In this document: piece by piece, positions 1-64,000 of the stretch | Position numbering within the stretch: the stretch's first letter is position 1 | Layout of the letters: each line of letters starts with the position of its first letter | Assembly: GCA_017654855.1 (NCBI GenBank) | Contig: CM030336.1 | Location: 3,968,001 to 4,032,000 of the forward strand | Length of the DNA: 64,000 bases | Reading direction: 5' to 3' | Source: Podospora anserina | Lineage: Eukaryota | Made by a program: the position numbers and the translations under genes | The notes under the pieces: generated by a model | What the model was told of the DNA's origin: nothing | Databases searched by the model: none | What the model saw: only the letters and a program-made list of their open reading frames with translations

Positions 1-26
1 CACACGCCCTCAACGCAACCACAGGG

Positions 27-27
<1 letters not shown>

Positions 28-59
<32 letters not shown>
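28..59. repeat. (CA)n microsatellite in the frq upstream/leader region
   Basis: Directly visible. Confidence 0.95.
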
Positions 60-60
<1 letters not shown>

Positions 61-826
61 CAATACACCACATCAAACAATAGAGACAGACATCGCCAGC
101 TTCAACAACACACAAGAACACCACCCGACCCTAAGGGTATCAAGGTATGTGGAGACGTTTTCCCTATATTGTATCTCCCTCTGCCGCAACCGCCAAAGTC
201 TAGAAGTGTGATTTTCACAGCCTTGCCATGGTGGGCCAACGTTGTTGCTTTCGCACCGGGCATTCCACCACCCTGCTTTTTTGTCAGTCCAGTCGTTCCG
301 AGCGCTCAAAAAGAAGAAGACACTACTCTGTCCAAAGCGCGCGCGCCCGCTGCACCACACATCTTGGCTTTCCACCGGTCTTCTTCCCTTTCCTCGCCAA
401 TTTTACCATTTACAGCAATTCACTCCTGGGGCAGCGGTTTTTGGAAAAGCAGTGTCGAATCCAGAGCGTTCGATCGACACCATGACAGCCGGAGCTCCCT
501 CGCCGCCTGTTCAGCGAGTTTCGCCACAGCCCCCCCTGTCTGCATAGTGTTCGAAGTTCCAGCATCAACAGCTAGCTCTGCGCAACGTTTCTGATGAGAC
601 TTATTAAATAGGCCCTTTTTTCGCAATTGCCTCTTGTCTGCCACGGCTCTACAGCCACGCACACACTGGTCTCTTGAGAGCTGGGTGTGCACCACAACCG
701 CAACCGACCGCACCGTTGCACGCGACCGAACCCTCGGGACGGCGCGGACTGTTGCGGGGCGCGCCGGTAGACCAAGTCGCCGTCAAGCTTCAAAAAAAAA
801 ATAGGTCGAGCATGTAACGGCCCCCC

Positions 827-3706
827 ATGGCGGACGACACAAGTCACCAAGTCACAACTGATTTAGGTCACCCTTTGCCGCGGCGATCCACGCCCGAGAA
901 GTCGGTGACCCTCTACCACCACCGACTGGCCCACGAGGCCAGCAAGAGATTCGAAAATGAAAAGCAACAGTCCACCCTCACCTCACACCCACAGCCGCAA
1001 ATTCATGCGCAACCACAGGCCACAGCGTCGCCCAGGAGGGATTCTTCCGGAGAGAGCAATGAAACTGATCCCAAGACCTGGTTCGATCGCTCCAACAACA
1101 ACCCAGTCGGCCATTATGATGCCTCGATGGACGTCGACCCACCGTTTTTCCAAAAGGAAACCGACTCTTCCAACGAGGGGCGAGACGGAGGTGGTGTCAT
1201 TCCAGATGCCCCCTACCTGTTCGAGGGCGGCCTTCGCCAAACTGTCACCCACAGCAGCAGTGCCGATGACTACCGCAGTGTCATTGACGACTTGACCATC
1301 GAGAACAAGCGGTTAAAGGAGGAACTGAAGCGGTATAAGCAGTATGGGCCGCCCATGATGCAGAAGGAGAAGCTGTTTGAGATCAAGATTCACGGACTAC
1401 CGAGGCGGAAGAAGCGCGAGTTGGAGGCCACGCTGCGAGACTTTGCCGCCAGTCTCGAGGGGTCGAGTGATTCACCATCGTGGAGGAAATCGAGCCGACA
1501 AGAAAAGAAGAACATGTATTCTTCTGGGGACTCGAAGCATGCGTCATCGTCTTCCTCGCACTCGCGGCCCGTGGATTCGGCCTATGCATCCATGTCTACC
1601 GGACCTAGTTCCCACGGTCCCAACTCGATAGGGAGGTCGCTCGGGCGCCCTTCTGTTGGTTCTCGCGCAAAGTCGTCGCAGCAAAAGGTGGAGAACTACC
1701 TTCGAGACACCCCCGACGGTCTGCTCCCGCGTCAGATGGTAATGACGGACAAGGAGAAGAAGAAACTGGTGGTCAAACGTCTCGAGCAGTTATTCACGGG
1801 CAAAATCAGCGGGAGGAACATGCATCGGAACCAGTCCATGTCGTCGCTCGAGGCGCCCGCACCACCACCGGATGCCGTCATGGGACCACCCAAAATGTCG
1901 GAAGCCTCGCGAGAGGCGTTCATCCAGCCGCTGGATCCTAGCCAAAAGAAGACTCGTTCGAGAGATAATGCGTCGACATCCAATGGCGATCAGACGGAGA
2001 GCGGCGGTCACGGAAACGGAAGCGGCGATGGCAATGGAAGCGGAGGCAGAGGCGGAAACAACACATCACCTCCCTCGGTCCCGCTGCCAGAACAGCGTCC
2101 AACTAGACCAGTCGATTTGGACCCCGACCGATTGCAAATACCGTCCGAGAATCTAAAGTACATCCAACATCTTGGGCTGGTCCCCGAAGAGTTTCTGGTA
2201 TCCAAACAGACCGAGTATGACGATGTTGCACCCGATGCGGACGGCTGGGTGTATCTCAACCTTCTCGGAAATCTCGCCCAGTTGCACATGCTCAACGTCA
2301 CCCCGGGTTTCATCCGGGCCGCCGTCAGTGAGAAGAGCACCAAGTTCCAGCTCTCGCCAGATGGCCGGAAAATTCGATGGCGCGGAGGCACAGATGGGAC
2401 CAAGTTTAGCAGCGACAGCGGGGACGGCTCACAAAAGAGCCCCATGACCGAGGACACTGATGGTTCCAATGAGAGTGGCCAGCGCAAGAGGCTCAAGAAG
2501 GGCCAGGGCGGTCATTCCGACTCCAAATTTGTCCCGCAGGCATCCTCTCGCTCCGACTTGTTCCACTACAAGCCTCTATTTGTCCATCGAACTTCTTCGG
2601 CAGAAACGTCGGTCGAGGGCACGGGATCCCTGGCATCGGATGAGGTCGAGGATAGCAACCTTGAAAATTCCAAGTATGGGTACAGTGGCTCTGGATCGAC
2701 GCAGCGCAAGAAACGGCGACACGACGGTGCCATCATCTACTACAGCGGTGCCCCTTTCTGCACGGATCTGTCGGGTGATCCTGGTGACATATCACCCACC
2801 ACCTATATGACCTCGACTGGCCGGGACTTTTCGACGCTCGACTCGGCACCGTCTCTGCTGCAGAGGAGCCTGTCTGGGTCGTCTCTCGTGATCCGACCGC
2901 TCAGCGATGCCCGGCCGTTTGTCTCGGAAACCCTGGGCATGGAAATTGACAAGTATCTGCCCAGTGACGAAGAGACGGACGACGACATGGAGTTCCCCTG
3001 GTCAGACAGCTCAGCACTCGTTCGACCGAAGATGTCCGAGACACCTCTCGAGCCCTGCGGTCTGGGCGGTGTGATACCAGAAGACCACTTTGCTGTGGTT
3101 GTGGTGACCCGTCGGCCAATCAACTGCGTTGTGGACACGCACCTGCGCGATAGGTCGGTGTCGGTGGACAATGCGGAAGTTATTGCTCGTCGACTGGAGT
3201 GTATGAGGACCTCGTCGCCGCTGCCACCTCGACGGAATAGCAGGACGGGTAGAACCAACTCTCCCATTCAGATCGAGTATGTCGAGGGACGGATGCTTCG
3301 TCTGAAGCCGGCTTCTCTGCCGCCCCCAGCCATGTATCTTCCTCCTTTCAGCAACGAGTCCGACACGGATTCTGGAAGCATCGACATGACTTCGGCAGAG
3401 AATGACGATGTGGAACAGGACAGCACTTCCCAGAGCTTGATTTCGAGGCGGGCCAACCCTTACTTCTCGGATGCTCGCTTGGAGGAGGATGAATCCGAGG
3501 AGTCTGAGGAGCTCGGTGATGTGAATATGGGAGCGGATGCTGTGGTGGGTGCTGTTTCGGACGATGCCCACCGTCCGCCTGCTGACCGGATGGAGAGCTC
3601 GGGCACTGGGAAGGTGGCCATGCTTTTACACCCAGGAAGCTCTGTTGCGACTGCGGGAGGGGATGAGAGCGGATATTCTAGCTCGATGGAGGATGATGCT
3701 ACTTGA
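827..3706 (+). CDS. frq: Circadian clock protein FREQUENCY (959 aa, intronless CDS)
   Basis: Recognisable FRQ motifs: N-terminal GHPLPRR, coiled coil DDYRSVIDDLTIENKRLKEELKRY, NLS PRRKKR, CK1-binding-like segments KKLVVKRLEQLFTG and GWVYLNLLGNLAQLHMLN, FRH-binding-like DHFAVVVVTRR, acidic PEST regions and C-terminal SVATAGGDESGYSSSME. Confidence 0.97.
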   Translation: MADDTSHQVTTDLGHPLPRRSTPEKSVTLYHHRLAHEASKRFENEKQQSTLTSHPQPQIHAQPQATASPRRDSSGESNETDPKTWFDRSNNNPVGHYDASMDVDPPFFQKETDSSNEGRDGGGVIPDAPYLFEGGLRQTVTHSSSADDYRSVIDDLTIENKRLKEELKRYKQYGPPMMQKEKLFEIKIHGLPRRKKRELEATLRDFAASLEGSSDSPSWRKSSRQEKKNMYSSGDSKHASSSSSHSRPVDSAYASMSTGPSSHGPNSIGRSLGRPSVGSRAKSSQQKVENYLRDTPDGLLPRQMVMTDKEKKKLVVKRLEQLFTGKISGRNMHRNQSMSSLEAPAPPPDAVMGPPKMSEASREAFIQPLDPSQKKTRSRDNASTSNGDQTESGGHGNGSGDGNGSGGRGGNNTSPPSVPLPEQRPTRPVDLDPDRLQIPSENLKYIQHLGLVPEEFLVSKQTEYDDVAPDADGWVYLNLLGNLAQLHMLNVTPGFIRAAVSEKSTKFQLSPDGRKIRWRGGTDGTKFSSDSGDGSQKSPMTEDTDGSNESGQRKRLKKGQGGHSDSKFVPQASSRSDLFHYKPLFVHRTSSAETSVEGTGSLASDEVEDSNLENSKYGYSGSGSTQRKKRRHDGAIIYYSGAPFCTDLSGDPGDISPTTYMTSTGRDFSTLDSAPSLLQRSLSGSSLVIRPLSDARPFVSETLGMEIDKYLPSDEETDDDMEFPWSDSSALVRPKMSETPLEPCGLGGVIPEDHFAVVVVTRRPINCVVDTHLRDRSVSVDNAEVIARRLECMRTSSPLPPRRNSRTGRTNSPIQIEYVEGRMLRLKPASLPPPAMYLPPFSNESDTDSGSIDMTSAENDDVEQDSTSQSLISRRANPYFSDARLEEDESEESEELGDVNMGADAVVGAVSDDAHRPPADRMESSGTGKVAMLLHPGSSVATAGGDESGYSSSMEDDAT

Positions 3707-4505
3707 AGTGTTGCGTTATACGGAGTGAAATTTGGGGGGCAGACTGACTTGGCATTTTCCGGACATATGTATGGTGTTTTTGGCTTGGCTTTTTGGCATT
3801 GGGAAAGCGAGGCGATATATATGTCTCGACTTTTCGATACAACAAGGGGGCGTTTAGTTGGTGATTTTTTCGTCAAGTGGAATTTGTAGCATTTCAGATA
3901 CCACGACAATCCGGGCGGGCAGGTTTGCTTTGGGATACCTATAGAGACTTTTTGATCTTGGGATACCTCTGGAGGCCATATGTGTGGGAGGAGGGTAAAA
4001 GGTCCTTTTTGGCCGTGGGATAATTTGCAAAAATAAAGACAAAAGAATTCATATCATTGAAGGGTTGTTGCTCGAGTTGTGATGTTTTTGTTTTGTTTTG
4101 TTGTGTAGTTGATTAAAAGGAGCCCCCTGAACGTGCATGTAGGGTACCCCGCAATGCCTGCTAGGAAGAGCTCGAACTGTCACCGATCTACCCCGCCAAT
4201 ATTTTTTGACCGCTTTACGTACGGGAACAGCAACAGGCGGGCGGGCAGTAACCAGGCTAGACTACCTCTTTGCTTGTCATTGAGAGTGCGCGCGATCAGG
4301 GTCAATCCACTTTGCGACCGAGGACGTGGTGTAAACGTCTTTCAATAACAAACAACACCTTGGCCGAGTCTTTTTTGCGCGCGCGCAATCATCTAGCTGG
4401 CTAGTAGCTGTTTCGATATCGCGACCTTACCCACCTACCTACCCAACAACTAATCGACCGACCGAGACCGACCGAACGATCGATCCAACCAAGACATTCA
4501 CGATC

Positions 4506-5313
4506 ATGGCTACCACCTCCGCCACGGTGAAAGGGAAAGGCGTAGGCCCAGACGGGAAGTCAGTCTATTTTCCCTCCCTCCCCCGCCCCACCCCTTTTTT
4601 TTTATTATTTTATTTCTTTTTTTATTATTAGTACCAATCCCATTTACTGAAGCTGTGTTTATGTAGGGACACCAACCCCCGAGGAATCCCCTACGCGCCC
4701 TTTGTCGACAAGGTAGAAGACTACGTCTCCTCCCGTTCAGACGTCGAGCCGACGCTTCGGTCGTTTCAGGAGATGGTGGCAAAGTACCAGTTTATGGAGC
4801 AGAACCTGCAGCGGAGGGTGGCGGGGTTGAGGGATAAGATGCCCGACATTGAGAAGACGTTGGAGACGGTGAGGTTTTTGAAGTTGAGGAACGAGGGTGA
4901 TGACGAGGGGGAGGGGGGGGAAATCGAGACCACGTTTGAGCTGAATGATACGCTTTACGCCAAGGCAAAGATTGGGAGAACGGAGGAGGTGTATTTGTGG
5001 TTGGGGGCGAATGTTATGCTGAGTTATCCGATTGAGGAGGCGGAGGAGTTGTTGGATGGGAAGTTGGAGGCTGCGAGGAGGAGTTTGGGGAATTGTGAGG
5101 AGGATTTGGATTTCTTGAGGGAGCAGATTACGGTGGGTGATGCTACTGACTACTTGCTGACTATACTTTTTGGATGATGGCTGACTGGGATGATAGACTA
5201 TGGAGGTTGCGGTGGCTAGGGTTTATAACTGGGATGTGGTGCAGAAACGGAAGGAGAAGGAGGAGGAGGAGAAGCAAGGGAAAGGGAAGGAGGAGGGGAC
5301 GGCGGGGGGGTGA
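4506..5313 (+). CDS. PAC10: Prefoldin subunit 3 (Gim2/Pac10/VBP1 family), ~211 aa
   Basis: Exons 4506-4558, 4667-5132 and 5197-5313 join in frame. Motifs NPRGIPYAPFVDKVEDY, TTFELNDTLYAKA, VYLWLGANVMLSY and FLREQITTMEVAVARVYNWDV. Confidence 0.93.
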
Positions 5314-6264
5314 TGATGGTGATGATGATGAAGGGGGAGGCTGTGTAAGAGTCGAGATTCAAGAGTCATCAAAAAGAAACGAGACATTTGGCAACAAGGT
5401 GGCAGGACCATGATGAGGATATTGCAAAGTGGGATTTGTATTACTGGTGATGGGGATCAACATGCTGGATGTGTCTGTTGCGGTTCGGGATGGTGGCCGG
5501 GACGTTGAGTGCAACCTGAATGGCACAGCACCCTATGAAGCACTTGAGACGAGATGTGGCCCGGTTTGTTAAGATAGGAACGGTGGTGGCCGTTGGGTGG
5601 GCCCGTTGGAGGTGGGCCGTGGGTGTAGGTGAAAGTTGGTAAACCGTCGACTTAACGGGTCGACCTTCAACTGCTGGTTAAACGGTCAGAGCTATCCATC
5701 CAGCTGGCTTCATGATTGTGATGTTCTTGCGGGAGTCTGAGTTGTGTACACAGAATAAAGAGTAAATGATGGCAGCTGTCAGCCCCACCCTTATACCCCC
5801 TTAGTGCGAGGCCTCGCTGGTGCGGGCGGGGCTGGCCGAGCTGCCGGTCAGGGGATTATCGCGGGCAGGATTGAGTTGGCGGCGGCATTTCAGGCACTGA
5901 AGGTTACTGGTTATTTGAACCAGACAACAACAGGATTCCCTGTCTTTTTCCAACATCCCCCCCTTTTGTTGATTCATCTTTCCTATCATTTGCCATCCGC
6001 CACTTGTCTCAAACGCCTTCTGCACCCTTTCCCGCAGCAGCCAGTCAGTCTTTTTCCAATGCAAGTACAATAGCGCGCATCATCCTTTTTCGTCCCATCA
6101 TCTCCTGTCACCGCCCAACTTTTTACTGCCTACTCACCTACTTTTAACGAACACCTAATCTAACATCTTCTTCCTCAAGAACGATAGACGAAGTATTGAA
6201 AGACGTCCACGACACCCTAGAGCCCGACCCGAAGAAACCGAAGCAGAGACATAAACGCAACAAA

Positions 6265-7515
6265 ATGGCTGCCGCCGCGCCTGTCCCCCGCCCCTTGGAG
6301 CTCGACCCCAAGTACGATGACTACGACTTCCCGACCACCGCCGCCGTCCCCCTGAGCGGACATGCTGGCTACCTGACGGCGGAACAACAAGCTCAGGTCT
6401 CGCAGCTGCGTCTGATGCTCGAGTCTGAGGGCTACACCAAACGTCTCGACACGCTCACACTGGTACGCCTTGCACCAGAATAGCTTTCCATCAGGTTCAG
6501 GGTCGGGATACTGACAAATAGGAAACAGCTCCGCTTCCTCCGTGCCCGCAAGTTCGATGTCAACCTCTCCAAGCAAATGTACGCACACCTTCACTGGGGA
6601 TGGATTCCACAGTCAGGCAGGGGCTAACAATACGCCAGGTTCATCGAGTGCGAGAAGTGGAGGCAAGAGACCAACCTCGACGACGTCGTCCCCAACTGGG
6701 ACTACCCCGAGAAGGAGGAGGTCTTCAAGTACTACCCCCAGTACTACCACAAGACCGACAAGGTACATAATTTATCTGGGCTCCACCTTTCCCCCCCCTA
6801 TTGCTAACCCCACCATCAGGATGGCCGGCCCGTCTACATCGAGCAGCTCGGCAACATTGATCTCACAGCCATGTACAAGATCACCACGGCCGAGCGCATG
6901 CTGACCAACCTCGCGGTCGAGTACGAGCGCGTCGCCGACCCCCGCCTCCCGGCCTGCTCCCGCAAGTCGGGCGTCCTCCTCGAGACGTGCTGCACCGTCA
7001 TGGATCTCAAGGGCGTCGGCATCTCCAAGGCGCCCCAGGTGTTCAACTATGTCAAGCAGGCCAGCGTCCTGAGCCAAAACTACTACCCCGAACGCCTCGG
7101 TCGTCTGTATCTGATCAACGCTCCTTGGGGCTTCAGCACCGTCTGGGGGGTCGTGAAGGCGTGGCTTGATCCGGTGACGGTGCAGAAGATTCATGTGTTG
7201 GGCAGCGGGTACCAGAAGGAGTTGTTGGCGCAGGTTCCCGCCGAGAACCTGCCTAAGCAGTTTGGTGGTTCGTGCGAGTGTGCGGGCGGTTGCCAGTTTA
7301 GCGACATGGGTCCTTGGCGCGAGGAGCAGTGGGCCAAGCCGGCCAAGTGGGAGAAGAAGGAGGGTGCTGCTGCTGCTGCTCCTGCGGCGGATGCCACTAT
7401 TCAGAATGCTGGTGCGGATGTGAAGGAGGGTGGTGCTGCTGCTGTTGCCGGGCAGGGGAATGCGGCTCTTCCGGTGGACGTCAAGGCTGATGCTCCTGCT
7501 CCGGCGGCTGCGTAG
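6265..7515 (+). CDS. SEC14: Sec14 phosphatidylinositol/phosphatidylcholine transfer protein, ~355 aa
   Basis: Exons 6265-6462, 6529-6578, 6639-6762 and 6820-7515. Motifs [34 protein letters not shown] and [21 protein letters not shown]. Confidence 0.96.
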
Positions 7516-7885
7516 GTGCAGTCATTGAGGAAGGAGGATGAGGTGCCGCATCGGTGTGGTTGCGGGGACATGCGGTAGTGTTCTTGCCACTCGGTAATGA
7601 AGGCCGGCTTCTTTTTGCATGGTAGTTACATGTAGACAGTGGGCGTGGAGCGGGTGTTGGTAGTTTGCGATTGTATTCAGATGGTACCTTACATGTGATA
7701 GGCGTGGCGGGGTGGGAGGAGATGAACAAGAATCCCTAAGTTTATCTCTTGACTTGAATGGCATAGTAATGTTTTTTCTTGGTTGAGGAAGTGTAGCAAT
7801 GGTGGGGGGTATTATTATTTTCCGTAACGCCTCCTTTGTCCTCTGTCTCCTGACCTGGATACATATATATATATACATATATATA

Positions 7886-8684
7886 TCACTTGTTCTGTTT
7901 ACCAACCACATACCCACCCACCACCCTCGCCCTCTCCATCTTGGCCACAACAGCGGGCATGTCTCTCTTCAGCCTCCCCAGCGTCTCCACCGCCTTGGTG
8001 TACGTCCCCTCGACAACCTCCTGTCTATCCAACTCGCCCATTCCCTCGAGTGCCTTTTTCCCGCTTTCCAACCCTTCCTCCCTCGCCCGTTGCAGCACTG
8101 CCGAAAGCATCTCCTCGTCTGTGGCTATCTGGGCGTTTGTGGCGGTCATGTAGGCGGATGCGGTCGCGGCGGGGACGCGCCGCTTGAGCTGGGCGATGGA
8201 GCGGAGGAGGTCTTCCTCTTGGGAGACGAGGGACTCGATCCTGTCGCGCTTGCGGGGGTCGAAGGGTTCGTAGTGGTCGGTTTGGGGGTTGTGGTGGTCT
8301 TGCGGGTCGGAGGAGAAGAGGGTTTTGGGGGAGGGGGGGGCCGAGAGGGAGCCGTTTATTGAGAGGGAGGGGAGGGAGAGGGTGAAGAGGCGGGTTATGT
8401 ACTAGAGCGTAGCGAGCGTCAGCGGGCGCATCGTGGGATGGGATTGGGAGTGGGTGGGGAAGGGAAAGGGAAAAGGGGGGGGGGAAACGTACGTCGTTTA
8501 CCAGCTTATCAATCTCGTTGCGCAACTCGTCTTCCTCTTGGGGGATGGGGTTCCCTTCGTCGTCGAGGACGGGGGGGAAAGCGGCGTTGATGCTATCGGT
8601 CGCTGCTTTACGGACGTTGGTGATGAGGTACCGGAGGTCGTCTGGGGATTGGAGTTCGATTTTTCGCTGGATGGAGTCGTCCAT
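7886..8684 (-). CDS. NSL1: Kinetochore Mis12-complex subunit Nsl1/Mis14-like, ~235 aa
   Basis: Exons 8684-8493 and 8401-7886 (intron GTACGT..GCTGAC..CTAG). Motifs RKIELQSPDDLRYL, LSINGS, YEPFDPRKRDRIESL..EEDLLRSIAQLKRRVP and a C-terminal MPAVVAKMERARVV helix. Confidence 0.8.
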
Positions 8685-10107
8685 TTTTATTTTATTTTAT
8701 TTTTGTCAGAAAAGTAGGGAGGGGGGGTTGTTTGTCGACTTTCTTTCTTTGGTGGTTGGTTCGCAGGGGGGCCGGTGATTAGATATTATTACTGCTCTAG
8801 TTATGCACTATTTGCCAGAAAACAAGAATCTCCTTTTCTCTGTTCCCCTCCCCGGGTATAGCTTCGTCTCTCGTATCGTCGTGGTGTTTCGTGTCGTCGT
8901 CGTGGTGCTCAAGTCCTGGATGTTATTGTCGTCGTTGTCATATCAAAACATGCGTCCATCATCCCCCAAATCGCGACGCCAATATATCTTATCGATACTC
9001 TGAACGCCCAGTCTACAATTAAGCACCTGGCCCGTGCACACCACCTTCCCCAGACGCTAACCCCGAACTGCACAAGTCCAATCTGCCTGCGAAGAAAGCA
9101 GAAGTGGGGTTCACCACTTTGGTGGGGCGGAAGAAGCGGGGGGGGGCTTACAGCTGCTCCCGGTGTTCCGCTACTGAAACCCCCCATCGTCTCTAGGTTA
9201 TCAGCTGCAGGTTAAGCTGATCTATCAACACCCCCCCCCGCTTACATCCGGTTCAGACAGGGCGAGCGAGTGGTTGATATCTCAACTTCTATTGGCAGCA
9301 GACAAGACCGGGACCGGAAGTTCAAACAGGGACAAATCAACCGGGGACACTCTCGCTGACGCAGACAGGGCTGCCAGACAGCAAACTGTTTGACAGTAGT
9401 AAATAAATAATATGTCTCCGTAACGAGAGCCTGGAATTCCAAAAGCAAACTATGTCAAAGGTCTGAACATGAATGATTACCATACACCGCCTACCACCTG
9501 TGCCCAAAATCCCAATTACGCCTGTCAAAGCCACTCCCACGCGTGCGACAAAAGCCAAGAGACGAGATTCTCCCCTCAAGGCAGGAAAGAAAAAGAAGAA
9601 AAGAATAAGAGGATAGTACCACCCGGTGTCACGCCCATCCCACCGTCTGAAAGGGTGACTGACATGTGCCCCGTCCCCGGCCAGCCACACCCGCCCCAAG
9701 TGTTGTTGTTTCCTTGTAAACAATAATGATATTTCCCCGAACCCCCAACTAACGATGAACAAACAAGAACTCCTAGTACCAACCTAGCCGTGGGCCAAAA
9801 GAGCTACCCAATGGTAGACCGAAAGGAAAATAAAGAAAAGAGCCGGAAAAATCAATGACGACCTCCTGTCCACTTATGTGATGGTTTTCCTCGTCGAGCA
9901 GACGGCTGCTGGCGGTTGGACGAGGTAAGAAGTCGAAGTGAATTACTGATGCTGAACAATTGTCGAGAGTTTCTGAAAGAAAAAAGAAAGCTTGTCTAAT
10001 AGTGCTTGATGAGTTGAGTTGTCGTGGAATACGGTTCGTGAAAATCGTTGTAGTATAATCATGCTGTTCTTGCCAAAGATGGCTGCCTGTGTGTGCGCCT
10101 TGGACGT

Positions 10108-10679
10108 TTATTGAGGCAGCATCTTCTTGATCTCCTCGTCACTGATGTGGATCTCGACGATGGGATCACGGCGCTGGTCGAGCGGGGTGTATTCAAAGTC
10201 GCTCATGGATGGCAGGAAGATTTCGGGATTCCAGACGAAGCCTTGTCCCCTCTCGAGGTAGGTCACCTGGTGGCACCGTGTGAGTGGCGGGGGTCAAGCA
10301 CAGCATTGTAGCACTTCTGCCACTGCTGGCAGCCAGGACAAGGAAACAACTTACCAGTCTCATGGGTCCTTCGTGATCCTCGCCGCCAATCCGGATGGTC
10401 GTGCACTCCTGCTTGGTGAAAGCAGAGCCTGCGTGTTCATCATTAGCATCCCGTTTGGGATTGGGGGGGATGCAAAGAGTAATGAGGTCGGGACATACTC
10501 AAAAGGCTGGGTCGTCTGGCGTGCACCTTTTGCTTCTGAGAAGCCCTAGGTGAGGCCTTGGGAGAGTGGCCTGGCGTGCTCGGGGAGCTAGAGTACGACG
10601 ACGGCGACGAGCCATCCTGGCGGTTCGCCTGGCGATGGCGCTGGTCGGGAATGGCGATCGAGGTAGGCATGTTGTCCAT
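10108..10679 (-). CDS. Small conserved fungal hypothetical protein, ~137 aa
   Basis: Exons 10679-10499, 10428-10355 and 10266-10108 with canonical donors GTATGT and GTAAGT. The spliced product reads ...HARRPSLLSSAFTKQECTTIRIGGEDHEGPMRLVTYLERGQGFVWNPEIFLPS...DPIVEIHISDEEIKKMLPQ*. Only exon 1 appears in the ORF track. Confidence 0.75.
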
Positions 10680-11949
10680 GGCGGGCTAGGACTAGGAGAC
10701 TTTAGGCTTTGGTAGGGTAACAGAACAAGACCGCCAGGTCGGTCGGGGCGAATTGAAGGTGCGGGGGAGGTAGTGTGGATTATTGGGTTGGGTTACGACT
10801 ATGCTGCTACTGCCGAAGGAACGCGCAGAGCTGCAGGGACGGAGATACCATGTATTTATTCGCAGAGTATACTCCGTAAATGTTGGAAGCAGAGGAGCAG
10901 AGGAGTAGAGGGAGCAGAGGGAGCAGAGGGAGCAGAGAAGCAGAGAAACAGAGAAGCACAAGCACGTCAGACGGTGAAAATGGCGGGGCGGGGGACCAGG
11001 AGTGAGGAAGATGTAATGTGAAAGAAAGGCGAAGAGAAGGGTTTTAGAAGAGGCAGCAGGGGGGGTAAGACCTGAGGAGGAGTGAGTAACCCCTCAGGGT
11101 GTCGGGTCGTCTCCCGAATGGTATGCGTACTGTGTACCTGGGATGTGACTAACATGGAACCTTTGTCTCCAACACACAACGAACCCCTCCAACCATCCAG
11201 GATCCACGCCATCATCTGATTCAGGCCATTGCAGGGCAAAGGCAAGATAACGGCGACCGGCATCTCTGCCTCCCACCCAATAGCTGGCCGTCCTCAGCGA
11301 TGAACGCTACGTGGGAGGGCTGGACAGGCCTTGGCTCATGAAGTCGGTAGTGAGGTAGCATGCCACTCTTTAGTGTGGGGTAGGATGTAGCCAACGTCCT
11401 TCTCCGCACCGCTTGCCTAATGCTGCAAGGCAATCTCATGATTGCGCCCAAGGGGCGACTAAAGATAATTCTCAGTTTTGTGCTACAGAAACTTGCCATG
11501 GAAGACAGTTCCCTCAGTGTCATCAGTTCTAGGTCAAGCGGTGACGAGGAAGCACGGCAGCAGCTCGTTGCAACAAGCAGCACCCTTGAAAGTTGGACGT
11601 TGAATTGCAGAAGCACAGGCCACACCAGTCCCCACCTTGTCCTCGACCTCTTTCGGCCTAGCCCCCCCGCCTCATCAGACAAGGCTGCCGAACCAATCCC
11701 ACTGCTCAGTATCCTCAGGCTCCAGGCGGATGACGAGCCACTTGGAAGCTAATCGCCAAGATATACCTGACTGCTGCTGCCACGCGCCACGAGGCGAAAG
11801 CAACAACGACAGAACACCATCGAAACCACTTTCCATACGAAAACATTTGAAATTTGCTTGCATTTTGCATTCCGGCATCACCAGAACCTACCGCACTATT
11901 CAAATTCATCGCATCAGCCTCGGGAGAGAAAGGGATATCTAGGGCAAAA

Positions 11950-13331
11950 ATGGGTGACGTCCTGGTCGAAAGCGCTGCCAACAGCGTCCAGCCTCACAAG
12001 AAGAGCATCCCCTCCACCATCCCTAGCATCGAGAACTTCGAGGGCGTAACGACAGAGGGCAATGATGAGTACGAGAACCTCAAGCGGCTGCAACGGCAGC
12101 TGGAGTACATTCAGCTGCAGGAGGAGTACATCAAGGACGAGCAAAGGTAGCCGCTCGCACTTTCTGCAGTCGACGTGGGACAGGAGCTAAACCTTTTGGT
12201 GTTTTAGGAGTCTGAAGCGTGAGTTGGTGCGGGCACAGGAGGAGATCAAGCGCATCCAGAGCGTCCCGCTGGTCATCGGCCAGTTCATGGAGGCCATTGA
12301 CCAAAAGTAAGCACGCTTCATCCTCGACCCTCGACCAACCCAACTAACAAACCATTACCAGCACTGGCATCGTTCAGTCCTCCACCGGCAGCAACTACGT
12401 CGTCCGCATCCTGTCCACCCTCGACCGCGAGAAGCTCAAGCCCTCCTCCTCGGTCGCCCTCCACCGCCACTCCAATGCCCTCGTCGACATCCTCCCCCCC
12501 GAAGCTGACTCCTCCATCGCCATGCTCGGCGCCGACGAAAAGCCCGACGTGACCTACGCCGACGTTGGTGGTCTCGACATGCAAAAGCAGGAAATCCGCG
12601 AGGCCGTCGAGCTCCCTCTCACCCATTTCGACCTCTACAAGCAAATCGGCATCGACCCTCCCCGCGGTGTTCTCCTCTACGGCCCCCCCGGTACCGGCAA
12701 GACGATGCTTGTCAAGGCCGTCGCCAACTCGACCACGGCCAATTTCATCCGCGTGGTCGGGTCCGAGTTCGTCCAGAAATATCTCGGTGAAGGCCCCCGC
12801 ATGGTCCGCGACGTCTTCCGCATGGCTCGCGAGAACGCCCCGGCCATCATCTTCATCGACGAAATCGACGCCATCGCCACGAAGCGTTTCGATGCTCAGA
12901 CCGGCGCCGATCGGGAAGTCCAGCGTATCCTGCTCGAACTCCTCAACCAAATGGATGGTTTCGACCAGACGGCCAACGTCAAGGTCATCATGGCCACCAA
13001 CCGAGCCGACACGCTTGATCCTGCCCTTCTCCGTCCCGGCCGGCTCGATCGCAAGATTGAGTTCCCCAACCTTCGTGATCGCCGTGAGAGGAGACTGATC
13101 TTTACGACGATTGCGGGCAAGATGAGCTTGGCGCCAGAGGTTGACTTGGATAGTTTGATTACGAGGAACGATCCGCTGAGCGGCGCCGTGATTGCGGCGA
13201 TTATGCAGGAGGCGGGGCTGAGGGCGGTGAGAAAGAATAGGTACAACATTATTCAGAGCGATTTGGAGGATGCGTATAGCAGCCAGGTGAAGGGGACGAC
13301 GGATGAGAACAAGTTTGATTTTTACAAATAA
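11950..13331 (+). CDS. RPT3: 26S proteasome regulatory AAA-ATPase subunit 6B (Rpt3), ~421 aa
   Basis: Exons 11950-12146, 12208-12306 and 12362-13331. Walker A GPPGTGKT, Walker [36 protein letters not shown] and C-terminal HbYX motif FDFYK. Confidence 0.97.
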
Positions 13332-13958
13332 GCGGGGACATGAGGGGGGGGGGGGCGGAAACAAAAGGTTCAGGCTTACAACAGCGAAGATTGATGGCCA
13401 GGTGTGTTTTGGGGGGGGTGTGTGGCTGCTTTGCTAGAGGAGTCGAGATGCGTAATGTACAATATAAGTATGACATGGAATAGATGGCGTGTCTTGTCTT
13501 TTGCTGAGTTTTGGTTGGTGATGGTGTGAAATGGTGCAGTCTCCTTTAGGCTTCGGTGTCAGAGCCTGCTGATATTCTCCTCGTTACAACATTCCACAAT
13601 ACCAAGGTCCGAACGTGTGTCTGTCAGGGACAGGTGTCTACAATCATATCACTTTCAGGGGGGACTGGCAGAGTGTGTGACAAAAGTTTTTTTGATATCG
13701 TTGAATACCAACAACCCATTAATACTAGTAATACACACGAACCTCGCTCTTCTCTCTCGATGAAAAAAACTTTCACTTTCTCAACCAACGCTCAAGAAAG
13801 CTAGGAGGAAAATCATGTAAACGCTTCTTGAACCCACAGAAGATGCCAACAGCAGCAGCAGCAGCAGCAGTAGTAGTAACTCACACACACAGAAACACAG
13901 CAAAAAAAACAACCAAAAAAACCGGGTATATCCTCCGACAATCCACCAACCAACTAAC

Positions 13959-13991
<33 letters not shown>

Positions 13992-14677
13992 CACCAGTAC
14001 TCCCTCATCCTTCATCCCCGTGTGTCAGTAGTTAGTAGAAGAACCATCCTCTCTTCCCCCCCCTTTCATGGGCAGAGCAGCGAACAAGGCGCGAGAAGAA
14101 AAAAAGCCGTCTCTCCTGCTCCCCACCGCTTAGACTTTGAGAAAAAAGAAAAAAGAAAATAAAGCCCATCTAATGTATATCCGCCCCTAGTTCCCTCAGT
14201 TTGTTCCCCCAGAATTCTAGTTGCAGCAAGCAAGCAGGCAAGTTCCTGCGCTTTCTATGTATCCCTTTCCATCCCTCCCTTTCCACCCTCTTTTCTTCTA
14301 CAAGAAGAAACAAAAAAAAAAAGGAAAAAAAAAAAAAGGAAAAAGTGTATCACCCTTTTCCTCATTACTTCATTACCCATTACCCTCCACCCTACCCCCC
14401 TCTTTCTTTCTCGTTCTCCCGAAAATCCACATCTGGCTTTTCGTATAATCGCCAAAATAGTCGGAGAACCCCAAATGAATGGTGTGATGGTACAAATATC
14501 CCCGCCCCCCGCCCCCCTGTCTCATATCTTACAACCCCCTACCCCCTACCCCCTCCCCTTCCTCCCCCCAACAACCGCCCTAAACATCCCCTTCACCCTC
14601 TCCATCCTCTCCCTCTGCCTAACCTTCAACCACCCCTCCACCGTGACCAACTTCTCCTCAACAACAACAGGAACCTC

Positions 14678-15791
14678 CTAAGTCCCCATCGCAACCCCCA
14701 GTTCCAACAGCAGCTTCACAAACTTAGTATGCAGCTCCAGAAAAAAGTCCGGCATCCCCACCAGCTCCGCCAACCCCCTCTGCTTCAACGCCACCCCTCC
14801 CCCCGCCCCCGCAAACCCATTGCCCATACGTCTCGACAAACCCCCCATGCCCCCCGTTAGAAAACTACTCCTCTCATTATTATTACCCTGTTGCTGCTGC
14901 TGCTGTGGTGGTGGTTCGCCCATGGCAAAACTCCCATACCCCGGGCCAGGCATTATCGGACTCGAGGCGTTGCTACCGCCCGTCGATTCGGCAAGGGAGC
15001 GCTCGGCTTCCGCTTCGGCGAGGGCTTGGATCCAGGTTGCCATGTCCCTAAAGGCTGAGGCGACATACCCAAAAGTTTTCATGGCGAGGCGTTCGCGGTG
15101 GGTCGACAAGGCTAAAAAGGCGTACACCCGCTTATGGCCGCGGGCGTGCACATCTGGGATGCGGAAAATGTAGGCCGTGGTGTAACCCGCTGCCGGGTCG
15201 CCAAAGAAGATGGGGCCGCCTGATACGGCGTTGCCTACGCTGTGGGTAGTCACAAAGGCGGGTGTGATGGGTGAGGCGCAAGGGGTGGACATGGCTGACG
15301 GGTTGGTAGGTGAGGTTTGTGGCGCTCTAGGTAGAGTTTCTAGCGACAATGTCCGCAGACAAGAAGCCCGGACGATGGAAAAGGATGAGGGGGCCAGGGG
15401 TTCGTGGGTGGAGATGTACTCTAGGTAGTGAGTGTGTGAGTTCATGTTAGCCACCGAGCTGCTTTCGCTCGAGCGGGAGGCGACCGACGCTGCGGTGGGC
15501 GTGCGGCGGTGGGTTGGTCGGAGTGTTGGGTTGGAGGACTCATCCTCGGATGGGGTAGAAGAAGAAGACTGTGAAGTTGGTGGTGAGGTGGTGTTGTACA
15601 CTCTTGCGCAAGGCGCCTTGGAGCGCAAAGTAGGACCGCGTTCGGGTCGGGAGTCCGCCCCGACGCCGCTGCTTCCGGGTTGAAGTTTTGGTAGAGTCAA
15701 GGCGCAGTTGTCACACGGCCCGGCTCGGCGGGTCACATAATCATCATATGTCTTGCGGAAGGACGAGTCTTGCCGTGGTTTGGACTGCTGC

Positions 15792-15826
<35 letters not shown>

Positions 15827-16755
15827 TGAGTTGGGTGGTGCTCCTTCTGGTGGTAGCTGTGGGCTCTGTGGTGGTGTTTCCATCGCCGAACCGCCGAGAC
15901 CGCCAGATGAAGATGATGCTGCTACCTGCGCGGCACGTCGTAGGGCGGCCCTGTGGGTTTGAGCCTCTTGTTCGGTTGCTGGAAGTGACGAGCTGCGCTG
16001 GGCGTCTGCAAAGTTCATTCGTCGAAGCGCCTCCGTGATAGCGGTGGTGGCTTGCGTTGACTCTCCTCCCGGCATCGGAACGCCGGAGCGCGGCCGGTCG
16101 GGGCCTGACCCGGGACGGTCATGCAGCTCATCGTCATAGCATACGTTGCAGGGGACTGGCAGCCCCTCGGTGACCATCAGGGGCGTGGGCCCGTGAAGAT
16201 CACAGTAGTGGGCTAGACACAGCTGTAGGTGAGGAATTAGCATCGTGTCGTGATGAGGGCAGGCATGGCATGTGAAAAGGGCAGAGATGGATGAGAAAGA
16301 AGGAAGAGCATGGTGGCGTCGGGGGAGAAAGAAGGGAGGCGCATTTGTCAAAGAGACTCGGTTTCGCTGCTGATTGAGCCGAACGCGTTGGGATGGGACG
16401 CTTATGGGCTCGGTCTAATCCCATTGAATGAAACACCAGCACGTGGAGGAGTGGCCCAATGCCGATATTTGCTGCGCGGTGGCTCCAAAGCTGCCGGACT
16501 GCTGGGACTCTGGTCGGGAAGGCTGAGAGGCGTGGGGGTGCACAGCAGGAGACAGTCGAGAGAAGTCGTCCAAAGTGAGGCGGTGAACAGTTGTTGGGTT
16601 GCATTTGGAAGATGCGACAAGGGCAAACGGCAAGCACAGCATCAGGCATCGAATGACCATGCAGCCAGCCATGCATAGGGGTATGGGGGAGGAGAAGGAA
16701 GATTATGATTATGGGTGATTCTTGCGAGCGACGAGCAACTTACTATCGACGTCAT
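14678..16755 (-). CDS. LST7: Lst7/folliculin-like longin-domain protein (Rag/Gtr GAP subunit), ~518 aa
   Basis: Proposed 12-nt first exon 16755-16744 (ATG ACG TCG ATA|GTAAGT), intron to GCTAAT..CAG at 16223, main exon 16222-14678. Motifs LCLAHYCDLHGPTPLMVTE, VRASCLRTLSLETLP, GPIFFGD..GYTTAYIFRIPDVHARGHKRVYA and RGLAELVG..FFLELH. The first exon is less certain than the rest. Confidence 0.85.
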
Positions 16756-17256
16756 GACTGGGTGCTGAGAGTGGTAGGTAGCTTATCGCAAAAATCTCAA
16801 AAATATCATGCTGCTGCTGTTGTCGCCAACGAGATAGATGAAGGTGGTTTGCGACACGGGGCGCGCGGGTGGAAGGTGGGTTGTGGCGACAAGGCTGGCA
16901 GGTGGTTCGACTGAGGAAGTGTATGTTGTTGTTTTCGTTTTCTGTTCGCTGTTCGTGGCGGGGTGCTGGACCCTGTAACGATCGTCTTGCTCTCAGAATC
17001 AGAGGGCTGGTTGAGATGGTGAAATGATTGAATATCTCGGGGGGTCGGGGCAAGAGGTGATCAACCTCGGAGTGAAATATCGCGAGCCATGGCAGCTGTG
17101 GGATTTGCCGGGGGAGGGGTGGAGGGGGGAGTGCGGCGCCAACGATTCGTGATAATGATGATGATGATGATGATGATGATGCTGATGCTGATCAAGACCC
17201 CTGTAAGGTACTTTTGGAGGGTTGAGGTACTTTGGGGAAAGCGACCTAGCGTATCG

Positions 17257-17295
17257 ATAAGGTAAGGTAAGGTAAGGTAAGGTAAGGTGGTAAGG
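17257..17295. repeat. (TAAGG)n pentanucleotide repeat
   Basis: Directly visible, about 7 units with one interruption. Confidence 0.85.
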
Positions 17296-18779
17296 CAGCG
17301 ATAAGAAAAGCGTTGGCTAGGTGGCAGCAAACAGCGCCGGTGGTTTTCTGGGAGTAGTAGAGCCAATTGATCGCCAGTGGTCGAGATCTTGGGGAAAAAA
17401 AAGAACAAAAATTAGGTGATGCAGGGCTGATGGATCCCTCTTATTCAATCCTTCTGGAAGCGCGGCGGTTGTGCCATAGTGGAGTTGCTCTCAAATGCTA
17501 CGCCGAATTGGGGGGGGACCCCCCGGTTCTTCCGACCGGCACCAGGAACCGTGGTCCTTGGAAATTCACAGCCGGGAGATGTTCGAGGCCTTGTCCACCA
17601 TCTTGGCAGGTCCTTCCTACAAGAACAACACGAGAATGAAATTATATGTGATACCTACCACGTCTTGTCTCTCTCTCTCTCTCTCTCTCTGTTGCCCCCC
17701 CCCCCCTCTCTCTCTCTCTCTCTCTAGCTCTTCTCCTCTCCTCTAAGAAAAACAAAATGTCACCATCGGCCAATTGACCGGCCGCATTAGCTTGGTGTCG
17801 ACAGTGACAGTGACAGAACGATCCTGCCTGCACCCCGCTCTCTTCAAACTTGTCACTCACTCATCCAGTGCATATGCAACTGCTTCCCAAAATATCCTCC
17901 CCTCTCACAAAACCATCGGATGTCTTTTCTGTCTCTCCAGGCGAGAGCCCCAGCTGGGCTAGTGAGACGTTCATCTCCGTGTCTTAGTCACTAATACACC
18001 GGTCTGTGACCTGATTGCCGGGTTTCCACGTGGGAGAAATCCATCTGGACTGCTGCCCACCCCCCCCTCCCGGCTCCACGGGTTGATCAGGCTGATCTTG
18101 GTCTGCAAATCGTCAGCGTCTTATTTGTAACCTCTACGGGACACCATTCATCCGGGCCTCTGTTTTGGGTTGAACAGCATCGACAAAGTCCCTCGTGATT
18201 TTTGTCACCAGGTTAGTTCTCTGCCGGTTGAATTGCATCTCTCACCTACATATGTCGCACAGTAGCACCGTTACAAGCGACCGTTGACACTTGCACTCTT
18301 GCCGCCGTCGCCGCCGTCGCCGCCTCTTGGCCCTGAGAAAGTCCCCACAGTTCTACTCTCACCAAGTTGCGCCGATACTCACACCTCCCCCTTTAAGAAC
18401 AAGTTTCAAGTCCCTTACCCATGTCTAGCACGCGGCTCTCCTTTTCTTTCGTTTCTAATTCGGACATTCCGAATTGATGCCCAAGAAGAATTCCGCCCGA
18501 AACAACGGGAAACAGTTTCTTGACACGAACCGAAGGGGGGGAAGAGTCCACGAAACAGTCGAAACAATTTCAATCCTCGCCAAACATCCTGCTCATGCAG
18601 ATGAGAACATGGGGGGAGAGGGGCAGGGAAACGATTTCATCACCTCGATTTCATCACCTTGATTTCATCATCCCGCTCACACAACGCGGCTCGCTCGCAC
18701 TCGCTTATTTGTCTACTTCAGAACATACCTCTCTCTCTCCCTTGCGGTTACCATTTTTGATCTCTCTCAATCCCGTTTA

Positions 18780-18781
<2 letters not shown>

Positions 18782-18814
<33 letters not shown>

Positions 18815-18890
18815 AACCACGCTTAGGAAAATCTTGGTGGTGTGTGTGGGAGGAGGACACCACCACCAAAACACCCAACGTATCAAGAAC

Positions 18891-18923
<33 letters not shown>
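18782..18923. repeat. (CA)n microsatellite (18782-18810) and A32 homopolymer (18892-18923)
   Basis: Directly visible. Confidence 0.9.
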
Positions 18924-18925
<2 letters not shown>

Positions 18926-19264
18926 AGAGATATTTAAGCATCTTTTTAGCCTCTGCGCTTCTCCGGTCCGAAACCCACTTCTTCCCGTTGTCTGGGAATT
19001 GACCTACCTTCCATCACACCGTAGTAAAAAAGCAACCTACCACCTGCGACGCTCTAACGACGTCAACAAGGGTGAGTTATAGGTATTAGGTGCCGGAGCT
19101 AAAAAGGGAGGGGGGTGGTAATGCTAAGGTACAAAAAAACGTTGGATTATGATGCAGGGTGTTACTCTACTTTTTTGCTAGGTAGTTATATCCCGTCGTC
19201 GTCAACAGCACTCTGTCAACCAATGTCGTTGAAGCCTCGCCTCAAAAGAAAAAGACTAAAAACT

Positions 19265-19445
19265 CCACCACCACCACCACCACCACCACCACCACCTCCT
19301 CCTCCTCCTCCTCCTCCTCCTCCTCCTCCTCCTCCTCCCTCCTCCTCCTCCTCCTCCTCCTCCTCCTCCTCCTCCTCCTCCTCCTCCTCCTCCTCCTCCT
19401 CCTCCTCCTCCTCCTCCTCCTCCTCCTCCTCGTCCTCGTCCTCGT
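19265..19445. repeat. Compound (CCA)n(CCT)n trinucleotide microsatellite
   Basis: About 10 CCA units, then about 135 bp of CCT with one phase slip, ending in CGT-interrupted units. Confidence 0.97.
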
Positions 19446-20334
19446 GTTACTGAGAAGTCTCGCAAGCATCCCTAGAATCAACTCTAGCAGCCCCTCCCAA
19501 ATTCTACCGAGGGTGAACCTCCCCGAGGTTCTCGGGATATCTAACCTCGGGGACGACATCAGTTTGTTTTTGTTCCCGCCGCCCCACCCCCCCCTCCCAC
19601 CGACAAAGTTTTCTTTCCTGTCGGGATTCAACGTCGTTTTTTTACCCCGGATTATACAAAAATTCCTGGGAAGGACTCAAACCCCGGATATTCTGGCATT
19701 TTCCCCCCCCCATCTGCAACAGTGTGATGACAACAGGTATGGAGCCCAACCATGGATCCAGTCAATGCCAGTTTTATCCGGCCGACACCTTGGATTGATG
19801 GTACCCGGCTGGACAAACTTGACGGTTGTAATCTGTTATCTTGCCTTTCCAAAAAAAAAAAAAAAAAAAAAACAGAAAGAAAGAAATAGTGCTTTACTGG
19901 AGCGGTGGCTGTTGCTTGTTTTTCTTATCGTCATCAGCTCGTCATGACCATGTGAGCTGAAGTGAAATCAGTTCGTGATCTTTTATGTGCAATAGCGGCT
20001 ACAAGACAGCTTTTACTCCCCTGATGAGGTAGCTTAGACTTGAATGATATACCCAAACCAGGGCTATACGTAGTGTGCGTGGAAAAACTCATGGAGAATT
20101 CTGAATTATTCGCCAGAATGTAGGATGGTAAAATACAAAAACAACCCGGCCCTTTTCGAGGGCCAGGATTTGATCGTAGCTATCAAGGAGACATCTCTAC
20201 GTTCAAGGGGACGTCTTTCTTCGTTTCACTCTACTTCCACACCTTAGGGCACACATTGATGTCAAACTGTGAATCGTACAGAAATGTCAATGCAATAGCA
20301 CCTCTCTCCTTTCCTTTCCTATCCTATCCCCCAT

Positions 20335-20394
20335 TTCCTCATCCTATGCAACCACATCCCCCAATTCCTCATCCTATGCAACCACATCCCCCAA
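20335..20394. repeat. 30-bp tandem duplication
   Basis: TTCCTCATCCTATGCAACCACATCCCCCAA occurs twice in tandem. Confidence 0.9.
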
Positions 20395-20717
20395 AACCAT
20401 GCCGAATTACCTGGGTATCTAAAAGGAAACAAAAACAAGAGGAAAAAAAAGACAAAACCCGCCCCCATGTTGAATCATACAAAACTCGTCCATCCCATCC
20501 TACCCCCTCCAATAATTATAATAAAAACTCAAAACAAAAAGACAAAAAAACCATCTAACATGTATGCCTCCCCAAAGATATATATGCCCACCCATGCGAT
20601 GAAAGAAAACAGAAGAAAAAACGCTCAGACAAAGAAACAACAAAAAAAAAACACCGCCCCTATTATGCCCCCTTAAAATGCAATTGCTCCTCCTTCCCAC
20701 ACATCTACTGGAAAGTC

Positions 20718-22357
20718 TCAAGCAAAAGGATCCCTCCCCTCACTCTTCTCAAACTCAACCTCCACCCTCTTCTTCGCCGGCTCCCCCTCCCTATGATCAT
20801 CTTTCACCTCCTCCACCTCTACCTCCTCTTCTCGTCCCTGTCCCTCCCCCCCTCTCAACCCAGCAACAACCTCTCCACCACCACCACCACCACCACCGCC
20901 ATACCTCTCCACCCACAACTTCCTCAGCACCCCATAAATAAACTGATACTGCCCCTCCGCCTGCACCATCATCTTCCTCTGCTCCCTCAACTGATTCACC
21001 GTGTCGAAAATCAAATCCTCCCCCAGCACCATCCCCCCAATCTCACTACTCCCCCCCTCACTCCCCTCACCCTCCCCATCCCTATCCCTATCCCACTCCC
21101 CCCCTTCCCTCTTCCCCCCTCTTTCACTGACCGACCCGCGCCTCGAGTTGTTCGCAGCAGCAACCATCTCATCCCATTGCTCCAACACCCCAGCCTCCAA
21201 CTCCCTCATCAAATGCTCCAGCGCGATAAACGTCCCCGACCTCCCCACCCCAGCAGAGCAGTGCACAATCCTCGGATTATGCGGCCCCGCATTCTTCTCC
21301 CTCGACAAGCCCATCAGCGTAAAAAACGAGTCCAAGTCCTCCATCGCCGGGACGCCAAAATCCGGCCACTTTTTATAGAGAAAGTGCCAGAGAATCTTCT
21401 CCTCAACTGCCCCCCCCACCCCACCACCACTCGACGCACTCGATTCAGTAGGTGAGGGGACATAATCCTCCTCCAAAACAGGAACCTCGAGCGTGCCAGA
21501 CGACGAGGTGGCAGCACCAGGAGACTTCATCTTGACGTCCATATCCGCGTCCCTCTCCGTTTCCCTCGTCGCCGCAGAGCTCGGTTCAGGAGTTTTATCC
21601 CGTCCGTTGGTGAAAAGCCGGACCGGAGAGCGGGATTTCTTCCTGTTTTGTCCCCCGCCGCCGCCGCGGGAATGGATTGTAATGACCAGCTTGCGTAGCT
21701 CAATCGCGTCCCCTGCCGGGGTGGGCTCCAACCCGTCGCACCGGACCGTCGCCCTGAACCCATCCCCAAACTCATCCCTCTCGTTGATCTCAAGCGGGGG
21801 GTCTTCCTGGCTCCGTGGAAAGTAAGGAAAACACTTCTCCATGTGCCCCTCGTGCGTCTCGGTCAACATGACAATCACACCCGGCGATTCGACCTGTTCC
21901 ACCACCATCCTCCAGACGTGGTCCATCGAGTTTTGCTTTGGACCCTGCATGGCGATGTACCGGTCTGGTTCTCTCGGCCGGCCGCTGATGGGGAAAGGGT
22001 GCAGGACGATGGGGGAGGCGTTGACGTAGTCGAGTTTTCCTTCTGGGACCTGGAGCTTGATCCGGTGGTTGTGCCAGGGTTGGATGTTCATGTACCTGTC
22101 CAGTTTTCGGAGATGGGGCCCTTTTACGCGAGCCCAGCGGAAGTCGGGGGAGAAGCTGGACGAGTTTTCGTTTTCGAGGCCTTGTTGGATGCGCATTCTT
22201 TCGAGCCAGACCAGTTCGCCGAATTTGAATTCGATGTCTGACACAAACACAAGTTAGTGATGTGAAAAAGTCAGGGGGAGGAAAGGGAATTACTGACCTA
22301 TCTCGTTTGATTCCAGAAACGCGGGCATCTTCACCTGCTTTGGTACTCGCAACAATG

Positions 22358-22393
<36 letters not shown>

Positions 22394-22841
22394 GCTTCTC
22401 CTTCAGTTGTTGTTGTTGTTGTGGTACCTGCAGCAACTGCTGTCCACTCTCCCCATTATTCTCCCCAGCCGTCTGTAGCCCACTCGTATCCATCTTCAAA
22501 CTCAAAGGCGACACCGGCCTGCCATCAACCGAACCAGCAACCGGCGCAGTCGCCAAAGGTGAATGCGGCATCGACGCGGGAGGCGAATCGCGCGCCCGCT
22601 TCTGCGACCGGTGGAAAACCCGACTAAAAGGGCTGAGCTTCCCGCCAAACGGTCTCAGCGGCGACTCGGGCACCGGCAGAGGAAGATCGCCAGGTGGAGG
22701 GGTGATCTTTCCGGTTGGATCAGTCGTCGAGTTGTTGTTGCTGCTGCTAGGTCCAGCAAGACCGTTGGTTATCAGCGGGGGACCAGCAGGCAGCTCCTTT
22801 TTGGCCCGCCTGAACCGTGGGAGGTGGGCCATGGTTGGCAT
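20718..22841 (-). CDS. Classical protein tyrosine phosphatase (Ptp1-like), ~687 aa
   Basis: Exons 22841-22298 and 22237-20718. Motifs DRYMNIQPW, DYVNAS, YIAMQGP, WPD loop (KKWPDFGVP), catalytic HCSAGVGRSG and Q-loop MMVQAEGQY. The start could be 22841 or 22832. Confidence 0.93.
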
Positions 22842-23949
22842 GGATGGCGGTGAGCTGAGGAGGAACAGGCGCCGCTTGATGTGCTCCGTGGCGTTACGTG
22901 TTGGGATTACGGTTTCGGTTTGGCTGTGTGTATGGCACACAACACGAAGCAGTTCGGATTATTATTATGGAGATCGTTGTGGTAGGTAGGGTAGTGTTGA
23001 GGCGGTGACTGGTTGCGCAAGAGAGACAAAAAAAAGGTTAAAACGGAGAGGGGCGATGAAACGGTTACTCGAAAGGTGAGGAGAGACCAGTGGGCGAAAG
23101 GTGCGATGGAGGGGAAAAAGTGAGGCGGAGGAGGGGACGACGAGGTAATATGTCGGGCGGTGGCGGCGACGAGGGGTAAAATAGGTCGATCTCTTTTTCA
23201 CCCCCCGGTATTACTTGCAGTAGGTGAGCAGGTCACCTCTTTCGTCGGAGCCCTTCTTGTTGTTGGGTCGTCTCTTTGAAGATTAGATCAGAAAAAGGGG
23301 GCCCCAGGACAAGGCTATTGTTTGTCCCTGACCCGGCCGGGAGCAAGCGAGTTTCTCTCTCTCTCTCTCTTTTGAGGAAGGTCAAACAGGAGCCTCTGGA
23401 AGGAAGGTGACGTTTTTGTTACTTGTCGCAAAGGAGACTGATGACTGGTCGGAAATGTTGCGCTTCTGCATCTTTTTCTGCAACTGACTTGGACGCCCAG
23501 AGGCGGCTGCACAGCGGGTGCTTGCAAATCCCGCTCCAGCGCTGAAATTAGCGGCAGCAGTGGACCCCCTTTTCATGGGTTAATTTTCCTTTGGAATTCC
23601 CACAGAAGCTCACCAGTGGGTGTTGGTGACCGGGGCCCTGGCCGGCTTTGCGGCTGGTGAAGAGGCCAATGAAACCTCACACCAAGCGTCATATCAGACG
23701 GATGATAATGGTATCCTACCTCGAGACACCCGTCAGGCACATCTGCCATGGCAATGGACAGCCCTGACTTGCTAGTCCTCTCACTGCATATGCAGCTGAC
23801 GTGCTAACAGCCTCACGCCATCCCCTCAGTCAACAGATCGACATTGTTCTGTTGGCCACATAATAAAACAGAGAGAATTGGTCACGGACAGGTCAATGTG
23901 TGAAAAAAGGTCACCTGTGTCTCTACAAGACCTTGATCTTGTCCCTGCT

Positions 23950-26507
23950 CTACTTCTTCCCCCCCCTCTCCCTCTCCCTCCCCCTCCCCACCTCCTCCAC
24001 CCCAACCTCAACCTGTATCCTAACCGCCTCCCTCAACTTCTGCACCACCTCCCCCTGCCCCGAAAACGCCCTCTCCAGAATCTCATCCATCTCCCTCTCC
24101 ACCTTGGCCACATTCCTCCCCCCCATATTCTTATTCCCTCCCCCACCAACCTTCAAATCAACAAACACCCCCGCCCACCTCTTCGTAAAAGCAACAATGC
24201 TCCTCCTCAGCTCATCATCCAACTGCTCATGAACATCCACCTCCCCTTCTTTACCCCCTCCTCCCTCCTTGACCCCATTCCCTCTGCCTCCTCCTCCTCC
24301 TACTCCTCCCAAACCCAGCAGTGAACTTCCCGGAATATACCCCCCAATCGTCCCCCCCAAACTGCCCACCCGTTCCCAAACCCCCCTGATTAGATTCCCC
24401 CCTACCGGCTTCAATATTCCGTCCCAAATCTGCCCAAAATGCTGCATCTCCCTGATCCTCCCCGAGACCGACTGCGTACCAATATGCACGTTTCTGATGT
24501 CGCCAATCTCGAGTGTCACAAGCTCGTTCTTGAGGATAAGCAAGTTTTTAATCATAAACAGATCTGGGTCGGTACCCTTGTGGGGAGCTGCGCGGATGCG
24601 GGCCTCGGCGCGGTGAAGGCATGAGATGGACTCCCGGAGCAGGCCGAAGATGATGGGGGAGTTGCGTTGCTATTGGACAGGTTAGATGGGGGTGTGGATG
24701 GGAAAGGGGGGCGGGAGAGAGAGAGAGGGAAAACATACGCAACGTTCTTTGGGCATGGATTGATCAAACATGACCAACAGCTCAATAGCTCGCTTGATAG
24801 GGGGAAAAGCGTTCGAGGAGGAGTCATTGTTGGTTACTGGCCCGATCTTGAGCGAGTCTGGGGCGACGGCGGCCTTGGTGATGGATTTGGATATCTCGGC
24901 TTCGAAAAGAGCGTCGGTGAACGTCCAGAGGTGCTCAGTAAGTAGCCGCGCGGTGAGCTCCCTGCAGTGAGCCACAAAGGGGGTTTCATCCTCGTCAAAG
25001 TCCAACAGGAGATACTCGTTGGTGACCCAGCCTATTATGTTGCACACTGTTCTCAGGTCGCTATTGTGGAGAACAGACTGGAGGTTGGTGGCGACAGGGG
25101 CGACGTTTGTGCCCGTGACCAAAGACCCGGCGTGGGAGGATTTGAGGGCGGTGAAGGCAGATTTGGGGTCGGTTGAGTATTGGGTCTCGATGGCGAAGAT
25201 TTTCCGGAAGAGGGAGGCTTCATTGTAGGAACGCTCGTAGCACTGCTTGACGAAGTTACGGGCCGCGGTCTCGACGGATTCCTTGGCTTCTGAGCGGAAG
25301 GCGTCGAGGTCGCTTTGAATTAGTGGTTTCAGGTCTCTTTCTCTGACGGCCCAGTAGGCGTGGAAGATGTTGTTGGCTGTGTTGGCATAGATGTCCCAGT
25401 TGAGTGCTGTTTGCGGATGGCCGTTTTGATCGTAGACGTTGCGGATGACGGTCTGGATGTTTGGTATTAAGGAGTAGGACTCCAGCAATGTCTCTTCAAA
25501 CCGGCCATAAGCCAGGGCGTGCCGTGCGGACTCGGACCGCGTAGCCAGTATTTGTTTGGAAATTTCGGCAGAAACTCGGTTGAGGCGATTGGTGAAGCCA
25601 ACTTCGAGCAAGTGCAGAGCCTTGGTGAGCAGGGCCTGATAGCGGGCAAGGTAAGACTCGGCATCTCGGTACGTCGTGTTTTTCGTCATGAAGGCTATGC
25701 AAGAGTCGAGGCTTGACAAAATATCGGCAAACGCGTCGTCCTCCACAAGTCGACCTGCTCCTGGAGCATTGAGTCGTCTGCTGACATTGTCCAGATACGC
25801 GTAGTAGTGAAGATCTGTGCCAACATCATCGGCCAGCTTCTGCAACCGTTTCTGCTCTGTGAGTAGGTCGTCGCATTGGGCCTTGAAAGAGCTGGTTTGG
25901 TCGTCAACTGCCCGGAACGACTGGCTCAGGGATTCGAGAACCTTGAGAGCACTATTCGCATCTTCAACGAGGGTGCCCAAGTGTCGTTCGGTCATGACCA
26001 GCTGATCGTGGTACAACAGGAATTCCTGTTGACTTGCTTCCAGTAGCTCCTTGTCCAGCTCGGCATCGTGAGCGTCCTGTTCGACCGGCAGCTTTGCCGC
26101 CACAGACTCCGGAACGCCCAATGCTTCCCACGTTCGGCCATGTCGTATCCTCCTCCCCTTCTTCTTCTTGTGGTGTGGCTTTCCACCTATTTGGGCCTTG
26201 ACGATGTCGTAGAAATCCGAGTACGACTTTGCTCTTCGTGACAAGGTAGGTTCTGGTGGGGAATTGGTGTCTTCTTGGTCTTCGAAAAGAACTGGGAGCG
26301 ATCCCGCGCCATCGACATTGTCTACACCCTATACATATGGAGCTTGTCAGTCAAGAGCATTTCTTGAGTATATAGCTCCTGAGAGCCCAGGCCACTTACA
26401 TTTGGAGGCTGGAGCAGAGACTTCTTTCTTTGATGGCCTGAGCTTTGCGCCTGTCGCTGCTGTTGTTGGTAGTCGGGTACAAAGCTGTACCAAGAATCTT
26501 CAAACAT
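23950..26507 (-). CDS. COG3: Conserved oligomeric Golgi complex subunit 3 (Sec34), ~805 aa
   Basis: Exons 26507-26400, 26328-24739 and 24669-23950 join in frame. Sec34-like segments FRAVDDQTSSFKAQCDDLLTEQ, YYAYLDNVSRRLNAPG, YRDAESYLARYQALLTKAL and DLFMIKNLLILKNEL. Confidence 0.88.
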
Positions 26508-27007
26508 TTTTGTTTCTTAGCTCCCGTGGGATTCGGTCGATTTGTTGCTAATACCGGCTCCGGTGGCCGTCTCCGTATGCCTTTTCGGATGCCGCGTATA
26601 TCTGGCCGCAACGCAACGGGCGGGACCCTTCACCGCGCCCGACAGCACCCCCTGGCTCCCTAAAAGTGCCCCACAATTCAGTGGTGGGATGCGGGGCGCA
26701 CGGGCCGCATGTTAAGCTCTTTGATGCCAAGACATGAGCTTGGGGACCCATCTTATTGAAGAAAAAGGTTCATGCCTGCTGCATCTGAAGACAGCCTCGT
26801 GAACACCCAGTGACCTCACCATCTCAGGCCATCACTGGTATTTCAGTCGAACTCGGCTACCCAAGGCATTTTGGTGGTCAGGGTATGAAGCCGACGACAA
26901 TCCGAGCTCTTCTGTTCTCTCGCCTCTGACACAAAGGAATCTGGAAGCCAATCAGACCCGGCATATAAGTCAGCACTCAGAGACAGTTCAAGATAGCCTC
27001 GTCTGCC

Positions 27008-28795
27008 ATGTATCGCACAGCTCTACGACGGACCGCCAGGACAGCAAAGCCTTCGCAATGGGTACGGCATTCGAGTACCGGGGGTGAAGCTCAGCCTCGC
27101 CGTTCCATCATCCCTCTCGTCGCTGGAGCTGTCCTTGTGGGAGCTGGCGCTGGTGGTTTCTGGGCTTACCAAAACTACTCCCAACTATCCAAGCAACAAG
27201 AACAGGCTCAAAGCCCTAAACAAGCAGAAAAGGCCGAGATTCTCCGTGAGAAACCACGGAAGAAGGCAAAGTCTAAGGAGGAGAGCAATGAACTGATCAG
27301 CCCTCAACATGTCCAAGTCAAGCACAGTCATGACCACCCCGGCGTCTATGCTTGGGGTTCCAATGTGGGCAAGGTTGCTGCTCCTGACTCCAAGGAATCC
27401 AACATCAAGACACCACGGAGGATTCCCTTCTTTGACGGCCAGATTCTCAGGGATTTGAAGCTGGAACGAGACTTTGGCGTGGCAGTCAACGAGAAGGGCG
27501 ACCTAGTTCAGTGGGGTGTCGGCTACAACAGAGATGCCCCCGGCCCGGAAGTTACCCTCAGGGGCAAAGATGTCACCAAGATCGCCGTCTCCCGGGACCG
27601 TGTCATTGCCCTCTCGTCCAACGGACAAGTTTACTCCATTCCTGTTGCCAAAGCTGACCAGGCCTTTGCCGAAAACACACCAAACTCTCATTCTTCCTGG
27701 TCCATTTGGTCCGGCACCCCCAGCCTCACCCAGCACTACAGGACCCTCAAGCCTGCCAATTTGGGTTGGAACGAACAAGTGGTCGATGTCAAGTCCGGCC
27801 TTGAACACTGTCTGATGCTCACCTCCAGAGGTCGCGTCTTCTCGGCCGCCTCTAGCACAGAGGACTTTCCTTCCCGAGGTCAGCTCGGTGTTCCTGGGCT
27901 GACGTGGCAAAACCGCCCAGCTGGTCCATATGACCAGCCCCACGAGGTCGGCGGACTGCGCGGTTTCAAGGTCAGGGAGATCGCCACGGGTGACTACCAC
28001 TCCCTTGCCCTTGACGACGAAGGGAGGGTCTTTTCCTTTGGTGATAACACCGTTGGCCAGCTTGGCTTCAAGACCGATCTCACAGCTACCCATATTGACA
28101 CCCCCTCTCTGTTGCCCGTCAACCAGCTCTACGCCGGCACCAACCTCAAGCCCAAGGTTACCTCCATCGCCGCTGGCGGTCTCAGCAGCTTCTTCACCGT
28201 TGACGCCACCAAGGTTCAATCAGAGTCTGGGTCGGAAGTCATGCCCGCCTCTGAGCTCGGCAGAGTCGTGGCCGAGACGTGGGCTTGTGGTTCCGGTATC
28301 CACGGCGAACTCGGCACAGGCAAATGGCTTCACGTCTCTGTTGCTCCCTCCAAGGTCAAGGCTCTTTCCGATCTCTATGAATACGACGAGGCAACCAATA
28401 CTGTCCATCCTATTCGTCTCAACAAGATCGCCGTAGGAAGCACACATGTCTGTGCTGTCATGGACAATGTGCATGATTCCAAGGGGAACTCTAAGGGGGG
28501 TCCACAGTTTGGGAACGATGTCTTGTTCTGGGGAGGGAACGAGAGCTATCAGTTGGGCACGGGCAAGAGAAATAACACGAACGTGCCGATTTATATTGGG
28601 GCGTTGGATGGGGACAGTGTTGGGGCTGGGAAGATGGATGGGGAGCTGGGGAGGAATAGGCTCCAAATTGCGCCGAGGGCGAGGGTGAATCTGTTGACTG
28701 ATAAGGGGGGGAAGGCTGGGAAGGGGAGGCAGGTGGATGTGGAGCAGAGGGTAGAGTGTGGGAGGTGCGTGAGCGCTGTCTACTCTGCCGTGTAA
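27008..28795 (+). CDS. FMP25: Mitochondrial RCC1-repeat protein (Fmp25/Bca1-like), 595 aa
   Basis: Arg-rich presequence-like N-terminus, one TM segment (IIPLVAGAVLVGAGAGGFWAY) and RCC1 repeats (VYAWGSN, IATGDYHSLALDDEGRVFSFGDNTVGQLG, WGGNESYQLGTG). Confidence 0.85.
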   Translation: MYRTALRRTARTAKPSQWVRHSSTGGEAQPRRSIIPLVAGAVLVGAGAGGFWAYQNYSQLSKQQEQAQSPKQAEKAEILREKPRKKAKSKEESNELISPQHVQVKHSHDHPGVYAWGSNVGKVAAPDSKESNIKTPRRIPFFDGQILRDLKLERDFGVAVNEKGDLVQWGVGYNRDAPGPEVTLRGKDVTKIAVSRDRVIALSSNGQVYSIPVAKADQAFAENTPNSHSSWSIWSGTPSLTQHYRTLKPANLGWNEQVVDVKSGLEHCLMLTSRGRVFSAASSTEDFPSRGQLGVPGLTWQNRPAGPYDQPHEVGGLRGFKVREIATGDYHSLALDDEGRVFSFGDNTVGQLGFKTDLTATHIDTPSLLPVNQLYAGTNLKPKVTSIAAGGLSSFFTVDATKVQSESGSEVMPASELGRVVAETWACGSGIHGELGTGKWLHVSVAPSKVKALSDLYEYDEATNTVHPIRLNKIAVGSTHVCAVMDNVHDSKGNSKGGPQFGNDVLFWGGNESYQLGTGKRNNTNVPIYIGALDGDSVGAGKMDGELGRNRLQIAPRARVNLLTDKGGKAGKGRQVDVEQRVECGRCVSAVYSAV

Positions 28796-29368
28796 GATTG
28801 GTTTGTTGGGGAGATGGACATGTATGGATACGTGTAAGAACAAAACTGTGGCAATGGGATGGATGGTCAAGGAGTTGTATATGATGAAAGAGGACAGGCA
28901 AAACTCCAATCGCATCTCGGTTTTTTTTGGCTTGGGAAAGGTTTCAATTTCATCATTTTGTCAACAGCACATGAACCTCATACATCCGAGTGCTTTACGA
29001 TGCAACAACTCGCAACATTTTCGACTACCGAATGTCTACCTATGCCTTTGTACCTGCAGCTCGGGAACTAGCCGGCGGGTAATACATCGACACCACACCA
29101 CCGCACCCCGTCCCGTCAAGATGAGCATATTCTAGATCCCGAGACGGGATAGAGAGGGGGATTCGCCGTGGCTAATCTGCTAACCCCTCCTTCGATGCTC
29201 AACGACGTCAGCTACCATAGCTGTGATTGACGGGAATATTTCATTGCCATTGCGTCGCAGCTTGCAGATATTTCATATCTAGGTCTCGTCTCCCATTCTG
29301 GATATGCTTCTCTCTCTTTGCTTTGCCCTTTCTGAGGTTTTGAACATTGCGCTCTTTAAATCAGCAAG

Positions 29369-32117
29369 ATGCGGCTTCAGACCTCTGCAGGGTTGCTGCC
29401 CTTGATATCCCTAACCACAGCCTTGACAGAGACCCCCTTTCTCGGCTTCCCCTCCCCGTGGATCTCGCCCGACCCATCCGATGCCGAATGGCAAGCCGCG
29501 TACGAAAAAGCTGCAGCCTTTGTTTCTCAGCTCACCCTCACCGAAAAAGTCAACTTGACAACCGGCACGGGCTGGGAAGGCGACAGATGTATCGGCAAGA
29601 CCGGCTCGGTCCCAAGATTGGGGTTTGAGGGGTTTTGTCTGATGGATGGGCCGTTGGGTGTGAGATATGGTATGCCCTCCTGTCTCCCTTCTCCAACACC
29701 TCCCAACTGACAGTCGATGATAGTCGACAAAGCCTCAGCCTTTCCCGCGGGCATGAACGCCGCAGCAACCTTCAGCAAACGCCTCATTCGTGCCCGGGGC
29801 GAAGCGATGGGTGAAGAGTTCCGCGGCAAGGGCGTTGATGTCCAGCTTGGTCCTGTTGCCGGAGCCCTAGGCAGAACACCGCAGGGAGGGAGAAACTGGG
29901 AGGGTTTCTCTCCTGATCCGTACCTGACTGGAGTGGCGATTGCGGAAACGATCAGGGGGATCCAGAGTAGGGGTGTGATTGCCTGTGCTAAGCATTACAT
30001 TCTTAATGAGCAGGAGCATTTCCGCGGGAGTGTGGATGTGAGGATTGGCGATAAGACGATGCATGAGTTGTACTTGTGGCCGTTTGCGGATGCGGTGAGG
30101 GCTGGGGTAGGGAGTGTGATGTGTAGTTATAACAGGGTCAACGGGACGTATGCGTGTGAGAATGAGTGGGTGCAGAATTACTTGTTGAAGAGTGAGCTGG
30201 GGTTTAGGGGGTTTGGTGAGTTTCTGGCGGTGTGTCTCCCGGGAGGATGCTGATGAGAAAGACAGTGATGTCCGACTGGGGAGCACAACACAGCACCCTT
30301 GGCTCGGCCCTCTCAGGGCTCGATATGGCAATGCCAGGCGACATGATGGGTCCCCCTTCCGCCTCATCACCCCCCTACGGCTCGCACTGGGGCGGCGCGC
30401 TCACCCAAGCCGTCCTCAAAGGCGAGGTTCCCCAGTGGCGCCTCGATGACATGGTCACCCGGATCATGACCTCCTTTTTCCGCGTCCACGTCGGGAGCTA
30501 CACCTCCCGCCCAGAACCCAACTTCTCCGCCTGGACCCGAAACACCACTGGCCCCCAATACAAGTACTCCAACCGTCCCTGGACCACCGTCAACTCCCAC
30601 GTCGATGTCCAAGCCAACCACTCGGCTCTCATCCGTGAACTAGCCGCCAAATCCACCGTCATCCTCAAGAACACCGGCATCCTCCCCCTTTCCAAATCCT
30701 CCCTGACCAGCCTAGCAGTAATAGGCAACGACGCCCACGATAACCCCAACGGACCCAACTCCTGCCCCGAGCGAGCCTGCATCAACGGGACGGTAGCAAT
30801 GGGATACGGCTCTGGCACAACCGACTTCCCCTATCTGATCTCACCCGCCACGGCCCTGTTGGGCCTCTCCCAGGAGCACAACATAACCTTTTTCAACACC
30901 ACCTCCAACTGGGACCTCCCCACCGCTCAATCCACCGCCTCCAACGCTTCCGTCGCCATCGTCTTTGCAACCGCCACCTCGGGGGAGAATTTTGTGTCCA
31001 TCGATGGGAATGCTGGCGATAGGAACAATCTCACGTTGTGGGACAACGGTGACGCTTTGATCCGCGCCGTGGCGGCTGTCAACCCTAACACCATCGTTGT
31101 GTTGCACACCTCGGGCCCTGTCGTCATTGATCATGCGGATAAGCACCCGAATATTTCAGCTATCCTCTGGGCCGGGTTTCCCGGTCAGGAATCTGGGAAC
31201 GGGCTGGCGGATGTTTTGTTTGGTGATGTCCACCCACAAGGCCGCAGCCCGTTTACCTGGGGTAAGGACTTGGAGTCGTACGGGGTTGAGTTGTTGACGG
31301 TGGCGCCTGATCCGAGGAGTCCGAGGCAGGAGTTTCCAGAGGGGGTGTTTATTGACTATAGGTGGTTTTTGAGCGAGGGGAAGGGGGAGAGGGGGAGGGT
31401 TACGTATGGGTTTGGGCACGGGCTTGGGTACACGGAGTTTGAGTATGGGGATTTGGTTGTCGAGAGGGTTGGTGGGAGGGGGGGGTACGAGGTGAATAAG
31501 GGGAAGACGATACCGGCGCCGGTGATGGGGGAGGTTGTTGATATAGGGGATGTGGAGGGGTGGACTGAGCCGGAGGGGTTTGAGGGGTGGAGGATTCCGA
31601 GGTATGTTTACCCTTGGGTCAATGCGACTGTATATAACAGTGAGAATGGCACCGCGCGATCACCTGGCATTGGTGACTTCCCGCCGGAGGCTAGGGATGG
31701 GGGGGTGCAAGAGGAGCTACCGGCCGGTGGGAAGGAGGGTGGCAATGAGGGGTTGTATGAGGTTTTGTTTGAGGTGAAGGTGGATGTGAAGAATGCAGGG
31801 ACGAGGGAGGGGGTGGAGGTTGTTCAGTTGGTGAGCTGCCTTGTTTGCTTCTTCTGTTGTGATCCCGTCCGGCTGATGATGAATAGTACCTCTCACCCAA
31901 CAACCCTCTCGCCCCCTCTCTCCTCCTCCGCGGCTTTGACGACGTCCTCCTCGCCCCCAACGCCACCAAAACCGTCACCTTCTCCCTCACCCGTCGTGAC
32001 ATTAGCGAGTGGAACACCGAAGCCCAGAACTGGGAGATTCTCACCGAGTATCAGCAGACCGTCTTTGTCGGGTCGAGCTCGATGGATTTGAGATTGAACA
32101 GGACACTGCCCCTTTGA
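29369..32117 (+). CDS. Secreted GH3 beta-glucosidase, ~862 aa
   Basis: Exons 29369-29669, 29724-30215, 30266-31830 and 31887-32117. Signal peptide, [26 protein letters not shown], nucleophile motif [17 protein letters not shown] and an Fn3-like C-terminus EVVQLY..LRGF. Confidence 0.94.
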
Positions 32118-33260
32118 AGAGACTTGAGAATCACACACACTGAGCTAGGTAGCGATATCATGAACAGTTTCAATCTATCATCTACCAAGCTGTCTTCCTT
32201 CCTCTCTTCCCTGAACACAGCCGGCGAACTCTTGGATACTTCCGCCATCGGCCACAGCATCTCGACATTTACGCCTCGTTGATCGCGTTCTCACGTAAGG
32301 CACCAGAGTCTGGTATCACATGCAAAATGATCCGTTCTCGAGGCCGAATTCTCGAACATTCTGGCAGCTGGACAGATCTGAAGCCAACATTTTCCAGATC
32401 CACTTGATCGTAGCCGAATCGACATGACAGATACCACTCGCGACCTCAGCTCGTCACTTCTCTTGATGCTGTAACCCCATCTTTCCGCCCAGCTTTCACT
32501 TCCAAAGCGTTCCAACATTGACATCTTGCCTATTAGAACTTCCATCAGGGGCTTTCTCCCATGTTTCACAGCTCAGAGACGATCCAATTCCCAGATCTGG
32601 TCCCCGATCTCAACATCCATCAAAAAGCCACACACTCCACCGGTACCAAAGCCCCCCCTCGAACTAACAACGCCTCCGGAGAAGAACGGGAGCAACTTCG
32701 CACAGCACTGGCAGTTCACAATCAAGCCATCAGATTTGCAAGCGTGCACGAGCCATCTGGTTTGTCTATATAATCGAGTCTTTCCTCCCATTTCCTTCTC
32801 TGTTTTACATCGAACATACCACACCACCATCGACTTCGACATCGACTTCGACATCCATCGATATCGTCTTTAACATTGTCTTCAACATTGTCTTCAACAT
32901 CGTCTCGACTCGGACTTCGACAACATCGACATCGACATCAACACCACCAGCGACGACGAACGATGCGACCGACCGGACGACAATGACGACGACAACATTC
33001 CCCCTTCCCGCTCTTCCCCCTCTTCCCATGAGCACATCAACACACCCCCGGGTGGCACGATCGGATTGTGGACGGTCAACTAGGGGGGCAATAGACTCTG
33101 GGTTGTCGCTGCTGGGATAGCACGATCCGACCGTGGACGATTACCTGGCGCGAAGCCTCCCTCGTTCTTATGGATGGGTGTATGGGTCTGGCGGATATGA
33201 TTCGAGGAATAGGATGGTGGAGTCTGGCTGGTTGTTGCTGCCTTGGTGAGGGAGTGGTGG

Positions 33261-33345
33261 TTCTTTTTCTTTTTCTTTTTCTTTTTCTTTTTTTCTTTTT
33301 CTTTTTCTTTTTTTCTTTTTCTTTTTCTTTTCCTTTTCCTTTTCC
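33261..33345. repeat. (TTTTTC)n polypyrimidine tract
   Basis: Directly visible. Confidence 0.9.
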
Positions 33346-36300
33346 ATGCCATATATTGCCATCTATCTTGCCGTCTATCTTGCCATATTTATCGGGCGGC
33401 GAAGTCGGACTCTGTCGCCTCCTCGTGGTGTCGCCTGGAAACTCGTCTCTCCGAGGAGAGCGAGGCCAACGCAGAGACGCATGCGACTTTTGTAGGTGGC
33501 TACGAGAACAATACAAGACTTTTTTTTGGTCATGACTTTCAATGCCTTTTTGTGTGTGCCTTCGAGACTCTGCCTTGTGATTAAACAACTCTTGTAGCGC
33601 TCCTCTTGCGATGCATCCAAAAGAGATGGGACAAATACCTCGACACCCATCCCATGATGTCGATCATGGTTTTGGCGTCTGGAGAGGTTAGACTTGAGAT
33701 CACTGGGGGGGTTTTCTGTTGATCCTGACTTGTCTGCCTCACGAGAGACCATCAGGATGGAGGTATAGCTCAACCTGTGCGAAACTTTCTCTCCCTGTCT
33801 CAAGGTACCACCACCACATCGGGGCTTCAGTTTCCAGAACCCATCATACCCTGTGAATCAAAGACATCCCGTTCCGTTGTTCAACAACAGGCCTTGTCAG
33901 AGCTCAGACTTCTCACCACCTTCCACCTCAACCCACCTGGGTACTTGACTTTCTTCCCCTCCAAGTTCGAACACTGCCCGATTCATGTACGCTGTGTGAT
34001 GGGCAAGTAGAACGCAGAGTTAAATCGAAGCCACTCTGCAGCTATACGGCCATTAAGGATTTCTGAAGGGGATTTGTGTAGAGGTTTACACCTAGCTTGA
34101 GGTGTTGCGTGGCTTTATCCAAGTGCTTTTAGCTGTGCTTTTACTTTGTTCCTTACTGCGTAACGGTAGCATGGACCCAGGTTGTCGGGAGTGATGGCCC
34201 CGGGTGGAGGGGGCGAGGGGGGGGTTCTTGGTTTAAGTGCAGGGTTAGGGAGTTCATCTTTTTGCTTGTGGATTTCTAGCATGAAGTTGAGTGGTGGCTT
34301 CCATGAATGAGAATGTTGTGGGATGGGGTTGTGGAGCTGGATGGTTTTTGTTTGGGTTGTTTGGGTGAGATAGATGAGATTTTGGTGATGGCTCTGTCTG
34401 GTTGATGTCATGTTATTGTCTTTGATAGGGGGGGGCCTTATGAAAAGAGGGAGGTGGTGCTGTAATGATAGATGGGGAAAGGGGTGCTCTGGTACAAGAG
34501 GCTGGTAGAGCGATGGAGAAAAGCATCATATTTCTGTTATTGGGATCTCATGTCTACCCATCAGACTTGGCATTTTTCTTTGATGAGTTGCTGAATATGG
34601 CTGCCGTTGAGTCAAGTCTTTTGATGAACGATAAGGGAGAAAGAGGCCTTGTAGTGCTACCGGTAGACCAGAGAGAAACCTCGGGACTAACCACCTAAGG
34701 TTATAACCTCACGCCCCAGCGAACAATGTTATCAAAACTCGGTTGCCCCGGCTGGTGTAAGTTAGCACAGCGGTCAACTGCGTTCGGTCCTGAAAAAAAA
34801 AATGATATAAAATTTCTCCTGGGGGCGCACAATTTCTTCCAAAGCAGGCGCGCAGCCACACACAGGACCCGAGGTCGAGCAATGAGTTTGTCTTTTTGTT
34901 CTTGTCACATCTCTCCTCGTCCAACAACACCCTCTTCTCATGATGCCTTCAAACATGTTCTCCAGCCCAAACATATCCACTCTTCACCAGCCACACACAG
35001 ACAACCACACCCCCGCTACAAGAATAAGCCCTTCCCACACCCCTGCCCGCCCGACATGGATACATCCCGGACTTTTCGGGCTCGCTCCACAGTCCGACAA
35101 AAGGGACCCGAGCCCCGAGCCGCACCTTTCGCGCCCCGGAAAGCCAAAGCAACCCGCAAGAAACATCCACTTCTTCGCCCAGCAGATGGATGTCAAAAAG
35201 GGTTGGCGGGCGCTAAACAAACCGGCAGACTCGGAGATGACCTCCTTCCCTCAGTCATGAGGCTCATAAGAGGTACTAACTTGAATGCTAGCTGATTATG
35301 GTGATTCATAAAAGCGAGGGGAGTTTACAAATCATTATAAAAAAGCCACAAGACCTGAGACCTCTCTCCCGGAGTTAACAGGAAAAATACCGATGGTGTG
35401 GAAGGACAAGGCGGCGGTCTTCGGTAGTGTTCAACAAGACAGAAGGCCTCGGCAGGGTGGTAGGGTTCCGTCAACCATCGGGCGGCTACACCCTACAGGG
35501 CGATCGGAAGAGCCGCTCTTGTTGAGGGAAAAAAAAAAAAAAAACCATGTCAAGGTGGTTCCCGGTTCCCGGCGACAAGGTATTAAAATGTTCGCTTTAT
35601 GCCGAATCACCTGTTCTTCGGCTGCTTCCTGGATTGAGCTTGACCGCCGGAATGCATAAAAGAAAAAAAAATATTTTTCTTTTCTCGAAGAATTACAGGA
35701 TATGGTTCGACAGGCGATATCCACAGGGCCGGATCAGGCCTGCAGGTGGAAAAAGAATCCATGTGGGCAGGTAGAGGTATCCGCAGCATTTGGGCTCCTG
35801 ACTTGAACTTGATTGCTGCGGGTTGAAATAAAGGGGGTGTAGTAAGGACGGGGTTGGTGTGAGCAGCCAGAGGGGATTACAAATGGGAGAATTGATATGT
35901 CCGAGGCCCGATCAGATAAAAATGAGGCTTGACGATAGCAAGGCTTCCTATAGGTCGGTTTTGTTATACGCGTAAAGTGCTAGAGGTAGACCGCGGGTTT
36001 GAAACAATGTCGCGTGCTCTGTTCTGTAGCGAACATTTTCCCAGGTGGCTGGAAAAGAAAGAGACCCCCCCCTCGAATTCGGGTCCAAGGTGGAGATGGC
36101 GTCCGAAGCCATTAAGAAGCGAGTTCTCTCAGATTCATGCAGCAAAAAGGGCATTGGCTACCTCACAATTTTGCTTCCATCTCAAAGGGAGATTGAGAGA
36201 ATCCCAATCTCAAAACCCCAAGAGTTGGTGCGGTCTGATGTTTTGGTGCCGGTTGCCGAAATCCGCGGGTGGAATAAACGAGAGTTTCACTGATCCACGG

Positions 36301-37942
36301 CCGGGCTTGCAAATCGATAAATCGAACGAGCAAACCAACAGGATCGGCGCTATAAAACCGTGACAGCGCCATCCTATCCACCGGCAGGCCAGCCCCACCG
36401 TTTGAACCTTTTCATTTGGAGGAAGAAAGAGGCGCGCAGAGGCACAGCTGATAGCGTTGGCTCGAAGAGTGGAAGGCTATCCTACTTATCAGCCTTTTGG
36501 AAGATGTTGGACGGCAGAAGACATGATGCCGAGATGCCGAGTGCAAGCGGCACAAAGCAAAAGAATGCGCAACGGTTTCTCTGGCGAAACCCCACAGGCG
36601 GGAAGCAAGCCACATGTCGCCGATGGGCTCAAGCCTCTCCTTTGACGCACGTCCGCGGTTAGGAAGTGGTATCGCTGACCAATTGTGCCTCTTCTATCCC
36701 CCATGTTCCAAGACACGACAAGGTCAAATCCTGTCAGGAAGTGCAAGTGTCTTCTTTACCTTACTCTTCGAACAAGTCGTTTTCCCTCGTGGGCTTCTGG
36801 AGGTTTGTGTTCCTTCTAGAAAGTAATGACGGCATCACGTACACCACAGCAAGCATAATACTGTGTGTGCGACTAGCGTGATGTTCACCGCTGCAGGGGC
36901 ACACTTGCTGTCATCGATATGCAGCAAGCGAAAGAAACCCACTGCGGCATTCAAACTGACCCTGTCGCCCGGGCGTGGTGACCAGGTGGCTCCCGGCGAA
37001 AATCACACGGGGCGTTGTGTATGTACTTCGGTCCGCTCAATTACTGTGTCTGTGGTATCTCTTCAAGACTCGAGTCGTTGCTTGTATTATTATAAAGAGA
37101 AGAAATAAGCAGAGAAGAAATAAGCAGACAAGAGAAAGAGAAGGAGAGAGAGAAAGAGGAATGAGGAGAGTCGGTCTTGTCAAGTCTTGGCCTCTCCAGC
37201 CAAGTGCTTGGGAATACCATTTTTAGTGCCTCGTTTGCTGGTGTGTTGCTCGCGTGTCCCGTAACCTTAGTACCTTTGGGTGTGTGTGTGGGTGCGTACT
37301 TTGTACCGCCTAGCTTTGCTTCGCATGCATTCCCAAGTGAACCCACCCGTCCTTCTTTTAAACAAGGGCCACCGCCGTCATACTTTACCAAGGGAGGCCC
37401 CCCCCCTAGTCACAATCCGTCACACACTTAACCTCACTTGCTTCCCGTCCCATTCTTCCCCATTTTGCGATCTCGAGGTGTTGATCCTTTTCCCAAGTAC
37501 CACACACACTCAACGACAACCGACCGCAGGAAAGACGTGTGTTGGTGTGGCGTTCGAGCTGCTTTTCCCTCGTGGCTTTTTTTGGGCCCTTTTTCTCTTT
37601 TCCCTAAACGGCCTTTTTTGGGGGTTGCTCGACAAGACGGAAAAACCGACGAAACGAACAGGACGGACGACCGAATCCAGTAATTCCTAGAAATTAATAA
37701 TCAGCATCAACAAAGAATAAAAACGGTCACAACCTATTCGACAACGACGTCAACCACGAGCACCTCACCCAACCTACCGGTTCAGGCCAATAGTGTAAAA
37801 AGAGTTAAAGAAAGCAAGCACGAAGAGAAATGCAGATGCAGCGACGATAGCCGAACCAACTCCAACAAATCACCTCTTCCCCTTTCCTCCTTCTTCATCC
37901 TAGGAAAGGGCCGGTTTGCCTCCCCGCCGGGTGGTGCGTGTG

Positions 37943-37944
<2 letters not shown>

Positions 37945-37999
<55 letters not shown>

Positions 38000-38072
38000 G
38001 GTGTCTCTCACCTCAACCTCGACCTCAACCTCAACCTCACCTCAACCTCAACCTCAACCTCAACCTCAACCT
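37945..38072. repeat. (GT)n followed by (CCTCAA)n just upstream of the AUR1 ATG
   Basis: (GT)n at about 37945-37999 and imperfect CCTCAA hexamers at 38011-38072. Confidence 0.9.
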
Positions 38073-38123
38073 ACCTAGCGACGAACCTATTTTAGACGAT
38101 TCCGGCGCATCACCATCGCAACC

Positions 38124-39674
38124 ATGCCAGACTTCTCCCCCGTCCTCCCATCAACAACCTCGGCACCCCCCTCCCCGCCACATTCCCTCTCCGCCAAAAC
38201 CATCACCACCTCCCCAAACCCCCTATTACCGCTCTACAACCTCGCCGCCAACATCCCCATCCCCGCCAAATTCAAAAAAGCCAAACCCTCTCTTCGGTTA
38301 CAGCGGGTAAAATCCAAAGACGAAGCCGCCTCTCACGATGTAACCAAACTGCAAACATCCTTCGCCATCCTTCCCTCTCTCAAACAGCTCCAAACCCGCA
38401 AATGGACCCTCTGGGACCTCCAGCACGTGGTGACGTTTGGGTGTTTGGCCTTTTGTCTGCTCATCACACCATCAGCCCCGTTTCTCAAGAGCGCCGCGAT
38501 GGGGTTGCTAGCAGTTCTGCTGGCCATGCCAGCGACGAGACAGTTTTTCCTACCGTCGTTGCCGATTTGGGTGTATTTGTTTTATTTCTTTGCCAGCAGG
38601 TATGTTAGCGACCGTCATCCGAGAGGATCTTTTCTTTTTTTTTTCTTCTTCGTTGTCTGATGCTGATGATGATGATGAAAAAGGTTCATCGCCCCTGAAT
38701 ACCGCCCCCACATCTGGGTCAAGGTCCTTCCCGCGCTAGAAAACGTCCTCTACGGCGCCAACCTGAGCAACATCCTCTCGGCACACACCTACACCATCTT
38801 GGACATCATCGCCTGGATCCCCTACGGCCTCGGCCACTTTGCGCTCCCGTTGGTGACAACGGTGATGCTGTTTTTGTTTGCCGCCCCTGGGACAACGCCC
38901 GTCTGGGCGAGGGCGTTTGGGTACATGAGCATCCTCGGCGTGACGATCCAGATCCTCTTTCCTTGCACGCCTCCCTGGTACGAGGGTCTGCACGGCCTCG
39001 AGCCGGCGCATTACGGCATGGAGGGCAGCCCGGCTGGGTTGAAGAGGATCGATGAGCTGTTTGGCGTGGACATGTACACGACGAGCTTCACGACCGCCCC
39101 GGTGCCGTTTGGCGCGTTTCCTTCCCTGCACGGAGGCGATGCCGTGCTGGAGATGCTGTTTTTGCAGTACTGCTTCCCGAGGTTCAGGGCTTTTTTCGTG
39201 GGGTATGTGGTTTGGATTGCGTGGAGCACCATGTATCTGAACCACCACTACGCGATCGACCTTGTCGGAGGAGGGGTGATTGCCGCGGTCACGTATTACA
39301 TTGCGAGAACGAAGTGGCTTCCGCGCCCGCAGCTGGACAAGACGACGAGGTGGGAGTATGAGTATGTCGAGTTTGGCGACAGGCCGAGGGTGGCGCTCGA
39401 CGAGGAGTATGGCGGGATGGGGTTGGGACTGCTTCAGCGACGGGGGAGCGACGAATGGACTCTTGGGAGCTCGTCGAGCTTTGACTCGATGAGCAGGGGG
39501 GACACCCTCTGCGGGAGCAGCAGCTCTTCGCCGAATATCCTCAGCCCGACGACGCCGAATGATGACCACCATGGGGGGGACCTGTGGAGCAAAGTCCGGA
39601 CGGCGAGCCCGAGGGCGGTGGGGTTGACTGGGGTTGTGGTTGAGGAGGAGCAGAGGGAGGTGTATGTGAGGTGA
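38124..39674 (+). CDS. AUR1: Inositol phosphorylceramide synthase (aureobasidin A resistance protein), ~488 aa
   Basis: Exons 38124-38599 and 38684-39674 (AAG acceptor). Motifs RPHIWVKVLPALENVLYGANLS, PCTPPWYE, GSPAGLKRID, PFGAFPSLH and TMYLNHHYAIDL. Confidence 0.95.
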
Positions 39675-41716
39675 TCTCTTGAGAACCTAATCGACACATC
39701 CATCCTTTTCTCGGCACTTCTTCGACTCGGTTCCGGTTGCTTTTTTTCGATCGCCTTTTTTTTTATACAACACGCTACTACTACTACTACTATCGTTATT
39801 ATCTGTCGGGGCCAATTCATCAGCATTTTATTGGTTTGGGGTTGGGGGCAAACAAATGGCATTGGCAGGGCATTTCGCAAGCAGTGTGTGTGTGTGTGTG
39901 TGCGTGTGTGTGGTTATTTGGTATATACCCCATATCGTTCGCTCGCTTCATTTATATATATGTGTGTGTACTGGAAAGGGGGGAAGTCAGTCTGGATAGA
40001 CAGTCGTTTCTGTTTATTGGAGAAAGAACAAATCAGACTTTTGGATGGATAGAAGAGCGAGGGAGGAGTGAGGAGGGGGGAGGAGGATATATCCCATATA
40101 ATGAGAGGTTGTCGAAGAGAAAAGGAAGGGGGGAAATATGCGATCTTTTGGTCTTTTTAATGATAATGGCTTTTTTTATTTTCTTTTTTTTAAATTGGTA
40201 GGGGGAAGGGAAAGGGTGCGGTGCATATAATGGATCGGGAGGGAGGGGGTTGCATACCTAGTTGGCGAAGGGAGAGAGAAGAGATGGGTGATGATACCTG
40301 CGATTTGGATTTTGTCTTCAGAGCGAAGGGGATACTGGGAGGAAGGAAGGGTTTGCGATATCTAGGAGAAGGAGGAGGAGGAGGTGATGATGATGATGAT
40401 GGTGTTGGTGGTGGTGGTGGTTTTGTATCATATAACGAATATCTCAAAGGAATTTAAATCAAGTCAAACAATTGATTAGAGGAGGGATGGGTGTGTGATG
40501 TTGGAAGAGAGGCTCTTTCCCCTCCACCACCGGGACGCCTTTGGAGGGTTTAACCACTCTGGCCGGCCGGGTTCGGGTAGGTAGGCGGCGGCGTGGAAAA
40601 AGGGGGTTTCGGTTTCAGCCTCACAGCCTTGTGTCGTTCGTTTTTTTTTCTTTTTTTTCTTCTTTTCTCTTTCTCCCAAGATTGTCACGAGTTGGGTGGG
40701 TGTGTCAGATTCGCTTAATCGGCCGGTCCCAGAACGCCACCACTCCGAGGAGTCAGATCCCCCAATCTGTACTTCTTTCCATCATGGGACACAGCGAGGG
40801 GAAAGGGGGGGGTTATAAAAGCATGGGAGGTAGGGGTTCGAAGCGGGAACGGAGATTATCTTGTGTGTCAGGTAGACAGACAGACAGGTAGATGCTGTGA
40901 GACGGGAGGTAGGTAGGTAGAAAGATGCAACCCTTCGGAGAATGCAACATCAAAGATAGTAAAAACCAAAAAACTCAGAAAAAAGGTGATACCGAACAGA
41001 AAACGGGAGATTCTTCTTATGATATATACATGGCAGTCGAAGAGAGAGAGAGAGGGAGAGAAATGTTTTCAGCTCGTGGGGTCAAAGTCACGATGAATAA
41101 GGAAAATCGGCCAAATATCTGGCCTAGTTCGGATTTTGTTGTCAAAAGCGAATGGTGTGTGTGTGGTGGTTGGCACCGGGCTGAGGGAAACGGCCGCCAA
41201 TGCCGTCAACCATCTCTTTAGATATCTTGGATAAATCGTTGGAGAAAAAAAAAAGACGAGTACATTAATCTACAATTCACATTGTCTGCATTCCCATATC
41301 TGTCTAAAACCGACTGACTGACTATCTGGGCTCTGTGCCCATTCCCCGAGTCTTACATACAACTGACTGACATATACCTCTCCCAATCAACCCACAAATT
41401 TACACCCATCTCACATTACATGCAATGCAAAGAAGAAGAAAGAAAAAAAAGTATGCATATCAAAAAAAGACAATAAACAAACATCCATCCATCCAGACCC
41501 ATGTATGGAAAAGCACGAAAAAAGGTATCTCAACGCCCCACCCACCAACCCGCCGAACCCTTTATGCCCTGACAAAAAGAAATACTTTTGATGCCTGATG
41601 CGAAAAAGAAAACCGAAAACAGAAATTAGCGCGCTCTTGTGTGGTTCACTCGCGATGTAAAGACCCGAGACCAGATACTGGGCAACTTCCCAGCTGTGCA
41701 AGACACATGTCAGCCA

Positions 41717-42268
41717 TTAGAACCGCACCTTCGACTTGCTCTTGAGTTTATTCTTCTTCCTATCAGCCTTCTTCTCCTTCTTGTGCTTCTTCTTGAGCAA
41801 AGAATCATCACGATTCTTGTCCTTGGCAAAGAGAACCTTGGCTGTGCTATCCTTCACGCCAGAGTCATATTTCTTGAGAATACTCTTCATTGGCGACGAA
41901 AGAACTTGCGAGGCAGCACCAACAGACAGTATTCGCGTAGACATGCTCTTCGAGGGCGATGAAGGGATAGTCGAAAGAGGGATACTCGAGGAGACTTCGT
42001 CCGGGGGCTCCTGCTTGATCATGTTTTTCAAAGGTGAGGGGGGTGGGGGCATAGACATGCTGCGGGCGCGGCCCGGGTAAGGGGTCGACTTGCCGGGAAC
42101 ATGCACCCGGGTGAGCGACGTAGAATTGCTAGCAGGACTGCTGCTCGGAACCGTGTATGTGGGCAATGTGAATGCAGAGGGCGGCAAAGAAGCCTCGCGC
42201 TTCTTGCGTTCCGACATGGACTGGTAATCGTCGGACTTGACCACGGCTCGCGGAGGTGAAGAGCCCAC
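41717..42268 (-). CDS. Candidate in-frame C-terminal extension (183 aa) of the RPA34-like gene beyond a single TAG
   Basis: Begins at the base immediately after the TAG at 42271-42269 in the same frame. It is stop-free for 183 codons, Ser/Pro-rich, and ends KKKHKKEKKADRKKNKLKSKSKVRF*. Confidence 0.6.
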   Translation of the reverse strand: MGSSPPRAVVKSDDYQSMSERKKREASLPPSAFTLPTYTVPSSSPASNSTSLTRVHVPGKSTPYPGRARSMSMPPPPSPLKNMIKQEPPDEVSSSIPLSTIPSSPSKSMSTRILSVGAASQVLSSPMKSILKKYDSGVKDSTAKVLFAKDKNRDDSLLKKKHKKEKKADRKKNKLKSKSKVRF

Positions 42269-44016
42269 CTAGGCGCTCTTTCCGGCGGGAACAGGAGGCG
42301 GAATCGGCGTCACCTTACTTGCAGTCTTCTTAGCCTTGTTGTCCTTACCATCAGACTTTGTGGCAGAGGAGGCGACGGGGGTAGCAGCCACGTTGTGCCC
42401 GGGGATGGGGGGAGGAGCAATAGGGGTCTCCTTGATGGGCTTAACAACGGGGGCACTGACTGCTGGGGTGCTGGCACCAACACGAGACTTCCTCGCCTTC
42501 TTGCTGGGCGTGGCAGCTGTCTCCTCTCCACCGAGCTTGCGCTTCTTAGCGGCCGCCTTGCTGGTGGCAGCAGCGGGGGCAGCGGGGGCAGCGGGGGCGG
42601 CATCGCCCATCTCGACGTCTTCGTGCTCGGACTCGTCACCCATGACGGTGAGACCGTTGTTGGTGGCGCCGAACGGTGTGTAGCGAACCTTGAGCCCCTT
42701 AGGCTGGGGTCTAGGCGGCACGGGCGGGGCAGGCACAACGGTCTCCTGGCCGATGTGAGTCTTGCGCTTGATGTGGAGGAACTGCCCGATGGGCTGGTCG
42801 GCTAGAAACCGTCAGCAAACCCTCTGCTCACCAAGAGAAAGAAAGCTTCACTCACCACTCTCATACTTCTTGCCATCCTTGCCGGGAATCAGGATCTTAA
42901 CCGAGTGGCTCAGCTGCTCGAGTTCACCGCCGTAATCCACGCCCTCGTGGGTAAAGAGTGGCTGGCCAGAGATGAGCTTGTCCGTAGAGATCTTGTACTT
43001 CCTGATGACGTCGATGCCAATAGACTTGGGGGTGGTGAAGCACCAAAGCTGCTTGCCCTCGGCCTTTGCATTCGCAAGCATCTTGGCAACGCTGGCAGCA
43101 TCGAGATCGGGGTCCACTTTCCGCAGATCGAAGCGTTGCTGAATGAGCTCAGCAGGGCGACTAGTCACTTGTTAGCAAGGTTCCCTCATCAAGCACAGGA
43201 TGATTCTCACGATGACTTGACGGCTGCTGCGTTTTGGGCCTCCGGCTCAGGCTCCGACTCGGACTCAGATTCAGACTCGCCGACGGTCTCCTTGCTCTTC
43301 GCTTTGCTTTTCGCCTTGTCCTTCGAAGCAGCTGGAGACTTGGCTGTCGACGACTTGGCAACTGGAGCAGGTTTGGCTTTGGGAACAGGCTTCTCAGCTT
43401 CGCTCTCGCTCTCACTCTCACTCTCTGACTCGCTCTCCGACCCGCTCTCCGACTCGCTCTCCGACTCGGCCTCTTTGGCTTTCTCATTGACCTTGGCGCC
43501 GTTGACCTTGGCGCCGGCGGCAGGAGCATCCTCATCACTCGACTCCTCCGACTCACTGGACTCGGACTCGGACTCGGAATCGGAAGCAGCAGGAGCGGCC
43601 GCCTTCTTAGTGCTCTTGGCCGGAGCGTCCTTCATCTCGACATCGCCATCGTCGCTGTCGCTGTCGCTCTCGCTTTCGGAGTCGCTCTCACTGGAGCTCG
43701 AATCTGAGGCTTCGACATCCTTCTTGGTCTTGGTCTCGGTCTCGGAAGCAGGCTTCGTGCCGTTGGTGGTAGGCTTAGCAGCCTCCTTCTCTTTCTTCAA
43801 GTTCAGCTTATCGGCCCAGTCGTCATTGTTGTCGTCGGCCTCATCGTCGGTAGAAGTGGAGGTGCTGTCGGTGTCACTGTCGCTCTGACTCTCGCTCTCG
43901 GACTCTTCCTTCTTCACAGGCTTGGGCAGCGCCTTCTGGCTCAAGGCATTACGGAGGCCAGCAGCTTTGGCGATATGCTGGGACAAGGTAGCAGAGGGCG
44001 CTTTGGGCCCCGCCAT
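42269..44016 (-). CDS. RPA34: RNA polymerase I subunit A34.5 (Rpa34)-like nucleolar protein, ~547 aa to the first stop
   Basis: Exons 44016-43211, 43160-42856 and 42801-42269. Ser/Glu/Asp- and Lys/Ala-rich N-terminus followed by KQLWCFTTPKSI, ILIPGKDGKKYE and RPQPKGLKVRYTPFG, resembling the RPA34.5 domain. Family assignment is by eye. Confidence 0.75.
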
Positions 44017-44813
44017 TGCGACTGTTTTGTGAGTTCAGTAAAGTAGAGGGTGGGTAGTAGAAGTTAGCGGTGGCTGGAGGTGAGCAAAAGATGGTGCGAT
44101 TCAAAGGGAGGTTGTTGGTGGTTGATTGTTGATTTTTTGATTTTTTTTGGAAGCTGTCGAGTCGAGTCGCTCCAAAAATTCACGATGCGCTTCAGGAAAA
44201 GCGAAAAGTTGCTAATCCCTGCAAAAAAAAAGCGCGACGGGTTGTGGAGAGGTGGGGGCAGTTGATTGAGCGTGCTGATTGGCTAACCTTTCACTGCCGC
44301 CCTGGGAGAGCCTCTGAATAATCGTGGTGAAAGATTTTGTGAGAGGAAGATGGGACACTTGGAATTGAAAAGGCGCAGAGTTATTTACTTATTTATTTAT
44401 CTAATTTCATAAAATAAAAAAAACTAAAAATAAAAAATTAAATAGAAAAATCATATAAAAAATAAAAATAAAAATTATAAAAATCCATAGCTCTTATTAA
44501 GATTCTAGGCGCCCACCGCAGAAGGAACGCCCTGAAAGCCCACAGAAAGCAGGTACTGCCCGCACGCACCTCCGTTTGCAAGTCAAACGTTCAGGTGGGG
44601 CGCTCGAGTCCCTCTGTCTCGAAGCTTGAGACGCCATTCCATTTCTTCAACGAAGTGAGCGAGTCCAGATCTTAGTGTCAAACTTATGCAAGAGACTTCA
44701 TAGTAAAGAAACTGGACCCCAGTTTCTCAGGATCACTAGAGCATCCCAGTCAGCGTTTTGGACCAAGATCATTGTGGTCGTTGAACTCTTTTACCCAACC
44801 ACCTACAGTGACA

Positions 44814-47099
44814 ATGGTGATGAACAATAAGAGAAGGAAACTCGAGGGCGTTGACGTCCCTCCCAAGGCCCCTGCCTCTCCTGCTACACCTGGTATGAAT
44901 GAATAAAGAGCCCCGTAGTCATAGTATACATAGGCTAACACTGTCCAAGTAATGAGCGCGTTTGCTGCCCGGCAACAGCTCTGGGGAGCCCCATCGCCAG
45001 TCGCAAAAACGCCTGTGAATGAAAATCCAACACCTGCCCCAAAAGATTCCACGCCTGTAAAAACAATACCTACTCGTCGAAATAAACGCGGGGCTGCCAA
45101 GGAGCAGGTTTCTACGCCTGTCAACGAAGACCCAACACCCGACCTCAACCGTGAAAGGGGTGATTCAATTCCTCCATCGCCTATTCTTTCCCCAGTGTAC
45201 GCACGACACATACGCCTCGGGTTCCATAGACATTCTGAGCTGTGCTAACTGTTGGCATAGTCTTGGAACACTTATAACCCCAGTAGTCAGAGAGAGACAG
45301 CCTCAATACTCGTCCTTGAAGCCACACAAGAAGAACTATCAACAGAAGCCAGATGGTTGCGTGACGCTAAGAACGCCTGATGGAGAGCGGTTGGTGATAC
45401 TGGGAAGCTATGGCATCAGAGTCCATCAAGGCGAGGCCACCATCGCCGGTGCTCAGTTGACACCACTGGATCCAGTCCAATGGGTACACGCTCCGCACTG
45501 CCATGCTCTTCCAGTCCTCCGTACTTCTGAAGACACCGTGGTTGAGCTGCATCCCCATCCCGCAGCTGATGGGTTGCGCCAGTTGGCAAAACTGAACCCT
45601 GCCTTTGGAAAACTCTGGAACGAGGTTCCCACCCAAGGGGTGCCATCCAGGAAAGACTCGACATTTCAAATTGTTTGTCTGCTCCATTCTCGACTGTTAC
45701 GGAATTGTTCATGCTAACCCTCGAATAGTTGTTCTCCCCAGAAGACGTCCCCAAAAAGGTCGCCCTCCAAGAGCTCGTCTCCCCGCCAGAATGGAACAAG
45801 AAACTCGCCTCCCTGATCGCAACAAAGCGAAAAGGGGCCTCATCCCCCATCTTCTTCCTCTGCGGCCCCAAATCATCCGGGAAATCCACCTTTGGGAAAC
45901 TCCTCGCCAACCGTCTAATCACCGACCGAGCCGGCAACAAAAACGCTCCTTGGTCACCCATCTATATCTTAGACATCGACCCAGGGCAACCCGAATTCGG
46001 CCCCCCCGGCGTGATCTCCCTCGTCAAACTCACCTCCCCCAACCTCCAACCCCCCTTCTGCCACCCAACCCTCGAACCAGTCACCTCGATGATCCGCTCC
46101 CACGCCATCGCCGCAGTAACCCCCGCCCTCGACCCAGAGCACTTCATCGAGTGCGTCATGGACCTCTTTACGACCTACCAAACCCAGACCCATCCCGGAG
46201 AAGAGAAGAAACCACCAATGGTAGTCAACACCCCAGGCTGGATCCAAGGTCTCGGGTTGGACATTTTGTCTGATCTCGTCAAGGGAATCAAACCGACAGA
46301 GGTGGTGTACATGTCGACCGAAGGACCAGAGGAAACCATTTCTGGTCTTCAAGCCGCCATCTCTTTTATTCCCACCACCGCATTCAGCACCCTCCCCTCG
46401 CAAAACACAACCGAAATCCTCTCCCCCTCCCGGATCCCGTCGTCTCTCCGTACGATGCAGGCAATGTCTTATTTTCATCTTTTGCCGTCGTTGTCAACTT
46501 GGAATTCAACACCGCTGTCACATGTTCCCCCTTGGAGGGTGAGGTATACGGGTCCTGACAGGGGTTTCAGGGGTATCCTCTGCTACGACTACCAACCTTC
46601 ACCGAGAATCTTGGCAGAGGCAATCAACGGGATGGTTTTGGCGCTTGTGAAAATTTCCAACTTGGCCGCGTTAAGGGGATTAGACAACATAATCGAGGCT
46701 GGGAGTGGGAAGATACCGTTGATAGACAACCCTATGGGGAAGAGCCTCGATCCGAAGTTTTCGGAGCTGGTTGGGTTGGTGCTTGTGAGGGGGGTGGATG
46801 AGAGGAGGGGGGAGCTGCAGTTGCTCACGCCGGTTGGGATGGGAGGTGTGGAGAAGGGAGAGGGGAGGTTGGTGTTGGTGATGGGGAAGTTTGATACGCC
46901 CAGTTGGTGTTACAGTGAGGGGTTGTACTTGAGGGATCATGATCAGGGGAAGGGGGAAGAACAGGGGGAGAGCGATGGGGAGGGGGGGGGAGGGGAGGAG
47001 GAAATGGAGGTTCCGTGGATTCAGAGGTTGCATGGGAGCCAGAACAGGGGGGCGGGGGGGAAGGTTTGGAGGGTTAGGAGGGATTTGGGGAGGAGTTAG
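44814..47099 (+). CDS. GRC3: Polynucleotide 5'-hydroxyl kinase Grc3/Nol9, ~702 aa
   Basis: Exons 44814-44892, 44950-45196, 45261-45672 and 45729-47099. P-loop CGPKSSGKSTF, LDIDPGQPEF, VVNTPGWIQGLG, GLVLVRGVD and terminal VWRVRRDL. Confidence 0.92.
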
Positions 47100-47681
47100 A
47101 TGGTGGAGGGGGGATGGGGTTTGTTGCGGTGATGATGGTTTGGGATATAAGGGGTATTTTTTGGTTATCGGGTTGTATTTCATCTAACTTGCTGGGACCT
47201 TCAGCCTCCACCAATGACACCGACATCGTTTACACCCCCATGTGCCCTCTTGGTTGGACCGATCATGCTTGACACCTACTACCGCCCATCCGTCTCATGG
47301 AAACGGACAGACAGGAATCGAACATGAAACGTTCCAGTCAACCATAAAAACTAGATTCGAACTCACATCACTGATAAGCAAAGACTGCTGTGCTAATTAC
47401 ACCAGTTGGGGTCAATTTTGTGCGAAGCTTCTTACGGGAGGGGGTGTTGGCAATGGGATTTATGGATGGAGCGGAGAGGTGGCGTTTTGATTGTGGGAGG
47501 TTTGTTGTGGTGAGGGACGTTGTCTGTGTCTTGCAGAAGGGAGCATGACACTGATAGAAACACATGGACAGAGATCACATAGCTGAAGAAAGAGGCAGGC
47601 TCAGAAAACATGGCCATGTCCCATCCATATACACCTCTACACAAAAAACCCACCATGAATACTACATCACTCAAACAAAAC

Positions 47682-49386
47682 CTAAAAGTCCAGGCCCCCC
47701 TCCTCCTCCCTCTCCCTCTTCACCCTCACAAACTCCCTCTCCTCCCTCAACAGCCCATGCACAAACCCCCTGAACTGATCAGTATAAGGCTTGATACTCG
47801 TCCTCTCCCACTCGGCCCCCCTTCTGTCTTCATCATCCCCCTCCTTCTTCACCACCCCACCCGCCGCATCAATCTCATTCACCAACCCCCCAATCGTCGG
47901 CACCCCCAACGGATCAAACCCGTCCAGATCATCCGTATCAATCGGCACACAAACCCTCCCGGTCCCAGGGTGCACCACAAACGGACTCTTCAACAAATGC
48001 GTCTTTTGCTCCGTAACCAAAATATCCAGCCGTGGATACGTATACTCCAGCACGATATCCTGCTTCGCCTCCAACAAATCCTTCGTATTCACACTCCCCA
48101 TCGTCTTGGCCACCGAATCAATATCCCCCCACTTGACCACCGACGACCGCCCCGGATTAGCCTCCCACTTCTCCTTCAACGCCACCCTCAGCTTAACATC
48201 AGGAAGCAACATCAACAGCTTCTCCGCCCTATCCTCCTCCCTCCACGGGTCCTGCCCCTCAAGCACATCCGTCAAAAAGTGCTCCTTGAGAATCCCCAAA
48301 CTTCTCGCCAGATGCGGATGCAAAGGCCTCCTGACATTAACCCTCTTCCCCGTCTTCTCCCCCCCCTTGACCACCGAGAAGTAATTCCCAATCGCCTTCC
48401 TCTTGTGATCATCCAACCCCCTCGCCTTGCGGTCACAGACCCAAGCGTGCGCACCTCTCCTCCCGCTGTACACCCACATGACATGCTCATACCCAAAGTC
48501 CTCTTTCAGCGCCACCCCCAGCACCTTGATCGCCATGGTGATGAACCGCCAGCACTTCCCACAAATGTTCGCCTTATCGCAGCACGTCCGAACATCGTCG
48601 TAGTCCGTCAGATCGATGTCAAAGCAGAGCTCCTTCGCCACTGGCTTGAAGGCGCTCGAGTTGCGAAACGTCTTTCGATCGCGGGGGTTGGCCGTGTAGA
48701 TGGGGCCGATCTCGATGCGCTCGGGGAGGTGCTTGAAGACATCTTTGCGGAGGAGGTCGAGGGTGGCGTAGGATTGGAAGCGGAAGACGACACCCCCGGA
48801 AAGCCAGAGGGAGAACTCGCGGTGTTTGAAATCGGGGGTGGGGGTGGGGGAGTGGTTGAGCCATTGGAAGTAGTGGCGCCAGGGGAAGAGGAGCTGGTAG
48901 AAGGCGCGGAGGAGGTCGGGGTTGGAACCACCGCCGGAGGGGGCGGCTGGGCTGGATAAAAGTGTTAGTGTTGTGATGGTGGGGGGGGGGGGAAAGAGGA
49001 GGGGAGACATACCCTGGAGATGAAGGCGGTACTTGGCCTGTGACGAGATCTTTGTTGGTGTGGTTGTTCTTGCCAGAGAACTCATCGTCTGAATCGGAAT
49101 CCATCCCGTCGAACAGATCCTCGAGTTTGATGTCGGATTTGGTTTCCTGCTTGATTTCGACGGGGGCGTCTTCTTCTTCTGGGGCGCTGGAGGGTGGTGG
49201 TTGTTGCTCGACGGCGGCGGGGGGGACTACGGGTGGGGATTCAACTTCGTCGACGCCGGCCATGAGGAGGTCCTCGTCTGTTAGGCCGCCGTTGCCTAGG
49301 TTGAGGGTGGTGTCTTCCATTGTCGGAGTGAGCTCAGTTCGAGCTGGGGGGTCCTGTTGTTCGGGTGTTGATTCTGAATGAGGCAT
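47682..49386 (-). CDS. PRI1: DNA primase small (catalytic) subunit, ~547 aa
   Basis: Exons 49386-49013 and 48951-47682. Motifs KELCFDIDLTDYD, WVYSGRRGAHAWVCD, YPRLD and HLLKSPFVVHPGTGRVCVP. Confidence 0.96.
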
Positions 49387-49532
49387 TGTTTTGTTTTGTG
49401 GTGCTTGAAAGACTTTATTGTCTGTCAGTTTAGTATAAGAGCCGTTGTTGGATTGGCACAGAGAGACTTGATGGTGATGCTGAATGTTGTCTGTTGGGGG
49501 AGGGACCCTGGTGGCATTGAATTTTGGACAGG

Positions 49533-49566
49533 ACGCGTCGAGCGAATCTCAGAGCGCGTCGCGCGT
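49533..49566. promoter_or_regulatory. Cluster of MCB-like (MBF) cell-cycle boxes upstream of PRI1
   Basis: ACGCGT at 49533-49538 plus GCGCGT at 49554-49559 and 49561-49566, about 150-180 nt upstream of the PRI1 ATG. MCB elements are typical of fungal DNA-replication genes. Confidence 0.6.
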
Positions 49567-50052
49567 AAAGTGGCCCCCACTTGTATCGCTGGGATGGTAG
49601 GACCATAACACTTACATGAGAGCGGCAGCTTTCGGGACCGCATCATAGACGCATACGCAAAGATGGATCTCAGGGTTGTCTCTGACAGGGCTGGAACCAG
49701 GAAAGATGGACGCCCCGATGATACATACATGCCCGCGCTGCCTTCTGATGAAAGGAGAGAATTGTCTCTTGTTTTTCTTCACGATCCGAATAAGAGCTGC
49801 AGTTTTGATCTCATATCCAATCATTGCTCCTGCTGGTTGCCACTTGCGTCTTCAAATGATGGCCGGCCCAAGCGTCCGGCTCGCCTGGTCACCCTTGTCT
49901 CGCCCACGTCATTCACTGCGCCCAGGCGTGGAACAAGGGGCAGGCGCTCACTCAACAACGAACGACCACTGCCCTAACTCCCAAACTGAACAAGCCCACC
50001 GTTATCCGTAACCTTCTGCTGCCTTCGGCCCTCGAGATTTAAAAAAGCAAAA

Positions 50053-52422
50053 ATGACCGGCGCCGGCTTTCGATTGATTGTCGAAAACGGCAAGTTTCGA
50101 GACGCCCACGGCCGCCAGGTCACCCTCCGAGGCATCAACGTCGCCGGCGATGCCAAGTACCCCAGCATACCCGACCAGCCTTCCCACATGGCCGAGAACT
50201 TCTTCGACGGCGACAGTGTCAGGTTCACAGGACGACCGTTCCCCAAAGAAGAAGCCCATCTCCACTTCTCGAGGCTAAAACGCTGCGGTTACAACACCAT
50301 CCGCTATGTCTTTACCTGGGAGGCCATCGAAGCCGCCGGGCCGGGTATCTACGACGAGGAGTGGATTGATAACACGATCGGTGTCTTGCGCGCTGCGAGA
50401 GACTATGGATTTTACATTTTCATGGATCCTCATCAGGATGTGGTGCGTATTTTGTTGTTCTTGTCTGGCTGCGGCAGAGTGCCTTGTGTCTGATGCTATC
50501 CGTGCTCGTTACAGTGGTCGCGATTCTCGGGCGGATCTGGGGCGCCCATGTGGACGTTGTACGCTGCCGGTCTGAACCCACAGAGCTTTGCTGCGACGGA
50601 AGCTGCTATTGTACACAATGTCTATCCGGAACCCGAGAAATTCCCAAAGATGATTTGGTCAACCAATTACTACCGCCTTGCTGCGGCTACCATGTTCACC
50701 TTCTTCTTTGCCGGCAAGACGTTTGCGCCGAAATGCATCATTGATGGGATGAACATCCAGGACTACCTGCAAGGGCACTTCATCCGTGCCTGTGAGCATT
50801 TGGCCAAGAGGATACACGAGGCTGGTGACATTGAGAACGATGTCGTCTTTGGGTGGGAGAGCTTGAACGAGCCAAACAAGGGCATGATCGGGTATGAAGA
50901 CATCAGTGTGATTCCGAAAGAGCAGAATTTGAAGAAGGGCACGTGTCCGACGATATGGCAGACCATTCTGACCGGGTCAGGGCGGGCTGTCGAGGTTGAG
51001 ACGTGGGATATGGGTCAGATTGGGCCCTACAAAGTAGGGCGGACGTTGGTGGATCCCCATGGCGAGGTTGCGTGGTTGCCGGCCGACTACGACGAGTCCC
51101 GTTATGGGTACAAGAGAGATCCCGGGTGGAAGCTGGGCGAGTGCATCTGGGCTCAGCATGGGGTATGGGACCCGGCTACCGATACGCTGCTCAAGAAGAA
51201 CTACTTTGGGATACACCCGACGACGGGGGAGCATATTGACTATCCTTATTTCACCAACAACTTCTTCATGGAGTACTTCCGGGCATACCGGGATGCTATT
51301 CGAAGTCACCACAAGAACGCCGTTATCCTTCTGCAAGGCCCGACGATGGAGCTCCCGCCAAAGATCAAGGGGACTCCGGATGGCGATGACCCTCTTCTCG
51401 TTTATGCCCCGCATTGGTATGACGGCATCACTCTGATGACCAAGAAATGGAATCGGTACTGGAATATCGATGTAATAGGTGTCTTGCGCGGGAAGTACTG
51501 GACGCCGGCTTCGGGTCTACGGTTCGGTGAGACGGCTATCCGAAAGTGTTTTGCGGAACAACACGCAACCATGAGGCAAGAGGGCTTGGACTACATCGGG
51601 AACGTGCCTTGTGTCATGACCGAGTTTGGTATCCCATACGACATGGACGACCAGAAGGCGTACAAGACGGGGGATTACGCCAGCCAGTCGGCTGCCATGG
51701 ACGCCAACCACTTCGCCGTGGAGTCTTCCGGTCTGGAGGGTTACACGCTGTGGCTCTACATGACCAAGAATGTGCACGAAAGAGGAGATCAATGGAATGG
51801 TGAAGATCTTTCCATCTTTTCGATAGACGACAAGCTGCTTCCTGTCTCGCCGATACCCCGATCACCCTCGACATCGAGCCTCCTCAAACCCGGCGACGGC
51901 AGCCAGCGCAAAGAAGTTGATGATGACGGCAGTGTCACGCCAGCTAACCTCAGGCGGTCCATCACCAACCCGTCCATCTCGAGTGAGGTGACCAGTCGGC
52001 AGCCCGAGCTCACTGTCGCTCCTGGGTACCGAGCTGCCGAAGCCTACGTGCGACCGGCACCTGTCGTTACGGTCGGGACTATCAAGAATTACTTTTTCGA
52101 TCTCAAGCAGTGCCAGTTCAACATGACCATCATCGCCCATAAAGCAGCCGAAACAGACACGCCGACGATCATTCTCCTTCCTGATTACCATTTTCCAAAG
52201 GATGAGTGCATTGTGGAGGTGAGCTCGGGGAAGTGGGAGATCAGCAGTGATGAGGAGGAGTCTATTATGCTGCAGAGGTTGAGGTGGTGGCATGGGAAGG
52301 GAGAGCAGGTGTTGAAGATTACGGGGGTGGTCAAGAAGCATAACATTGGGGAGGGGGAGGGGGGGTATTATGATCAGCTGAGTAATGCTGTGGATTTTGT
52401 GGGGAGTTGCTCGGTGATGTAA
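50053..52422 (+). CDS. EGH1: GH5 endoglycoceramidase-related / steryl-beta-glucosidase (Egh1/EGCrP2-like), ~765 aa
   Basis: Exons 50053-50442 and 50515-52422. Motifs RQVTLRGINV, MDPHQDVWSRFSGGSGAP, acid/base NEP, APHWYD, nucleophile TEFG and GDQWNGEDLSIFS. Confidence 0.88.
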
Positions 52423-53755
52423 ATGTGAATGATGGATTAAGAGGATGGGGCACACTTTTTTTTTTTTTTTTTTTTTTTTTTTTGAAGGGGGTCTGGGGGG
52501 GTTGAAAGGGTCGCAGCAAGTACATATACATATAATTCTTGAGGTTTGATAGAGAGGATCAGCGATACCTTTTACATTTTATTTTGGTAACATAGCACGT
52601 TTGGTAAGTAAGGGAGTATATATAATGAGGGATGAGTAAATGAGATATACGAAATTGGGAAGTTTCTGGATCGTTCCTGTTGGGTGTATCATGATGACTG
52701 GGGATACTTGACACCCCGACTCTTTGAGGTACCTTACCAGAGCCTCGGACAGGTGATATCATGTTTGGGTGCCCGGCTGGACGGGATCATGCCCATTCCC
52801 ACAGAGAACGGTGGTGGTGCAGCTAGGGGCAGTGGTGAAGACGGCGTGAAACTCTTATCTACTTAACGGCTGCCTTGTAGACGGTGGTAAACCAAGTCCA
52901 GATATCAATGCATCTCATGGGGAAGCGCCCTGAGAGTGCCCTAGTCCCTGAACTGCAGGAGGGTGGTGTCCGCTGCTGCACAGCCAATACCCCACTCCCA
53001 CCACCCCGGCTTCGCCCAAGATTGGGCCCCGCTTCATCATCCCATTCGTCCACCCACCGTGGACCTCTGCTCCTCCTGCCTTGTGAATTGCTGTCCAACA
53101 ATCCCGAAGCGCTTCTGCCCATCGCACATTCTAATAAACGACAAAGAGAGAGGAGAAGCGGGACACAGCCGCGCTGCCGCCCTGGCCTGGCCTGGTCCTT
53201 CTTCCTTTCTCTTTTCTCCACCCCGTCGTCGTCGTTGTCGCAAATCACCATCTCCACAGGTGCTCCTTACCGACCTTGGATGCGCCGAGGATCTGATCAG
53301 GATCACAAGTGATCGATTACCTGCTACCTACCTACCTACGCCGCATCTTTTCTCTCTCTCTCTCTCTCGTGTGCCACCGGCTTGTGACGACAACGAGGCT
53401 TCGAACGTCGACCGCTGATACCACCGTCGATTGCCTACCTGCCGTCCTACCAAAAGTTACCCACATAAAATCTCTCCGCGCTCCTGTCTTTCGTTTGGTC
53501 CAGACGTGATTGGGTTCCTCGAACAAACCAGGCAACTTTTTTGACAACCTCTTTATTATACACATCATCTCTCGTGATCTCTTCTTCTGCCAAAACTCTC
53601 TTTGCTCATATAGTGCGCCCACCTCTATATCTCGAAAGCGGGAGCGTATCTCCCCTACCCTCCGCTCCCCGAAGTGTGTTGGGCAAAACAAAACCAACAT
53701 CGATTTTACACTCCCAGAGTTTCTGTAGCTATAAAACGAAAAAGAGGAAGACAAA

Positions 53756-59331
<5,576 letters not shown>

Positions 59332-59762
59332 TGAAGGCAAGGGGAGGTAATGGATAAAGGGAGAGTCTTTGGTTTTGGGAGGGAGACGAGCAAGCGTTTG
59401 AGCGTTTGTTACACACACATAGATATATACACACACATACATACAGGCATGGCATGTACAAGAGGAGGGGAGGGGCAAGCATAAGATAGCTTTGTTGTTA
59501 TATAACTTTTTAGGTAGGAAGAAATGGAAGGTTTGTTGGAGGGGATATCACGATGTATTGGTAAAGTTCAGAAACCAAGAGAGCGTCTTTCTATTTCAAG
59601 CAGTTCTCTTACTTGCTTGACAACATCATGATAAAAATCAACAATCCACAAAAAAAAAAAAAAACCATCAAACGCCATTTTATCCCTTTGCTTAACTTGA
59701 TGAAAAACCCCCAGGATCCAAAATCATATACATTTATATAATATATATCTCCATCTCCCCCT

Positions 59763-62700
59763 CTACGTCGGCCTCCTAAAAGGATGCGCCTCCGTATTCA
59801 AAACCCACTCATCCAAACTCACCACCTCGGGCTCCGCAAACAACAGATAAAAATACTTCAGCGTCTCCGCCAGCCAGAAACTCTCCATACTATCATCCAT
59901 CCCGCCCGCGTCACCCGTGGCAGTGACGTCCCTTATTGCTGAATGTCCCACCTCTGTCTGCGTGTGTTTAATCACAGACTCAAACATTTTCCATCCCTTT
60001 TCTTGCCACTTGGGATCGCCTGTGATGCGGTACATGTACCAGACCGACTCGATTGCTTCGGGGCTAAGTAAGGGATACAGAGTTAGTATGGGATGATGGG
60101 GAAAGAAAACAAACAGAAAAAAGAAAAGAAAAAAAAACATACCGGAGGATGTAGCGTTTATCGCTCAAAGAGGTGAAGCCGGGGGGGATGATCTCATTCT
60201 TCAGGCGGTCGGCAATGTACTCTTCGTGAGTCATTGGTTTGATTGGCTCCGGGGGTAGGGTCAACTCCGTAAGGGGGATTTGGCTGTCGTCGTCGTCCGA
60301 GTAGGTTGTTGCCCAGTCATCATCATTGGTGTTGGTGTTTGTGACGGGGGCAGAGTTCAGATCCAGGCTGTTTTGCAAGTCCGCTCCTCTAGGCTCGTTA
60401 AATGTTCCATTCAGCTGGCGGCGTTGGAAGCGAGAGGGGAACGACCCCTCCCGTGCTTGGGGCTTTTCCTCTTGCTGCTGCTGCTGCTGCTGCTGTTGTA
60501 CCGGCTGCTTAGGCTCAGTCTTCTGGTCAGACCCAGCACCAGTGTCAGAATTGGCGTTGCTCTTAGCCACCGGCCGTCTCGCCGCCTCCTCCTTTGCCTT
60601 CTCCACCCTCTCCTTCTGCAGCGCCTGCTCCTTCTTAATCTCCTCCACCTGCTCCTTCCAAGCAGCCTTGCTCTCGTAATACCTCTCCATCTCCTGCGCC
60701 CGATACGAAGCCCTATAGTCCAACTGCTCATGCCACGCCGTCTCGTTAAACTTGCAATCCGTCGCCGACTTGCAAGGCATAATCTTGGCGTACTCAGGCA
60801 TGATACCCGTGGGCATAACATCGTAGGCCCAGAAGCAACCCTCCGCAAGCTTCTTCCCAATCTCGACATCCTCCGGACTCTCAAAGATCTTTCCCCCAAG
60901 TCCAAACATGCCACCCAGAAAGCAAGTCAAGTGAGTAATCTCCCACTCATAGTCCAAGCTGTCGGCCGTCCCATCTTTGCTCGTCGCCTTGGCCGAAAAC
61001 AAAATATCCGGATCACCCTTCGCCATCGGCCTAAACAAGAGATGCTTCTTCACCGCCGCCACAGTCTTCTCATGCATGGTCTTGTACTTCGGCACCAGCC
61101 CCCCCAGCAGCAAATACTGTTTAGGAAAGTACTCATACGCCGAATCCTGACTCCCGCCCATCCCGTACGACCCCCAAGCATTCGAACTCACCAGCCCCTG
61201 AGGAGCACACTCAAACCCGTCCGGCAACTTTTTCTTCCCCGGCCTTCCCGGCGTCATTTGATCCCTCCCCCCAACCCCATCATCCCCCCTGACAACCTCC
61301 TCCCTCCTCTGCACCTTAACCCCCGTCCCCCCAACAACCCCCAACCCATCAACCCCCACCACCCCAAGATCAACCCTCCCATCCTCCCTCTCCTGCTGAT
61401 CAACCGGCGGCCAAGGCGCACTCCTATTGCACCCACTGGCATCCAAATGCTCCGGGAAAATCCCCTCAATCGCACTCCTCCCCCTTCCCTTCCAATTCTG
61501 CAACTCCTCAAACGCGTCCGTAATCCTAGCCACAGCATCATAATACTTGTTCTCCCCCGTCAACTGCGCCAACCTCGTAAACTCCATGCTCATGCTCCCC
61601 AGCTCCGCCACGCCCGCGTTCTGCGCCGCCCGTTTCGGCGCAATGTTGTACGCCGGGTGCCACTGGTAATACAAGATCGGCAGCCTGTTGGGCGTGTCAA
61701 AGACGCTCATCAAGATCTCGGCCAGCTCCTCCGCCTTGTCCAGCAGCACTTTGTATTCCTTCTTCATGCCCGAGATGTCATACGCCGCAATCAACCCCCC
61801 CAGGTAACGGATTATCGTTTCAAAAACGGGAATGTCCGTTCGGTAAGGTGTGGTGGTGAAGTCGATTTCCACAACTGCCTTCAACGCATCCTCAAACTCC
61901 GACTTGAGACCCATGATCCAGAGCGTGTCGAGGGAGTCGACGAGCGTGGCTGCCCAGCCGCAAAAGGGGTCATGGTAGGCTTTTGACACGGGGCGGAGCT
62001 CGTCGTGGGTCCAGGCGTAGATTTTGTAGCCCTGCCAGGCGCGCTGGGCTTCGGCCTTGACTTTTGCCAGGCGGAGCTCGCGCTTCTCTCTGGCCTGGGG
62101 GGTTTCGGGCTCGAATTTGGCCTGGATGGTGGGGATGGGCTTTGGTTTGCCGGTGGGGAGGGGGATGATGGATTCGGGGGGGATGGGGAACCATTCCGAG
62201 GGTTTGGTCCAGTGGACTGCTGTGGTGGAGGTGGTTTCTAGATCAGGTTCGGAGGGGGTGTTGTCGTAGTTGTGGGAGCCGATTCCTGAGCCGAGGAGGC
62301 GGTCGGGGATCGTGGCTGGGGTTGTTGATTTATCCTTCGGAGGCTGTTCTTTCTCGTGGGTGCCCTTGAGGGGGGGCGGTTTGGTAGGCAAATCGTAGGA
62401 TCCCTTCCCCTTGCTTTCCTCCTTTAGGCTTGGGATCTTGACTGGTGTGTCGCCGTGTCCGTGGTCGTGGTCGTGGTCGTCTACCACTTCGGGCGTTGGT
62501 TTCTCCTCAACTTGGACCTTGGGCGCCGGCGGCTTGACCTCCACTACTGCTGGATCTTCCTTGACAACGGGCGGTTTGGCAACAACGGGCGCCTGGGGTT
62601 TCTCGGCCGGTTTCGTCTCGACCTTTGTCTCCCGATGTCTTGTGCTGGTATGCCATATCTCTTGCGTCCTATCCCATTGTGAATTCTTGGAGACATGGTA

Positions 62701-62763
62701 CAGCAGGACGGTGATGACGAAGGCGCATATCAGGAATACGCGATATCGACGGAGTCGGAACAT
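59763..62763 (-). CDS. GH47 class I alpha-1,2-mannosidase, type II membrane protein, ~973 aa
   Basis: Exons 62763-60143 and 60063-59763. N-terminal signal anchor and motifs [68 protein letters not shown] and NTEAHP. Confidence 0.94.
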
Positions 62764-64000
62764 TGTAGCGGCGGCGGTTTAGCGACGGATAACCGCAGAA
62801 GGTATGGGTATTTGCGGACAGGCGCGCGCGCACAAGCGTTCCGTTTAACTCGATGCCAGGATATATCTCGAAGTCGGGATGTATGTATGGGTGGAATAAA
62901 AGTATCCAAAAAAGAGCCAGCCAGCCAAGGGGGGGGCGGGGGGTTATTCAAAAAGCCAATATCTCCGAGTGGATGGCATGGCGGATGACCGACCCTATTC
63001 AATATTCAGGAGAGCTATCGCTGCCCCATGGGAAAGGTCAGTAAATGCCAGCTTCTCAGGTGACAAGTGAATAGGAAAGAGCAAGAGGGAAGGCCAGAAC
63101 TCACTTAACCCAAGCCAAGATGTCCCGGAAAAATCATGGAAAAGAGAGCAATGGTCAGAAAGAGGAAGGCGGTTCATCAATCATTCAAGGGTTGTCTGGC
63201 CTGGTGGGTGGGAAAGCGCATGCGTGCCAAGCCGATGGCAAAGCTGCCCCCCTGTCGTCTTGAGGGGAGGGGGGCGTCTGCTTGGTGGTTGGATATTTCT
63301 TGGCATTGGATATGTCTTGCTCCAAACGGCAATCGGACACCTGTTGACTTCCTTGCGTCTTTCTGTTGTGAAGGATGAAGATGGGGGGGGGGGGATACAA
63401 CACTACAGCCGCGCAAATCCTCTGCCGTTTTAACATAACAGATCTTTAGCGGCCAGTTAGGCTACCTCGAGGTTGGGATGAAGCTTTGACATTCCCGTCT
63501 CTACATAACTTGCTTGACTCGGCTGATTCAAGCTGGCCTGGCGTAGATGCAGTATGTCATTCAACCGGTGGCTTTGACGATAGCGGGAATCGATATTAAC
63601 CCGGAGAATAAATAAATCAATTCACCCTCCTCAACACGTCCAGGTTCGTCAGCTTCGGCAATGCAAGGCCGGGAGTTGCCAAGTCACCTCGTCCCACTGA
63701 TCTGATATTGCGGGGTAGTTCCCCGCCATCAAGTTAGCGTCCTGAACTCACGATGCTGACATGCAGCGTTTCTGCTTGAGAGATGGACGCTTTGTTTTGA
63801 TTATGAGCCGGCTGACAAGACAATCATATTGTAAAGGCTCTCACCTAGATTAATACCATGTGGCTCAAGGGGCGAGCTCTTTGTGCAAGCCGAATCCGAG
63901 GCACAGGAACGAATCATACGGCGCTCAGATATCAGACCTTGAACACCGATAGAAACCTCACTCAAGGCAACAGAGATATCTGATGACAATAGATTGCACA

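Follow-up and report, generated by a model that had tools for sequence, protein, structure and literature searches.

The RPA34 gene and the open frame behind its stop codon

The minus strand of the window, a 64,000-nucleotide stretch of Podospora anserina DNA (contig CM030336.1), carries a gene that, judged by its Pfam matches, is RPA34 (A34.5), a subunit of RNA polymerase I (Pol I) (Table 1). The first-pass annotation had proposed this identity, and the profile PF08208 (RNA_polI_A34) bears it out: exon 2 scored 51.1 bits and exon 3 scored 62.5 bits at a Pfam gathering cut-off of 31.7, and the two matches together cover nearly the full profile. PF08208 is likewise present in 11 of 11 longer homologues, whose C-terminus is collinear with that of the Podospora protein as far as the KVTPxxPPxVPGxKxx end; among relatives, a KxTP[IV]xPPxxP motif is kept at this place. 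The near-whole-profile match of exons 2 and 3 is what the gene product shares with yeast Rpa34 and the Pfam model, compared to which it adds an acidic, Ser-rich N-terminal region of 268 aa and the extension behind the stop codon. Joining 44016-43211, 43160-42856, and 42801-42269 yields 547 aa, and a Trp at the stop codon yields 731 aa, in agreement with the two forms of about these sizes that had been predicted.

Table 1. Features of the RPA34 locus, in the order of transcription (positions in the window)
Feature	Position	Strand	Remarks
RPA34 exon 1	43211..44016	-	ATG 44016-44014; 268 codons, acidic Ser-rich N-terminal region; without Pfam match
Intron 1, 50 nt (GTGAGA..CTAAC..TAG)	43161..43210	-	Joint 43160/43211 in runs X1, X3, and X7; not in DNA run X19
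RPA34 exon 2	42856..43160	-	PF08208, E 2.4e-13, profile positions 2-72
Intron 2, 54 nt (GTGAGT..CTGAC..TAG)	42802..42855	-	Joint 42801/42856 in X1, X3, and X7; not in X19
RPA34 exon 3 to the canonical stop, ending ...KVTPIPPPVPAGKSA	42272..42801	-	PF08208, E 7.5e-17, profile positions 76-204 of 205
Alternative in-frame intron, 147 nt = 49 codons (GTCAGT...GTAAG)	42314..42460	-	Joint 42311/42459 (cut +2) in X1 and X7
Predicted hairpin AAGAGC-G-CC (UAGGU) GG-GCUCUU, stop in loop	42259..42280	-	Minimum free energy folds
Canonical stop TAG	42269..42271	-	Candidate edited adenosine 42270 (UAG to UGG, Trp)
In-frame extension, 183 codons	41720..42268	-	Predicted disordered; Ser/Pro/Lys-rich, Lys-rich end
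ATG of extension Met18	42215..42217	-	Start of the separately annotated 166-aa hypothetical protein in sister species
TAA ending the extended frame	41717..41719	-	Read from the sequence
Probable 3' UTR, transcribed past the extension	41265..41716	-	Contigs reach 41345 (X1), 41291 (X7), and 41265 (X3)

Around its stop codon the minus strand reads GGA AAG AGC GCC TAG GTG GGC TCT TCA, and the same frame stays open for 183 codons past the TAG and ends in ...KKKHKKEKKADRKKNKLKSKSKVRF, exactly as first described. Over these 549 nt, the two alternative frames contain 4 and 8 stops. Since these frames hold stops and the encoded protein is conserved in other genera, the openness of the frame is beyond chance. 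An assembly error at the TAG had been named as a possible refutation; the codon is covered in all four runs searched (three probable RNA runs and one DNA run), and no other letter occurs there. The extension is predicted to be disordered, with an AlphaFold2 mean pLDDT of 56 and a pTM of 0.13. No match to it was found in Pfam or in the ESM Atlas, and phmmer against solved structures (PDB) gave no match at the sequence level up to an E-value of 1.

Conservation of the stop codon and of the frame beyond it

A metagenome scan with an RPA34 alignment retrieved 12 fungal RPA34 loci; an earlier scan with an alignment of the extension had given 589 pattern matches and no relatives among them. In 10 of the 12 loci, the KxTPxxPPxxP motif is followed by a TAG at the homologous position, and in each of these loci the frame stays open for 122 to 184 codons past it. 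Of the other two, one is truncated ahead of the stop, and the other, a distant locus, has a TGA and no extension. After duplicates (L001 = L002; L010 ~ L011) and near relatives were merged, the loci represent, together with the window, about six deep lineages. Wherever an extension is present the first stop is invariably TAG, while the second stop is TAA, TGA, or TAG. The linker between the TAG and a WQSMSE or YQSMSE motif measures 51, 72, 123, 171, or 162 nt (17 to 57 codons); it is always in frame and free of stops.

Of 11 sequences from the two best-sampled families, 10 share Met18, the Met of this motif in the window, and the nucleotides CAG TCC ATG TCG are identical between the families. 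A relative on a short contig (P0006) has Ile at this position and retains the GSxPPRAVV stretch upstream. In three loci, the first Met of the post-stop frame comes only at residue 123 (L004), 57 (L006), or 129 (L008), and therefore no ATG-started protein of the length of the extension is possible there. A 57-aa protein, P0005, was set aside as uninformative; all its differences from the window resemble C-to-T conversion.

The extension has the signature of a coding sequence. In every extension GC3 is highest in frame 0, as in the RPA34 exon; in the window it is 0.66, compared to 0.46 for GC1 and 0.50 for GC2. As the first-pass annotation had suggested, the post-stop frame was compared by dN/dS, and the region after the Met gave 0.25 to 0.66 at dS of up to 1.1. 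For the linker, the ratio is 0.45 to 1.02 on few sites, with no clear amino-acid constraint. Podospora-type and Chaetomiaceae-type extensions match each other in a profile-profile comparison (probability of 85%, E-value of 5.9e-6), and the match sets in ahead of the Met. For the L004, L006, and L008 extensions, similarity to either profile was not significant, and the same holds for the C-terminus of L012, which contains KSILKK; motif resemblances seen by eye were left out of the evidence. The Lys-rich tail described in the first-pass annotation is confined to the Podospora lineage; Chaetomiaceae-like extensions end otherwise. The proposed link of this tail to the Lys-rich tail of yeast Rpa34 turned out to be weak, because the Lys-rich portion of the A34 model in Pfam is already found in the canonical protein, which PF08208 matches as far as position 204 of 205 ahead of the TAG.

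In the annotation of at least seven species, including sister genera, the region from Met18 onward is given as a separate hypothetical protein of 146 to 173 aa (P. comata, P. pseudoanserina, P. pseudopauciseta, P. bellae-mahoneyi, Cercophora samala, Triangularia setosa, and T. verruculosa). A gene model of Parachaetomium inaequale (P0019, 768 aa) has RPA34 fused to the extension, with the stop-holding piece skipped. When a collection of 5.8 billion clusters was searched for a fused RPA34-extension protein from Podospora, none of 2338 scored candidates passed, and an exhaustive search of the cluster representatives gave four matches, all to short proteins. Since no fused Podospora protein was found in this collection, no assembled majority-TGG transcript is on record there.

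Sequence context of the stop codon and transcripts over the locus

The preferred context of A-to-I editing in Fusarium graminearum has C or U at -2, U at -1, A or G at +1, G at +2, and A or G at +3 and +4 (partial text of PMC9600606). The window sequence C-U-A-G-G-U-G fits this motif at five of six positions, in line with the editing context first noted, and the eight distinct contexts compared together with it all fit at five or six. The stop codon had also been placed in a hairpin, and the inverted repeat AAGAGC/GCTCTT (42280-42275 and 42264-42259) is indeed real and part of the minimum free energy fold at three window sizes. The loop, however, was redrawn: instead of 7 nt with the A at position 3, as in the first description, RNAfold predicts a 5-nt loop, UAGGU, behind two C-G closing pairs, with the A at position 2. 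Compared to shuffled sequence, the hairpin of the window has no extra stability (z = -0.53, +0.21, and -0.64; further values, -1.26 and +0.12). In eight of eight independent sequences, the adenosine of the UAG lies within a predicted hairpin loop, against a base rate for any UA site at these loci of 64% (±20 nt) or 46% (±30 nt); this enrichment corresponds to a p of about 0.03 to 0.002, uncorrected for relatedness. RNAalifold, run on nine sequences anchored at the TAG, returned no pairs and no common in-register structure, as the register of the stems differs from lineage to lineage, and therefore no covariation is claimed. Taken together, the predicted folds lend editing modest support at best.

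Contigs of three probable RNA runs from three studies (X1, X3, and X7) and of one DNA run (X19) cover the locus. The RNA status of these runs, as of 15 such runs altogether, was guessed; none is on record as RNA and the developmental stage is not given. Introns 1 and 2 of RPA34 are spliced in the contigs of all three probable RNA runs, and the same contigs pass unspliced through the TAG and the entire extension, as far as 41265-41345; in X3, a single 2775-nt contig leads from RPA34 to beyond the extension. RPA34 and the extension being one transcription unit is thus the favoured reading of contigs that reveal neither transcript ends nor strand and cannot prove a single transcript. At 42270, the contigs of the three probable RNA runs hold only the genomic A, and rare variants are lost in contigs. 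For the alternative intron of 147 nt, retained and spliced contigs coexist; its joint is absent from X3 and from the DNA run, and its splicing leaves the TAG in place. A 45-nt intron starting at GTGACG and ending at the TAG had been offered as a weak alternative, and weak it is: its donor is poor, it lacks a branch site, and none of the three RNA runs has a joint ending at 42269.

Literature searches returned no paper on a P. anserina editome among the matches listed; one preprint, in the part of its text available, infers editing in this species only from ADAT gene expression. Searches for Pa_5_9325, 9320, and 9330 gave no match, and a search that combined A-to-I editing, stop-loss, and "RNA polymerase I" gave nothing related. 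RPA34 was absent from the papers on A-to-I editing and perithecia among the matches listed, and their supplements may already list an RPA34 orthologue.

A putative stop-loss editing site and its alternatives

In sum, the data point toward the UAG of RPA34 as a conserved recoding site, at which A-to-I editing of adenosine 42270 would give rise to a longer form of the protein; we assign this reading a probability of roughly 0.55. Translation of the post-TAG frame as a continuation of RPA34 is favoured by the sequence comparisons, and the stop codon is probably a conserved, putative stop-loss editing site. The default product would be the 547-aa RPA34. Deamination of adenosine 42270 to inosine, by the tRNA deaminase Tad2/Tad3 and stage-specific cofactors, would let the UAG be read as UGG (Trp) during sexual development, as in Sordariomycetes, and translation would run 183 codons further to a 731-aa RPA34 with a disordered, Ser/Pro/Lys-rich tail. 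This extension would then be what is annotated, in Podospora and related fungi, as a separate small gene behind RPA34. We infer editing as the way in which the stop is bypassed, together with its timing and the role of the tail; possibly, the tail alters the stability or dosage of RPA34 or its nucleolar behaviour in fruiting bodies. The developmental editing switch that the first-pass annotation envisaged agrees with the conservation, the coding signature, and the motif fit, whereas the RNA contigs, with nothing but the genomic A, provide no sign of it.

The post-stop frame might instead be an independent small gene of 166 aa that starts at Met18 (ATG 42217-42215) and has a function of its own, expressed under a promoter located in the 3' part of RPA34, or else translated from a shared mRNA. 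It had been argued that there is no room for a separate promoter; this is no argument, as a promoter could sit within the RPA34 coding region. The separate annotation in at least seven species (*_509325 and orthologues), the near-constant Met with its identical surroundings in the two families, and the unedited RNA in the contigs all speak for such a gene. Nevertheless, we consider it unlikely: the frame is locked to that of RPA34 over at least four changes in linker length, the first stop is constant and the second variable, three loci lack a Met near the beginning of the frame and P0006 has Ile, and the similarity between the families begins upstream of the Met. Furthermore, the RNA contigs run unbroken between both frames (which in contigs cannot prove a single transcript), and the ATG has a T at -3, a poor initiation context in fungi. 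It is very unlikely that the extension is not translated at all and is either what is left of a longer ancestral C-terminus in decay or a long 3' UTR that is open by chance. The predicted disorder of the tail, its lack of a known domain, and a linker dN/dS near 1 would suit this idea, but the frame is open in about six deep lineages in which the other frames have two to eight stops, GC3 is coding-like, dN/dS is 0.25 to 0.66 at saturating dS, and motifs are kept across families.

Both remaining alternatives accept that the extension is translated and bypass the stop by other means. In programmed translational readthrough, a near-cognate tRNA would decode the UAG at a low, constitutive rate and the RNA would remain unchanged, which predicts an identical conserved in-frame extension, makes edited reads unnecessary, and is consistent with the unedited contigs. 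We regard it as quite unlikely, given that the base after the stop is G in nine of ten loci and A in the tenth, and a purine at this position favours efficient termination; that the known leaky contexts UGA-CUA and UAG-CARYYA are absent; and that the stop lies within a hairpin loop rather than upstream of a stimulating structure. Moreover, every lineage has TAG, which readthrough does not need but fungal editing, with its U at -1, does (partial text of PMC9600606). Alternative splicing could remove the stop if the conserved CCTAG/G served as a 3' splice site, for example with the donor GTCAGT at 42460, which is in use (joined to 42314 in two of three RNA runs) and would define an in-frame intron of 192 nt down to 42269; the fused P. 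inaequale model also skips the stop. However, no RNA run out of three has a joint at 42269, in the eight other loci no consensus-like donor lies within the 400 nt that precede the TAG, and the P. inaequale junction lies about six codons downstream of the stop position and looks like the work of a gene predictor that steers clear of a stop. Bypass of the stop by splicing is therefore highly improbable at this locus, and was rejected as a general explanation. On the editing reading, one recoded gene has probably been misannotated in two ways, as the small *_509325 gene with its orthologues and as the fused Parachaetomium model.

Stop-loss editing events listed for Fusarium and Neurospora number in the hundreds. 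Conversion of UAG to UGG at stop codons forms an established class across Sordariomycetes, among them Sordariales and Chaetomium (partial texts of PMC11156358, PMC13123824, and PMC6794485). Examples are WC-1 of Sordaria macrospora, in which editing adds an extension of 131 aa (PMC6794485, in part), and DBF2, edited in F. graminearum and seven other Sordariomycetes (PMC13123824, in part). The RPA34 site resembles this class in its UAG with U at -1 and G at +1 within a predicted hairpin loop, in its long, in-frame, disordered C-terminal extension, in the conservation of the TAG across related species, and in belonging to Sordariales, a lineage that edits. It differs in that editing is deduced from sequence, with no edited base in the contigs, that the host gene encodes a subunit of Pol I and goes unnamed in the main texts searched, and that the extension (122 to 184 codons) has motifs shared between families and is annotated as a separate gene. 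In PUK1 of F. graminearum, editing corrects a premature stop codon (PMC4817773, in part); as there, the UAG of RPA34 lies within a frame conserved on both sides and would become Trp, but in RPA34 the upstream part is a complete functional protein by itself and the Pfam profile ends before the stop. With the profile complete before the stop, stop-loss with two products therefore fits better than the repair of a pseudogene-like frame.

A 2024 review states, in the part of its text available, that no stop-loss event had been functionally characterised (PMC11156358); DBF2 followed in 2026 (PMC13123824, in part). The RPA34 site stands out by the sequence comparisons alone and is a strong candidate for a functional, not a neutral, edit, because its TAG is invariant over deep lineages while the second stop drifts, its long, motif-bearing extension is under purifying selection, and its host is a core Pol I subunit. 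Together, a TAG that never varies, a second stop that drifts, and a linker locked in frame form a signature that could serve to locate functional stop-loss sites independently of RNA data. Tentatively, and at a little under even odds, we picture an ancient, editing-dependent isoform switch of RPA34 in several families of the Sordariales, in which a tailed A34.5 partly replaces the normal form in fruiting bodies and the downstream "orphan genes" are not genes. If this holds true, a regulatory tail of 120 to 185 residues would link rRNA synthesis or the organisation of the nucleolus with meiosis and the formation of ascospores.

The RPA34 frame and the sequence beyond its stop

The minus-strand gene is identified as RPA34 by a Pfam search, in which exons 2 and 3 match RNA_polI_A34 (PF08208), and since nearly the whole profile is matched ahead of the TAG, the RPA34 protein as defined by the family is complete before the stop. 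The first-pass annotation had described a 183-codon in-frame extension with a Lys-rich C-terminal stretch past this TAG, and the sequence is as described; the other two frames of the 549-nt extension contain 4 and 8 stops.

Features of the RPA34 locus (window coordinates)
Feature	Position	Strand	Basis
RPA34 exon 1	44016-43211	minus	sequence; no Pfam match; acidic, Ser-rich
RPA34 exon 2	43160-42856	minus	Pfam PF08208, 2.4e-13, profile positions 2-72
RPA34 exon 3	42801-42269 (including stop)	minus	Pfam PF08208, 7.5e-17, profile positions 76-204 of 205
Canonical stop TAG	42271-42269	minus	sequence; closes 547-aa frame
Extension, 183 codons	from TAG to TAA 41719-41717	minus	same frame as RPA34, open throughout

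Exon 1 codes for an acidic stretch of 268 aa (43213-44016, minus strand) with long SE/SD repeats, and N termini of the same kind are found in related Sordariales proteins. On the plus strand, several long open frames (37271-40891) suggest that RPA34 faces a convergent gene of several exons; the 3' end of that gene may overlap the region in which the RNA contigs end (41123-41345).

Public annotation has the extension as an orphan gene adjoining RPA34. It clusters at 90% identity with proteins of Podospora comata, P. pseudoanserina, P. pseudopauciseta, and P. bellae-mahoneyi (locus tags ending 509325; 161 to 166 aa), all beginning at Met18, the 18th residue of the extension, and remoter homologues in Cercophora samala (73% identity), Triangularia setosa, and T. 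verruculosa are likewise annotated. HMMER, run exhaustively against 1.84 billion representatives, returned just four proteins, all short, and a search for longer homologues found no fused RPA34-extension form. The exception is a 768-aa protein of Parachaetomium inaequale (P0019), in which RPA34 and the extension homologue are joined in one model by omission of the piece that would contain the stop. A relative on a short contig (P0006) retains GSxPPRAVV upstream, shows an in-frame gap of two codons, and replaces Met18 by Ile; its frame is broken further on, which makes it weak evidence. A 57-aa Logan protein (P0005) is a copy of the extension C terminus that differs from the window only by changes of the C-to-T type (L>F, S>F, T>I, A>V, R>C, H>Y, and R>W), the pattern to be expected of reads that were converted or carry many C-to-T mutations.

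Transcribed sequence across the stop

Among the runs covering the locus, 15 resemble transcriptome assemblies (0.71 to 0.89 of sampled words), none of them recorded as RNA, and 6 resemble genomes (1.00 of sampled words, about 36 to 37 million letters). Three probable RNA runs, each from a different study and of unrecorded developmental stage, and a DNA run were compared as contigs, in which rare variants are dropped and strand, transcript ends, and expression level are not readable. Both RPA34 introns are confirmed, since the joints 43211/43160 and 42856/42801 are present in all three probable RNA runs and absent from the DNA run. RPA34 and the post-stop frame lie on continuous transcribed sequence: in 3/3 runs the RNA contigs pass over the TAG and the entire extension with no splice joint, reaching 41345, 41291, and 41265, and in one of them (X3) spliced RPA34 through the extension forms a single 2,775-nt contig. 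The TAG is real and not an assembly error, since all four runs agree at the stop. The expected T>C change (plus strand) at 42270, the stop adenosine, did not appear; only the genomic letter was seen in the four runs, and majority editing is thus absent from the contigs of the three probable RNA runs.

Within the disordered C-terminal part of RPA34, a stretch of 147 nt (49 codons; 42314-42460, minus strand, GTCAGT...GTAAG) serves as an alternative in-frame intron and occurs in spliced and retained forms at similar contig depth in two of the three probable RNA runs (X1 and X7). Its splicing takes out VSAPVV...KKTASK and leaves the TAG in place. All three RNA runs also carry T instead of C at 43497 and C instead of G at 43663 (plus strand), where the DNA run equals the window; these changes are not of the A-to-I type on the mRNA strand and therefore appear to be strain differences.

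Conservation of the stop and of the post-stop frame

Scanning metagenomes with an RPA34 alignment gave 12 fungal loci, each of which was translated in the RPA34 frame. In 10 of them, TAG directly follows the conserved C-terminal motif KxTP[VI]xPPxxP and is followed by 122 to 184 open codons in frame; L003 is cut upstream of the stop, and L012, the most distant locus, has TGA and another stop three codons on. L001 and L002 are duplicates, L010 and L011 nearly so, and L005 and L007 lie only about 0.05 dS apart, which leaves about six deep lineages including the window. The nearest proteins of L001 and L005 to L011 are from Chaetomiaceae (52 to 60% identity), and L004, L006, and L008 have about 43% identity to any named Sordariales protein. 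The first stop is invariably TAG in all extension-bearing loci, and the stop ending the extension is TAA, TGA, or TAG. Between the TAG and the conserved (W/Y)QSMSE motif lies a linker of 51, 72, 123, 171, or 162 nt, free of in-frame stops; these lengths imply at least four changes, each a multiple of three. In L005, L007, L009, and L010, the first 41 to 57 codons after the TAG contain repeated G-W-Q-S/V-A-E-S-K units, apparently grown by tandem in-frame duplication. The first post-stop Met is residue 123 in L004, 57 in L006, and 129 in L008, so that an ATG-started protein of extension length is impossible there.

Read in frame 0, all extensions have their highest GC at the third codon position (GC3 0.65 to 0.80), as does the RPA34 exon. 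dN/dS is 0.09 to 0.33 in RPA34 exon 3, 0.25 to 0.66 in the extension past the Met (dS up to 1.1), and 0.45 to 1.02 in the linker from TAG to Met, which has few sites. A profile-profile comparison (probability 85%, E 5.9e-6) supports homology between the extensions of Podospora type and those of Chaetomiaceae type, with an aligned block that begins five residues before the Met. L004, L006, and L008 have extensions without significant similarity to the others, and share with them only position, frame, TAG, and coding signature. The main frame of L012:4001-4936, with TPKSILKKP and a Lys-rich end, resembles the Podospora extension in its KSILKK motif and its tail, a resemblance without statistical support.

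Proposed bypass of the UAG and the putative tail

On comparative grounds, the second, longer RPA34 form proposed in the first-pass annotation, which would arise by bypass of the UAG, is a well-supported candidate. The stop could be removed by splicing, for which the window offers a consensus-like donor, seen in use in the contigs (GTCAGT at 42460), that would allow an in-frame intron of 192 nt. None of the eight other loci has such a donor within 400 nt upstream of the TAG, and the RNA contigs of the three runs contain no joint ending at 42269. In the P. inaequale model the junction falls, by alignment, about six codons beyond the stop position, as it would if gene prediction had skipped over a stop. 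Splicing is accordingly an improbable explanation for a conserved bypass. Translational readthrough of the UAG would not depend on TAG, and in every locus the stop is followed by a purine (G in 9/10), which favors termination.

A-to-I editing of the stop adenosine would explain the invariance of TAG, since UAG is the sole stop that one edit at a U-preceded A turns into sense. The fungal motif given in PMC9600606 (C/U at -2, a strongly preferred U at -1, A/G at +1, G at +2, A/G at +3 and +4) is matched at five of six positions in the window and at five or six in the other loci, and stop-loss editing is established in Sordariales and Chaetomium globosum (PMC13123824, PMC6794485, PMC11156358). 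The hairpin proposed around the stop is consistent with editing but is not proof. The stop A is predicted to lie in a hairpin loop in all eight independent sequences, with strongly stable stems in three loci (z -2.4 to -5.0), but the window's own hairpin is of ordinary stability, and 64% (±20 nt) or 46% (±30 nt) of UA sites in the same loci lie in such loops. RNAalifold predicts no common structure, since the stems are out of register.

Bypass of the UAG would yield a second RPA34 form with a tail rich in Ser, Pro, and Lys, for which AlphaFold2 predicts one short helix (residues 20 to 26; mean pLDDT 56, pTM 0.13) and which has no match in Pfam, Atlas, or PDB. The Lys-rich end is confined to the Podospora lineage, and Chaetomiaceae-type tails end in K(I/L)SW(S/T)GDTKRGxGS(Y/H). 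A 2026 study of DBF2 puts forward stop-loss extensions as destabilizing disordered tails that lower protein dosage (PMC13123824), and this would be one option for the RPA34 tail; the motifs conserved between families may point to a more specific role. Judged from the comparative evidence, the candidate RPA34 site would be an unusually well-conserved new member of the known class of stop-loss editing sites, and bypass of its stop would imply that a set of annotated orphan genes has been miscalled.
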